Source: Candidatus Levyibacteriota bacterium
GTDB taxonomy: Bacteria > Patescibacteriota > Microgenomatia > Levybacterales > GWA1-39-11
Direction: 5' to 3'
Assembly (NCBI GenBank): GCA_039738415.1
Contig: JBCLLY010000007.1
Location: 1 to 36,515, forward strand
DNA: 36,515 nucleotides
Below the pieces are notes generated by a model, which was not told the origin of the DNA, did not search any database, and saw nothing but the letters and a program-made list of their open reading frames with translations. Numbering within the stretch: position 1 is the first letter of the stretch; each line of letters starts with the position of its first letter. Positions 1 to 36,515 of this stretch are shown here, piece after piece. The translations under genes were made by a program, and so were the position numbers.

Positions 1-1
1 T

Positions 2-502
2 ATCATTGGTTTTTTAGATGCGGGTATGGATATCGACCCAAATGGTATTGAAATGCTTATAAATCATATGGTTTGGTACGACGCAGATATTATTGTAGGC
101 AGCAAGCTACATCCCGTATCCAGAGTGGATTATCCTTTCTCAAGAAAAATATTATCTTGGGGATATAGGAGCTTTACCCACCTGCTTTTTGGATTTAGAA
201 TCCGCGATACTCAAGTAGGTCTGAAGTTTTTTAAAAGTAAAGTTGCCCAGGATGTTTTTTCCAGGTCTCTGGTTAAAAACTTTGCTTTTGATGTAGAAGT
301 TTTAGCTCTTGCTTATGCTCTGGGATACAAAAAAATATACGAGGCTCCTATTAAACTTAAATTTAAAAGTAATTCGTCTATAACAAATAGTAATTTCTGG
401 AAGGTAATTTTTCGTATGCTTGTGGATACTTTGGCAATTTATTACCGTTTGAAAATTATTCAATACTACAAAAAAGACAATAAAAAGAATTGGATTAATT
501 AA
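2..502 (+). CDS. GT2 glycosyltransferase (polyprenol-phosphate glycosyltransferase/DPM1-like), 5'-truncated by the window edge
   Basis: The frame is open from nt 2 (IIGFLDAGMD, a DxD-region motif). It carries IRDTQVGLKFF and FAFDVEVL motifs typical of DPM/DPG-synthase-like GT2. Confidence 0.85.
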   Translation: MIGFLDAGMDIDPNGIEMLINHMVWYDADIIVGSKLHPVSRVDYPFSRKILSWGYRSFTHLLFGFRIRDTQVGLKFFKSKVAQDVFSRSLVKNFAFDVEVLALAYALGYKKIYEAPIKLKFKSNSSITNSNFWKVIFRMLVDTLAIYYRLKIIQYYKKDNKKNWIN

Positions 503-539
503 TATTACAAATATTACAAATGCCACAAATAATACAAAT
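501..539 (+). repeat. 9-bp-period degenerate tandem array (left arm of the four-helix-bundle element)
   Basis: aatattaca aatattaca aatgccaca aataataca aat. Confidence 0.8.
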
Positions 540-545
540 TCCTCA

Positions 546-731
546 ATGAATAAAAAATACGATATTCACGATAGGATTTATAAGTTCATTGTTAGAGTAA
601 TTGTTCTGGTAAATAAGCTTATTTCCGCTACGAACCTGCCGAAAATAAAAGACGAAGCCCTAGATGTTCTCTCGGAAGGTAAGGAAATAGTGGCAATCGT
701 TAGTACAATAATAAACAAAACCCGCAGATGA
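546..731 (+). pseudogene. Four-helix-bundle (TIGR02436 / 23S rRNA-IVP-like) gene with an in-frame internal deletion
   Basis: The N-terminus KYDIHDRIYKFIVRVIVLVNKL and C-terminus LIS...EGKEIVAIVSTII resemble helices 1 and 4 of the family. The central QLLRSxTSIGAN...EA...F...KEAKET..W core is missing, leaving 61 aa against roughly twice that for typical members. Confidence 0.7.
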
Positions 732-751
732 ATATTATAAATGTTCTAAAT

Positions 752-798
752 ATTTAGATATTTGATATTGGTATGTATTTGTAGTATTGGTAGTATTT
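752..798 (-). repeat. 9-bp-period array, inverted relative to 501-539 (right arm)
   Basis: 777-797 atttgtagtattggtagtatt has the reverse complement aatactaccaatactacaaat, which matches 501-521 aatattacaaatattacaaat at 18/21. Confidence 0.75.
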
Positions 799-801
799 AA
801 T

Positions 802-1905
802 ATGAATATATTAATTCTTAATTGGAGGGATATAAAAAATCCTGCAAGTGGTGGTGCAGAGATTGTTACACTAGAGCATGCTAAAGCATGGATTAAGAAC
901 GGACATAACGTTACATGGTTTACCTCCAAATTTAACGGCGCAAAAGAAAAAGAAATAATTAATAATATTAATATTGTGCGACGCGGTAATTTTATAACTG
1001 TTTATCTGTATGCTCCGTTTTATTATTTATTTTCAAGAAATAAATTTGACTTGGTTATAGATGAGATTCACGGTTTACCGTTTTTTACGCCTCTTTATGT
1101 AAGAAAACCAAAAATAGCATTTATTCATGAAGTAGCGGATGAAATTTGGGACTATATGTTTCCTTTCCCTATAAATAAAATCGGTAAATTAATGGAACCA
1201 CTACTATTTCTACCATATAAAAATGTGAAATTTATTACGGTTTCGGATTCAACCAAGAAATCCTTAATAGAAATGGGAATAAAAGAAAAAAATATAACAA
1301 TTGTTTTTAATGGAACAAGAGGAAAATATCTCAATAGTTTACCTCGTAAAGAAAAAGTTCTGACTTTTATTTTTGTGAGTAGGGTTGTAAAAATGAAAGG
1401 CATAGAAGAAGTAATTAGAGCATTTTTTTATGTATTAAGAGAAATTAAGGACGCACGACTTTGGATAGTCGGGGACGGAGAGAAAAAATATATGGAAGAA
1501 CTTAAGGAAACAATGAGATCATATTCCATAACTCCTAAAGTCAATTTTTTTGGCAGAGTAACGGACGCGAAAAAACTGGAGCTTATGAAAAGAGCCCACA
1601 TACTGCTTCATGCTTCAGTAAGGGAGGGATGGGGTTTGGTTGTAATAGAAGCTGCAAGCCAGGGAACTCCATCTGTTGTTTATAACGTTGCGGGATTAAG
1701 AGACTCTGTAAAAAATGGGGGAACAGGAGTTGTTTTGTCTAAGAATACTCCCAATGAGATGTCAGAGCAAGCAATATGTCTTTATAAAGATAAGAAAAGA
1801 TATGAAAATTTTCAGAAAAACGGTTTGTCATGGGCAAAAAGTTTAACATGGGAAAAAGCAACAAAACAAAGTTTGGATTTATTAGAAAAAACAGCAAATG
1901 GATAA
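802..1905 (+). CDS. GT4 glycosyltransferase
   Basis: MNILILNWRDIKNPASGGAE N-terminus and EGWGLVVIEA motif. ATG 802 is preferred over the TTG at 787. Confidence 0.92.
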   Translation: MNILILNWRDIKNPASGGAEIVTLEHAKAWIKNGHNVTWFTSKFNGAKEKEIINNINIVRRGNFITVYLYAPFYYLFSRNKFDLVIDEIHGLPFFTPLYVRKPKIAFIHEVADEIWDYMFPFPINKIGKLMEPLLFLPYKNVKFITVSDSTKKSLIEMGIKEKNITIVFNGTRGKYLNSLPRKEKVLTFIFVSRVVKMKGIEEVIRAFFYVLREIKDARLWIVGDGEKKYMEELKETMRSYSITPKVNFFGRVTDAKKLELMKRAHILLHASVREGWGLVVIEAASQGTPSVVYNVAGLRDSVKNGGTGVVLSKNTPNEMSEQAICLYKDKKRYENFQKNGLSWAKSLTWEKATKQSLDLLEKTANG

Positions 1906-3214
1906 ATTACTTTTTAAATTTAGATTTGTAATACTTGTATTAATTCTTGTCTTAGGATTTGCTTTAAGAAATCATAATCTTAATACCTGGCCAAGATTAG
2001 GTGCTACTTTTGACGAATACGCCTGGACGTGGCAGGGAATGAATTTAATTCAAACTGGCGTTCCTTCCTCATGGTCCCCTCACGCTCAATACACGAATTT
2101 TGAACAGATAATATACCAGGAAGCAAATTTTAGAATAGTTACGCCCTTTTTAGAGCACCCGCCATTATTCGGATTAGTTGCTGGGAGTTTTGCGATTCTG
2201 AATGGAGTAGATACCATGCTAGATTTGCATATTCGTGATATAAGGCCCCTTGCTTTAATTTTAGGAACATTAAGTATTGGTTTAGTTTTTCTTTTAACGA
2301 GAGAGCTATATGACAAGAAAACCGCGCTTATTGCCTCATTTTTATATGCAGTAATTCCAACAGTGGTTGTGGGGTCTAGAATTGTCCAAAATGAAAATTT
2401 CTTTATTCCCATGTGGCTATTGTCACTTTATTTTGTTTCAAAATATATAAAAGAAAAAAGAACTATTTTTCGAAATATAGCAGCAATTATTTGTGGTCTT
2501 TTAGTGCTAGCAAAAATCCCCTGGATTGCGGCAGCAGGCTCAATCTTCTTAATTTTTCTTTATCTGAAAAAGTATAAAGATGCGGCACTTTTTATTTTTG
2601 CTCCCGTCTTGGGTTTACTGGTTTTCATAGGATACGGATTATATTATGATGCTGATTTATTTGTGAAGCTTTGGGGACTTCAGGTTGCCAGATACGATCT
2701 GACTTTTACCAGTTTTTTTGCATTATTTCAAAAGCCATATCTCGTAGATAGGTTTTATTTAGATGGCTGGATTTATTTCGGGTGGTTTGCATTCGTACTT
2801 GCCTTAACAAATTTTAAAAAACACTACATAATAATTTTTGCGCTGCTTTCTTATTTTGTGATATTTATTGCAGGAATTCCTGATGAGCCTGGGCATGGGT
2901 GGTATAGATATCCATTCTATCCATTTTTAATTATTTCAACTGCTTTATTTATAAAAGAATACTTTAATAAAAATTATATCCTGACATTTTTACTTCTTAT
3001 TTTTACTGGACTTTCTATGCTGGAATTGTCATGGACGCAGACTTTTGGATTCTCATTCTTGGTATTTAGAGGATTTATATTATTATCCGCTTTATCCCTT
3101 TTACCATTATTTTTTCCAAAAACGAAAAAAATATCAGGGTATATTAATTACTTTACATTAGCTATAATATTTATTCTAAATACCTGGTCAGTACTTTTAT
3201 ACAATGAGCAATAG
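1898..3214 (+). CDS. GT-C fold membrane glycosyltransferase (PMT/ArnT-like, GT39/GT83)
   Basis: Multi-TM protein with a DE acidic pair after TM1 (ATFDEYAW), an EHPPL motif and a late RYxYP motif. Confidence 0.85.
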   Translation: MDKLLFKFRFVILVLILVLGFALRNHNLNTWPRLGATFDEYAWTWQGMNLIQTGVPSSWSPHAQYTNFEQIIYQEANFRIVTPFLEHPPLFGLVAGSFAILNGVDTMLDLHIRDIRPLALILGTLSIGLVFLLTRELYDKKTALIASFLYAVIPTVVVGSRIVQNENFFIPMWLLSLYFVSKYIKEKRTIFRNIAAIICGLLVLAKIPWIAAAGSIFLIFLYLKKYKDAALFIFAPVLGLLVFIGYGLYYDADLFVKLWGLQVARYDLTFTSFFALFQKPYLVDRFYLDGWIYFGWFAFVLALTNFKKHYIIIFALLSYFVIFIAGIPDEPGHGWYRYPFYPFLIISTALFIKEYFNKNYILTFLLLIFTGLSMLELSWTQTFGFSFLVFRGFILLSALSLLPLFFPKTKKISGYINYFTLAIIFILNTWSVLLYNEQ

Positions 3215-3250
3215 GCGATTATTATCAATTATATTTGTAATAAAGTAAAA

Positions 3251-4081
3251 ATGAGTAAAGTAATAATAAATCTGTGTCCAACGGGGATGGTTCCTACAAA
3301 AGAGATGAATTCTCATACTCCAATTACACCTGTTGAAATTATCAAAACAGCATTAGCTTGTGCAAGATTAGGTGCTTCTATTATCCATATCCATCCAAGA
3401 GATAAAGATGGAAAACCTACATGGAAAAGAGAAGTATTCGAACGAATAATCTACGGAATAAAAGAAAAAAATGATAAATTAATTATTAATGTTACAACCA
3501 GTGGTAGAAATTGGTCGGAATTTGAGAAGAGATCCGAATGTCTTGAAATAGACGGCCCCCTAAAACCCGATTTAGCTTCCTTAACTGTAGGCTCTTTAAA
3601 CTTTATGACTCAAGAGTCCGTTAGTTCTCCTACTATGATTGAAAAACTTGCTTTAAAGATGAAAGAGAAAGGAATTAAACCGGAACTTGAAGTATTTGAG
3701 CCCGGAATGATCCATAAGGCAAAATACCTAATTCGTAAGGGAATTATTGATTCAAATAGACCATATTTTAACATTCTATTAGGATCTTTGGGAACCTCAC
3801 CTCTTGAGCCGTCAGTTTTCTCAGCTTTTCATTCAATCTTACCGCAAGATTCTGTTTGGAGCGCTGCAGGCATTGGGCAATTTCAATTGGATGCAAACGT
3901 TATGGGTTTATCTTTTGGAGGACATGTTCGAGTAGGTCTTGAGGATAATCTATACTTTGATAGAGAGAAAAAGAAAGTGGCTTCAAATGAAAAATTGATT
4001 GAGAGAATTGCTTCAATAATTAGACTTATGAAACTCGAGGTTGCTACGCCCATAGAAGCACGTGAGATTCTTGATATTTAA
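3251..4081 (+). CDS. Beta-keto acid cleavage enzyme (BKACE/DUF849, 3-keto-5-aminohexanoate cleavage enzyme family)
   Basis: PITPxEI, GASIIHIHPRD (HxH metal motif), GIKPELEVFE and GGHVRVGLEDN. Confidence 0.93.
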   Translation: MSKVIINLCPTGMVPTKEMNSHTPITPVEIIKTALACARLGASIIHIHPRDKDGKPTWKREVFERIIYGIKEKNDKLIINVTTSGRNWSEFEKRSECLEIDGPLKPDLASLTVGSLNFMTQESVSSPTMIEKLALKMKEKGIKPELEVFEPGMIHKAKYLIRKGIIDSNRPYFNILLGSLGTSPLEPSVFSAFHSILPQDSVWSAAGIGQFQLDANVMGLSFGGHVRVGLEDNLYFDREKKKVASNEKLIERIASIIRLMKLEVATPIEAREILDI

Positions 4082-4084
4082 ATT

Positions 4085-4951
4085 ATGAATAGTAGTCCTC
4101 TCGTCTCAATTATAATACCGACGAGAAATTCCTCCTGTCATTTACCAACTTTACTAAAAAGCATTGCTGACCAAAATTTTACAAGAGTGGAAAGTTTAAT
4201 AGTTGATAATAAGTCCGAAGATAAAACTTTACAAATTGCAAAAAAATATAAACTTAAAATTATTTCTTGTGAAGGCATACCGCCTCAGGTTGCAAAACAA
4301 AGGAATATGGGAGCTTCCGAGTCTAAAGGCGATTACTTATTTTTCATGGACCATGACATGGAATTAAGTGATAATTTTTTAAATGATTTTTCAAAAGAAA
4401 TATTAAAAAATGACACAGACGCCTGGTATATCCATGAAAAAATTATTTCCAATAGTAAAATTTTGTCGATAGTTAGAAATTTTGAAGCAGGTTTTATAGA
4501 TGGTACAGTTATAAGTGCGGCAAGGATGATAAAGCGAGAAGTTTTTTTTCCTGTGGGAGGATTTGATGAAAGTTTATCTGGGGGACCATCTGACTGGGAT
4601 TTAAATAATAGATTAAAATTAAAAAATGCGAAGTTTGCTATCTTTAAAAGAATAATATATCATCATGAAGAAAATTTAAGTTTTAAAAACTATATATTTA
4701 AAAAAACTTCATATATTAAAGGTGGAGAAAAATATAAACGTAAATGGAAAGAAGCTGATAATAACGTATATAGAACTATTGTAAATAGACAATATGGAAC
4801 TTATTATAGATTAATTGGTGTATTTATTGAAAATGCTAAATGGAAAAAACTGCTTAAGAATTTAAATAAATATATTATTTTTCTAGCTATAAAATTATTT
4901 TTAGCATTAAATTACCAAATGAATTTGTATTATAAAAAATATGTTAAATAA
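4085..4951 (+). CDS. GT2 glycosyltransferase
   Basis: VSIIIPTRN, VDNKSEDKT, FMDHD (DxD) and GGFDE. Confidence 0.92.
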   Translation: MNSSPLVSIIIPTRNSSCHLPTLLKSIADQNFTRVESLIVDNKSEDKTLQIAKKYKLKIISCEGIPPQVAKQRNMGASESKGDYLFFMDHDMELSDNFLNDFSKEILKNDTDAWYIHEKIISNSKILSIVRNFEAGFIDGTVISAARMIKREVFFPVGGFDESLSGGPSDWDLNNRLKLKNAKFAIFKRIIYHHEENLSFKNYIFKKTSYIKGGEKYKRKWKEADNNVYRTIVNRQYGTYYRLIGVFIENAKWKKLLKNLNKYIIFLAIKLFLALNYQMNLYYKKYVK

Positions 4952-5594
4952 TATATATATTTTAGGTGCAGGCAGGATGGCCAGGGAAGTTTACCAAATC
5001 TATGTAATTCTTGGTAAAAAAAGCTTCGTTAAGGGTTTCTTAATAAATTCCGGATCTGATATGGAAAAAATTGATTCTAAGCCTGTTATTAATTACCCTA
5101 ATATAAAAAAAATAAGTAAAAAAGCATCTCTTGTAAATGGAATGGGTAGTATACTGAGAAAGACTTGGATTTTAGAACTTGAAGATAAAAGTTTTACGTT
5201 TGACAGTATTATTCACCCCACAGTAGTAATGGGAGAAGGTGTAAGCTGCGGAAAAGATTTAGTAATTTTTCCAAATAGCACAGTACTTTCTAACGTTGTT
5301 TTAGGAAATCACGTTTTTATTAGCGCAAATACTTACATTGGCCATGATTCAATTATTGGGAATTTCGTAACAGTTGCGCCAGGAGTTAACATTGGAGGTT
5401 ATTCAAAAATAGGAAACGGAACTTTTATTGGTATTGGTTCATCTATAATTCAAGGGATTAAAATTGGTTCAAACGTAGTAATAGGTGCTGGTTCAGTAGT
5501 TGTTGAAGATATTCCTGATGGGGTAGTAGCATATGGTAATCCTGCTAAGCCGGCTAAAAAAGTAACTGAAGAATTTTTAAAAAAATTATTGTAA
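4941..5594 (+). CDS. NeuD/PglD/VioB-family sugar acyltransferase (hexapeptide repeats)
   Basis: IYILGAGRMAREV N-domain, IGHD catalytic His, LbH repeats and a GNPAK terminus. Confidence 0.92.
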   Translation: MLNNIYILGAGRMAREVYQIYVILGKKSFVKGFLINSGSDMEKIDSKPVINYPNIKKISKKASLVNGMGSILRKTWILELEDKSFTFDSIIHPTVVMGEGVSCGKDLVIFPNSTVLSNVVLGNHVFISANTYIGHDSIIGNFVTVAPGVNIGGYSKIGNGTFIGIGSSIIQGIKIGSNVVIGAGSVVVEDIPDGVVAYGNPAKPAKKVTEEFLKKLL

Positions 5595-5597
5595 CTT

Positions 5598-6704
5598 ATG
5601 ATTAATGTTACCAAAACCGACCTGCCCAAAAGAGAGAAATTTGATAAATATTTAGATGAAATTTGGAAAACTCATTGGATAACAAATAATGGGAAATTTG
5701 TACAACTATTGGAAAAGAAATTAAAGAATTTTTTGAAAGTAAAAAATCTCACTCTTGTAAGCAATGGAACATCGGGACTTCAACTTGTGCTCAAAGCATT
5801 GGATCTTGAAGGAGAGATAATTACTACCCCTTTTACTTTTCCGGCAACTACAAACGCAATATTATGGGAAGGTCTTACGCCGATATTTGCAGATATAGAT
5901 ATCGAAACATTCAATATCGATCCTAAAGATGTTGAGCGAAAAATAAGCAATAAAACCTCTGCAATTCTTGCTGTACACGTGTATGGAAATCCTTGCGATG
6001 TAGAAAAACTAGAAGAAATTGCAAAAAAATATAATTTAAAACTAATTTTTGATGCGGCTCATGCATTTAATGTTGAATATAAGAATAAATCAATTTTAGA
6101 GTATGGAGACGCATCTATTTTAAGTTTTCATGCTACAAAGATTTTCCATACAATTGAGGGAGGAGCAATAGCAACTAGAAATAAAAATATTTTAGAAAAA
6201 TTAAAATTATTAAAGAATTTTGGCATAAAATCTGATGAAGAAGTTTTATTACCTGGAATTAATGCAAAAATGAATGAATTTCAAGCTGCAATGGGGTTAA
6301 GCAATATTCCGACCATTGAGAAAAATACAGTAAAAAGAATGAAAATATATCAAATTTATAAAACAAAACTAAAAAACTTAAAAAAAATTAAGTTCCAAAA
6401 ATTAACATCGTCCAAATACAATTGCTCATACATGCCTGTTGTCTTTGAAAATCAAAAAACTAGAGATAAAATTTATAGAAAACTAATAACCAATAACATC
6501 AAAGCTAGAAAATATTTTTACCCGTTAACCTCAAGTTTTGATTATGTTAAAAAAAACACTCCCGTCTATAAACTTAATAATGCTAAGCAAATATCCGATT
6601 CTGTTCTTTGTCTACCAATCTATCCCGAATTAAAGTTAGGTGAACTTAATAGTATTATAAAAATTGTAAATAATAGCATTTCATTTATTAAACAAGTTGA
6701 ATAA
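5598..6704 (+). CDS. DegT/DnrJ PLP-dependent NDP-sugar aminotransferase, VioA-like
   Basis: WITNNG, TTPFTFPAT, VHVYGNPC, DAAHAF, SFHATK (PLP Lys) and GINAKMNEFQAAMGL. Confidence 0.93.
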   Translation: MINVTKTDLPKREKFDKYLDEIWKTHWITNNGKFVQLLEKKLKNFLKVKNLTLVSNGTSGLQLVLKALDLEGEIITTPFTFPATTNAILWEGLTPIFADIDIETFNIDPKDVERKISNKTSAILAVHVYGNPCDVEKLEEIAKKYNLKLIFDAAHAFNVEYKNKSILEYGDASILSFHATKIFHTIEGGAIATRNKNILEKLKLLKNFGIKSDEEVLLPGINAKMNEFQAAMGLSNIPTIEKNTVKRMKIYQIYKTKLKNLKKIKFQKLTSSKYNCSYMPVVFENQKTRDKIYRKLITNNIKARKYFYPLTSSFDYVKKNTPVYKLNNAKQISDSVLCLPIYPELKLGELNSIIKIVNNSISFIKQVE

Positions 6705-6971
6705 TTGAATAACAAACTTTTAGATTACGTAGTGTGTCCAAATTGCAGATTTAGGAAATTTATCGATAGAAAGAGATATTTGGATTGTTCGTTATGCAAA
6801 TCTCAATATCCAATAAAAAACAATATTCTAATTTTAATTATGCCTAGAAAACAAAAAAGTATTTTAAATATTTGGAATACTGAGGGAGAGTATGCGAAGC
6901 TTCATTTAAAAAGAACATTTGCCGATAGCAAAGGTAATGCCACAACGGCCACGTACCTTAAAAGTGCTTAA
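6705..6971 (+). pseudogene. Trm112-like Zn-ribbon N-terminal fragment, probably of a truncated methyltransferase
   Basis: LLDYVVCPNC...CSLCKSQYPIKNNILIL. The ORF stops at 88 aa with no SAM-binding motif. Confidence 0.55.
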
Positions 6972-7053
6972 GTCTTTTGCAAAAAGCTTGACTTGGAAAA
7001 AAGCAACAAAGCAAAGCCTTGAATTAATAGAAAGCCTTGGGTTTTCAAAATAA
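6964..7053 (+). pseudogene. C-terminal remnant of a GT4 paralogous to 802-1905
   Basis: Translates VLKSFAKSLTWKKATKQSLELIESLGFSK*, compared with GLSWAKSLTWEKATKQSLDLLEK at the end of 802-1905. Confidence 0.8.
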
Positions 7054-7094
7054 CCCTGCTAATATTTCATTATGATAAAAAATAACCCTGCTAA
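7047..7094 (+). repeat. 16-bp perfect direct repeat
   Basis: aaaataaccctgctaa at 7047-7062 and 7079-7094. Confidence 0.85.
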
Positions 7095-7197
7095 ACTTAA
7101 AAATGAACGCAAGATGAGGGAAATAGTTTCCAGTAGTAATGGAAAGTATTGGCAATTAGTTTCCAACCGCAATATAATATTGTGTGAGAAATTTTAA
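7072..7197 (+). pseudogene. 41-aa mini-ORF, possible internally deleted gene remnant
   Basis: MIKNNPAKLKNERKMREIVSSSNGKYWQLVSNRNIILCEKF*. The ending resembles the last beta-strand of class I methyltransferases, which is weak evidence. Confidence 0.3.
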
Positions 7198-7233
7198 TTT
7201 TGTGGATGCAAAGAACTTTATCATACCTATTGG

Positions 7234-7284
7234 CTTTATGAACTTTTACTTTATAACTTTATAAACTTTATGAACTTTATAACT
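7234..7284 (+). repeat. ~9-bp-period degenerate array spanning the flippase start codon
   Basis: ctttatgaa ctttta ctttataa ctttataaa ctttatgaa ctttataa ct. Confidence 0.8.
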
Positions 7285-9444
7285 AAAATAACTCGTCATG
7301 AATTGGTTACCGGAAGTTTCTATTTATTTTTTGGTGGGCTAGTAGGGAGCTTGCTCTCATTTATATTCAATCTTTTTCTTGCGCGAACCCTAAGCTACAG
7401 CAATTACGGAATATATACAAGCCTTTTATCTTTGCAAACCTTGCTTATTATCCCTTCCTCGATATTAACGACCATAATTGTGCGATTCGCAACAACTTAC
7501 TTTTCAAAAAAAGAAGAAGACAAAGCATCAATTTTTTATAAAAAAATGCTTTTAGTTGGGGGAATTGTTGCTTTTTTGATTTTTTTTGCTGTAGCCGCTT
7601 TAAGCAATCTAATACTTCTTTACCTGCATTTAAAGGATATAAGATTGGTATTAATAGTTGCCGTAACGATTGCTTTTTCTTATCTTGGAGCAGTCAACAG
7701 AGCATTCCTCAGATCTCTTATGAAGTTTTCCTACATTGCGTTTACAAATTTAGCGGGAAATCTTTCAAGAATCGTTTTAGGAGGAGTGCTTGTTTTGCTA
7801 GGATTTAGCGTAAGCGGAGCGCTTGTGGGAGTTATGGTTGTGCCATTAACGATTTTTTTGCTGGGGTTTTTGCCTCTTGTTTTTCTTTTAAAAAAGCATA
7901 CAAATAACAAGAAAATAAGAATGGATACAAGAGAAATATTAAGTTACGGTATACCCGCATCAATTGGACTTATATCGCTTTCATCATTTATCTCCTCTGA
8001 TGTAATTTTGGTAAAACATTTCTTTAGTCCTGTTTTGGCAGGATATTATGGAGGACTTTCAATTATTGGAAAAGCCATCTTTTACTTTACGGGGTCTATT
8101 TCCTTGGTTATGTTTCCGCTTATTGTTAAAAGGTATACTAAAGGAGAAAATTATAAAAACGTGTATTTTCTTTCCTTATTTTTAGTAGCGTTGCCGTCGA
8201 TTGCAGTTGCCGTTTTTTATTTTCTGTTCCCCAGGTTTAGCGTTAACTTTTTTTTGGGAGGAAAAGAGTTCTTAAATATAGTTCCATACCTTGGATTATA
8301 CGGACTTTTTATAACTGTATTTATTCTATTAAATATTACAATAAGCTTCCTTTTGTCACTTAAAAAAACCGTTATAGCATACCTTGTTGCATTTTTTGCA
8401 TTTTTTCAAATAGTTCTTATTTATATTTTTCATTCTAATTTCTATCAAATTATTTACGTTTCTTTATTCTGCGTATCATCCCTTTTAATCTTGCTTTGGA
8501 TATATTGGATAACCATTGAGATGGTGGAATCAAGAACACTTTTCAACAAAATAAGATTGTATTTAAACAAGAACTCCTTCTTGTACAGGAAGCTAAGGGA
8601 TTTTTATCTTGAATGGTGTTTTTCATTCCTTTATAAAATTGCATATTTTAAAAATTTTAAGAGAAAAGTTGCGCTTTTTTATCCTGAAAAACCACGTCCA
8701 TGGAGCACTTTATTTAAAAGTTTTCATCTTCTTGGTTATAAAATAACAAGTGACTTAACTCAAAAAGCTTCTGTTGTTATAAATTATGAAGATAAAACAT
8801 TCGGAACTACTGACGCAACATTAAAAAAGCTTACTAAGATAAGATATGTTATAAATGCTAATTGCAAAGATATAAGCAAGGAGAAGGTGGAAAAAGTATT
8901 TAAGGTAGTATTTGGTTATGGATTACTAATTAATCCCACTACATACAAAGATAGGTACCTTAAAAAATCAAACTTAAATACTATGCATGATGGCATTATT
9001 TTAAATAAGCCAGAAAAACCCACAAAGGGATATGTATATCAGAAATTAATTAATAACGAGACAGAGAAAAAAGGAATATTTCTTGATCTTCGCGTACCCT
9101 ACATTTTGGGTAAAATACCTTTAGTTTATTTAAAGTATCGTCCGTTCAAATCTCGTTTTTCAACTTACTTTGATGCCAGAGTTGATAGTCCTGAAATAAT
9201 TTTCTCCAAGAACGAAATAATACAAATCAAAAAATTCTGTAAGCTGATGGGTTTAGATTATGGGGAACTAGATATTCTACGGGATAACGACGATAAGAAA
9301 TTATATATAGTTGATGTAAATAATACTCCATCTGGTCCTCCCCATCATATGAGAAAGGAAGATTCTATGAAGGCGTTAACAATTACAAGCGAAACACTAT
9401 TTAAAGAAATTCAAAGTAAAAAATATGGTAACAAAATTGATTAA
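7270..9444 (+). CDS. Wzx-type oligosaccharide flippase fused to a C-terminal ATP-grasp-like domain
   Basis: The first ~415 aa are a multi-TM MOP flippase (LARTLSYSNYG, SDVILVKHFF, AGYYGGLS). The last ~300 aa are soluble, with YVYQKLI, DLRV and GLDYGELDILRD...LYIVDVNNTP, the pattern of ATP-grasp C-terminal motifs. Confidence 0.8.
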   Translation: MNFITKITRHELVTGSFYLFFGGLVGSLLSFIFNLFLARTLSYSNYGIYTSLLSLQTLLIIPSSILTTIIVRFATTYFSKKEEDKASIFYKKMLLVGGIVAFLIFFAVAALSNLILLYLHLKDIRLVLIVAVTIAFSYLGAVNRAFLRSLMKFSYIAFTNLAGNLSRIVLGGVLVLLGFSVSGALVGVMVVPLTIFLLGFLPLVFLLKKHTNNKKIRMDTREILSYGIPASIGLISLSSFISSDVILVKHFFSPVLAGYYGGLSIIGKAIFYFTGSISLVMFPLIVKRYTKGENYKNVYFLSLFLVALPSIAVAVFYFLFPRFSVNFFLGGKEFLNIVPYLGLYGLFITVFILLNITISFLLSLKKTVIAYLVAFFAFFQIVLIYIFHSNFYQIIYVSLFCVSSLLILLWIYWITIEMVESRTLFNKIRLYLNKNSFLYRKLRDFYLEWCFSFLYKIAYFKNFKRKVALFYPEKPRPWSTLFKSFHLLGYKITSDLTQKASVVINYEDKTFGTTDATLKKLTKIRYVINANCKDISKEKVEKVFKVVFGYGLLINPTTYKDRYLKKSNLNTMHDGIILNKPEKPTKGYVYQKLINNETEKKGIFLDLRVPYILGKIPLVYLKYRPFKSRFSTYFDARVDSPEIIFSKNEIIQIKKFCKLMGLDYGELDILRDNDDKKLYIVDVNNTPSGPPHHMRKEDSMKALTITSETLFKEIQSKKYGNKID

Positions 9445-9459
9445 ATATTCTTAATTTGT

Positions 9460-10440
9460 ATGAAAAACAAAAAACTAATGAACAATAATCCTTTAATATC
9501 AATTATAGTTCCGACTAGAAATTCACAATTATTTTTAGGTAATTGTTTAAGAAGTATTAAAAAACAGACTTATTCAAAAATAAAATATGAAGTTCTCATA
9601 TTGGATGGAGGATCCACGGATAAAACGCTTGAAATAGTTAGGATGTATAAGAAGATTATTCCCATAAGAATTGTTGGTAACGAAAAAGTCGATGCGGAAA
9701 GCGGTAAATATAAAGGAATTAAAGAAAGTAAAGGCGAATTCATCATTCTTCTTGATAGTGACAATGAGATAGTGGATAAAAAATGGTTAGCGACGGGAAT
9801 AAATATAATGGGTAAGCATAAAGAAGTATGGGGACTGGAATCGCCATGGTTAGTCAATGAAAAAGATCCATTGATTAATCAATATTTTACTTTACTAAGA
9901 ATAGCAGATCCTTTGGCAAGGTTATTAAATCCTTGGCGTAAACCCTTAAAAGATTATGGTGTATATGAAATGTATAGATTGAAAAAAAATGACGTTATCG
10001 TAACGGGCGCAAATGGTTTTTTTTGGCGTAAATCAGCTATTTTACCTTATTTAAATAAACTTGAAAAGTTCGAAGAGGTTAACTTTGTTTCAAAAATAAC
10101 AGAAGACGGGATTACCTATTTTGCAAAATTGAAAGAGTTAGGTATATATCATTATTACTGCAATTCATTTTACAAATATTTATCAAAAAGAATTAAGATT
10201 GCAAATAAATTTAATAAAAGAAGAGAACTTAAACAGAAAACGTGGGTGGATAATGTACCAAAAATGAGATTATATTTTTCAATTTTATATAATTTTTCGA
10301 TTATTGGTCCTTTGACTGAAGCTGTTATTTGTATAATAAGAAGTAGAAATATCGCTTGGATTTATCATCCTGCTATTTCATTTGTTACGGTAACGATTTA
10401 TACTTATACAATTATTAAAAGAGTAGTTTTTATCAGATGA
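9460..10440 (+). CDS. GT2 glycosyltransferase
   Basis: ISIIVPTRNS, DGGSTDKT and LDSD. The start could alternatively be 9478. Confidence 0.92.
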   Translation: MKNKKLMNNNPLISIIVPTRNSQLFLGNCLRSIKKQTYSKIKYEVLILDGGSTDKTLEIVRMYKKIIPIRIVGNEKVDAESGKYKGIKESKGEFIILLDSDNEIVDKKWLATGINIMGKHKEVWGLESPWLVNEKDPLINQYFTLLRIADPLARLLNPWRKPLKDYGVYEMYRLKKNDVIVTGANGFFWRKSAILPYLNKLEKFEEVNFVSKITEDGITYFAKLKELGIYHYYCNSFYKYLSKRIKIANKFNKRRELKQKTWVDNVPKMRLYFSILYNFSIIGPLTEAVICIIRSRNIAWIYHPAISFVTVTIYTYTIIKRVVFIR

Positions 10441-11129
10441 AAAATATTGCTAAAGAAAAACCCAGCGTTTTGACACCAAGATTATTGGGTACAATAAATT
10501 TTGTTGATTTGTCAGATGTTCAGGGGAAAAGGATATTGGATATAGGTTGTGGATATGGCTGGTTTGAAGATTTTGCATTAAAAAATAATGTTAAAAGTGT
10601 GATGGGTACGGAGATTACAGATGTTGATTTAAAGACAGCAAAAAAACATATAAGAGATGAAAGGGCTGGTTTTCGCGTTGCTAGCGCTATTAAGCTGCCA
10701 TTTAAAAATAGTAGCTTTGATACGGTTGTCGCATGGGAAGTTTTAGAACATATTCCAAAAGATACAGAAAACACAATGTTTAAAGAAATAAGTAGGGTTC
10801 TAAAAAAAGGTGGGAAATTATATCTATCTACGCCTTATGCTTCCTGGCAGTCTAGATTTTTTGATCCCGCATGGTGGTTAATCGGTCATAGACATTATAC
10901 AGAAAAACAGTTAAAAAGCTATGCTTTACGCAACTCTTTTAAAATTTCAAAGGTGAGCGTTAAGGGAAAATGGTGGAGTATCGTCGCCTCTCTTGATATG
11001 TACATATCAAAATGGATATTAAGACACAAACCAGTAATGGAAAACTTAACTTCAGATAGATCGAAAAAAGAATATTCAAGCGATAGTGGTTTTAAAAATA
11101 TTTACATAAAGATGATAAAAGCAAATTAA
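10437..11129 (+). CDS. Class I SAM-dependent methyltransferase (type 11)
   Basis: ILDIGCGYG, LPFKNSSFDTV, EVLEHI and RVLKKGG. Confidence 0.92.
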   Translation: MKNIAKEKPSVLTPRLLGTINFVDLSDVQGKRILDIGCGYGWFEDFALKNNVKSVMGTEITDVDLKTAKKHIRDERAGFRVASAIKLPFKNSSFDTVVAWEVLEHIPKDTENTMFKEISRVLKKGGKLYLSTPYASWQSRFFDPAWWLIGHRHYTEKQLKSYALRNSFKISKVSVKGKWWSIVASLDMYISKWILRHKPVMENLTSDRSKKEYSSDSGFKNIYIKMIKAN

Positions 11130-11137
11130 TTATAAAT

Positions 11138-11317
11138 ATGAAATATAAAAATGTGGTTTTTGTAACATCAGAAGCAATAAAAAACATGGGAAATGTTAAG
11201 GAGTATCTAATAGCTAATACAGAGGAATTTATTGCCTATCACTACTTTTTGGGATTTTCTGATAATCAAAGCTATATGGAAAAGTATGTAAATGGAAAAA
11301 AAATATGTATAAAATAA
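11138..11317 (+). pseudogene. 59-aa N-terminal gene fragment (possibly GT4) running into the next gene
   Basis: MKYKNVVFVTSEAIKNMGNVKEYLIANTEEFIAYHYFLGFSDNQSYMEKYVNGKKICIK* has a GT-B-like first strand and is not in the ORF track. Confidence 0.5.
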
Positions 11318-12198
11318 TTGTTCCAGATTTAATATCATTTGAAACAAATTTAAACCATTTAAATGGTTTTAATCTTTCAGATAATTTTAATTTTTACTCT
11401 GAGTCAGAGGAGAAAAACCAGTTTCATTACAAAATTATTATAAATAATAATATACAAATTCCTGGGAAATATGACTTCCGTAACAGATATTATTTAAAAC
11501 TAGAAAATAATTGGTTCTATGATAGAAAAATATTTTGGAGATTTCATCTTAAGTTTAAATATAACCAGGAGAATAAGGAGTTTTCCTGTAATAGATTATT
11601 TTCTATTGTCCCATTTGAATTAGGCGGTATTCTACCAGCGGGAAAACTTATAGCGGATATTATCAATTTAGATTTATTTTTAAAAGATAATCATATCTTT
11701 AGAGGATGTGCTGTAAATAATAAAAAGGAAAATATTTGTATTATTGCACCTAGTTATAATGGCAAAACAACATTTATAAAAAATATTTTGGAAAATGGAG
11801 GTAAATATATTTCGGAAGATATGCTCATTATGAACTTTGAGAAAAACAAGGTATTTCCAACAAGCCCACATAAAAATAATTATGGAAGAAAAATAAACCA
11901 ATATCTCATAAAAAAAATAAATAAGAGTAATTTAGTTATAGAAAGCTTTAACATTGATAAAATAGTTTTATTCCAAAATACAACCAACAATGGTATTTTA
12001 ACTAATGATAAAAAATTAATTGACTATTTGTTCATGAACTCTCTGTTGTTTTTAGATAATAATCTAATTAAATCAGTCATTTTTCAAAATAAAATGACTG
12101 ATTTAATTCTTTCGAAAATAAGTGACATATGTAGTAAAAAAATAAATTATAAATTTATTAATATTAGTAATTTTAATTACCATGACATACTTAAATAA
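11305..12198 (+). CDS. HPr-kinase-related P-loop protein
   Basis: Walker A-like IIAPSYNGKTT, preceded by HIFRGCAV (cf. LHASAV) and followed by YISED (cf. LSDD). The DNA is very AT-rich. Confidence 0.6.
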   Translation: MYKIIVPDLISFETNLNHLNGFNLSDNFNFYSESEEKNQFHYKIIINNNIQIPGKYDFRNRYYLKLENNWFYDRKIFWRFHLKFKYNQENKEFSCNRLFSIVPFELGGILPAGKLIADIINLDLFLKDNHIFRGCAVNNKKENICIIAPSYNGKTTFIKNILENGGKYISEDMLIMNFEKNKVFPTSPHKNNYGRKINQYLIKKINKSNLVIESFNIDKIVLFQNTTNNGILTNDKKLIDYLFMNSLLFLDNNLIKSVIFQNKMTDLILSKISDICSKKINYKFINISNFNYHDILK

Positions 12199-12910
12199 AG
12201 ATATAAATAAAAATCACTGGGATGATTTAAACATAAACTATTCAAATGTTTGGGTGAAGAGCGGAAAAAAAAGGATGTCAGAAAAGGAAATGGGATTTAT
12301 AAATTATTTTTTAAACAAAAAACAACCAATTAATTTGCTGGATATCGGCGTTGGCAATGGAAGAATTTTGCAAAACCACATTATAAACACCCGAAATGAT
12401 ACGGAAATATTTGGCATGGATATTTCTGATAAGATGGTAGATATATGTAAAGATAAATTTAAAAACGAGTCAAAGATTAAGGAAATTAAAGTGTGCGATG
12501 TTTCAAAGATAGCTGCATGTTTTTCTGAAAGGTTTGATTTTATTACCGCCATTAGAATTTTGAAATATAATGAAGACTGGGAAAATATATTAAAAGAGAT
12601 TTATCTAAAACTAAATAGCGGTGGCATTCTTATTTTTGATATGTTAAATAAAAACTCAATTAATAAGTTCTTCAATTATAAGATTCCAATGTACAGAGCG
12701 ACCAAAATAGAATTGGAAAATAAATTGGAAAAAGTGGGTTTTAAAGTTCTAGATATTAAAACTTTTTCCAGAATTCCAGATTTACTTTACGAATTGTCGG
12801 AAAATAAAGCCTACATATATCTATTATTTTTATTAGAAAAATTAATAAGCATAATTTTAGGTAAAACTTTTTTGGGAAGAATTCTATTTATTAGTGTCAG
12901 CAAAAAATAA
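12182..12910 (+). CDS. Class I SAM-dependent methyltransferase
   Basis: LLDIGVGNGR, GMDISDKMV, FDFI and LNSGGILIFD. Confidence 0.9.
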   Translation: MTYLNKDINKNHWDDLNINYSNVWVKSGKKRMSEKEMGFINYFLNKKQPINLLDIGVGNGRILQNHIINTRNDTEIFGMDISDKMVDICKDKFKNESKIKEIKVCDVSKIAACFSERFDFITAIRILKYNEDWENILKEIYLKLNSGGILIFDMLNKNSINKFFNYKIPMYRATKIELENKLEKVGFKVLDIKTFSRIPDLLYELSENKAYIYLLFLLEKLISIILGKTFLGRILFISVSKK

Positions 12911-12915
12911 AAAAT

Positions 12916-13221
12916 ATGATTGATGCTACAAAAGACAAAGTATTAGTAGATACGCCAAACGACGGAAATTTTTTTATACGATTTTTGAGATATCTTGTTT
13001 ATAGAAACGAATCTATGGAACACCAGGATGCGCATTTAACTCATCATCGATTAATAGGAAGAAAAGATTTAGAACGTTTAGGTTTTGAAACACATGGTTG
13101 TGTTGGATTTGTAACAAGGAAGAAATTTAAACTTCGATTATTTTGGGACTTTTATGATCTTATTGCATGGTTGGTTCCAGGGCTAGGAGGAAATCTAATA
13201 GGAATATATAAAAGTGCTTAA
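12916..13221 (+). pseudogene. C-terminal fragment of a probable methyltransferase
   Basis: KVLVDTPN...H...DLERLGF...LIGIYK resembles the C-half of class I methyltransferases. The SAM-binding motif I is absent. Confidence 0.5.
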
Positions 13222-13303
13222 AGAGTTGGCCCAGAAAAATACTGACCTTCTCATAAAACTTTTTAAAAACAAAGATAAGCTAGATTATCTTAACAATGAA
13301 TAA
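13214..13303 (+). pseudogene. 29-aa mini-ORF bridging two genes, possible internally deleted remnant
   Basis: The GTG overlaps the upstream stop region, it translates VLKELAQKNTDLLIKLFKNKDKLDYLNNE*, and its end overlaps ATG 13296. Confidence 0.4.
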
Positions 13304-14198
13304 TAAATCTTTCGTATCAATAATAATTCCCACAATAGACAGAAATAAAAAGTTGTCCAGACTCTTAAAATCTGTATACGATTCAACCTTTAAAGATTTT
13401 GAAGTTATTGTGGTTAACAATTCCGCTAAAAAAATAATACAAAATAAAAAATATAACAATTTTCAAGTTTTAGAAAATGGCTCAAATTTGGGTTCTGCCT
13501 ATGCACGAACAGTGGGGGCAAAACTTGCAAAAGGTCAATATGTGCTATTTATTGATGACGACAATGTGATAGAGAAGGCAATGATAGAAAAAATGTCTAG
13601 AACATTGGATGAAAATAACAATATTATTGCAGTTGGTCCTCTTACTTTCTATTTTTCTAATAAAAATAGATTTTGGTTTTTGGGTGGAAAAATTAATCTA
13701 CTAACATCAAAAGCTACATTTTATAAAAAAATAACCGAAAACAAACTTTTTAAAACAAACTTATTTGTAACTGAAGTTTTACATAACGCATTTATGGTTA
13801 GAAAAAAACTAGGTGATGAAGTTAGTTGGTTTGATGAAGAAATATTTATGACAGGAGCAGAGTATGATTTGTTTATGAAAATAAAAAAAAATTACCCGAA
13901 CAATTTTATGGTTACAAATCTTGAGGCAATAGATTATCATGACGTTCCAAATTCGAGTGCCTTAAAAAACTTAAAATTTAAAAGCGAACTTAGAATTTAT
14001 TATTTTGCCAGAAATCGTGGATTGTTGATTGGTAGATATGGTACTTTGATAGACAGGATATCTGTTTCTTTTGTTTTTTATCCTCTTCTTACCCTTTTTT
14101 ACTTGTCCGTTTTTATTATAGAAAAAAAATGGAGTTTTATAGTTCCGCATTTAAGAGGGACAATAATAGGTTATTTGTATATTCTTAAAGGACAATAG
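13296..14198 (+). CDS. GT2 glycosyltransferase (GT_2_like/WbbL-type)
   Basis: VSIIIPT, NLGSAYAR, FIDDD, FDE and YYFARNR. Confidence 0.9.
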   Translation: MNNKSFVSIIIPTIDRNKKLSRLLKSVYDSTFKDFEVIVVNNSAKKIIQNKKYNNFQVLENGSNLGSAYARTVGAKLAKGQYVLFIDDDNVIEKAMIEKMSRTLDENNNIIAVGPLTFYFSNKNRFWFLGGKINLLTSKATFYKKITENKLFKTNLFVTEVLHNAFMVRKKLGDEVSWFDEEIFMTGAEYDLFMKIKKNYPNNFMVTNLEAIDYHDVPNSSALKNLKFKSELRIYYFARNRGLLIGRYGTLIDRISVSFVFYPLLTLFYLSVFIIEKKWSFIVPHLRGTIIGYLYILKGQ

Positions 14199-14201
14199 AC
14201 A

Positions 14202-16289
14202 ATGAGAATTATAAAGAGAGATTATATTTTCCTTATTTTTTTAATAGCTTTAACATTAATAGTGTTTCATTCTTGGTTTACTTCTGGAACAATTGTTGGG
14301 GGAGACTTATCTTTTAGATACCATGAATCATTTGTGAGTTCTTATTTAATGCCTTATGTATGGAAATGGAGCAATAATTCTGGATTTGGGGGATTCAACG
14401 CCCCCTTTCTAGGAATTCACTACAATTCTATCTTAATCAATCTCTTAGGTCTAAGGCTAGGTTTAAGTTGGGAAATTTTAGTTCGAATAACCCAACTTTT
14501 TCCATTTTTATTTTTATCTTTCTTTTCTTCAATCTATATCTTTAGAAAAGTCTTTACCGACAATAAATTTTGGTTTTTGGCTCCTTTAATTTTTGTTTTT
14601 AACTCCTATATCCTTATGGTTGTAGGAGGCGGACAGATAATTCTGGCACTATCTTATACAATTAGCCCGCTAATTTTGTATTTCTATACTAAATTTTTAA
14701 ATAATTTAGAATTTAATCCCAAAAACATTATCTTAGGTGGACTGTTGCTTTCGGTTCAAGTAATGTTTGATTTGAGAATTACTTATATAACACTATTTGC
14801 TGTTGGAATTTATTGGATAATTTCTGTTTTTTTAAATAGAAATAAAAATTATATTTTTAAATCTCTATTTTTTGTTTCTTTAACTTTTTTTGTAGCGGGT
14901 TTAATACATGCATTTTGGCTTTTGCCTACTTTATTTTTTCATCAAAACCCACTCCAGCAATTAGGCAGTGCCTATACTACAGAAGGAGCGGTTCGCTTTT
15001 TTAGTTTTGCGAAATTTGAAGATGCAATTAGTCTCTTGCATCCTAATTGGCCGAAAAATATTTTCGGTAAAGTCGGCTTTATGAAGCCTGAGTTTTTACT
15101 TTTACCAATATTGGCGTTTTCTTCATTATTGTTTATCGGCAGAGGACAAAAAGTAGAAAACAAAAAACAGAGAGCCTATATATTTTTCTTTGCGTTGCTG
15201 GGTTTAATAGGAGCATTTTTGGCAAAAGGAGCCAACGATCCTTTCGGAGGGATATACCTTTGGATGTTTAATCATGTTCCGGGATTTATTATGTTCAGGG
15301 ATCCGACAAAATGGTACACACTCGTCGCTGTTAGTTATTCCATTCTTATCCCTTATTCAATATGGAATATCTACAGCTTCCTAAGTTCAAAGTTCAAAGT
15401 TCAAAGTTCAAAGTTAAGATTACAATTCAAAATTCAAAAATTTATTCCAAGTTTGTTTTTATTGTTTGTTGTTTTATATTTATTGTTTCTTATCAGTCCT
15501 GCTTTGATGGGGCAGTTAACAGGAACATTTAAATCAACAAAAATTCCTAATGAATATGTAGCTCTAGAAAAATATATATCTTCTCAAAATGGTTTTTTCA
15601 GAGTACTTTGGATACCGACCACACAAGCGTTCACTTTTAATTCAATTAATCATCCTGCTGTAAATTCGGAAAATTATTTTAAAACAACAGATTATTCTCA
15701 AATTCTTAAGAAAATGAGAACACCAGAAACAGAAAAACTGCTGCAGGAATCCGGAGTAAAGTATGTAATTGTTCCATATGACAGCTTGGGACAGATTTTT
15801 TTAAGTAATAGAAAGTATAACCAAAACCTATATTTTAAAACTGTATCAGATGTTAAGAAGACACCTTGGTTAAAAGAGATAAAAGGGTTTGGAAAAATTG
15901 CTGTTTTTGAAGTCCCCGAGTACAAGGATCATTTTTGGACAACCTCCAAAAGCTTATCCTTAAGTTATAAATACATAAGTCCTGTTCAGTATAGCGTTAA
16001 AGTAAAGAACGCAAAAAAGGGTGACCTAATAGTTTTTGCCGAAGATTATGATGCAAGATGGATGGCAACGGCGTTGCCGCCGTTAAACGTAAAACTTAAA
16101 ACTGAAAACGTAAAAATTGAGAGCACTAAGTTTGACAATAGGTTTAATAGCTTTGTTTTGCCAGGAGGAAATTATGAGCTTAATGTTTATTATTCACCCC
16201 AGAAGTGGGTTAATTTGGGTCTTATAATAAGCGGCACTACATTTATTTTCTTGATTGCACTTCTAGTTCGATTGAATATGAAAAAATGA
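14202..16289 (+). CDS. Large GT-C-like membrane protein (YfhO/AftD-like)
   Basis: GGD after TM1, many TM helices, an FRDPTKW motif, an extracellular C-domain with VKYVIV and FAEDYDARW, and a final TM helix. Confidence 0.7.
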   Translation: MRIIKRDYIFLIFLIALTLIVFHSWFTSGTIVGGDLSFRYHESFVSSYLMPYVWKWSNNSGFGGFNAPFLGIHYNSILINLLGLRLGLSWEILVRITQLFPFLFLSFFSSIYIFRKVFTDNKFWFLAPLIFVFNSYILMVVGGGQIILALSYTISPLILYFYTKFLNNLEFNPKNIILGGLLLSVQVMFDLRITYITLFAVGIYWIISVFLNRNKNYIFKSLFFVSLTFFVAGLIHAFWLLPTLFFHQNPLQQLGSAYTTEGAVRFFSFAKFEDAISLLHPNWPKNIFGKVGFMKPEFLLLPILAFSSLLFIGRGQKVENKKQRAYIFFFALLGLIGAFLAKGANDPFGGIYLWMFNHVPGFIMFRDPTKWYTLVAVSYSILIPYSIWNIYSFLSSKFKVQSSKLRLQFKIQKFIPSLFLLFVVLYLLFLISPALMGQLTGTFKSTKIPNEYVALEKYISSQNGFFRVLWIPTTQAFTFNSINHPAVNSENYFKTTDYSQILKKMRTPETEKLLQESGVKYVIVPYDSLGQIFLSNRKYNQNLYFKTVSDVKKTPWLKEIKGFGKIAVFEVPEYKDHFWTTSKSLSLSYKYISPVQYSVKVKNAKKGDLIVFAEDYDARWMATALPPLNVKLKTENVKIESTKFDNRFNSFVLPGGNYELNVYYSPQKWVNLGLIISGTTFIFLIALLVRLNMKK
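15383..15440 (+). repeat. In-frame heptamer array (AAGTTCA)4 plus degenerate units
   Basis: Encodes SKFKVQSSKLRLQFKIQK between two TM helices. Confidence 0.9.
16085..16119 (+). repeat. In-frame degenerate heptamer array
   Basis: aaacgta aaactta aaactga aaacgta aaaattg, encoding NVKLKTENVKI. Confidence 0.75.
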
Positions 16290-16501
16290 AACCGCAAGAT
16301 ATATTATTTATTATAGTGTTGGTTGGGCTTTTGTTTAAGCGGAACCCGAAATGGTTTGTTTGGGTAGGTCTTTCTTGTTTGATACTTTCGATTCCCCTCT
16401 TTTCCTTTTGGGTATTCTTTACTGCGCAAAGACTCACATATTACGCAGCGGGATTTTTGTCTATCGCGATAATGCTCATGCTATTCAAGAGGGAAAAGTA
16501 A
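16286..16501 (+). CDS. Small membrane protein of unknown function
   Basis: 71 aa, strongly hydrophobic, with an ATGA overlap with the upstream gene. Confidence 0.7.
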   Translation: MKPQDILFIIVLVGLLFKRNPKWFVWVGLSCLILSIPLFSFWVFFTAQRLTYYAAGFLSIAIMLMLFKREK

Positions 16502-16524
16502 GATTTGTGTGAGAATATCAATCC

Positions 16525-17778
16525 ATGGAAAATAATTTGGTAAAAAGGATAAATACATGTAGGATTTGTAAATCGACTGATTTGGTTGATGTCATTGATT
16601 TAACAGACCAGCCTATCCCAAATGGATTTCTTACGAAGGAAGATTTAAAACAAAAAGAAGAAAAATATCCCCTCGTGGCTGCGTTTTGCAAGAACTGTTC
16701 TCTCATGCAATTAAGGTATTTAGTAAACCCAAAAGTAATGTTTCAAAATTATCTTTACATCCCCTCGGCTTCAAAAACCCGCGTGAACCATTTTAAAGAA
16801 CTTGCGGAAGAAGTAAAAAAACTTACAAATTTTAACGAAAAGTCACTGATAATTGATATCGGAAGTAACGATGGGAGCCTGCTTATCGCTTTTAAAAATC
16901 TTGGAGCAAGAACACTTGGAATAGACCCTGCCCAAAATTTGGTAAAGGTTGCAGCGCTTTCCGGAATAGAAACTGTAAATGATTATTTTGAATCTAAAGT
17001 TGCTGCAAGGATTGGGAAAAAATACGGAAAAGCAAAAGCAATTTTGGCGACAAATGTAATAGCTCACATTAACAACCTGCATGAAGTTATAAAGGGCGGA
17101 GAGATTTTACTTGAAACTGATGGTGTATTTTTGATGCAATTTCCATATTTACTTGATTTAATAGAGAAAAATCTTTTTGATACTATTTATCACGAACATT
17201 TATCATACTTTTCAGTAAAATCCCTAATGGTTCTTGCCAAGAATTCGGATTTGGAAATATTTGATATAGAGAAAAGCGATTTGGACGGGGGGTCTCTCAA
17301 GGTCTATTGGAAGAAGAAAACAAATAAGAAAAGAAAAATTAACCAAGAAGGAATAGATAAAATCCTTAAGGAAGAGGAAGAGTTTGGATTATATAAAATT
17401 GAAACTTATGAAAAATTTGCTAAAAGAATTAAAAAATTAAAAGATTATGCTGTTAAAAAGTTAAAAGATTTAAAAAAGAGGAATAAAACAATTGTCGGAT
17501 ACGGGGCTGCTGCAAAGGCAAATGTACTACTCAATTATTTCGGAATAGATAAAAAGACAATAGACTATATAGTTGACTCAACTCCATTTAAGCAGGGAAA
17601 ATACACTCCGGGCAGTCACATCCCTATTTACTCTGAGGATAAAATATACGAAACAAATCCTGATTACGTAATTATATTTGCGTGGAATTTTGCAAAAGAA
17701 ATTATGGAGAAGAACAAAAGGTATAAAAATAATGGAGGAAAATTTATCTTCATCGAGCCAGAATTTAGAATAGAATAA
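16525..17778 (+). CDS. NDP-sugar C-methyltransferase family protein (NovU/TcaB9/EryBIII-like)
   Basis: Zn motif CRIC...CKNC, DIGSNDG, FDTIYHEHLSYFS, GYGAAAK and KQGKYTPGSHIPI. Confidence 0.9.
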   Translation: MENNLVKRINTCRICKSTDLVDVIDLTDQPIPNGFLTKEDLKQKEEKYPLVAAFCKNCSLMQLRYLVNPKVMFQNYLYIPSASKTRVNHFKELAEEVKKLTNFNEKSLIIDIGSNDGSLLIAFKNLGARTLGIDPAQNLVKVAALSGIETVNDYFESKVAARIGKKYGKAKAILATNVIAHINNLHEVIKGGEILLETDGVFLMQFPYLLDLIEKNLFDTIYHEHLSYFSVKSLMVLAKNSDLEIFDIEKSDLDGGSLKVYWKKKTNKKRKINQEGIDKILKEEEEFGLYKIETYEKFAKRIKKLKDYAVKKLKDLKKRNKTIVGYGAAAKANVLLNYFGIDKKTIDYIVDSTPFKQGKYTPGSHIPIYSEDKIYETNPDYVIIFAWNFAKEIMEKNKRYKNNGGKFIFIEPEFRIE

Positions 17779-17788
17779 GGAATTTGTG

Positions 17789-17818
17789 TTTGTTTGAAAT
17801 CCTTTCAATTGAGTATAA
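17789..17818 (+). promoter_or_regulatory. Possible sigma70 promoter upstream of the microsatellite and the TrpR-like gene
   Basis: Perfect TATAAT (~17813-17818) with TTGTTT/TTGAAA candidates upstream. The spacing is non-optimal. Confidence 0.35.
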
Positions 17819-17899
17819 TTAACCCAGTTAAATAATTTTAAATTCGTCTATTTTTTTATTTGTTAAGTTTGATACATAAGAAATTCAACCCGTAAGTCT

Positions 17900-17955
17900 A
17901 AACAAACAAACAAACAAACAAACAAACAAACAAACAAACAAACAAACAAACAAAC
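17900..17955. repeat. Perfect tetranucleotide microsatellite (AAAC)14
   Basis: Counted 56 bp of uninterrupted AAAC units in the intergenic region. Confidence 0.97.
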
Positions 17956-17994
17956 AACATGTTCTGTATTATGTGTATGGTTTATAAGAATACT

Positions 17995-18027
17995 TACTTT
18001 GCTGCTACGTAGCATAGTAGCAAAGTA
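17995..18027. promoter_or_regulatory. Palindromic site, copy 1 (operator or recombination-site candidate)
   Basis: tactttgctgcta-cgtagca-tagtagcaaagta has 13-bp inverted arms (1 mismatch) around a 7-bp spacer and contains the perfect palindrome tgctacgtagca. Confidence 0.7.
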
Positions 18028-18058
18028 AAAAATATATTGGCTATATTGACTAACCAAA

Positions 18059-18568
18059 ATGAGTGCAATTTCAAAAAAGGAAAAAAGGGAATTGATCCTG
18101 GATTTGATACATGGATTTGTCTTGTGTAAAACTATTGATGAGGTCATAATTTTTCTTGAGGACCTCATAACAAAAAAGGAACTTGAGACTTTATCTAAAA
18201 GGCTGCGGATTGCGAAACTTTTGATAAAAGGCTATGATTACCGTGAAATTCAGGAGATTGTACACGCAAGTCACTCAACTATCGCTAAAATTTCTTACTG
18301 GCTTTCCGAAAGAGGTGAGGGTTTTAGACAAATAGTAAGGACACTTCCTAAAGAAAGTGCTAATCTAATTGATCCATTGGAATATGATGCATGGGCAGAT
18401 TTAAGGAAAAGGTATCCCGGATACTTTCTCCCTGAACTTATTATGGAAGGAATAGTGAAGAATAGATCGGGAAAGAAGCAGAAGAGGATATCAAGTTCCC
18501 TTAAAAATCTGGAAATATCTTTAAATAGAAAAAAAGCAATAGGTAAAGAAGTTGATAAACAATCCTAA
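18059..18568 (+). CDS. TrpR-like (YerC/YecD) HTH transcriptional regulator with a C-terminal extension
   Basis: FLEDLITKKELETLSKRLRIAKLL..G.DYREIQ...ASHSTIAKIS..L...GEGF matches the Trp repressor fold. Confidence 0.88.
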   Translation: MSAISKKEKRELILDLIHGFVLCKTIDEVIIFLEDLITKKELETLSKRLRIAKLLIKGYDYREIQEIVHASHSTIAKISYWLSERGEGFRQIVRTLPKESANLIDPLEYDAWADLRKRYPGYFLPELIMEGIVKNRSGKKQKRISSSLKNLEISLNRKKAIGKEVDKQS

Positions 18569-18573
18569 GACTA

Positions 18574-18705
18574 CTTCAATTTACCTTACTCTTTACCCCG
18601 CATCCCAATGCCCCGACACGCTTCGCCAAGTCAGACTTGGCTTCGCAAAGCTACAGCGAGGCGAGCCGTAAGGTCGTGGGAGCTTCAATTTACCTTACTC
18701 TCTAC
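18574..18705. repeat. Direct repeat (19 bp perfect, 22/23 extended) bracketing a GC-rich insert
   Basis: cttcaatttaccttactct at 18574-18592 and 18683-18701. Confidence 0.9.
18592..18683. mobile_element. GC-rich MITE/REP-like element, copy A, with a nested 28-bp insertion
   Basis: Aligns to the reverse complement of 35497-35560 in blocks of 32/35, 9/9 and 13/15. The extra segment contains the hairpin gccaagtc-a-gacttggc. Confidence 0.75.
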
Positions 18706-18706
18706 T

Positions 18707-18736
18707 TTACTTTGCTGCTACGTAGCACAGTAGCAA
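18707..18736. promoter_or_regulatory. Palindromic site, copy 2
   Basis: ttactttgctgctacgtagcacagtagcaa is 29/30 identical to 17994-18023, in the same orientation, ~70 bp upstream of ATG 18805. Confidence 0.7.
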
Positions 18737-18804
18737 GCTGTTAGCAAATCGGTCTAGCAGAAATTGGAGTTTAATTTAAAGAGATGAAACTGTACAATTA
18801 AGAC

Positions 18805-19338
18805 ATGAAAATAGGAATTGATATCAGCCAGCTTGCCTATCCAAATATCGGGGTTGCGAATTATCTGTGGAATTTGGTTAAGGCGTTGGTTGAGGAAAAT
18901 AAGGATATCGAATTTGTATTGTTTTTCAGCTCTCTCAGAAGGAGTATCCAGTATCCAGTATCCAGTATTCAGTATAAGAATGTAACTATAAGAAGATTCA
19001 GGATTCCGCCGACAATTTTAGATTTATTGTGGAATAGGCTTCATATAGCACCAATTGAGTGGTTTGTGGGAGACGTTGATGTATTCATAACCTCAGACTG
19101 GACAGAGCCCCCAGTAAGACAAGCTAAGAAAGCGACCATTATCTATGATCTAATCGTCTATAAACACCCTGAAGAAACGGACAAAAAAATTGTTCAAACA
19201 CAAAAAAGAAAATTAAATTGGGTTAAGAAGGAAGCAGATTCTATTATTTGTATTTCTCAGTCAACTAAAAACGATGTAATAGAAATATTAGGCATTGATG
19301 ATAAAAAAGTAAGTGTTATTTATCCAGGGCTATTATGA
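18805..19338 (+). CDS. GT4 N-terminal domain only (truncated or stand-alone)
   Basis: MKIGIDIS...GVANY...TIIYDL...IICISQSTKND...VIYPG and then a stop. There is no EGFG-containing C-domain. Confidence 0.75.
   Translation: MKIGIDISQLAYPNIGVANYLWNLVKALVEENKDIEFVLFFSSLRRSIQYPVSSIQYKNVTIRRFRIPPTILDLLWNRLHIAPIEWFVGDVDVFITSDWTEPPVRQAKKATIIYDLIVYKHPEETDKKIVQTQKRKLNWVKKEADSIICISQSTKNDVIEILGIDDKKVSVIYPGLL
18943..18977 (+). repeat. In-frame heptamer array (AGTATCC)3 AGTATTC AGTATAA
   Basis: Encodes SIQYPVSSIQYK. Confidence 0.9.
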
Positions 19339-20516
19339 AGATTGGAATAAATGGTTTTGAAGCAGTTGTGCCGAGGTTTGGATATGATAAGACAACAGGT
19401 CTTCCAAACCGCGTAGGGAGTAGTGAAGTTTGTTTCCAGCTTCTTAATCAATTTTCAAAAATTGATAAAAAAAATGAGTATATAGTTTATTTACCTCAAA
19501 AACCAACGGAGGACATGCCAAAAGAAAATGATAATTGGAAGTACGAAGTTATACCAAATACTAAGCTCTGGACAATATTTGGTTTAAACAGAAAATTAAT
19601 TACAAATTCAAAATTGGATGTATTTTTTTCGTCCACTCATTATGGCCCGCTTTATACTCATTGCCCTCAAGTAATTTCAATTCTTGACGTTTCGTACAAA
19701 TATTTTCCCGAGATGTTCCGCAGAATTGATCTTTTAAAGCTTGCACTTTGGGGCAAGTACTCGATTAAAAAAGCCCAAAAAATAATTACGATAAGTGATA
19801 GCTCTAAGAATGATATAATTAATGAATACAATATTGACCCGAGAAAAATAAGCGTGGTTTACCCGGGTCTAAAATTCGAAGTTCAAAATCATAAATCCGA
19901 AATAAATTCAAAACTTAAAATGCAAAATTCAAAACTACTAAAAGAGAAATATAACATTAATTCTCCTTACATTTTGTTCGTAGGTACACTTCAGCCTAGA
20001 AAGAATATTGTTCGGCTTGTAGAGGCGTTTGCGGAACTTACAACTAAAAACCTAAAACTTAAAAGTGATTTGGATTTGGTTATTGTTGGAAGACGCGGGT
20101 GGAATTATGAGGAAATTCTGGAAGCTCCGAAAAAGTTTGGAGTTGAGAAAAAAGTGCGTTTCATAGAGAATGTTACAGATAACGATTTACCTACATTCTA
20201 TAAGAACGCGGATGTTTTTGTGTTACCCAGTCTTTATGAAGGGTTTGGATTGCCGGTTTTGGAAGCTATGCGCTACGGGTGCCCTGTTTTAACAAGTAAT
20301 ATTTCTTCACTACCCGAGGCAGGAGGAGATGCTGCCATTTATTTTAATCCAAATGATACAAATGACATTGCTGACAAAATAAATAAAGTTTTGGGAGATG
20401 AAAAATTGAGAGAGGAAATGATTGAAAAAGGTTACGAGCAGGTAAAAAAATTTTCTTGGGAAAAGAGCGCGAGAGAGGTTTTGCAGGTTTTAGAGGAAAC
20501 AGTAAAGCCAGTATAG
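19335..20516 (+). CDS. GT4 glycosyltransferase (MtfB/WbdB mannosyltransferase-like)
   Basis: FVGTLQPRKN, PSLYEGFGLPVLEAM and FSWEKSA. Confidence 0.93.
   Translation: MKIGINGFEAVVPRFGYDKTTGLPNRVGSSEVCFQLLNQFSKIDKKNEYIVYLPQKPTEDMPKENDNWKYEVIPNTKLWTIFGLNRKLITNSKLDVFFSSTHYGPLYTHCPQVISILDVSYKYFPEMFRRIDLLKLALWGKYSIKKAQKIITISDSSKNDIINEYNIDPRKISVVYPGLKFEVQNHKSEINSKLKMQNSKLLKEKYNINSPYILFVGTLQPRKNIVRLVEAFAELTTKNLKLKSDLDLVIVGRRGWNYEEILEAPKKFGVEKKVRFIENVTDNDLPTFYKNADVFVLPSLYEGFGLPVLEAMRYGCPVLTSNISSLPEAGGDAAIYFNPNDTNDIADKINKVLGDEKLREEMIEKGYEQVKKFSWEKSAREVLQVLEETVKPV
19872..19938 (+). repeat. In-frame degenerate heptamer array in the GT4 inter-domain linker
   Basis: aaattcg aagttca aaatcat aaatccg aaat aaattca aaactta aaatgca aaattca aaactac. 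Confidence 0.75.
20035..20069 (+). repeat. In-frame degenerate heptamer array
   Basis: aacttac aactaaa aacctaa aacttaa aagtgat, encoding LTTKNLKLKSD. Confidence 0.6.
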
Positions 20517-20578
20517 AGTATAGAGTATAGAGCATTGAGTAGAATTCTATACAGAATACAGAATACAGAATACAAACT
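20510..20578 (+). repeat. Two heptamer arrays filling the intergenic space: (AGTATAG)3 plus 2 degenerate units, and (ACAGAAT)3 plus 1
   Basis: Read directly. The first unit contains the upstream stop TAG, and the last ends 1 nt before ATG 20580. Confidence 0.9.
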
Positions 20579-20579
20579 T

Positions 20580-21134
20580 ATGTTAAATAAAATGATTAAT
20601 AGAATAAATACGGTTTTATTAGAATTTGAGAATCTGATTTTAAAAATTGTCGGAGTGGTTCCTTCCCACTTCTTCCGGAGGTTTTTTTATAGAGTATCCG
20701 GGATGAAGATTGGGGCAGGCTCGACTATTCATACAGGGGCAGTGTTTTATGATGCAGGCAATATCACAATTGGAAAAGATACAATAATTGGAGAAAATGC
20801 TGTTTTTGACGGACGGGAAAAAATAAACATCGGAAATCACGTCGATTTTGCATCGGAGGTTATGATTTATAATTCCCAGCATGATATACAAAGCGATGAC
20901 TTTGGAGTAATATCTGAGCCGGTTGTTATAAAGGACTATGTATTTATAGGTCCGAGGGCGATTATTTTGCCGGGTGTTACAATCGGACGTGGTGCGGTTG
21001 TTGCTGCAGGTGCGGTAGTTACAAGAAATGTAGGAGATTTTGAAATCGTAGGTGGAGTACCCGCAAAAGTAATTGGAGAGCGCAAATTAAAAGATCCTAA
21101 GTACGAACTTGGCAGGGCTGCTTGGTTTAGGTGA
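20580..21134 (+). CDS. Hexapeptide-repeat O-acyltransferase (maltose/galactoside acetyltransferase-like)
   Basis: LbH repeats, NSQHD, GAVVAAGAVVT and GGVPAKVI. The TTG start at 20535 only adds repeat-derived residues. Confidence 0.9.
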   Translation: MLNKMINRINTVLLEFENLILKIVGVVPSHFFRRFFYRVSGMKIGAGSTIHTGAVFYDAGNITIGKDTIIGENAVFDGREKINIGNHVDFASEVMIYNSQHDIQSDDFGVISEPVVIKDYVFIGPRAIILPGVTIGRGAVVAAGAVVTRNVGDFEIVGGVPAKVIGERKLKDPKYELGRAAWFR

Positions 21135-21293
21135 GTATTGAGTATTCAGTATTGAGTATTCAGTATAGAAAACATTAAGAGATTAACGTATTAACAACAA
21201 ATTAAAATATTAACAAGTTAACAAATTTTAAATTATAGTAAATTAGTACAGGGGGGTTAATCTTTTAGTTTTTTAATTTTTTAATTTTTTAAT
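21133..21293. repeat. Intergenic composite: 5 heptamers, then inverted 8-bp-period arrays
   Basis: gagtatt gagtatt cagtatt gagtatt cagtata (21133-21167); ATTAAC-type 8-mers (~21172-21225); inverted gttaatct tttagttt tttaattt tttaattt tttaat (21256-21293). Confidence 0.8.
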
Positions 21294-21297
21294 AAAT

Positions 21298-22155
21298 ATG
21301 ATTTCACTTATAATTCTCACCTACAACTCCTCAGAATATATAGACGAACTTCTTAGTGGAATTATCAAAAAATTTTCTACTGAATTAGAAAACAAAGATC
21401 TAGAAATAATTGTTGCTGATAATTTGTCTCTGGATGATACTTTGAAAAAAGTAGAAAAGTTTAGGGATAAAATAAAAATTGTACAAAATGGCGGTAACTT
21501 CGGTTATGCAAAGGGAAATAATTTAGCTACTAAAAAAGCCAGCGGGGAGGTTTTAATTTTTATGAATCCTGACGCAAAGTTTATCGGTGGAGATATTTTC
21601 AGTTTGGTTTCCAAATTTGAGAACGAAAAGATCGGGATAGTTGGAGGAAAAATTATGGCGTTAAGTGGAAAACCCGAGCTTTCCTGTGGAAAATTTTATA
21701 AAGTATTTAATACTTTTTTACTCGCACTTGGTCTGGAGGAAAAATTTGGAGTTCGTTTTTCGCCAAAAAAGGAGAGAAGCGTCGATTTTGTGAGCGGAGC
21801 ATTTCTTGCAATACGTCGCAGTTTATTTGAAAAATTAAATGGGTTTGATGAGAACTATTTTATGTACGTTGAGGATTCGGATTTGTGCTATAGGACAAAA
21901 AAGGCGGGATTTATCACTTTGTTTTCTCCTCTTGCAACAATTCAACACGTAGGGCAGGGAAGTTCAAATAGAAATTTTGCGGTTATAAATATTTACAAAG
22001 GGTTAATGTATTTTAATAGAAAAAACGGGAATTATTTTTCCTATAATCTGGTAAGACTTATACTTATAAGTAAAGCCAAGTTGCTTGTAAAGATGGGGAA
22101 AATATTGAATAATAAATACTTAACCGACACCTATAGTTCGGTTGGAAATTTATGA
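21298..22155 (+). CDS. GT2 glycosyltransferase (WbbL rhamnosyltransferase-like)
   Basis: NFGYAKGNN, FMNPD, VSGAFL and GFDENYFMYVEDSDLC. Confidence 0.92.
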   Translation: MISLIILTYNSSEYIDELLSGIIKKFSTELENKDLEIIVADNLSLDDTLKKVEKFRDKIKIVQNGGNFGYAKGNNLATKKASGEVLIFMNPDAKFIGGDIFSLVSKFENEKIGIVGGKIMALSGKPELSCGKFYKVFNTFLLALGLEEKFGVRFSPKKERSVDFVSGAFLAIRRSLFEKLNGFDENYFMYVEDSDLCYRTKKAGFITLFSPLATIQHVGQGSSNRNFAVINIYKGLMYFNRKNGNYFSYNLVRLILISKAKLLVKMGKILNNKYLTDTYSSVGNL

Positions 22156-25100
22156 AAAAAATAATTGCGTGGATTGGTAATAATGCATTATTTTTATCAA
22201 CACTTTTTCTGCTTGCATTTATTCCTCTTTATCCAAAGCTTCCACTTATTGATATTAAAAATACTTGGGTATATGTTAGAGCAGAGGATTTTTTCGTATT
22301 CTTTGTTCTGATAATTTGGCTTGTTTACATCCTAAAAAAAAGAATTACTTTCAGAACCCCTCTTACGATACCAATACTTTTCTTTTGGGTAGTTGGGGCG
22401 GTTGCGACAATTCATGGAATAATTATAATTTTTCCAAACACGGCAAATGTATTTCCAAATGTTGCTTTTTTGAGTTACCTGCGTCATATAGAGTATTTGA
22501 GCGTATTTTTTGTGGCTTTTGCGGGCATGCGTGATAAGAAATTTCTAAAAATTGTTATTGCAGTTTTAATACTAACTCTTCTCGGGGTAATTTTATATGG
22601 ATTTGGACAACGGTACTTAGGATTTCCTGCATATTTAACAATGAACGAAGAGTTTGCCAAAGGAATTCCGATACAGCTTTCTTCTCTTTCCCGTGTTCCT
22701 TCTACCTTTGCCGGACATTACGATCTTGCAGCTTATCTTGTACTAATACTTCCGATAATTGGAAGCCTTATCTTTGGATTTAGAAATTGGTTTATGAAAA
22801 TATTTTTGGGTATCTGTGTTGTTCTTGGTGTTGTTCTATTATTTATGACGGTATCTAGGGTATCGTTTTTTGTTTTGCTAATTTCTTTTCTCATTGTTCT
22901 ATTTTTCCACAAGAAAAGATTTGTGTTTTATTCAATTCCGGTTGTTGCGGTTCTTGCTATTGTGTTCTTCTCATTTCTATCAACTACTCTTCTGGATAGA
23001 TTTGGCAGTACGGTACGAGAGATAAATGTATTGGTAGATGCGAAAACGGGCGCAGCAATAGGGCACGTGCAGTATGTTCCGCCGGAGTATTTTGCAGATA
23101 AAATAATAGGGCAGCAAAATGTAGCAGGTAAAGAGCAGCTGGATATTGTTTTGGGCGGTGATATAGATGGAGATTCTTCGGCAACCCCCTCAGCATTGTT
23201 GCCGCAGGCACTTTTTTTCGAACAAACGCCATTAGTGGTTGATACAAACATTTCAACCGGTGAGAATCTACCACAGGGAACCGGGTATATTAATCTGTCT
23301 CTTTCTCCTCTGGATAGAAAGCTGGGAAGTTTTTTCTATGAGCAGACAACACGGGCAGGTGCAAGTGTTTCTGCGCAAGTTGTTATATTCCATGGAGATT
23401 TTTTGGTTAAAAGGGTTGCCGCGTATGATCTTTCTTTCACTACAAGATTTCAAGGAGGTTGGCCAAATGCGATAGAGGCTTTTGTAAAAAATATTTTTCT
23501 GGGAAGCGGGTATGGGTCAGTGAGTCTTGCAGTGGATAATAACTATCTCCGGGTATTGGGTGAAATAGGGATAATTGGACTTATGTCATTTGTAGGGATT
23601 TTTGTAGTTCTGGGGCTATATATAAAGAAGATGTTGCCGAAAACTAACTCAAAAATCTTAAGAAGTTTTGTGTTGGGGTATTGTGCAGGGGTAATAGGAC
23701 TTGCCCTGAACGCTTCCTTGATTGACGTTTTTGAAGCGTCTAAAATTGCATTTGTACTGTGGCTTCTAACCGGAGTAGTGGTTGGATTGCTTTCACTCTA
23801 TCAAACAAAAGAAAGCAATCTTTTCGAAACGCTTAAAAAAGCATTATTATCACCATATTCTGTAATAATATTTATCTTTATTCTTACATTTACAATATAT
23901 CTTCCAATACTAAATAATTATTTTATAGGCGACGATTTTACTTGGTTCCGCTGGGCAGCGGATTGTAATATTGGAAGCATTAGTCAATGTTCCAGTATGT
24001 TTGAAAGAATTGCTCAATACTTTACCAGCTCAGATGGGTTTTTCTACCGTCCCGGAACAAAAGTTTATTTTCTATTAATGTATTCAACATTTTGGCTAAA
24101 TCAGGTAGTATTTCACGCGGTATCTATTTTTCTTCATTTTCTTGTTGCTGTCCTTTTCTTTTTTCTTGCAAAAAAGATTTTAAAAAGCAATGCAATGGCA
24201 ATTATCGCAAGTGCGCTTTTTGTAATTATGAGTGGATACTCAGAAATTGTACTTTGGATTTCTGCTACCGGTCATTTGTTTAACGCGGTATTTATCTTAG
24301 CCTCTCTTTTAACCTTTATTTTATGGGAGGAGAAGAAAAAACTGGTATTTTACCTGTTTTCAATATTATTTATATTTTTAAGCACACTATTTCACGAGAT
24401 GGGAGTTATTGCGCCCCTTCTTATCGTTTTGTATAAAATGACAAAAGATTATAATTTTTCTCTGAAGTGGATATTTAAAAGAGTTGACTATCTCATTCTT
24501 TTCATACCCGTTATAACTTACCTTGCTATGCGGTTTTTTGCACAAAGTCATTGGTACGGAGGAGATTATAGTTATAATTTACTAAAATTACCTTTCAACT
24601 TTTTAGGTAATTTGGCTGGATATTTTGCGCTTTCGGTTATGGGTAGCGTTGTTCTTCCTTTCTACCAGGTATTACGTGATAGTTTGAGAGAGAATATAGG
24701 GATAACCCTAATAGCGGTTTCAATATTAATACTCGTATCCTACTTACTTTACAGACTATTTCTAAGGCGAATTGATAGAGAAAGCAGGAGAATACTTATT
24801 TTTGGATTTTGCTTCTTTGCCATTTCCCTACTCCCATTTTTGGCTTTAGGAAATATAACCTCTAGATATAGCTATCTAGCATCTTTAGGAATTATTATAG
24901 TTATTGTCTTTTTCGGTAATAAGCTTTATCTTGGTCTCCGCTCCCATGGAGCGGATATTGCTATAGGGAGTATGGCCGTTGTTTTAGCAGTTTTCTCGCT
25001 CTTACACATAATTCAATTGCAGCAATCGCGTACAGACTGGAAAACTGCGGGAAATAAAATCGAGAAATTTTTTGTATCCATAGATTCTCTATACCAAAAC

Positions 25101-25385
25101 TCATGGTCGGAAAGTAACGCGCAGCTGCATTTTGTAAATGTTCCAATCAAGCACAAAGATGCATGGGTATTTCCTGTTGGGCTCCAGGATGCTATATGGT
25201 TGAGATTTCGCAACGATGATTTGCAGGTTTATATCCATAACGATTTAGGTAGTGCGCTTAACGTAGCAGGCGTTGATCCGAACAAATGGGTTTTGGTATT
25301 TGAAGATGACGGTGGAGTGCGCGAGATGATTCGTTATAAGAATAGAATTACAGGCGAGTTAGAATACGATTTAGGAGTTGAATAA
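22152..25385 (+). CDS. O-antigen-ligase/Wzy_C-like domain fused to a second GT-C-like membrane domain (1077 aa)
   Basis: N-half: RVPSTFAGH, TVSRVS, a large periplasmic loop, then R...W...FLGSGYGS...DNNYLRVLGEIGIIG. C-half: NNYFIGDDF, FYRP, FH..SI.LH and RYSYL, as in PMT/TMTC-like GT-C proteins. Confidence 0.8.
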   Translation: MKKIIAWIGNNALFLSTLFLLAFIPLYPKLPLIDIKNTWVYVRAEDFFVFFVLIIWLVYILKKRITFRTPLTIPILFFWVVGAVATIHGIIIIFPNTANVFPNVAFLSYLRHIEYLSVFFVAFAGMRDKKFLKIVIAVLILTLLGVILYGFGQRYLGFPAYLTMNEEFAKGIPIQLSSLSRVPSTFAGHYDLAAYLVLILPIIGSLIFGFRNWFMKIFLGICVVLGVVLLFMTVSRVSFFVLLISFLIVLFFHKKRFVFYSIPVVAVLAIVFFSFLSTTLLDRFGSTVREINVLVDAKTGAAIGHVQYVPPEYFADKIIGQQNVAGKEQLDIVLGGDIDGDSSATPSALLPQALFFEQTPLVVDTNISTGENLPQGTGYINLSLSPLDRKLGSFFYEQTTRAGASVSAQVVIFHGDFLVKRVAAYDLSFTTRFQGGWPNAIEAFVKNIFLGSGYGSVSLAVDNNYLRVLGEIGIIGLMSFVGIFVVLGLYIKKMLPKTNSKILRSFVLGYCAGVIGLALNASLIDVFEASKIAFVLWLLTGVVVGLLSLYQTKESNLFETLKKALLSPYSVIIFIFILTFTIYLPILNNYFIGDDFTWFRWAADCNIGSISQCSSMFERIAQYFTSSDGFFYRPGTKVYFLLMYSTFWLNQVVFHAVSIFLHFLVAVLFFFLAKKILKSNAMAIIASALFVIMSGYSEIVLWISATGHLFNAVFILASLLTFILWEEKKKLVFYLFSILFIFLSTLFHEMGVIAPLLIVLYKMTKDYNFSLKWIFKRVDYLILFIPVITYLAMRFFAQSHWYGGDYSYNLLKLPFNFLGNLAGYFALSVMGSVVLPFYQVLRDSLRENIGITLIAVSILILVSYLLYRLFLRRIDRESRRILIFGFCFFAISLLPFLALGNITSRYSYLASLGIIIVIVFFGNKLYLGLRSHGADIAIGSMAVVLAVFSLLHIIQLQQSRTDWKTAGNKIEKFFVSIDSLYQNSWSESNAQLHFVNVPIKHKDAWVFPVGLQDAIWLRFRNDDLQVYIHNDLGSALNVAGVDPNKWVLVFEDDGGVREMIRYKNRITGELEYDLGVE

Positions 25386-25448
25386 AATTACACCCCAGCT
25401 GTCTCTCTTAAATTGATAATAAATAGTCTTTAGATTAGAATTGATTAG

Positions 25449-26888
25449 ATGATTAAGCTTAAAACAGCAATTCTTATACTTATTTTTTTTCTGGGATTTA
25501 TAGTTAGGCTTTATAGATTTGAAGAACCTGTTGCCGACTGGCATTCATTTAGGCAGTCAGATACTGCAGCAGTGTCCCAAATTTTTGTAAATGAGGGATA
25601 CAATTTACTATACCCAAAGTATTTTGATATTTCTAACGTGCAGTCAGGACTTGATAATCCCAAAGGTTATCGATTTGTAGAATTTCCAATATATAATTTT
25701 TTCCAAGCGCTTTTGTTTAAAAGTATTGGGCTTATTTCTCTGGATCAGTGGGGAAGGTTATTAAATATTACCCTCTCTCTAGTTACAGGTCTGGTTATTT
25801 ATTTGTTGGTTAGAAAATACTTTAATAAAATAGCGGCAGTAGCGAGTTTGGCGGCATTTCTTTTCCTACCGTTCTCTATTTTTTATAGCAGGGTTATTCT
25901 TCCGGATATTTTGATGACAACATCAATTATGTTGGGGATTTACTTTTTTGACCGGCATATTGAAAAACACAAGGTAAAAGGGCAGAAAATTGTATTTTAT
26001 TTGCTATCCCTGTTGTTTGTTTCACTAGCATTTCTCGTAAAGCCATTTGCGTTATTTTTTACTCTTCCCCTTATTTTTCTTGCATACAAAAAATTTGGAT
26101 TAAAGATGTTTTTCAAATGGCATTTATATGCTTTTGCATTTATTTGCCTACTTCCGTTATATTTCTGGAGAAACTGGATCAGTCAATTTCCCGAAGGAAT
26201 TCCAGCATCAGCATGGTTATTTAACGGCAACGATATACGTTTTAGACCTGCTTTTTTCAGATGGATATTTTTTGAAAGGGTAACGAAATTAATTCTTGGC
26301 TATGCGGGTGTCATTTTTTTAATCTCAAGTTTTTCAGTTTTGTATAAAAACAAAAATATTCTATTTTTCGCTTCATTTGCGGTTTCGAGCTTAATTTACC
26401 TTTTTGTTATGGCAACCGGAAATGTGCAGCACGATTATTATCAAATATTAATAATGCCAACAATTTCAATGTTTTTTGGTATTGGAGTTTATGGTTTATA
26501 TAAATTTATCTCTTCAAAATTAAACAATATTATTGCTTGCGCGGCAATTATTGTTTTTTCTGTTGGAACGTTTTATTTTTCTTGGTATCAAGTTAAGGAT
26601 TACTTTAATATTAACGATAGAGGTATGGTAGCAGCGGGTACGCGGGCAAACGAGATATTACCGGAAGATGCAGTTATAATAGCACCTTACGATGGGAGTA
26701 CTACTTTATTAAATTTATCTCAAAGACGGGGGTGGCCAATTTTTCAGGAGTCAATAGAAGTGCTTATTTTAAAAGGAGCTACCTATATGGTAATCGCAAA
26801 TCCAACAGTAAATGACTTTGCAGGATTTGGTACCCAGTACGAAGTTGTTGATTCGTCGGATAAGTATTTGATATTAAAATTAAAATAA
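25449..26888 (+). CDS. ArnT/PMT-like GT-C glycosyltransferase
   Basis: DWHSFRQSDTAA, EFPIY, FYSRVILPD, LVKP and HDYYQ, in a multi-TM protein. Confidence 0.87.
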   Translation: MIKLKTAILILIFFLGFIVRLYRFEEPVADWHSFRQSDTAAVSQIFVNEGYNLLYPKYFDISNVQSGLDNPKGYRFVEFPIYNFFQALLFKSIGLISLDQWGRLLNITLSLVTGLVIYLLVRKYFNKIAAVASLAAFLFLPFSIFYSRVILPDILMTTSIMLGIYFFDRHIEKHKVKGQKIVFYLLSLLFVSLAFLVKPFALFFTLPLIFLAYKKFGLKMFFKWHLYAFAFICLLPLYFWRNWISQFPEGIPASAWLFNGNDIRFRPAFFRWIFFERVTKLILGYAGVIFLISSFSVLYKNKNILFFASFAVSSLIYLFVMATGNVQHDYYQILIMPTISMFFGIGVYGLYKFISSKLNNIIACAAIIVFSVGTFYFSWYQVKDYFNINDRGMVAAGTRANEILPEDAVIIAPYDGSTTLLNLSQRRGWPIFQESIEVLILKGATYMVIANPTVNDFAGFGTQYEVVDSSDKYLILKLK

Positions 26889-26893
26889 AAAAA

Positions 26894-28072
26894 ATGATAA
26901 AAGTATTATTTGTAACATACGATTTCCCATATCCACTTAATTCCGGAGGTAAAAATAGAGCTTATAATTTGATAAAATTTGCAAAAAAAGATGATATAGG
27001 CATAGATCTTTTATCCTTTGTAAGAGAGAATTTTGAATATAAAAATTTAGAAGAGTTAAAAAAGATTGGAGTCAATAATATAGAAATATATAAAAGAAGA
27101 AAGGTGAAATCAGTTCTTACTATAGGTAAAAATCTAGTTACTAAGGATTCTATTTTTAAAACTTTATATAACGATAAAAAGTTTTTTAGTATTATGAAAA
27201 AAATGATTAAGGAAAATAATATTGATATTATTCATTTTGAGTCCAGCTACGTTGGTTACTATATGGGTAAGGAGTTAAAAAAAATAGGTGTTAAGCAGAT
27301 TTTAGGCACAGAAAATATAGAATATATTCTTTATGAGGATTTTTTGAAAAGATCAAGAAATATTATAAAAAAGCCCATTCTTTCATATCAAATAAAAAGA
27401 TTTAAAAACGAAGAGGAGAAAATGATGAGGGATGCAGATATTTCAATCGCAGTTACGAAAGAAGAGGCGGCGCATATATCGAGTATCTCCAACAAAAAAT
27501 GCGAAGTAATAGAGAATGCTATAAATCTGAAAGAGCTAAATTTTAAGTTTGACAGCAAGAATAATAATAATATTTTATTTGTCGGAAATTTTACCTATAT
27601 GCCAAATGTACAAGCGATAAAATACTTTATAGATAAAGTATTGCCGCTTTTAGATAAAAAAATTACCTTGACTATAATTGGTCGTAAGATAAAAGATTTA
27701 GTGCCAAAGACAAAACAAATCATTGCTTTGGAATATGTGCAAGATCTAGTTAGTGAATATAGAAAAGCAGACTTGTTAGTTTTCCCTATAAGAATAGGTG
27801 GGGGAACAAATTTTAAGATTCTTGAAGCAATGGCGCTTGGGGTTCCAGTTGTTGCTTTTCCGCAGAGACTGTCAAGTATTGGGGCAAGAAAAGGAGTACA
27901 CTATTTTGAAGTAAATAGCGCTGAGGATTTTGTCCGTGAAATAGAGGCAATAACTACCGACAAGAAGATAACATCAGAAGTTGTCAAAAATGCCCGAAGT
28001 TTGGTTGAGCAAAATTACTCTTGGGAAAAAGTAGGTGATAAGTTATCTAATGTATGGAGAAGTTTAGTATGA
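26894..28072 (+). CDS. GT4 glycosyltransferase
   Basis: FPYPLNSGGKNR, FVGNFTYMPN and GGGTNFKILEAMALGVPVV. Confidence 0.92.
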   Translation: MIKVLFVTYDFPYPLNSGGKNRAYNLIKFAKKDDIGIDLLSFVRENFEYKNLEELKKIGVNNIEIYKRRKVKSVLTIGKNLVTKDSIFKTLYNDKKFFSIMKKMIKENNIDIIHFESSYVGYYMGKELKKIGVKQILGTENIEYILYEDFLKRSRNIIKKPILSYQIKRFKNEEEKMMRDADISIAVTKEEAAHISSISNKKCEVIENAINLKELNFKFDSKNNNNILFVGNFTYMPNVQAIKYFIDKVLPLLDKKITLTIIGRKIKDLVPKTKQIIALEYVQDLVSEYRKADLLVFPIRIGGGTNFKILEAMALGVPVVAFPQRLSSIGARKGVHYFEVNSAEDFVREIEAITTDKKITSEVVKNARSLVEQNYSWEKVGDKLSNVWRSLV

Positions 28073-28983
28073 AAAAAATTGATTTATCTGTAATTATTGT
28101 AACTTTCAAATCAGAGAATTTGATCGAGAAATGTTTGGATTCAATATATGATACTGTCAAGAATTTAAATTTTGAAGTGATTATCTCTGATAATAGTCCA
28201 AATGATAATACTGCTGGAGTTATAAATAAAATAAAAAGTAAGTATAAGGATTTAACTTTTATAAAAAATAAAAAAAATGAGGGATTTTCAAAGGGAAATA
28301 ATATCGGTATTAAAAAAGCTCATGGAGAATACGTTTTATTTTTAAATCCCGATATGGTTTTAAAAGAGAATTCCTTAATGGGGGTTTTTGAATTTATGAA
28401 ATTGCATCCGGAGGCGGGTGCTGCAACGTGTAAAGTAGTCTTGCTGAATGGAGAACTGGACGACTCTTGCCATAGGGGATTTCCTACGCCCTGGAGAGCG
28501 TTTTGTCATTTTACAAAACTATCAAGGATGTTTCCCAAGAGTAAGTTGTTCTCTGGATATAATTTAACCTATCTTAATCTATCGAAAATACATGAAATAG
28601 ATTCTTTGGCGGGTTCTTTTATGATGATGCCCTACTTAGTAGGAAAAAAATTGAACTGGTGGGATGAGGACTTTTTTTTCTACGGTGAAGATATAGATTT
28701 TTGTTACAGGATTAAGGAAAGTGGTTTAAAAATATATTTTGTTCCGGAATTTAGCGCACTGCATTATAAAGGAGCTTCAAGCGGAATTAAAAAAATTTCG
28801 AAAGAATTTTCTACTGCAAATAAGCAGACAAAGAAATGGGTAACAGAGCAGCGCTTTAAGGCAATGGGAATATTTTATGATAAACATTACAGACATAAAT
28901 ATCCGGCAATAATCAGAAACATTGTACTGTTGGGTATTAAATTAAAATGGAATTTAGCAAGGATTAATAACGAACTGAATTAA
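28069..28983 (+). CDS. GT2 glycosyltransferase (WbbL-like)
   Basis: DLSVIIV, NEGFSKGNN, FLNPD and DEDFFFYGEDIDFC. ATG 28069 (ATGA overlap) is preferred over 28054. Confidence 0.92.
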   Translation: MKKIDLSVIIVTFKSENLIEKCLDSIYDTVKNLNFEVIISDNSPNDNTAGVINKIKSKYKDLTFIKNKKNEGFSKGNNIGIKKAHGEYVLFLNPDMVLKENSLMGVFEFMKLHPEAGAATCKVVLLNGELDDSCHRGFPTPWRAFCHFTKLSRMFPKSKLFSGYNLTYLNLSKIHEIDSLAGSFMMMPYLVGKKLNWWDEDFFFYGEDIDFCYRIKESGLKIYFVPEFSALHYKGASSGIKKISKEFSTANKQTKKWVTEQRFKAMGIFYDKHYRHKYPAIIRNIVLLGIKLKWNLARINNELN

Positions 28984-28984
28984 A

Positions 28985-30097
28985 ATGAAGGTAGGGATAG
29001 ACGCGCGTCTTTATTTTGAGAGTGGTGTAGGAAGGTATATAAAAAATACTTTGGAAGAGCTGGATAAGTTTTGTATCTCCAGCGATACTGAAGACAAATA
29101 TTATATTTTTCTCTCAAAAAAAGGATTTGAGAGTGTTAATTTTAAAAGTAAAGCCTTAATAAAAGTTGAGTCGGATATTGCCTGGCACTCCGTAAAAGAA
29201 CAAGTTAGCTTTTCCAAAATTTTAAATTCTTATAATCTTGATTTAATGCATTTCACCTACTTTTCTCTACCAATTTTTTATAAGAGAAAGTTCGTAGTGA
29301 CAATTCACGATTTAATTATTAATAGCATTGATACTGGAAAAGCGACAACTCTTCCAAAACCAATATACAAAATAAAAAGATTTGCTTACCATATGGTGGT
29401 CAAGCATGCTGTAAAAAATTCGAGTTTTATTATTGTTCCATCTGAAAGCACAAAAAATGAAATCCTGCATACCTACAGGATAAATAGTGAAAAAATAACG
29501 ATAATTCCTGAGGGAATAGATCCTGAATTTTTGAGTGAATCAAAAAAACCAAAAATTAATCTTCCTAAAAAGTTTATCCTTTATGTAGGAAACGCTTATC
29601 CGCACAAGAACCTGGATAGACTCGTTGAGGCCTATACGAGAGTTGAGAAAGAGATTGAGGAAGATCTTGTATTTGTAGGAAAAAGTGATTATTTTTACAA
29701 AAGATTGTCGGCAAAGACAAGAAGCAATCCTAGAATTAAAATACTACACGATATTGATGACAATGCGCTGTCTTATTTATACGAACACGCAACTTTTTTG
29801 GTTGCGCCCTCACTTATGGAGGGATTTGGTCTTACGCCCCTGGAGGCAATGGCGCATAATTGCCTTCCGGTTGTGTCGAGTATTGACGCTTTTAAAAAGG
29901 TATGTGAAAATGCAGCATTATACTTTTTGCCTTACGATGTGGATAGTTTGGCTAGTACTTTTTTAAAAGCAGCAAGTTTGAACGATAAAGAAAAAAATGA
30001 ATTTAGAAAAAAATTTAAAGACAGGGTTAAACAATTTTCCTGGAAAAAGTCTTTCGTAGAGACTTTTAAAATATATGAACGTTGCAATAGTTTATGA
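28985..30097 (+). CDS. GT4 glycosyltransferase (MtfB-like)
   Basis: MKVGIDAR, GVGRY, VTIHDL, YVGNAYPHKN and EGFGLTPLEAM. Confidence 0.93.
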   Translation: MKVGIDARLYFESGVGRYIKNTLEELDKFCISSDTEDKYYIFLSKKGFESVNFKSKALIKVESDIAWHSVKEQVSFSKILNSYNLDLMHFTYFSLPIFYKRKFVVTIHDLIINSIDTGKATTLPKPIYKIKRFAYHMVVKHAVKNSSFIIVPSESTKNEILHTYRINSEKITIIPEGIDPEFLSESKKPKINLPKKFILYVGNAYPHKNLDRLVEAYTRVEKEIEEDLVFVGKSDYFYKRLSAKTRSNPRIKILHDIDDNALSYLYEHATFLVAPSLMEGFGLTPLEAMAHNCLPVVSSIDAFKKVCENAALYFLPYDVDSLASTFLKAASLNDKEKNEFRKKFKDRVKQFSWKKSFVETFKIYERCNSL

Positions 30098-31163
30098 CAG
30101 AGTAAATAAATGGGGGGGTGCTGAGCGCGTTCTTTTAGAACTTCACAAAATGTTTCCTGATGCACCTCTTTATACTTCTTTATATTCTCCAAATAAGGCA
30201 AGATGGGCGTCTGTTTTTTCTGTAAGAACAACTTTTTTACAAAGAATAAAATTATTGCGGGATAAGCATGAAATATTGGCTATTTTTATGCCCATTGCTT
30301 TTGAATCATTAGATTTTAGTAAGTATGACTTAGTAATTTCGGTTACCAGTGAGTCAGCAAAGGGGATTATTACTGGTCCTTTCACAAAACACATATGTAT
30401 ATGTCTTACCCCCACGCGTTATCTATGGAGTGATTATGAAAAGTACTTTAACAGCAGTTTTTTTATAATAATTTCCAGTCCCTTTGTTTCTTACCTAAAA
30501 TATTGGGATAAAATTGCCATAAGACGTCCCGACAAAGTAATTGCAATTTCTGAAAATATAAAAAGGAAGATAAAAAAATATTATGCTATAGATAGCGACG
30601 TAATATATCCGCCGTCAAGCTCAATTCTTGATGAAAAGAAAGTTACTTTACCCCCTGAAAAAGACTATTTTTTAGTCGTATCGCGGCTTGTGCCGTACAA
30701 AAAAATTGATATTGTAGTAAGAGCGGCAAGTGAGCTTAATTTACCTCTTATAGTTGTGGGTAGGGGAGTAGAAAAAAAGAAGTTAGTAAAAATCGCAGGT
30801 AAATCTGTAAAATTTAAAGAATATGTTGCAGATGATTTGCTCAGAGGATATTTAAAAAACGCAAAGGCGCTTATTTATCCCTCGGACGAGGATTTTGGAA
30901 TTGGCATGGTGGAGGCACAGCTCCACGGCCTTCCCGTTATTGCATTAGATAGGGGAGCTTCCAAAGAGATTGTAATTGAGGGAAAAACCGGAGTATTATT
31001 TGAAGACCAGTCTGTGGGTGCGCTTAAAAATGCATTGAAAAAGTTTAAAAAAGATAAGTATAATGAAAATGATTGTTATGAAAATGGTCTAAGGTTTTCT
31101 AGCGAAAAGTTTAGGGAAAATTTTAGCAGATATATAAATGATGTTATAATTAGAAATTCGTAA
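30075..31163 (+). CDS. GT4 glycosyltransferase (WbaZ-like mannosyltransferase)
   Basis: GGAERVL, TPTRYLW, SRLVPYKKID and EDFGIGMVEA. Confidence 0.92.
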   Translation: MNVAIVYDRVNKWGGAERVLLELHKMFPDAPLYTSLYSPNKARWASVFSVRTTFLQRIKLLRDKHEILAIFMPIAFESLDFSKYDLVISVTSESAKGIITGPFTKHICICLTPTRYLWSDYEKYFNSSFFIIISSPFVSYLKYWDKIAIRRPDKVIAISENIKRKIKKYYAIDSDVIYPPSSSILDEKKVTLPPEKDYFLVVSRLVPYKKIDIVVRAASELNLPLIVVGRGVEKKKLVKIAGKSVKFKEYVADDLLRGYLKNAKALIYPSDEDFGIGMVEAQLHGLPVIALDRGASKEIVIEGKTGVLFEDQSVGALKNALKKFKKDKYNENDCYENGLRFSSEKFRENFSRYINDVIIRNS

Positions 31164-31172
31164 ATATATAAT

Positions 31173-32255
31173 ATGAAAGCAGTTATTTTTGCAGGAGGAG
31201 TTGGAACAAGGCTTTGGCCACTATCAAGACAAAACACACCAAAACAATTCGAAAAGATTACAGGAGATAAATCAACTTTACAGCTTGCGGTTGAAAGACT
31301 GTATCCGGACTTCAAGCCCGAAGATATTTATGTATCTACAGGGGAAAAGTATAAGGAAGTAGTATTTAACCAGCTTCTTGATATACCCCGCGAGAATTTT
31401 ATTTTTGAACCAGCGGTGAGAGATGTTGGACCGGCTGTAGCAGCAGCCTGTGCAATTGTCGGGAAAGATGCTCCAAACGAACCGGTAGCAATTATTTGGA
31501 GCGATCACTTTGTCAAAAAGGAAAGAAGATTTAGGGAAGTCCTGAGATTTGCCGAGAAAGCGGTTAAAAAAAACCCAGACTTGCTAATTTTTATAGGTCA
31601 AAGAGCCAGGTTTGCAAACCAAAACTTAGGGTGGCTTGAATTTGGCGATGAGGTAGATTCTATAAGGGGAACAAAGGTATTTGAATTCAAGCGGTTAATT
31701 TACAGACCCAGTTTGAAAGAAGCGCAGCAGTTTTTGAAAAGTGATAAATTTGCGTGGAATCCAGGATACTTTGTCACAACTCCTCATTTTATTCTAAAAT
31801 CTTATAAGAAATTTTCACCCGATATCTGGAAAGGAGTAAAAAAAATTCAGGAAGCAGTAGGAACGGAAAAGTTTGAGCAAGTTATGCAAAGCACTTATCC
31901 AAAACTTGAGAAAATAAGCTTTGATAATGCAATTTTAGAAAAGTTGGATACTAAAAATGTTATGGTTATTGCGGCAGATTTGGGATGGAGTGATGTTGGT
32001 GCATGGGAAGCATTAAAGGAGGCACTTCAAATAAGCAGCTCTGAAAACGTTACCCGCGGGAAGGTTTTGATTACAGATTCTTCGGACAATCTTGTATTTA
32101 ATTACACAGATCAGCTTGCAGTAGGAATAGATTTAAACGGGATGATAATAATAAATACTGATGACGTACTTTTAGTATGCACAAAAGACTCAGTGCCAAA
32201 AATTAAAAAACTTGTGGAATCGCTTAAGGGTACTGAGCATGAAAATCTAACTTAG
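31173..32255 (+). CDS. manC: Mannose-1-phosphate guanylyltransferase
   Basis: AGGVGTRLWPLSR..PKQF, FEP..R, SDH, ISFDNAILEK and GWSDVGAW. There is no PMI cupin domain. Confidence 0.92.
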   Translation: MKAVIFAGGVGTRLWPLSRQNTPKQFEKITGDKSTLQLAVERLYPDFKPEDIYVSTGEKYKEVVFNQLLDIPRENFIFEPAVRDVGPAVAAACAIVGKDAPNEPVAIIWSDHFVKKERRFREVLRFAEKAVKKNPDLLIFIGQRARFANQNLGWLEFGDEVDSIRGTKVFEFKRLIYRPSLKEAQQFLKSDKFAWNPGYFVTTPHFILKSYKKFSPDIWKGVKKIQEAVGTEKFEQVMQSTYPKLEKISFDNAILEKLDTKNVMVIAADLGWSDVGAWEALKEALQISSSENVTRGKVLITDSSDNLVFNYTDQLAVGIDLNGMIIINTDDVLLVCTKDSVPKIKKLVESLKGTEHENLT

Positions 32256-32305
32256 CAATGAATACTAGTATTTTTTGATTCATGTTTTTGTAGTCATTTA
32301 TTCAT

Positions 32306-32944
32306 ATGTTTTACGATGTCTCAAAAAGAATTCTCGACGTAGTTTTTTCAATACTTCTTTTGATTTTATTCTCTCCCGTACTGCTTTTTGCTGTTATTGC
32401 TATAAAGCTAAATTCTCCAGGACCAATTTTTGCAGATACTCCTCCCAGAGTTGGAAAAAATGGAAAACAATTCAGAATGTATAAATTCCGGTCTATGGTG
32501 CAAAATGCCCACGACATATTGACAAGCGATCCTAAATATAAGCATCTCTTTGAGGAGTATAAAAGAAGTGGATATAAATTAAAAAATGATCCTCGAATAA
32601 CAAAAGTGGGCAGATTTATTAGAAAATATTCTATCGATGAAATGCCCCAATTTATAAATGTAATAAGCGGGGACATGAGTATCGTTGGTCCCAGAGCATA
32701 CTATCATGATGAGCTAATAGATCAGCAAAAAAAGTTTCCTTACACAAAAAAAGCAGTAGGAATCGTGTTATCAGTAAAGCCCGGAATAACAGGAGTGTGG
32801 CAAGTTTCGGGCAGAAGTGATATAAAGTTTGATACAAGAATTCAATTGGATGCAGATTATGCAAAAAAAAGGTCTGTTTTATTTGATTTATATTTAGCTT
32901 TACGTACTCCGTTTGCAATGCTTTCAGGCAAAGGTGCATTATAG
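32306..32944 (+). CDS. Priming undecaprenyl-phosphate phosphoglycosyl transferase (small monotopic Bac_transf family)
   Basis: KRILD, YKFRSM, DPRITKVGRFIRKYSIDEMPQ, GDMSIVGPR and KPGITGVWQVSGRS. Confidence 0.95.
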   Translation: MFYDVSKRILDVVFSILLLILFSPVLLFAVIAIKLNSPGPIFADTPPRVGKNGKQFRMYKFRSMVQNAHDILTSDPKYKHLFEEYKRSGYKLKNDPRITKVGRFIRKYSIDEMPQFINVISGDMSIVGPRAYYHDELIDQQKKFPYTKKAVGIVLSVKPGITGVWQVSGRSDIKFDTRIQLDADYAKKRSVLFDLYLALRTPFAMLSGKGAL

Positions 32945-32985
32945 AACATTGTATATAAAAAAGTTTTTATGATTTAATATAGCTT

Positions 32986-34950
32986 ATGGACACAAAAGGT
33001 TTTGAAAAGATAGAATTAAAAAGTGAGATTAAAGAGAATGAGCCTATTCAAAATAAGAATGATGATGTAAGTATGGGAAGAAGAAAGAAAAAATTTCCAA
33101 TTTCGCTAAAAAGTAGAAAGTCAAAAATTATACTAGGGATTATTTTTGCTTTTGTTTTGCTTGCTGTTTATACAACAATTACAGGAATAGGTGTTTATAA
33201 GCAGGTACGTGTAACGGAAGGGAAAGCCCGTCTTGTCCTGGATGCAGTAAAACAGAAGAACATAGAAGATACAAGAAACAGACTGATTGACACGCAGAAA
33301 GAGGTAAAAAGTCTCTCCTCGAAGATAAAAGGACTCTCTTATATCGGTTTTATTCCATTTTTGGGGAGTTACTATCGCGACGTGCAGCATTTAGTAAAAG
33401 CATCAGGCTATGGTATCGAGGCAGCGCTTATCACTACGGAGACATTGATACCTTATGCGGACTTACTGGGACTGAAGGGTGAAAGTAGCTTTGTGGGTGG
33501 TACAGCACAGGACAGAATAAGGCTTGCAGTGCAAACTATGGGAAAAGTAGTTCCAGAGGTAGATAGAATTGAAGAGAAGATAATCCTTGCAAAAAATGAG
33601 ATAGATGAGGTTAATCCGAGTCGTTATCCTGAAATTGGGCGTTTGAAAGAAGTGAAGAGTATGCTACTAGAGTTAAAACAGGGCATAGATGGGGCTGCTG
33701 TTGCGGTTGAGCAGGGGAAACCCCTTATAAAGGCTCTACCCGACTTATTAGGTGAATCTGAATCCAAGAGGTATCTGGTTCTTTTTCAGAATAATGCGGA
33801 GCTTCGTGCTACCGGAGGATTTTTAACTTTTTATTCAATATTTAAAGTTGATGAAGGAGTGATTGAAGTTGAGGACTCGTCGGATATTTATGAGCTGGAT
33901 GAAAGCATTCCTTCTCATCCGGCTCCTCCTCAGATTGTTAGAGATTACCTTGAGGTGAATAAATTATATATCCGGGACAGCAACTTATCTCCAGACTTCA
34001 AGGAGTCTATGGATAGTTTTATGAGTCAGTATAAAACTTCAAGCAAACAACAGGATATTGATGGGATTATTGCACTAGACACAGAAGTCCTGGTTGGCGC
34101 AATCCGTATTTTGGGGGAGGTATCTGCTTCAGGTTTGACATTTACAGCAGAAACTGATGAAAGATGCGATTGTCCGCAGGTTGTATATTTGCTTGAGGAT
34201 CAAATTTCACGTCCGGTAAATTACCTTAGAGCTAACAGAAAAGGTCTAATATCTGATTTGATGCTTGCGCTTATGAATAAAGCGCTCTCATCTGCTCCGG
34301 GGCAGTATTGGGGTCCACTGTTCCAGCAGTTTGTAAAAGATGCACAGGAAAAACACATTCTTTTTTACGTATTCAATAAAGACGCACAGAGCGGGATAGA
34401 GGCTCTTAATTGGGCGGGGAGAATTAAAGAGTTTGAAGGAGATTATTTTCACATAAATGATGTGAATTTAGGTGGAAATAAATCTAATTTGTTTGTAACT
34501 CAAAATATTGATATGGAGTATACAATCTCAACTAACGGGGAAATAAAAAAGAAAGTGACCATAGAATACAGAAACGGCTGGCCTCACTCAAATTGTAACC
34601 TTGAAAGTGGTGGATTGTGTCTTAATGCCAGACTTAGAAATTTTCAAAGAGTTTATGTCCCTAAAGGAACAACTCTTGACAAGGTAAAAGGGTCTGAAAT
34701 AAAAACTCAGACAAAAGAGGAACTTGGTAAAACATTTTTCGAGTCATTTTTGACAATTAATCCTTTGGGCAAAGCTGAAATTAATTATGAGTACACTTTG
34801 CCATTCAAACTAAAAGACGACTCTATACTCCCCCTTCTTATTCAAAAACAGCCCGGCGTAGACATGGTAAAAATAACAATATCCGTAAATGGTAAAAAGG
34901 TAGAAGAATTTGACTTAAGGCAAGATACGGAAATCGAGCTAAATATTTGA
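32986..34950 (+). CDS. DUF4012-like membrane-anchored protein
   Basis: N-terminal TM helix, YLVLFQNNAELRATGGF, RDSNLSPDF, IDGIIALD and NLGGNKSN. Confidence 0.85.
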   Translation: MDTKGFEKIELKSEIKENEPIQNKNDDVSMGRRKKKFPISLKSRKSKIILGIIFAFVLLAVYTTITGIGVYKQVRVTEGKARLVLDAVKQKNIEDTRNRLIDTQKEVKSLSSKIKGLSYIGFIPFLGSYYRDVQHLVKASGYGIEAALITTETLIPYADLLGLKGESSFVGGTAQDRIRLAVQTMGKVVPEVDRIEEKIILAKNEIDEVNPSRYPEIGRLKEVKSMLLELKQGIDGAAVAVEQGKPLIKALPDLLGESESKRYLVLFQNNAELRATGGFLTFYSIFKVDEGVIEVEDSSDIYELDESIPSHPAPPQIVRDYLEVNKLYIRDSNLSPDFKESMDSFMSQYKTSSKQQDIDGIIALDTEVLVGAIRILGEVSASGLTFTAETDERCDCPQVVYLLEDQISRPVNYLRANRKGLISDLMLALMNKALSSAPGQYWGPLFQQFVKDAQEKHILFYVFNKDAQSGIEALNWAGRIKEFEGDYFHINDVNLGGNKSNLFVTQNIDMEYTISTNGEIKKKVTIEYRNGWPHSNCNLESGGLCLNARLRNFQRVYVPKGTTLDKVKGSEIKTQTKEELGKTFFESFLTINPLGKAEINYEYTLPFKLKDDSILPLLIQKQPGVDMVKITISVNGKKVEEFDLRQDTEIELNI

Positions 34951-34951
34951 T

Positions 34952-35476
34952 ATGCAGTTTATCCGCGATCAGGGTTTTATAATAAAAAGGAAAAATTTTG
35001 GTGAAGCCGATAGAATAATTACCATCTTTTCAAAAGATAACGGTAAGATAACAGTTATCGCAAAAGGAGTCAGAAAAATTACAAGTAGAAGATCTGCTCT
35101 TCTAGAGCCATTTAGTCTTATTAAATTTAATGCGGTTCAGTCATATTCCAGAAAAATCTTGACGGAAGTTGAACTTATTAATTCATTTAACTTAGATAAC
35201 CAAGATTTAGAATATTATAAAAGAAGATTTATAGTTTGCGAACTTTTAGATGCTCTTTGCGGAGAAGACATGGTGCTCACTTCTTTATATGAAAAGATTT
35301 TAAACCTTGCATACGATAAAAATGAGTACGACTCTCTTTTAGAGTTTAAGACTGATCTTTTAGTAGATTTAGGTTATTGGAATAGCGGTAAAAAATTTGC
35401 AACAGAGGAGGATTCTTACAGGTATATAGAAAGCATTATTGAGAGAAAGCTAAAATCAAGGACAATCACTTTCTAA
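34952..35476 (+). CDS. recO: DNA repair protein RecO (short form)
   Basis: GFIIKRKNFGEADRIITIFSKDNGKITVIAKGVRKITSRR...LEPF. Confidence 0.93.
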   Translation: MQFIRDQGFIIKRKNFGEADRIITIFSKDNGKITVIAKGVRKITSRRSALLEPFSLIKFNAVQSYSRKILTEVELINSFNLDNQDLEYYKRRFIVCELLDALCGEDMVLTSLYEKILNLAYDKNEYDSLLEFKTDLLVDLGYWNSGKKFATEEDSYRYIESIIERKLKSRTITF

Positions 35477-35496
35477 AAGGTTTAAGCAGGGGGTTA

Positions 35497-35560
35497 ACCC
35501 CGCACCCACGACCATACGCCTCGCTGCGAAGCGGGTCAGGGCATTGGGGTGCGGGGTAAA
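35497..35560. mobile_element. GC-rich MITE/REP-like element, copy B, with 11-bp terminal inverted repeats
   Basis: accccgcaccc (35497-35507) ... gggtgcggggt (35547-35557). It is homologous to 18592-18683 in the opposite orientation. Confidence 0.8.
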
Positions 35561-35563
35561 TTC

Positions 35564-35572
35564 TGATATACT
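35564..35572 (+). promoter_or_regulatory. Extended -10 promoter candidate for glyS (near-leaderless)
   Basis: TGaTATACT ending 9 nt before ATG 35582. Confidence 0.45.
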
Positions 35573-35581
35573 ACGGATTAA

Positions 35582-36515
35582 ATGACAGATATTTCCATTT
35601 CCATGCAAAAGATAACCGCTCTTGCGAAAAGAAGAGGGTTTATTTTCCCGGGATCTGAAATCTATGGGGGACTTGCCAACACCTATGATTATGGTCCTGT
35701 AGGGGCAGAATTACTGCGTAATATAAGAAACTTATGGTGGGAAGATTTTGTTCACAGACGTGATGACATAGTGGGACTTGAAGCAAGCCTTATATCACAT
35801 CAGGAAATATGGAAGGCATCAGGACATACTTCAGGATTTGCGGATGCACTTATAGATTGCAAAAACTGTAAGCTTCGAATGCGCGCAGATCATCTAATAG
35901 AAGATAATTTGAACGGTAAAAATGTGGAGGGTCTATCAACTGAGGAGTTGGATAATATTATTAAAGAAAGTTCTATAAATTGTCCAAATTGCGGAAAACA
36001 TGCATGGACGAAGGTTAGAAAATTTAACCTTCTATTCCCTGTAAATTTAGGAATAGTTGAAGGTGATCAGAGCCTTGCTTATCTCCGGGGAGAAACCGCC
36101 CAAGGAATGTTTATAAATTTCAAAAATGTAACCGAATCAACCAGAGTTAAGCTGCCATTTGGAATTGCTCAGTTGGGTAAAAGTTTTAGAAACGAGATTA
36201 CTCCCGGTAACTCAGTTTTCAGGACGCTGGAATTTGAACAAGGAGAAATAGAATATTTTTTTGATCCGGAGGAAAGTAATTGGGAAGATCTTTTCGAAGA
36301 CTGGAAAAAGCATATTTGGAGTTTTATTACAGAAAAAATTGGAATTAACGATAAAAACATCAGATGGCGCGAGCATGGAGAGCGCGAGCGGTCATTTTAT
36401 AGTAAAAAAACAGAGGATTTAGAATATAATTTCCCATTTGGCTTTAAGGAATTGTGGGGACTTGCTTATAGAACAGATTACGATTTATCTGCGCACGAGA
36501 AAGGGTCAGGAAAAG
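35582..36515 (+). CDS. glyS: Glycine--tRNA ligase, homodimeric type, 3'-truncated by the window edge (absent from the ORF track)
   Basis: Translates MTDISISMQKITALAKRRGFIFPGSEIYGGLANTYDYGPVG..., WKASGH, LRGETAQGMF, GIAQLGKSFRNEITPGN..FRTLEFEQ and ELWGLAYRTDYDL. Confidence 0.96.
   Translation, partial: MTDISISMQKITALAKRRGFIFPGSEIYGGLANTYDYGPVGAELLRNIRNLWWEDFVHRRDDIVGLEASLISHQEIWKASGHTSGFADALIDCKNCKLRMRADHLIEDNLNGKNVEGLSTEELDNIIKESSINCPNCGKHAWTKVRKFNLLFPVNLGIVEGDQSLAYLRGETAQGMFINFKNVTESTRVKLPFGIAQLGKSFRNEITPGNSVFRTLEFEQGEIEYFFDPEESNWEDLFEDWKKHIWSFITEKIGINDKNIRWREHGERERSFYSKKTEDLEYNFPFGFKELWGLAYRTDYDLSAHEKGSGK

What the first reader, a model, noticed from the sequence alone, without database searches (positions are those of the whole stretch)
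501..801. Four-helix-bundle gene relic enclosed by inverted periodic arms that fill the space from one stop codon to the next start codon
Seen: a 9-bp-period array begins at the GT2 stop (500-502), and its inverted counterpart ends 4 nt before the GT4 ATG (802). In RNA, 501-521 can pair with 777-797 using 18 Watson-Crick pairs, 2 G-U pairs and 1 mismatch. The enclosed gene lacks its conserved core but keeps its start, frame and stop, with a junction near 618-620 (VNKL|ISAT). Established: TIGR02436-type genes were first found in 23S rRNA intervening sequences, which are excised stem-loops, and the fold is shared with the DGR accessory protein Avd. Inference: this is an IVS-like module in mRNA that loops itself out of a polycistronic transcript, or a small mobile cassette with repeat ends. 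Two of three mismatches being G-U weakly favours selection at the RNA level.
Basis: partly seen in the sequence, partly recalled or inferred. Interest (0 to 1): 0.72.

Follow-up and report, generated by a model that had tools for sequence, protein, structure and literature searches.

The report
Decaying IVS-type hairpin gene cassette
A small inserted gene cassette that has lost the middle 168 bases of its gene sits between two sugar-transfer genes, and matching gene-less copies of its repeat arms sit in the same genome's ribosomal RNA gene, so it is likely a half-way stage in the decay of a selfish hairpin element that moves between messenger-RNA junctions and rRNA.

Summary
Observation confirmed. 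Window 501-521 pairs with 777-797 exactly as described (18 WC, 2 G-U, 1 A-G); arm duplex beats 4991 of 5000 shuffles. The 61-codon ORF is a TIGR02436/PF05635 gene with an in-frame 168-bp deletion: a relative carries the intact gene, same arms, at the same junction, and a second assembly shares the deletion. The junction is empty in 21 of 29 relatives' loci, so this is an insertion. The same 9-nt arms bracket this subfamily at 13 different gene junctions and occur gene-less in this genome at rpsQ-rplN and inside 23S rRNA at the classic IVS helix, there between a covarying twin-hairpin cap. Best reading: a dead intermediate in the series intact cassette, deleted gene, gene-less hairpin. A Coxiella IVS with repeats and an ORF deletion is in print; this scan has reported the cassette class many times on other DNA and twice in this genome. 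New here: the matched decay series and the rRNA cap.

The parts
2..502 (+). 3' part of a GT2-type glycosyltransferase gene; stop TAA 500-502 overlaps the first arm unit
   Evidence: weak NCBIfam hits to polyprenyl-phosphate sugar synthases; syntenic homologs 52-80% identical
501..545 (+). 5' arm: five 9-nt units ending at the relic's ATG
   Evidence: 501-521 is 20/21 identical to the 23S insert at C9:6358-6378
520..549 (+). 9-codon out-of-frame mini-ORF inside the arm whose TGA overlaps the relic's ATG; significance unknown
   Evidence: read from the sequence; an ATG inside the arm is in frame with the gene in 25 of 36 subfamily loci and opens a short other-frame ORF in 9 of 36
546..731 (+). 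four-helix-bundle (TIGR02436/PF05635) gene relic, 61 codons: helix 1 joined to the last 4 residues of helix 3 and helix 4
611..624 (.). deletion junction (620|621) inside a perfect 14-bp palindrome; 168 bp missing relative to the intact gene
   Evidence: self reverse-complement match; gap in alignment A2
732..797 (+). 3' arm: inverted, less regular copies of the unit; best-paired part 777-797
   Evidence: matches the 23S insert (E 3e-7) and the rpsQ-rplN hairpin (E 1e-5) of this genome
797..803 (+). 7-nt sequence repeated at 499-505; possible target duplication, not distinguishable from chance in AT-rich DNA
   Evidence: read from the sequence; the intact relative L084 has a 6-nt repeat at the same ends
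802..1905 (+). GT4 glycosyltransferase gene; ATG 4 nt after the arm

Best explanation
This is an inserted four-helix-bundle gene cassette of the rRNA intervening-sequence (IVS) kind whose gene has lost 168 bases and is likely dead, while its two repeat arms remain and are predicted to pair in the transcript. Shown: the ancestral junction has overlapping or adjacent stop and start codons; a cassette of arm, gene and inverted arm was inserted there; a later in-frame deletion removed helix 2 and most of helix 3; copies with the same arms and no gene exist in mRNA junctions and in rRNA. Inferred: the long stem is what lets such inserts be tolerated, because it folds the insert out of whatever RNA it interrupts (bringing the GT2 stop back next to the GT4 start, or extending an rRNA helix) and, as for known IVS, probably offers RNase III a substrate; once inserted the gene is dispensable in cis, is lost by deletion between short repeats, and a 60-115 nt hairpin is left. 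The deletion most likely arose by slippage between two in-phase K-L codon pairs. How new copies are made is not shown; intact family members elsewhere in the genome would supply the protein.
For: Intact gene with the same arms at the same junction in L084, 168-bp gap. Same deletion, one residue different, in a second assembly, P0034. Junction gap -4 to +5 nt in 21 of 29 relatives' loci, including both same-genus genomes; 30-59 nt in 3; not adjacent in 4; filled in 1 (L022) by a different cassette only 29% identical over 79 residues with other arms. Same 9-nt arms around this subfamily upstream of 13 different genes. Each cassette pairs with itself, not with others: mean score 15.2 against 8.4 across 39 diverse loci, but 15.8 against 15.9 within the subfamily. 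Flank score 15 or more in 6 of 9 intact genes of this genome and the relic (16), against 10 of 237 control genes; 59 of 87 dereplicated loci beat all 40 shuffles. Decay series: at the dcd-thyA junction L074, L079, L101, L107 hold the gene and L263 holds a 112-nt gene-less hairpin; L260 keeps a 5-codon remnant; the 23S insert of this genome keeps the start-codon context of the subfamily. G042 has one intact gene of the subfamily and 7 gene-less hairpins. 23S insert folds with z -5.77, 0 of 200; that helix is short in 18 of 20 relatives with usable anchors. L192 has an intact gene with 7-nt arms inside 16S rRNA. RNase III is present here and in 39 of 40 family genomes. Copy number 0-14 per genome. 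Precedent: PMC4990558.
Against: No RNA data for this organism, so folding and cleavage are unshown. No strand asymmetry of mismatches (71 G-U, 56 A-C; first version 60 and 54); only a weak 5 to 0 at one position. No compensatory change: position 9 of the stem is mismatched in 37 of 55 elements. Whole-cassette folds are not better than shuffles (z -1.55; z -0.06 for L084), and mismatches every 9 bp make a poor uninterrupted helix. Three of 9 intact genes here score no better than 12 and 28 of 87 loci do not beat all shuffles. RNase III is nearly universal in the family, so its presence discriminates nothing. The DNA of P0001 was not available, so the microhomology is inferred from protein; L084 has a different codon pair at the right breakpoint.
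Confidence: 0.58

Rival explanations
1. Same history of insertion and decay, but the arms act in DNA: they are the ends recognised by a mobilising or recombining protein (an autonomous element with MITE-like derivatives), and RNA pairing is a by-product.
For: G-U and A-C mismatches are equally common; the C-U and A-G mismatches at position 9 are the same pair seen from opposite strands; gene-less copies lie between convergent genes (L218, L228); one intact plus 7 gene-less copies in G042; possible 6-7 nt target repeat.
Against: The cargo protein is a four-helix pentamer-type fold with no nuclease domain. All placements seen are at gene boundaries, rRNA helix tips, an rRNA leader or an intron loop, where an RNA hairpin is tolerated; this may be survival bias rather than targeting. 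The rRNA copies carry a cap whose paired positions change together in 26 of 26 inserts.
Confidence: 0.25
2. The arms have been adopted by the host as a processing or translation-tuning site between GT2 and GT4 and are kept by selection; the gene was shed because only the stem matters.
For: Arms are retained in the window and L084 and, judged by the peptide read through them, in the genome of P0034; the stem abuts the GT4 start; gene-less copies sit in ribosomal-protein operons.
Against: The junction is empty in 21 of 29 loci and both same-genus genomes have no family member; their rpsQ-rplN junction lacks this hairpin; the deletion is recent, so retention of arms needs no selection.
Confidence: 0.1
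3. The 61-residue product is a working two-helix mini-protein, for example a poison subunit of the pentamer.
For: Start, frame and stop are intact in two assemblies.
Against: The family's conserved motif (GxxRxxxSxxxNxxE, PMC3936711) lies in deleted helix 2; no other short homolog among 2 candidates of 33-107 residues; an in-frame result is expected from in-phase K-L repeats.
Confidence: 0.05
4. The deletion is an assembly error or the arms are chance AT-rich repeats.
Against: A second assembly with a different residue has the same junction; shuffles, control genes and dozens of relatives show the arms.
Confidence: 0.02

Closest known systems
ORF-bearing intervening sequence (IVS) of 23S rRNA helix 45, Coxiella burnetii (Warrier et al. 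2016, PMC4990558; abstract and 12 passages seen)
   Same: S23p/PF05635 ORF in the loop of a terminal inverted-repeat stem, tandem short repeats just before the start codon, similar size (428-444 nt against 430-490 nt for intact cassettes here), and one strain with a 176-bp deletion in the ORF.
   Different: Here the element lies between protein-coding genes, the unit is 9 nt, both arms are arrays, and it occupies many unrelated sites. RNase III excision is shown there and untested here.
Insertions in CPR rRNA genes (bioRxiv 10.1101/2024.02.27.582315; 6 passages seen; supplements not seen)
   Same: Reports 23S_rRNA_IVP ORFs in 16S and 23S insertions and many short ORF-less insertions at known IVS sites, supposed to be RNase III-type.
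   Different: The word 'repeat' does not occur in its main text; the passages seen do not describe periodic arms, a shared cap, or a link to copies between protein genes.
Free-standing 23S_rRNA_IVP genes in cas loci (PMC3936711; 2 passages seen)
   Same: Family members wedged tightly between protein-coding genes outside rRNA.
   Different: Flanking arms, relics and gene-less copies are not mentioned in the passages seen.
Intergenic heptamer arrays of Beggiatoaceae, Cyanobacteria and Bacteroidetes (PMC4679880; abstract and 12 passages seen)
   Same: Short-period arrays ending a few bases before start codons and overlapping stop codons.
   Different: Described as direct repeats with a regulatory role; no mention of four-helix-bundle or IVS genes (0 occurrences).
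DGR accessory protein Avd (bioRxiv 10.1101/2023.10.23.563531; abstract and 12 passages seen)
   Same: Pentameric barrel similar to S23 proteins; all five protomers contact an RNA stem-loop and support a reverse transcriptase.
   Different: No reverse transcriptase found in this genome (86% complete); no template or variable repeat was looked for; the fold link to Avd was taken from the paper, not tested.
REPIN/RAYT and MITE systems (recalled; PMC3116915 seen only as a search listing)
   Same: One gene-bearing element plus short gene-less hairpin copies in intergenic space.
   Different: The cargo is not a transposase; the unit differs between subfamilies; copies also enter rRNA.

Membership tests
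TIGR02436 / PF05635 four-helix-bundle protein | HMM score above the family cut-off | tested here: not met
   The 61-aa product has no hit; its nearest full-length relatives P0001 and P0004 pass (69.7 and 74.2 bits, cut-off 24). It is a fragment of a member, not a member.
TIGR02436 / PF05635 four-helix-bundle protein | homology to both ends of the family | tested here: met
   Residues 1-25 and 82-117 of P0001, 5 differences in 61; DNA alignment to L084.
TIGR02436 / PF05635 four-helix-bundle protein | four long helices and the conserved R-S-N-E motif | tested here: not met
   Model of P0001 has helices 7-23, 29-54, 58-85, 88-116 (pLDDT 92); the relic lacks 26-81, which holds the motif. The relic itself was not folded.
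rRNA intervening sequence (IVS) | lies within an rRNA gene | tested here: not met
   The window element is between GT2 and GT4. Its gene-less sister at C9:6341-6465 does lie in 23S rRNA.
rRNA intervening sequence (IVS) | complementary ends forming a long stem around an optional S23p ORF | tested here: met
   (predicted pairing only)
rRNA intervening sequence (IVS) | excised by RNase III without religation | not testable with these tools
   RNase III gene present; no RNA reads of this organism.
rRNA intervening sequence (IVS) | sporadic presence among relatives | tested here: met
MITE / non-autonomous transposon family | terminal inverted repeats shared by gene-bearing and gene-less copies | tested here: met
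   36 gene-bearing and 19 gene-less elements share the terminal words (elements were picked by those words).
MITE / non-autonomous transposon family | target-site duplication of fixed length | tested here: inconclusive
   7-nt and 6-nt AT-only repeats at the window and L084 ends; no close empty allele.
MITE / non-autonomous transposon family | cognate transposase encoded by the full element | tested here: not met
   The only ORF is the four-helix-bundle gene.
Diversity-generating retroelement | reverse transcriptase gene with Avd, template and variable repeats | tested here: not met
   No PF00078 match at E 0.01 in this 86% complete genome; none among 33 window proteins scanned.

The most novel reading that the evidence does not exclude
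TIGR02436 cassettes are a class of selfish RNA-level mobile elements. The pentamer binds the repeated units of its own arms (five 9-nt units here, one per subunit), a reverse transcriptase supplied in trans copies the excised stem-loop as Avd does in DGRs, and the element and its gene-less derivatives home to places where a hairpin is harmless: coupled stop-start junctions and rRNA helix tips, the latter with a dedicated twin-hairpin cap. This would give one origin for rRNA intervening sequences, the unexplained 7-9 nt intergenic arrays and this protein family.
Probability: 0.2. Interest if true: 0.85.

Novelty: new variant of a known kind. Interest (0 to 1): 0.5.

Why it matters
The relic alone is an ordinary broken gene. 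It matters as the middle term of a matched series (empty site, intact cassette, deleted gene, gene-less hairpin) and because the same arm sequence sits both at an mRNA junction and at an IVS site of 23S rRNA in one genome. That ties together three long-unexplained things, rRNA intervening sequences, short-period intergenic arrays and the PF05635 family, and gives defined substrates for a direct test: one protein subfamily, one 9-nt arm, one capped rRNA hairpin. In 8 paper searches on this theme and one on the family name I found no paper describing the arms at mRNA junctions or the cap; most subscription papers and the supplements of the preprints were not searchable, so this is not proof of absence from print. 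The scan itself has noted the cassette class repeatedly.

Tried and rejected
HMM scans of the relic alone: nothing. Folding the whole module: not significant. G-U versus A-C test: no asymmetry; one search used imperfect anchors (58 of 83 loci; 60 against 54) and was redone as (116 loci given, 6 skipped, 87 after dereplication). The cross-pairing figures use the set. Covariation in the arm: one search was off by one base and was redone as (80 loci examined after leaving out L099, L100 and L217, 14 without both terminal words, 55 kept after dereplication); positions 1-4, 6-8 and 10 are fixed by the search words, and the loci are related, so the Fisher p of 0.009 for excess mismatch is not a clean probability. 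Boundary distances (47 loci given, 5 without the motif, 36 after dereplication) come from a word search that misses some outer units, so 16, 15 and 7 of 36 are lower bounds. Promoter/terminator scan: nothing above chance in the module. Sequencing runs: best share 0.37, none is this organism; laying them on the window and on the 23S gene says nothing about cleavage. RNase III distribution: near-universal, uninformative. Short homologs of the relic: none besides itself. A genome-wide census of periodic hairpins was too strict, finding 9 and missing known ones including the window's. Target duplication: unresolved. PMC8700078 (2 passages) only lists such genes.

Full report
Setting. The window is contig C7 of a 797-kb, 86% complete genome. 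Record titles of related loci name Microgenomates, Levybacteria and Patescibacteria, so a candidate-phyla organism is likely (inference). The window is a surface-glycan gene cluster.

Observation. The 5' array is five 9-nt units from 501 to 545, ending at the ORF's ATG. The spacer duplex is stronger than 4991 of 5000 shuffles, but the whole 311-nt fold is not exceptional (z -1.55), and the arms can pair in several registers 9 nt apart. In longer contexts the predicted pairing probability of the outer stem stays near 0.7-0.9.

The ORF. No family model hits the 61 residues. A search of longer proteins returned 32 hits, all PF05635. P0001 matches residues 1-25 and 82-117 with 5 differences and passes TIGR02436; the alignment matches PDB 2RLD, a five-chain entry. 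The model of P0001 shows that helix 2 and most of helix 3 are missing, and with them the family motif given in PMC3936711. A metagenome locus, L084, has the intact gene at the same GT2-GT4 junction with near-identical arms; the DNA alignment has one 168-bp gap at 620|621. A second assembly on a 141-kb contig encodes the same junction with one other residue (P0034), so the deletion is real and inherited. P0001 has K-L at both breakpoints and the junction is a perfect 14-bp palindrome; slippage between in-phase repeats is inferred and would explain the kept frame without selection.

It is an insertion. Of 29 relatives' GT4 loci fetched (43 of 61 genomes had a match), 21 have GT2 within -4 to +5 nt, often with overlapping stop and start, 3 have 30-59 nt, 4 are not adjacent, and 1 (L022) holds another four-helix-bundle cassette with a distant protein and different arms. 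Both same-genus genomes are empty here and have no family member; copy number in the family runs from 0 to 14. This genome has 9 intact members, each with its own repeat unit; 6 of 9 score 15 or more against 10 of 237 control genes, several of which are neighbours of other arms. Arms travel with the protein subfamily: self-pairing exceeds cross-pairing across subfamilies (15.2 against 8.4) but not within this one, whose cassettes stand before 13 different genes, among them mreB, tmk, thyA, dnaX, cysS and pyrD.

Gene-less sisters. The window's arms have two clear matches in the genome: a 74-nt hairpin starting at the rpsQ stop, absent in that form from 5 relatives checked, and a 90-nt hairpin inside the 23S rRNA gene, at the helix I number 45 from its flanking motif (numbering recalled). 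That helix is short in 18 of 20 relatives with usable anchors, 9 of 30 genes lacking anchors. The insert folds with z -5.77 and keeps the start-codon context of the subfamily. At the dcd-thyA junction four relatives carry the gene and one a 112-nt gene-less hairpin; another hairpin keeps a 5-codon remnant. G042 has one intact gene and 7 gene-less copies, one between convergent genes. The window's element is therefore read as the middle of a decay series; the direction, gene-bearing to gene-less, rests on the remnant start and stop codons.

The rRNA cap. This genome's 23S gene has three periodic inserts with three different units, each between the same two short palindromes. The left palindrome occurs in 33 of 301 genomes of the class, the reversed control in 3. 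Of 30 loci fetched, 27 (one is this genome) are in rRNA operons, at several helices of 23S and 16S and one leader, followed by periodic arms; 3 are chance hits elsewhere. In 26 of 26 distinct capped inserts one G/C position changes together in all four strands, 17 one way and 9 the other (relatives are not independent). A DNA contig of run X1 shows this 9-nt capped hairpin at a different 23S helix than in this genome (joints, loose end; one contig). L192 has an intact gene with 7-nt arms, without the cap, in 16S. The mRNA-junction copies seen have no cap.

Tests that went against the RNA-selection argument. G-U and A-C mismatches are not different (71 and 56, p 0.21). The variable ninth position is mismatched more often than paired (37 of 55), the opposite of compensation; it may reflect alternative registers or avoidance of a perfect palindrome. 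Tight stop-to-start filling is common but not general. No RNA data exist for this organism.

Mechanism. Shown: insertion, shared arms, deletion, gene-less copies in mRNA and rRNA. Inferred: the stem folds the insert out of the host RNA and so makes it nearly neutral, probably with RNase III able to cut it as shown for the Coxiella IVS (PMC4990558); RNase III is present but also in nearly all relatives. Unknown: how copies move. No reverse transcriptase was found here. The DNA-end rival stays open.

Comparison. The closest described element is the Coxiella helix-45 IVS, which already shows a stem, short tandem repeats before the start codon and a strain with a 176-bp ORF deletion. CPR rRNA inserts with and without this ORF are catalogued, and free-standing genes are known. 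The window's element fails IVS membership by position and family membership by its deletion, but is built like an IVS. Earlier notes of this scan describe the cassette class in at least 9 other genomes' windows and twice in this genome, and one notes the rRNA link; these are unchecked AI notes and are not counted as support. A search of those notes for the cap returned nothing.

Verdict. Real feature, new variant of a known kind, interest 0.5: ordinary as a relic, useful as a matched intermediate and as the lead to the capped rRNA inserts.

Noticed in passing
L040:1796-1930, 2231-2382, 3039-3170 (G000:C9, 23S rRNA gene): Three gene-less periodic hairpin inserts with different units share a twin-palindrome cap; the cap marks such inserts at many 16S and 23S helices across the class and covaries in 26 of 26 cases. 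Deserves its own study.
   Followed up: partly
L040:about 3920-4612 and about 5170-5650: Two long insertions in 23S that look like group I introns; the first has an ORF with a LAGLIDADG-like motif (by eye, recalled), the second holds a periodic hairpin at 5290-5385.
   Followed up: no
L040:6030-6170: Periodic-arm hairpin in the 23S-5S spacer.
   Followed up: no
G000:C3:56256-56329: Gene-less 9-nt-arm hairpin starting at the rpsQ stop, 24 nt before rplN; same-genus genomes have only a short spacer there.
   Followed up: yes
L266 (G000:C3:19458-20027): The ribosomal protein gene at C3:19533-19955 (rpsL by its sequence, recalled) is bracketed by two near-identical 7-nt-period hairpins.
   Followed up: no
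L265 (G000:C11:14417-14906): Long 7-nt inverted arrays 430-490 nt apart with no four-helix-bundle gene between; the right array lies inside the 5' end of an ORF with a pilin-like motif.
   Followed up: partly
window 21134-21298: Gene-less periodic arrays of two unit types; hairpin 21196-21290 ending just before the next ATG.
   Followed up: no
window 17778-18805: An (AAAC)n run, then a Trp-repressor-like gene (18059-18568) flanked on both sides by a near-identical palindromic stretch of about 29 nt (seen by eye).
   Followed up: no
window 6704-7270: 566-nt gap that by eye holds a fragment resembling the 3' end of the GT4 gene and ends in a lone 7-nt array right before the ATG at 7270.
   Followed up: no
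window 18805-19338: A 177-codon ORF with only the N-terminal GT4 domain, overlapping the start of a complete GT4 gene.
   Followed up: no
G000:C11:17231 and 20627: Two stand-alone copies of the left cap palindrome within a longer repeated sequence, without arms.
   Followed up: no
L121, L083, L240: Other broken four-helix-bundle genes among the fetched loci (early stop or partial match), suggesting decay is frequent.
   Followed up: no

Follow-up and report, generated by a model that had tools for sequence, protein, structure and literature searches.

Heptamer tandem arrays in a glycan cluster of a Candidatus Levyibacteriota bacterium and their co-occurrence with PF05635 cassettes

The window, i.e., the whole stretch of 36,515 nucleotides analysed here, belongs to a Candidatus Levyibacteriota bacterium (GCA_039738415.1, JBCLLY010000007.1:1-36515; genome G000, 0.8 Mb), and its tandem arrays of 7-nt units sit in a surface-glycan cluster, both inside genes and at their junctions. 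The genes and arrays concerned are the following:

14202-16289, + strand: 695-aa polytopic membrane protein without a Pfam family, host of the first two arrays
15383-15439, + strand: heptamer array 1, AAGTTCA in 4.7 perfect copies, then AATTCAA-type units, in the 695-aa protein
16081-16115, + strand: heptamer array 2, degenerate, 5.0 copies, 82% matches, TRF score 42
18805-19338, + strand: GT4 N-domain-only protein of 177 aa (half-GT), conserved upstream of the glycosyltransferase (GT) in relatives
18943-18975, + strand: heptamer array 3, AGTATCC in 4.7 copies, 96% matches, in the GT4 N-domain protein
19335-20516, + strand: GT4 (GT-B) glycosyltransferase of 393 aa, host of the two marginal tracts
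19866-19938, + strand: decayed period-7/14 tract in the GT4 interdomain linker, marginal
20032-20070, + strand: weak period-7 tract inside the GT C-domain, marginal, without a TRF call
20510-20541, + strand: junction array, AGTATAG in 4.6 copies
20549-20574, + strand: junction array, ATACAGA in 3.7 copies, 100% matches
20581-21134, + strand: hexapeptide acyltransferase (acetyltransferase), bracketed by junction arrays
21132-21166, + strand: junction array, TGAGTAT/TCAGTAT in 5.0 copies
21257-21293, + strand: period-8 array, TTAATTTT in 4.6 copies, directly upstream of the GT2 start (21298)

Seven heptamer sites had been listed in the original prediction, five of which are clear period-7 arrays by TRF, while those at 19872 and 20035 are marginal. 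In the former tract, TRF calls only period 14 (19904-19934, 2.2 copies, 82%, score 41), and lag 7 is the best lag with 19/28 matches; it is likewise the best lag of the latter with 18-20/28, a level that other lags reach as well. In a scan scoring the matches per 28 positions at a given lag, segments of the window with at least 22/28 matches number six at lag 7, against 0-2 at the others among lags 4-12, and those with at least 19/28 number 10 against 0-4, all lag-7 segments lying between 13.4 and 21.3 kb. The same comparison over the whole genome shows that period 7 is hugely enriched and its neighbours are not: there are 39 perfect lag runs of at least 14 with period 7, 15 with period 14 and 11 with period 21, each remaining period between 2 and 20 has 0-4, Markov-3 simulations (n = 5) gave means of 0-0.2, and TRF arrays scoring at least 50 occupy 57 rows at period 7 and 2, 8 and 5 rows at periods 6, 8 and 9, respectively. 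As 49 distinct canonical units occur among the 90 arrays of the genome, the view of a single period-7 phenomenon, largely independent of the unit, is borne out.

One feature first read from the window weakens at this scale. The A-richness of the coding strand is slight, as A exceeds T in 17 of the 31 in-gene arrays, and the clearer compositional bias is G-poverty (0.10 vs 0.21). Nor are the arrays special to the glycan locus, since they also occur in MreB, arginyl-tRNA synthetase (ArgRS), TsaD, MiaA and the 23S rRNA gene; the four proteins named and a FemAB-family protein make up five of the eight Pfam-annotated hosts among 10 examined, and a GATase_3 protein is another host. Regarding placement, ORFs cover 88% of the genome and 59/90 arrays lie between genes or on a gene edge, and the arrays of at least 77 nt are all of this kind, except one of 96 nt in a crude ORF on contig C11. 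Arrays reach 42 copies, and the commonest length is 31-35 nt (31/90); a preferred length of about 33 nt is not concluded, because the TRF score threshold shapes this distribution.

The arrays within ORFs of the window are in frame and yield the peptides quoted at the outset. Array 1, called by TRF at 15383-15415 with 100% matches and extending to 15439, is translated as SSKFKVQSSKLRLQFKIQKF, residues 394-413 of the membrane protein. In the same loop, the closest orthologs (L002, L003 and L004) have their own heptamer array with related units, and in more distant orthologs the loop is short and free of repeats. The match level at the orthologous loop is 76% in G025, 92% in G029, 96% in G037 and 100% in G000, genomes with 0, 5, 4 and 9 PF05635 genes, respectively; thus, array perfection at this loop follows the presence of PF05635. 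Array 2 (23/28 lag-7 matches) is in frame at residues 627-638, where it is an insertion of 8-10 aa compared to five of seven orthologs, and L003 has at this site an AGAATTC array and a GC-rich hairpin. The proposed position of the in-gene copies between transmembrane helices fits array 1, which abuts a predicted transmembrane segment, but not array 2, which lies in the C-terminal soluble part. Array 3 encodes SIQYPVSSIQY, residues 47-57 of the stand-alone GT4 N-domain protein, in a loop after FFSSLRR that carries near-perfect arrays of other units (AATTTTC, AAATCTC, AAATTCA) in L167, L169, L170 and L161 and non-repeat stretches of 11, 15 and 9 aa in L164, L168 and L162. The GT4 linker also varies in length among orthologs, the Pfam domains ending at residue 179 and resuming at 203. 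Long match spans in relatives had suggested some 500 extra nt within their GT, but this stretch is the conserved upstream half-GT gene. Alignment of the host proteins with their orthologs shows that the peptides are not conserved sequence but fill variable loops in a lineage-specific way. In addition, neither an inverted partner nor a fold (z +0.35 to +1.22) was found for the in-gene arrays of the window. Those of the membrane protein and of the two glycosyltransferase proteins are probably low-complexity loop sequence that the proteins tolerate, rather than parts with a function in the glycan pathway.

The junction arrays surround the acetyltransferase, whose true start, by alignment with L161, is the ATG at 20581. 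The first unit of 20510-20541 includes the GT stop codon TAG (20514-20516), and the array at 20549-20574, partly complementary to it, ends 6 nt before the ATG. L161 has a stop/start overlap at this junction, so the window has about 67 extra nucleotides consisting of both arrays; their hairpin (20510-20574; region 20500-20585) has -10.1 kcal/mol and a non-significant z of -0.79. On the other side, the array at 21132-21166 opens with TGA, the stop codon of the acetyltransferase, and folds at -16.6 kcal/mol (z -4.15, with 0/200 shuffles as good); read as a 14-nt super-unit, it is self-complementary. This 3' junction has about 165 extra nucleotides compared to L161, and the period-8 array at 21257-21293 belongs to the same inserted junction. 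Both acetyltransferase junctions probably carry arrays of the type found in the cassette arms described below, and one of them is a strong predicted RNA hairpin starting from the stop codon. The acetyltransferase as a cargo between the inverted arms 20549-20574 and 21132-21166 was considered and is unsupported: in the fold of 681 nt, the ensemble centroid pairs these arms and the MFE does not, their unit match of 17/21 is also reached by composition controls, and the duplex energy across the gene (-32.1 kcal/mol) is equalled by 17% of 60 control ORFs and is thus not significant.

The genome has nine genes of the PF05635 (S23p/IVS-protein) family, and eight of them have inverted short tandem arrays on both flanks, with an arm period of 7 in five and of 6, 8 and 9/16 in one each; the period of 8 recurs in the array upstream of GT2. 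A period-7 array with a TRF score of at least 40 lies within 200 nt of 4/9 PF05635 genes and of 77/774 ORFs (Fisher p 0.009). Neither a PF05635 gene nor a remnant of one lies on the contig of the window, and a purpose-built HMM finds none at E <= 10 either. In this genome and its relatives the cassettes sit between protein-coding genes, and one orthologous operon junction, that between half-GT and GT, is occupied in some of the relatives compared by an entire cassette, in others by a single arm, and is otherwise empty. L163 has there a PF05635 gene whose arms are AAAGTAT and ATACTTA, L175, L176 and L177 have the same gene and arms just upstream of the GT, after the end of a half-GT-like gene, L161 has only the right arm, and the window has a 4-nt gene overlap. 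Moreover, the layout and ATAC-type unit of the array at 20549-20574 match the right arm of the L175 cassette. Considering all 90 arrays, an inverted partner (at least 17/21 within 1.5 kb) is found for 16 and a direct one for 18, compared to 5-11 in composition controls; general pairing as inverted repeats is therefore rejected as a minority feature, and because only these 16 have an inverted partner, most arrays are not cassette arms.

Similar constructions occur in ribosomal RNA. Two insertions are present in the 23S rRNA gene of G000. One is a hairpin of 124 nt built from heptamer arrays (z -7.9), which is missing in G002, where the flanks are 95-97% identical; the other, with array arms, lies at model position 583. 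Both rRNA insertions have small GC hairpin termini, which were found at no other array. Set against the corresponding empty sites of same-genus genomes, arrays between genes belong to insertions of +58 to +154 nt; the in-gene arrays differ from these genomes by +21, +24, +9 or 0 nt, one of them (a48) resembling an in-place expansion of a pre-existing heptamer by 21 nt.

The co-occurrence of arrays and PF05635 genes was then followed in relatives by counting perfect lag-7 runs of at least 12 in samples of 20-200 kb per relative, G014 being outside the sample. No run was found in G001, G002, G025, G039 and G021 (200 kb each), G023 (191 kb), G034 (80 kb) and G004 (20 kb), all with zero PF05635 genes; the exception is G040, with two runs in 70 kb. 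Therefore, eight of the nine sampled relatives lacking PF05635, both same-genus genomes among them, have no perfect heptamer run. Among the carriers, runs number 18 in G038, 14 in G031, 13 in G006, 1 in G003 and 0 in G035 (200 kb each), 5 in 160 kb of G022, 1 in 140 kb of G005 and 67 in the 797 kb of G000. The Spearman correlation between PF05635 genes and lag-7 runs is 0.79 over 17 genomes, and all four within-genus contrasts have the same direction, with runs accompanying PF05635. Class-wide, where one unit family, (AAANTTC)x3, was counted in 201 related genomes, the pattern occurs in 66/147 genomes with PF05635 and 4/54 without (odds ratio 10.2, p 2.4e-7, kin not being independent). The four with the pattern and no PF05635 gene are G058, G113, G204 and G225; conversely, no pattern or run is seen in G175 and G035 despite their 19 genes and one gene, respectively, and dose-dependence on PF05635 copy number is weak. 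The footprint of four-helix-bundle elements that had been proposed for the window is thus upheld in part: the flanking arms of 8/9 genes, the co-occurrence across genomes and the cassette at an orthologous operon junction speak for it, and the lack of a PF05635 gene or remnant in the window and the unpaired in-gene arrays without a fold speak against it.

Taken together, the arrays of the window are probably the local part of a genome- and lineage-wide period-7 population that travels with PF05635 IVS cassettes. The arms of the cassettes consist of short tandem arrays in inverted orientation, with 7 as the prevailing period; hairpins built likewise but without a gene occur at operon junctions and in the 23S rRNA gene, permissive protein loops hold solitary arrays in frame, and relatives without a PF05635 gene are mostly without clean arrays. 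An activity tied to the cassettes, originating from the four-helix-bundle protein itself or from something travelling with the PF05635 cassettes, would spread arm-type arrays into tight gene junctions; keeping to a 7-nt register, it would also expand or re-homogenise heptamer seeds where they lie. Selection would then retain only those copies whose added length is divisible by 3 and which are free of stops and fall in loops or linkers, and the arrays would decay upon loss of the PF05635 gene. The correlation itself is directionless, and the arrays could instead be landing pads for the cassettes rather than their product. A bolder version, to be held only tentatively, is that an unrecognised element writes, spreads or re-homogenises 7-nt-period arrays, with the S23p/Avd-like four-helix-bundle protein as its trans-acting factor and gene junctions, rRNA helices and protein loops as its possible targets. 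Regarding the way of writing, no RVT_1 match, and hence no reverse transcriptase, was found in G000 (86% complete), leaving a DGR-like mechanism without support, and it was rejected.

A first rival, although unlikely, is that the arrays are ordinary microsatellites produced by polymerase slippage favouring 7-nt units, a hypothesis attributed to Mrazek 2007 (via PMC4692102), the PF05635 genes being unrelated bystanders that prefer repeat-rich DNA or share a mobile-DNA-rich background. The arbitrary units, the resemblance of array a48 to growth in place and the distance of the majority of arrays from any cassette agree with slippage, as does the heptamer SSR excess of many bacteria, for which a polymerase-footprint explanation is given in PMC4692102. 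However, the same-genus genomes, with a similar G+C (0.37-0.40), have 0 perfect lag-7 runs per 200 kb each, compared to 8.4 per 100 kb in G000, and such an on/off pattern within a genus argues against a general polymerase property; furthermore, array presence tracks PF05635, and the junction arrays come as composite insertions of 58-154 nt, not as growth of the local sequence.

It is still less probable that the arrays serve a nucleic-acid-binding protein as binding tracks, through which it would control translation or the fate of the mRNA at junctions, with the in-gene copies as spill-over; candidates for the binder are the pentameric four-helix-bundle protein and a factor of the S1/Csp/CsrA type, the latter having been proposed for TAACTGA. 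In the window, L161 and L175, junction arrays end 0-6 nt before starts or begin at stops, much as MacGregor describes for the TAACTGA repeats (PMC4679880), the PF05635 protein of G000 matches 2GSC (E 3.6e-22), a toroidal pentamer (Warrier et al. 2016, PMC4990558), and PF05635 resembles the DGR accessory protein Avd, but 49 different units are ill-suited to a sequence-specific binder, and arrays also lie within rRNA and deep in ORFs. Finally, contingency loci, in which gain or loss of a single 7-nt unit would shift the frame and switch surface-glycan genes, are very improbable and fit poorly as originally suggested: the glycan setting of the window, a unit that is not a multiple of 3 and the variable heptamer copy number among Coxiella strains (PMC4990558) and between Xanthomonas species (PMC4692102) would suit them, but in-gene arrays occur in MreB, ArgRS, TsaD, MiaA and FemAB-family proteins, where switching off would be harmful, the arrays are short (4-5 units), and the loops of relatives are of similar length, without frameshifted genes. 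Of the reads that would bear on unit number, one DNA run contains 45% of the words sampled.

Comparing with known systems, the closest repeats are the heptanucleotide long SSRs, including the STRR of heterocystous cyanobacteria (Calothrix/Nostoc), GGGAATC of Xanthomonas and GGGGA(T/C)T of Nostoc (Rehm et al. 2015, PMC4692102). As described there, they also consist of head-to-tail 7-nt units of several sequences at many loci per genome, are mostly intergenic with some inverted pairs, differ in length and sequence between close relatives and have an unknown function. The arrays studied here differ by their 0.8-Mb CPR genome, their AT-rich and very diverse units (49 types), the translation in frame of about one third of them, housekeeping genes included, and the tracking of PF05635, a link not made in that paper (PMC4692102); they are not STRR in the strict sense, as the host is of the small CPR type, not a heterocystous cyanobacterium, and the units differ. 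The TAACTGA direct repeats of Beggiatoaceae, cyanobacteria and Bacteroidetes (MacGregor 2015, PMC4679880) likewise occur within operons, a few nucleotides before the start codons, have a patchy phylogenetic distribution and reach about 43 copies in some genomes, compared to 42 here; however, they have a single dominant unit, related heptamers being rarely repeated, whereas here the unit is free and the period constant. The IVS of 23S rRNA bearing S23p, known from Coxiella, Leptospira, Brucella and Xanthomonas, share the PF05635 ORF family with the cassettes of this genome; they have a stem of terminal inverted repeats and, in the stem region, tandem heptamers with strain-variable copy number, i.e., 2-3 GACAGAT repeats in Coxiella (Warrier et al. 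2016, PMC4990558). Array-armed insertions in the 23S gene of this genome add to the likeness, but the window arrays lie outside rRNA, without an ORF and mostly without a partner arm. A further mark of such IVS is their removal from the transcript by RNase III. Haemophilus hmw1A heptanucleotide repeats, a phase-variable contingency SSR (PMC8262952), share a unit that is not a multiple of 3 in or beside surface-structure genes, whereas the arrays here are not restricted to such genes and form short tracts. Nor do the arrays constitute a MITE/REP-like family with conserved sequence and termini, as the 49 units are unrelated. Rickettsia palindromic elements (RPEs) are selfish repeats translated in frame in protein surface loops, housekeeping proteins included, and form a conserved sequence family of about 100-150 nt; in contrast, here there is no conserved sequence, only the 7-nt period in arrays of about 30 nt.

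In this light, to speak of an undescribed system would be too strong for the repeats themselves, as the heptamer SSR excess, the TAACTGA repeats of Beggiatoaceae and the Coxiella IVS heptamers are in print, and bacterial heptamer repeats have been noticed for decades, from the cyanobacterial heptanucleotides to the SSR over-representation of 2007 (Mazel 1990 and Mrazek 2007, both via PMC4692102). Heptamer repeats and PF05635/IVS elements are known separately, and no genome-wide link between them was found in the literature searched.

For the CPR, the arrays matter in gene calling, as they create spurious ORFs and false upstream starts, and in structure prediction, as they insert 7-aa-periodic peptides into enzymes. 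To our knowledge, the heptamer tandem repeats of bacteria have no accepted cause or function, and we know of no function for the S23p/PF05635 four-helix-bundle family, some members of which are relatives of the retroelement accessory protein Avd. A reproducible link, with its four parts (the cassette arms, the co-occurrence at the genus and class levels, the junction series of full cassette, arm only and empty site, and the array-built 23S insertions), would give each of them a testable explanation. If the four-helix-bundle protein were indeed the trans-acting factor, the bacterial heptamer excess, as in the STRR of cyanobacteria, Xanthomonas, Beggiatoaceae and the CPR, would be a footprint of PF05635 and not of polymerase slippage.

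The window carries a surface-glycan cluster (GT2, GT4, PMT_2, flippase-like, DegT, C-methyltransferase, hexapeptide acyltransferase and Bac_transf genes), and its heptamer arrays are real and far beyond chance. In the stretch flagged by the original prediction, six arrays of period 7 are clearly called by TRF (forward-strand positions):

15383-15415, extending to 15439: array 1, in the gene of a 695-aa membrane protein (14202-16289)
16081-16115: array 2, in the same gene
18943-18975: array in the half-GT gene (GT4 N-domain-only protein, 18805-19338)
20510-20541: junction array, between the GT4 gene (GT, 19335-20516) and the acetyltransferase gene (20581-21134)
20549-20574: junction array, at the same junction
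21132-21166: junction array, after the acetyltransferase gene

The two further tracts that had been listed are weak: TRF calls the one at 19872 at period 14 only and gives no call for the one at 20035, and both show 18-20/28 matches at lag 7 in a lag scan, their best lag but a level also reached by other lags. The same scan found six window segments with at least 22/28 matches at lag 7 against 0-2 at lags 4-12, every lag-7 segment being located between 13.4 and 21.3 kb. In agreement with the original prediction, the arrays inside ORFs keep the frame, and translation gives the peptides quoted there, with a 7-aa period. At the junctions, the stop codons of GT and of the acetyltransferase each fall within the first unit of the array that follows.

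The window makes up a complete contig of the assembly (G000; 797.5 kb in 19 contigs, 37% G+C), and period 7 is enriched throughout this genome: of the perfect lag runs of at least 14, 39 have period 7, 15 have period 14 and 11 have period 21, against 0-4 for every other period from 2 to 20 and about 0 in Markov-3 simulations. Likewise, TRF gave 57 rows scoring at least 50 for period 7, but 2, 8 and 5 for periods 6, 8 and 9. After merging, 90 period-7 arrays with 49 distinct canonical units were obtained, the longest having 42 copies; 44 are intergenic, 15 lie across a gene edge and 31 within crude ORFs, in a genome that is 88% ORF. Arrays of at least 77 nt are intergenic or at gene edges, with one exception of 96 nt within a crude ORF on contig C11. 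On the same contig (C11:14417-14908), perfectly inverted TGAATAC and TCAGTAT arrays, separated by 350 nt, enclose a non-coding core, and the second array extends in frame into a pilin-like ORF (motif GFTLIEYLV), at its leader.

Ortholog alignments of the 695-aa protein and the half-GT confirmed the array peptides as insertions, sited in variable loops. At the site of array 1, the loop is short in five orthologs (about 40% identity), and each of the three closest orthologs (48-49%) has a heptamer array of its own, with related units (TTCAAAG in the window; TTCAAAT, TTTCAAT and TTCAAAA in the orthologs). Array 2 is an 8-10-aa insertion, and at exactly that site one ortholog bears both a GC-rich hairpin and a heptamer array that differs from array 2. 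The half-GT loop that follows FFSSLRR contains perfect or near-perfect arrays of differing units in four related loci (L161, L167, L169, L170) and non-repeat sequence of roughly similar length in three others (L162, L164, L168); the window unit, AGTATCC, bears no relation to the units in these loci and is one of the AGTAT-type units common in G000. The half-GT itself (175-196 aa) is conserved directly upstream of the full GT4 (L161-L185), where 16 of the 25 best metagenome loci examined gave a tblastn match, which marks it as a real gene rather than a truncated pseudogene. GC-rich hairpins adjoining heptamer arrays are translated in frame in orthologs of the 695-aa protein (L002, ~2760-2800; L003, ~3411-3450). 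Small elements of a second kind appear to be nested at sites of arrays.

Genomes of the same genus have no arrays, their orthologous sites being empty or non-repetitive. Compared with these sites, the in-gene arrays differ in length by +21, +24, +9 or 0 nt, and the intergenic ones are part of insertions of +58 to +154 nt at otherwise tight junctions. On the two sides of the acetyltransferase, the junctions are about 67 nt and about 165 nt longer than in the syntenic locus L161, which has overlapping genes.

Regarding the proposal that the arrays are contingency sites, their hosts extend beyond glycan genes: among ten annotated ORFs with in-gene arrays, eight have Pfam assignments to MreB, arginyl-tRNA synthetase, TsaD, MiaA, FemAB-family, GATase_3, amine oxidase and GT2, which argues against dedicated phase-variation switches. 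Folding is limited, as the in-gene arrays of the window do not fold (z +0.35 to +1.22), the hairpin at 20500-20585 is not significant (z -0.79), and only that at 21132-21166 is (z -4.15). The acetyltransferase flanks pair no better than controls, and only 16 of the 90 arrays genome-wide have an inverted partner within 1.5 kb.

Other repeats surround the Trp-repressor-like HTH gene (18059-18568). About 100 nt upstream is a perfect (AAAC)x14.5 tract of 58 bases (17900-17957), the genome's sole long array of period 4. Its resemblance to a classical contingency or promoter-spacing repeat is closer than that of the heptamers. Near-identical direct repeats of ~30 nt, partly palindromic (TACTTTGCTGCTACGTAGCA[T/C]AGTAGCAA), are found on either side of the gene (~17994-18025 and ~18708-18738). 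At 18574-18701, a perfect 19-nt direct repeat, CTTCAATTTACCTTACTCT, borders a GC-rich core of ~90 nt (18593-18682), which looks like an insertion with target duplication.

The proposed link to four-helix-bundle genes (PF05635, the S23p/IVS-protein family, which resembles Avd) is supported at the genome level, through array arms and co-occurrence, but not locally, as none of the nine PF05635 genes of G000 is on the window contig. One of the nine proteins matches the Xanthomonas S23p structure 2GSC (E 3.6e-22), and no reverse transcriptase was found. By inspection of flanks, 8/9 genes are bracketed by mutually inverted short tandem arrays, with a period of 7 in five and of 6, 8 and 9/16 in the remaining ones; under a strict TRF criterion, an array lies within 200 nt of 4/9 genes against 77/774 ORFs (p 0.009). 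Perfect lag-7 runs were then compared across 17 genomes of the order, sampling 20-200 kb in those lacking PF05635. No run was found in eight of the nine genomes without the family, both same-genus ones included, the exception (G040) having two in 70 kb. Genomes with 4-14 copies showed 1-18 runs per 140-200 kb, one with a single copy (G035) showed none, and lags other than 7 gave 0-1 runs everywhere. Spearman rho is 0.79, and the same trend is seen in four within-genus contrasts. At the level of the class (201 genomes), (AAANTTC)x3 was present in 66/147 genomes with PF05635 against 4/54 without (odds ratio 10.2; p 2.4e-7, which exaggerates the significance, as related genomes are not independent), and the reversed-pattern control matched only six genomes.

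The operon of the window was searched in relatives with an HMM from eight G000 four-helix-bundle proteins. A four-helix-bundle gene lies between half-GT and GT in L163, and at the matching position in L175, L176 and L177, in a cassette whose AAAGTAT-type left arm starts from the upstream stop codon and whose ATACTTA-type right arm reaches the GT start codon. At this junction, L161 has no such gene but retains a right arm that can be aligned, and in the window half-GT and GT overlap by 4 nt. Upstream of the window acetyltransferase, (AGTATAG)n...(ATACAGA)n...ATG has a cassette-like layout with similar units and only 7 nt between the arms.

The 23S rRNA gene of G000 measures 4491 nt against a 2925-position model and contains about 1.5 kb of inserted sequence in total. 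Insertion 1 (124 nt, at about 283-288 in the model) forms a near-perfect hairpin with heptamer-array arms (-44.5 kcal/mol, z -7.9) and is absent from the same-genus G002, whose flanks are 95-97% identical; insertion 2 (model position 583) begins with an AAGTTAA array. These two array-armed insertions are located on contig C9 (23S region L241):

C9:5098-5232 (L241 1796-1930): array-armed 23S insertion
C9:5533-5683 (L241 2231-2381): array-armed 23S insertion

Both have the GC hairpins CTTGTCC-N3-GGACAAG and CTCGTC-N4-6-GGACGAG at their two ends, which occur at no other array in G000. The array-armed insertions tie the heptamer arrays to classical intervening sequences, such as the Coxiella IVS, where 2-3 strain-variable GACAGAT repeats precede the S23p ORF (PMC4990558). 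Literature searches pairing IVS, S23p or PF05635 with heptamers found only that paper, and heptamer terms and CPR names did not occur together in any of the matches listed. An excess of heptamer SSRs in bacteria has been described with a polymerase-footprint hypothesis (PMC4692102), and TAACTGA repeats adjoining start codons have been reported (PMC4679880).

The arrays are also a hazard for annotation: in the window, a false TTG start upstream of the acetyltransferase gene arises from the junction arrays (20535-20580), and elsewhere arrays give rise to entire spurious ORFs (e.g., C11:11305-11562). A causal link between arrays and cassettes, which could run in either direction, and its mechanism are inferred. 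The arrays of the window are a local sample of a lineage-wide heptamer population, which co-occurs with S23p-type cassettes and forms their arms.

Follow-up and report, generated by a model that had tools for sequence, protein, structure and literature searches.

A TrpR-fold gene lies between two near-identical palindromes

The window analysed here is the whole stretch of 36,515 nucleotides, which comes from a 797,524-bp, 86%-complete assembly. Among glycosyltransferase, methyltransferase and related genes, it carries a gene for a 169-aa protein of the TrpR/YerC fold (18059..18568, + strand), bracketed by two palindromic sites to which no strand was assigned. The upstream site (copy 1) occupies 17994..18023, with a 26-bp core at 17996-18021 and a dyad centre at 18008/18009; the downstream site (copy 2) occupies 18707..18736, with its 26-bp core at 18709-18734 and its centre at 18721/18722. 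As an earlier note on this DNA had reported, the two copies match at 29 of 30 positions at an offset of 713 bp, and the spacings given there were reproduced, with 35 bp between copy 1 and the ATG of the regulator (18059) and 68 bp between copy 2 and the ATG of a GT4 gene (18805). The latter gene, encoding a GT4 N-terminal domain (18805..19338, + strand), opens a conserved downstream glycan block and lies outside the unit of gene and sites. Of 48 genomes of the family, 42 retain this domain (177 aa) in stand-alone form. The upstream neighbours are genes for a 71-aa protein (16286..16501, + strand) and a C-methyltransferase (16525..17778, + strand).

Several repeats lie around the unit. A GC-rich dispersed hairpin repeat with a fold of −31.9 kcal/mol (18592..18690, no strand assigned) stands between the stop codon of the regulator and the downstream site, has 16 further blastn matches in the assembly, and is flanked by a 19-bp direct repeat that is partly made of the repeat's own end. 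Because this repeat intervenes, copy 2 is far from the stop codon, its centre being at +153, as against +6 to +40 in most relatives. The hairpin repeat was also seen at 35526-35560 of the window, and another copy lies behind the paralogue at G000:C3:2740-3141. About 36 bp 5' of the upstream site, an (AAAC)14.5 microsatellite (17900..17957, + strand) is the sole 4-mer run with at least seven units in the assembly, and is possibly a length-variable promoter element. Tandem repeats of 7-mers, both intergenic and in frame inside genes, were noted at 15383-15439, 18943-18975, 20510-20574 and 21132-21166.

A 21-base part of the site, allowing up to three mismatches, matched twice in the window and not once in 100 shuffles. 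The motif scan of the genome that the earlier note had suggested identified the two window sites as the sole copies in the assembly; at up to eight mismatches, the 30-mer returned copies 1 and 2 only, plus the reverse reading of copy 1. When the assembly was scored with an independent matrix trained on 70 sites, all from other genomes, the downstream and upstream sites reached 25.7 and 23.3 bits, compared with 6.1 bits for the next-best place and with peaks of 6.4-12.4 bits in five shuffled genomes.

The bracketed protein belongs to a long type of TrpR-fold regulators

The description of the gene product as a TrpR/YerC-like regulator was borne out by the PF01371 profile, which the protein passed with 49.3 bits against a cut-off of 27, and by its structure model. 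The YerC/YecD profile TIGR02531 was passed marginally (42.6 versus 42.2 bits) and over residues 15-88 only, and assignment as TrpR proper was rejected at 22.8 bits, below the TIGR01321 cut-off of 67.25. The predicted structure (mean pLDDT 78.7, pTM 0.49, from a 16-sequence alignment) is all-helical, with a TrpR core, a recognition helix formed by residues 70-78, and C-terminal helices at 111-118 and 120-168, the latter of 49 residues; no catalytic domain is present in the model. Foldseek matched it to 3g1c, 3kor, 3frw and 1trr with a probability of 1.0 and E values of 0.001-0.014. That the long C-terminal helix might bridge two sites is a conjecture from the model.

Across 103 long-type proteins, the equivalents of T81 and R54 of TrpR are invariant; the R84 equivalent is K or R in 59 and the G85 equivalent is V or I in 96. 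None of the 33 ORFs scanned in the window is a trp gene, as the note had stated, and neither trpA (PF00290) nor hisG gave a match in the 86%-complete assembly. Given the variable R84 equivalent and the missing matches for trpA and hisG, amino-acid sensing by the protein appears doubtful, and its dependence on Trp or His would be weak or none. A role as controller of trp genes was rejected on the same absence of trp genes from the window ORFs and of PF00290, together with the presence of two sites only. Six PF01371 paralogues are encoded in the assembly, and their sites differ from one another.

Paired sites are a trait of the long subfamily

Genes were sampled across the order, class and phylum, giving 203 distinct genes with full flanks after 11 of 214 had been dropped for incomplete flanks. 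They were sorted by helix motif and length into HisR-type, TrpR-type and long genes, labels that are our own; the long subfamily comprises TrpR-like proteins of about 115-190 aa. A matching palindrome was found 5' of the start and 3' of the stop in 105 of 157 long-type genes, the other 52 falling under the pairing threshold. Among short genes such pairs occurred in 0 of 25 HisR-type, 1 of 14 TrpR-type and 1 of 7 others, and the controls yielded 5 of 400 genes and 6 of 400 mismatched flanks. The motif search around orthologous regulators proposed in the note thus revealed a family-wide pairing. A separate phylum-wide sample gave pairs at 13 of 16 versus 0 of 10. HisR-type genes from the same order stand apart as a class that lacks a downstream site, and within the long subfamily the site sequence varies gene by gene. 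A single-protein scan returned two loci in genome contigs, both clostridial HisR-type, and four loci in metagenomes. In the mostly open-access literature on TrpR/YerC proteins and Patescibacteria regulators, we found no description of a gene bracketed by two sites in this layout.

The site has an 8-bp register and covaries with the recognition helix

Site anatomy was derived from 103 centred pairs, two of the 105 having been left out as mis-centred. Three half-sites at 8-bp intervals make up each 26-bp palindrome; pyrimidine-purine steps stand at positions 5-6, 13-14 and 21-22 (0.65, 0.96 and 0.65, respectively), and self-identity is 0.48 at lag 8 versus 0.19-0.33 at other lags. The 8-bp repeat described in the note is the half-site register of the family site. 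E. coli TrpR binds tandem half-sites 8 bp apart, and in the tandem TrpR complex 1TRR the dimer geometry matches this register. The 26-bp site can be read as two overlapped 18-bp TrpR-type operators, which would fit two dimers in tandem. The dyad common to both window copies and to the relatives is centred on CG, with a 2-bp centre. It is not the 13-7-13 dyad that the note had described, which holds for copy 1 (12 of 13 paired) and fails for copy 2 (8 of 13, by hand count).

A mutual-information scan placed H72, Y61, S71, S73 and A76 among the top columns covarying with site bases, although some non-helix columns rank high too. In the alignment to TrpR these residues correspond to I79, Q68, G78, A80 and T83; the residues given as TrpR contacts to DNA in PMC9413887 are R69, I79, A80, T81, T83 and R84. 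H72 covaries with site positions 2 and 10, i.e. 8 bp apart, and at position 2 arginine at residue 72 goes with G (10/10), aspartate with C (7/7) and proline with C (6/6). In a tree from which the helix had been left out, residue-72 class and site base 2 agreed in about 8 of 10 independent pairs and no pair was opposite (median p 0.008), with a residue grouping that was picked after the table had been seen; ten of the eleven distinct tree-aware covariation tests were not significant, being underpowered, and leaned the same way. On account of the 8-bp periodicity, the covariation with the helix, and the promoter placement of the upstream copy in relatives (below), the two window sites very likely serve the bracketed gene as tandem operators of the TrpR type. 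Binding of the protein to both of them is highly probable.

The upstream and downstream copies differ in their surroundings

The −35 box motif TTGAC lies 5' of 47 of 103 upstream sites and of 1 of 103 downstream sites, which marks the upstream copy as the operator at the promoter in the long subfamily. A promoter scan of the window from 17700 to 18900 gave four matches, with 3.7 expected, none of them at either site; the window's upstream copy likely serves as an autoregulatory operator, its overlap with a promoter being argued from the relatives. Autorepression of the bracketed gene we regard as probable.

On simple ORF calls, the downstream neighbour is convergent in 29 of 101 long-type genes, versus 1 of 26 HisR-type and 0 of 16 TrpR-type genes, and the downstream copy is kept there. 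Given its placement after the stop codon, the lack of a U-tract and its retention before convergent genes, the downstream copy is to all appearances part of the bracketed gene and not of the next promoter. An intrinsic terminator was considered and rejected, because a T-run follows 9 of 103 downstream sites and equally 9 of 103 upstream sites and no terminator was called at the window site. No helical phasing of the spacing between sites was detected (R 0.10). A role of the downstream site as roadblock or loop anchor is somewhat favoured.

The unit is a likely newcomer to the glycan locus

A candidate −10 box (18793..18798, + strand) lies 6 nt 5' of the GT4 start, about 72 bp away from the downstream dyad centre, and may represent a leaderless-type promoter; comparable spacing was seen at several orthologous GT4 loci, and the consensus promoter scan does not call this box. 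We compared 29 orthologous GT4 loci, with 1.5 kb on each side, from the 42 of 48 family genomes that contain the GT4 gene. The regulator was near none of the 29, nor was the core motif found within 400 bp at any of them, and in 7 of the 29 the homologue of the 71-aa gene (16286-16501) lies directly 5' of the GT4 gene.

The closest homologues of the regulator (61-66% identity) carry a nearly identical site pair and reside beside rpsG or nusA. In 66 close pairs, neither neighbour was common in 39, one in 15 and both in 12; the last group indicates that the unit is not always mobile. We take the unit to be a likely self-limiting newcomer to the glycan locus. Long-type genes of different clades (L013, L098 and L109) were seen directly 3' of rpsG in either orientation, which makes the 3' side of rpsG a possible insertion hotspot.

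Copies within a unit resemble each other more than their counterparts in relatives

The two copies of a pair are directly oriented in 54 cases, inverted in 9 and uninformative in 40, and the central asymmetric step is the same in 31 and reversed in 3. Asymmetric bases shared by the copies number 70 of 220 in the direct and 14 in the inverted sense. At 60-70% protein identity, copies within an element are 23.3/26 alike versus 20.2/26 for same-position copies in relatives (39 of 45 pairs); this excess was absent at 80% protein identity or more (4 pairs). One element contains a 55-bp exact repeat. Owing to the direct orientation, the within-element identity, the shared asymmetric bases and this exact repeat, some copying between the two sites of a unit is likely. 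According to PMC8604942, template switching homogenises arms, inverts spacers and can make palindromes in coding DNA perfect where no selection acts, and it could be the source of the symmetric changes and the inverted cases. Neither the shared asymmetric bases nor the in-frame murT sites described below are accounted for by selection for binding alone.

No tyrosine or serine recombinase is encoded in the element, and PF00589 and PF00239 had no match in the 86%-complete assembly. Two Y1_Tnp genes are present in the assembly. The sequence was matched in one sequencing run, with no RNA run among those listed, and the contigs of a related strain from that run cover both sites in separate pieces. 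The 713-bp deletion or circle envisaged in the note left no joint in the contigs of this one strain, from which rare variants drop out.

Lone sites occur in other genomes and within murT

Lone copies of the window clade's site occur in other genomes. One of these (G103) had nine lone core matches, compared with none in a reversed control. Called ORFs contain thirteen of 39 lone sites. The remaining 26 include 14 that have a stop codon, and 5 that have a start codon, no more than 30 bp away. Two paralogues in G000 have four and three lone sites, one of them between convergent genes. For the window protein the assembly offers no site beyond the two flanking ones.

The same murT codons hold an in-frame site without any indel in 14 of 201 genomes, spanning 10 genera; searches of the 201 recovered murT from 191 and the gene of the clade from 22. 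In family f2 the murT site was present in 7 of the 15 genomes that carry the clade's gene versus 6 of 127 without it (8 with two found later), a difference with a Fisher p of about 1e-4 among kin that are not independent. In 84 murT stretches, a set enriched for hits, symmetric pairs numbered 9-12 of 12 in 16 stretches and 7 or fewer in 68. Nine of these 16 palindromic copies are from genomes in which the clade's gene was not found. The murT of G000 is without the site.

By inspection, lone sites seemingly cluster about 10-170 kb from the cognate gene (G047:C1, G427:C7 and G000:C1), which may reflect local spread or a chromosome domain. Lone sites within cysS-, zwf-, dprA- and purH-like ORFs, named by eye from N-terminal sequence, were noted at L297, L302, L305 and L311. 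At L040, L042 and L047 a lone long-type site, of two sequence types, lies directly 3' of a hisR-type stop and before a his leader; in G129 the lone site after a hisR-type gene has exactly the sequence of the upstream copy beside a long-type gene on a different contig. Lone 26-bp sites in pairs (G000:C1:113735 and 116075; G000:C6:59029 and 62290) surround two-gene and multi-gene blocks, and the G000:C6 pair lies inside a longer duplicated spacer and has no cognate gene in the assembly.

A proposed self-bracketed unit and its alternatives

The sites, their pairing, their periodicity, their covariation with the protein and the change of locus are direct observations, and our reading of them, to which we give a probability of roughly 0.6, is that the palindromes bind the TrpR-fold protein encoded between them and that gene and sites together make a relocatable, self-bracketed unit. 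Two dimers would bind each 26-bp site in tandem, at an offset of 8 bp. At the upstream site they would repress the regulator's own promoter; at the downstream site they may act without any promoter, either blocking read-through or anchoring a repression loop. Such a unit could keep itself quiet and shield its neighbours at any landing place. It would have arrived here between glycan genes, as relatives have such units at many unrelated loci, and any influence on the glycosyltransferase block would be a positional side effect.

The earlier note had offered two readings, an operator that also governs the glycan block and an excisable cassette. Of the former, cognate tandem operators with the upstream copy at a promoter in relatives have stood up; dedicated control of glycan genes has not. 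That a repurposed regulator governs the downstream block through its second site would suit the co-directional block with its candidate −10 box some 72 bp from the site, the lone sites that two other genomes have in glycan regions (L121 and L265), and the nature of murT as a cell-wall gene. The 29 orthologous loci devoid of regulator and core motif, the homologues beside rpsG and nusA, and the downstream copies kept before convergent genes speak against it, as do the lack of a further site anywhere in the glycan locus, the rarity of a −35 box before downstream sites, and the position of this site outside the usual repressor window, a product of repeat insertion. We consider such control very unlikely. 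A one-off local duplication without function would explain why just two copies occur in the assembly, but the recurrence across the family, with controls, and the prediction of both sites by a matrix from other genomes render it extremely improbable. Of the cassette, a weaker form survives in that the unit changes locus and its copies look co-homogenised; excision by a recombinase finds little place. Recombination ends from which a 713-bp circle is excised, or direct repeats between which a deletion occurs, would leave a hybrid site, with lone sites as scars, and would accord with the prevalent direct orientation and conserved central step, the likeness within elements, the 55-bp repeat, the loss of homology close to the outer end of the downstream copy in the pairs inspected, and lone sites positioned 3' of stop codons like the downstream copy. 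Tyrosine-recombinase sites consist of 11-13-bp inverted arms around a 6-8-bp spacer, but the 13-7-13 arms are missing from copy 2; moreover, the site sequence tracks the protein's helix rather than a host recombinase, the −35 box falls outside the pair, recombinase profiles had no match in the 86%-complete assembly, the model shows no catalytic domain, murT sites arose without a change of length, and no empty site was seen at the 29 GT4 loci. The missing joint counts weakly, as contigs drop rare variants. We judge excision quite unlikely.

As a further alternative, the protein would clamp or bridge DNA independently of promoters, in the manner of Tus, SlmA or MatP, and its sites would accumulate chromosome-wide, even in coding DNA, self-bracketing being one instance. 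The lone sites in G103 and elsewhere, their frequent location in ORFs or near stops, the indel-free murT site and its association with the gene in family f2, the further sites of two G000 paralogues and the 49-residue helix of the model all agree with it. However, the window protein lacks a third site, 9 of 16 palindromic murT copies stand where the gene was not found, the genomes compared are kin, and template switching offers a route to perfect palindromes in coding DNA that needs no selection (PMC8604942); this alternative is, in our estimation, unlikely. A broader idea, which we hold tentatively and rate as unlikely, is that a non-catalytic, specificity-switching TrpR-fold family forms selfish site-writing elements in CPR bacteria, self-bracketed and mobile, whose 26-bp site they drive to be copied and perfected elsewhere, including in codons of the essential gene murT, where the bound protein would block or bridge DNA regardless of promoters.

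Comparison with known systems

The self-bracketed unit resembles several known systems in part. Looping repressors with two operators are known from lac O1/O2, gal OE/OI and lambda CI OL-OR, and likewise have one site at the promoter and another some hundreds of bases downstream; here the repressor's own gene lies inside the putative loop, without a metabolic operon or helical phasing. Tus/Ter, RTP, SlmA/SBS and MatP/matS bind to sites remote from promoters, a part of them inside coding sequence, and the Tus and RTP genes adjoin their own site. Their folds are unrelated, and in contrast to them the long type is patchy, multi-paralogue and has its own sequence for each protein, with no scattered sites for the window copy. 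In Xer/dif modules, integron cassettes and RAYT/REP elements, a gene lies between directly repeated palindromes at varying loci, with lone copies elsewhere, whereas here the site sequence follows the passenger protein and a recombinase was not found.

E. coli TrpR (PDB 1TRO, 1TRR) has the same fold, invariant counterparts of its T81 and R54, and a tandem 8-bp register that fits the site. The 169-aa protein differs in that it fails the TIGR01321 profile; moreover, the R84 equivalent varies in the long type, that of G85 is mostly V or I, trpA had no match in the assembly, and up to six paralogues in one small genome have differing sites. The trpO operator sits between promoter and RBS, as given in PMC13762905, a position without bearing on a site after the stop codon. 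HisR/YerC proteins (TIGR02531; PDB 3G1C, 3KOR, 3FRW) are the best sequence and structure matches of the 169-aa protein and share a palindromic operator with it. Autoregulation via an upstream site is common among them, and histidine-dependent binding was shown for R. gnavus HisR (PMC9413887). The 169-aa protein, in contrast, has about 70 extra C-terminal residues and a variable recognition helix, and the long type has a 26-bp triple half-site and a second site after the stop, which is found in 0 of 25 HisR-type genes. Its classification as a HisR/YerC protein with conserved helix, operator and his regulon was rejected, because helix and site differ and hisG had no match in the 86%-complete assembly.

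For CPR bacteria there are almost no characterised pairs of regulator and site. Since the likely site can be read from both gene ends for each family member, more than 100 matched protein-DNA pairs with differing helices become available, a direct test set for recognition by the TrpR fold and a source of orthogonal repressors. If the site-writing idea were true, the family would be a natural library of about 100 protein-site pairs for a TrpR-fold recognition code. For the window itself the outcome is mostly negative, in that the unit does not qualify as a switch specific to glycan genes; the instance adds a family member, the tandem architecture, the covariation, the co-homogenisation and the murT counts. 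The downstream and lone sites, above all the in-frame ones in murT, exceed the needs of an ordinary autorepressor and suggest either a role independent of promoters or a process that copies sites. A 233-aa PaaX/Cas2-like gene (assigned by eye; G000:C1:33119-33820, single copy in the assembly) lies inside its own 36-bp palindrome pair, so that self-bracketing may extend to an unrelated DNA-binding family.
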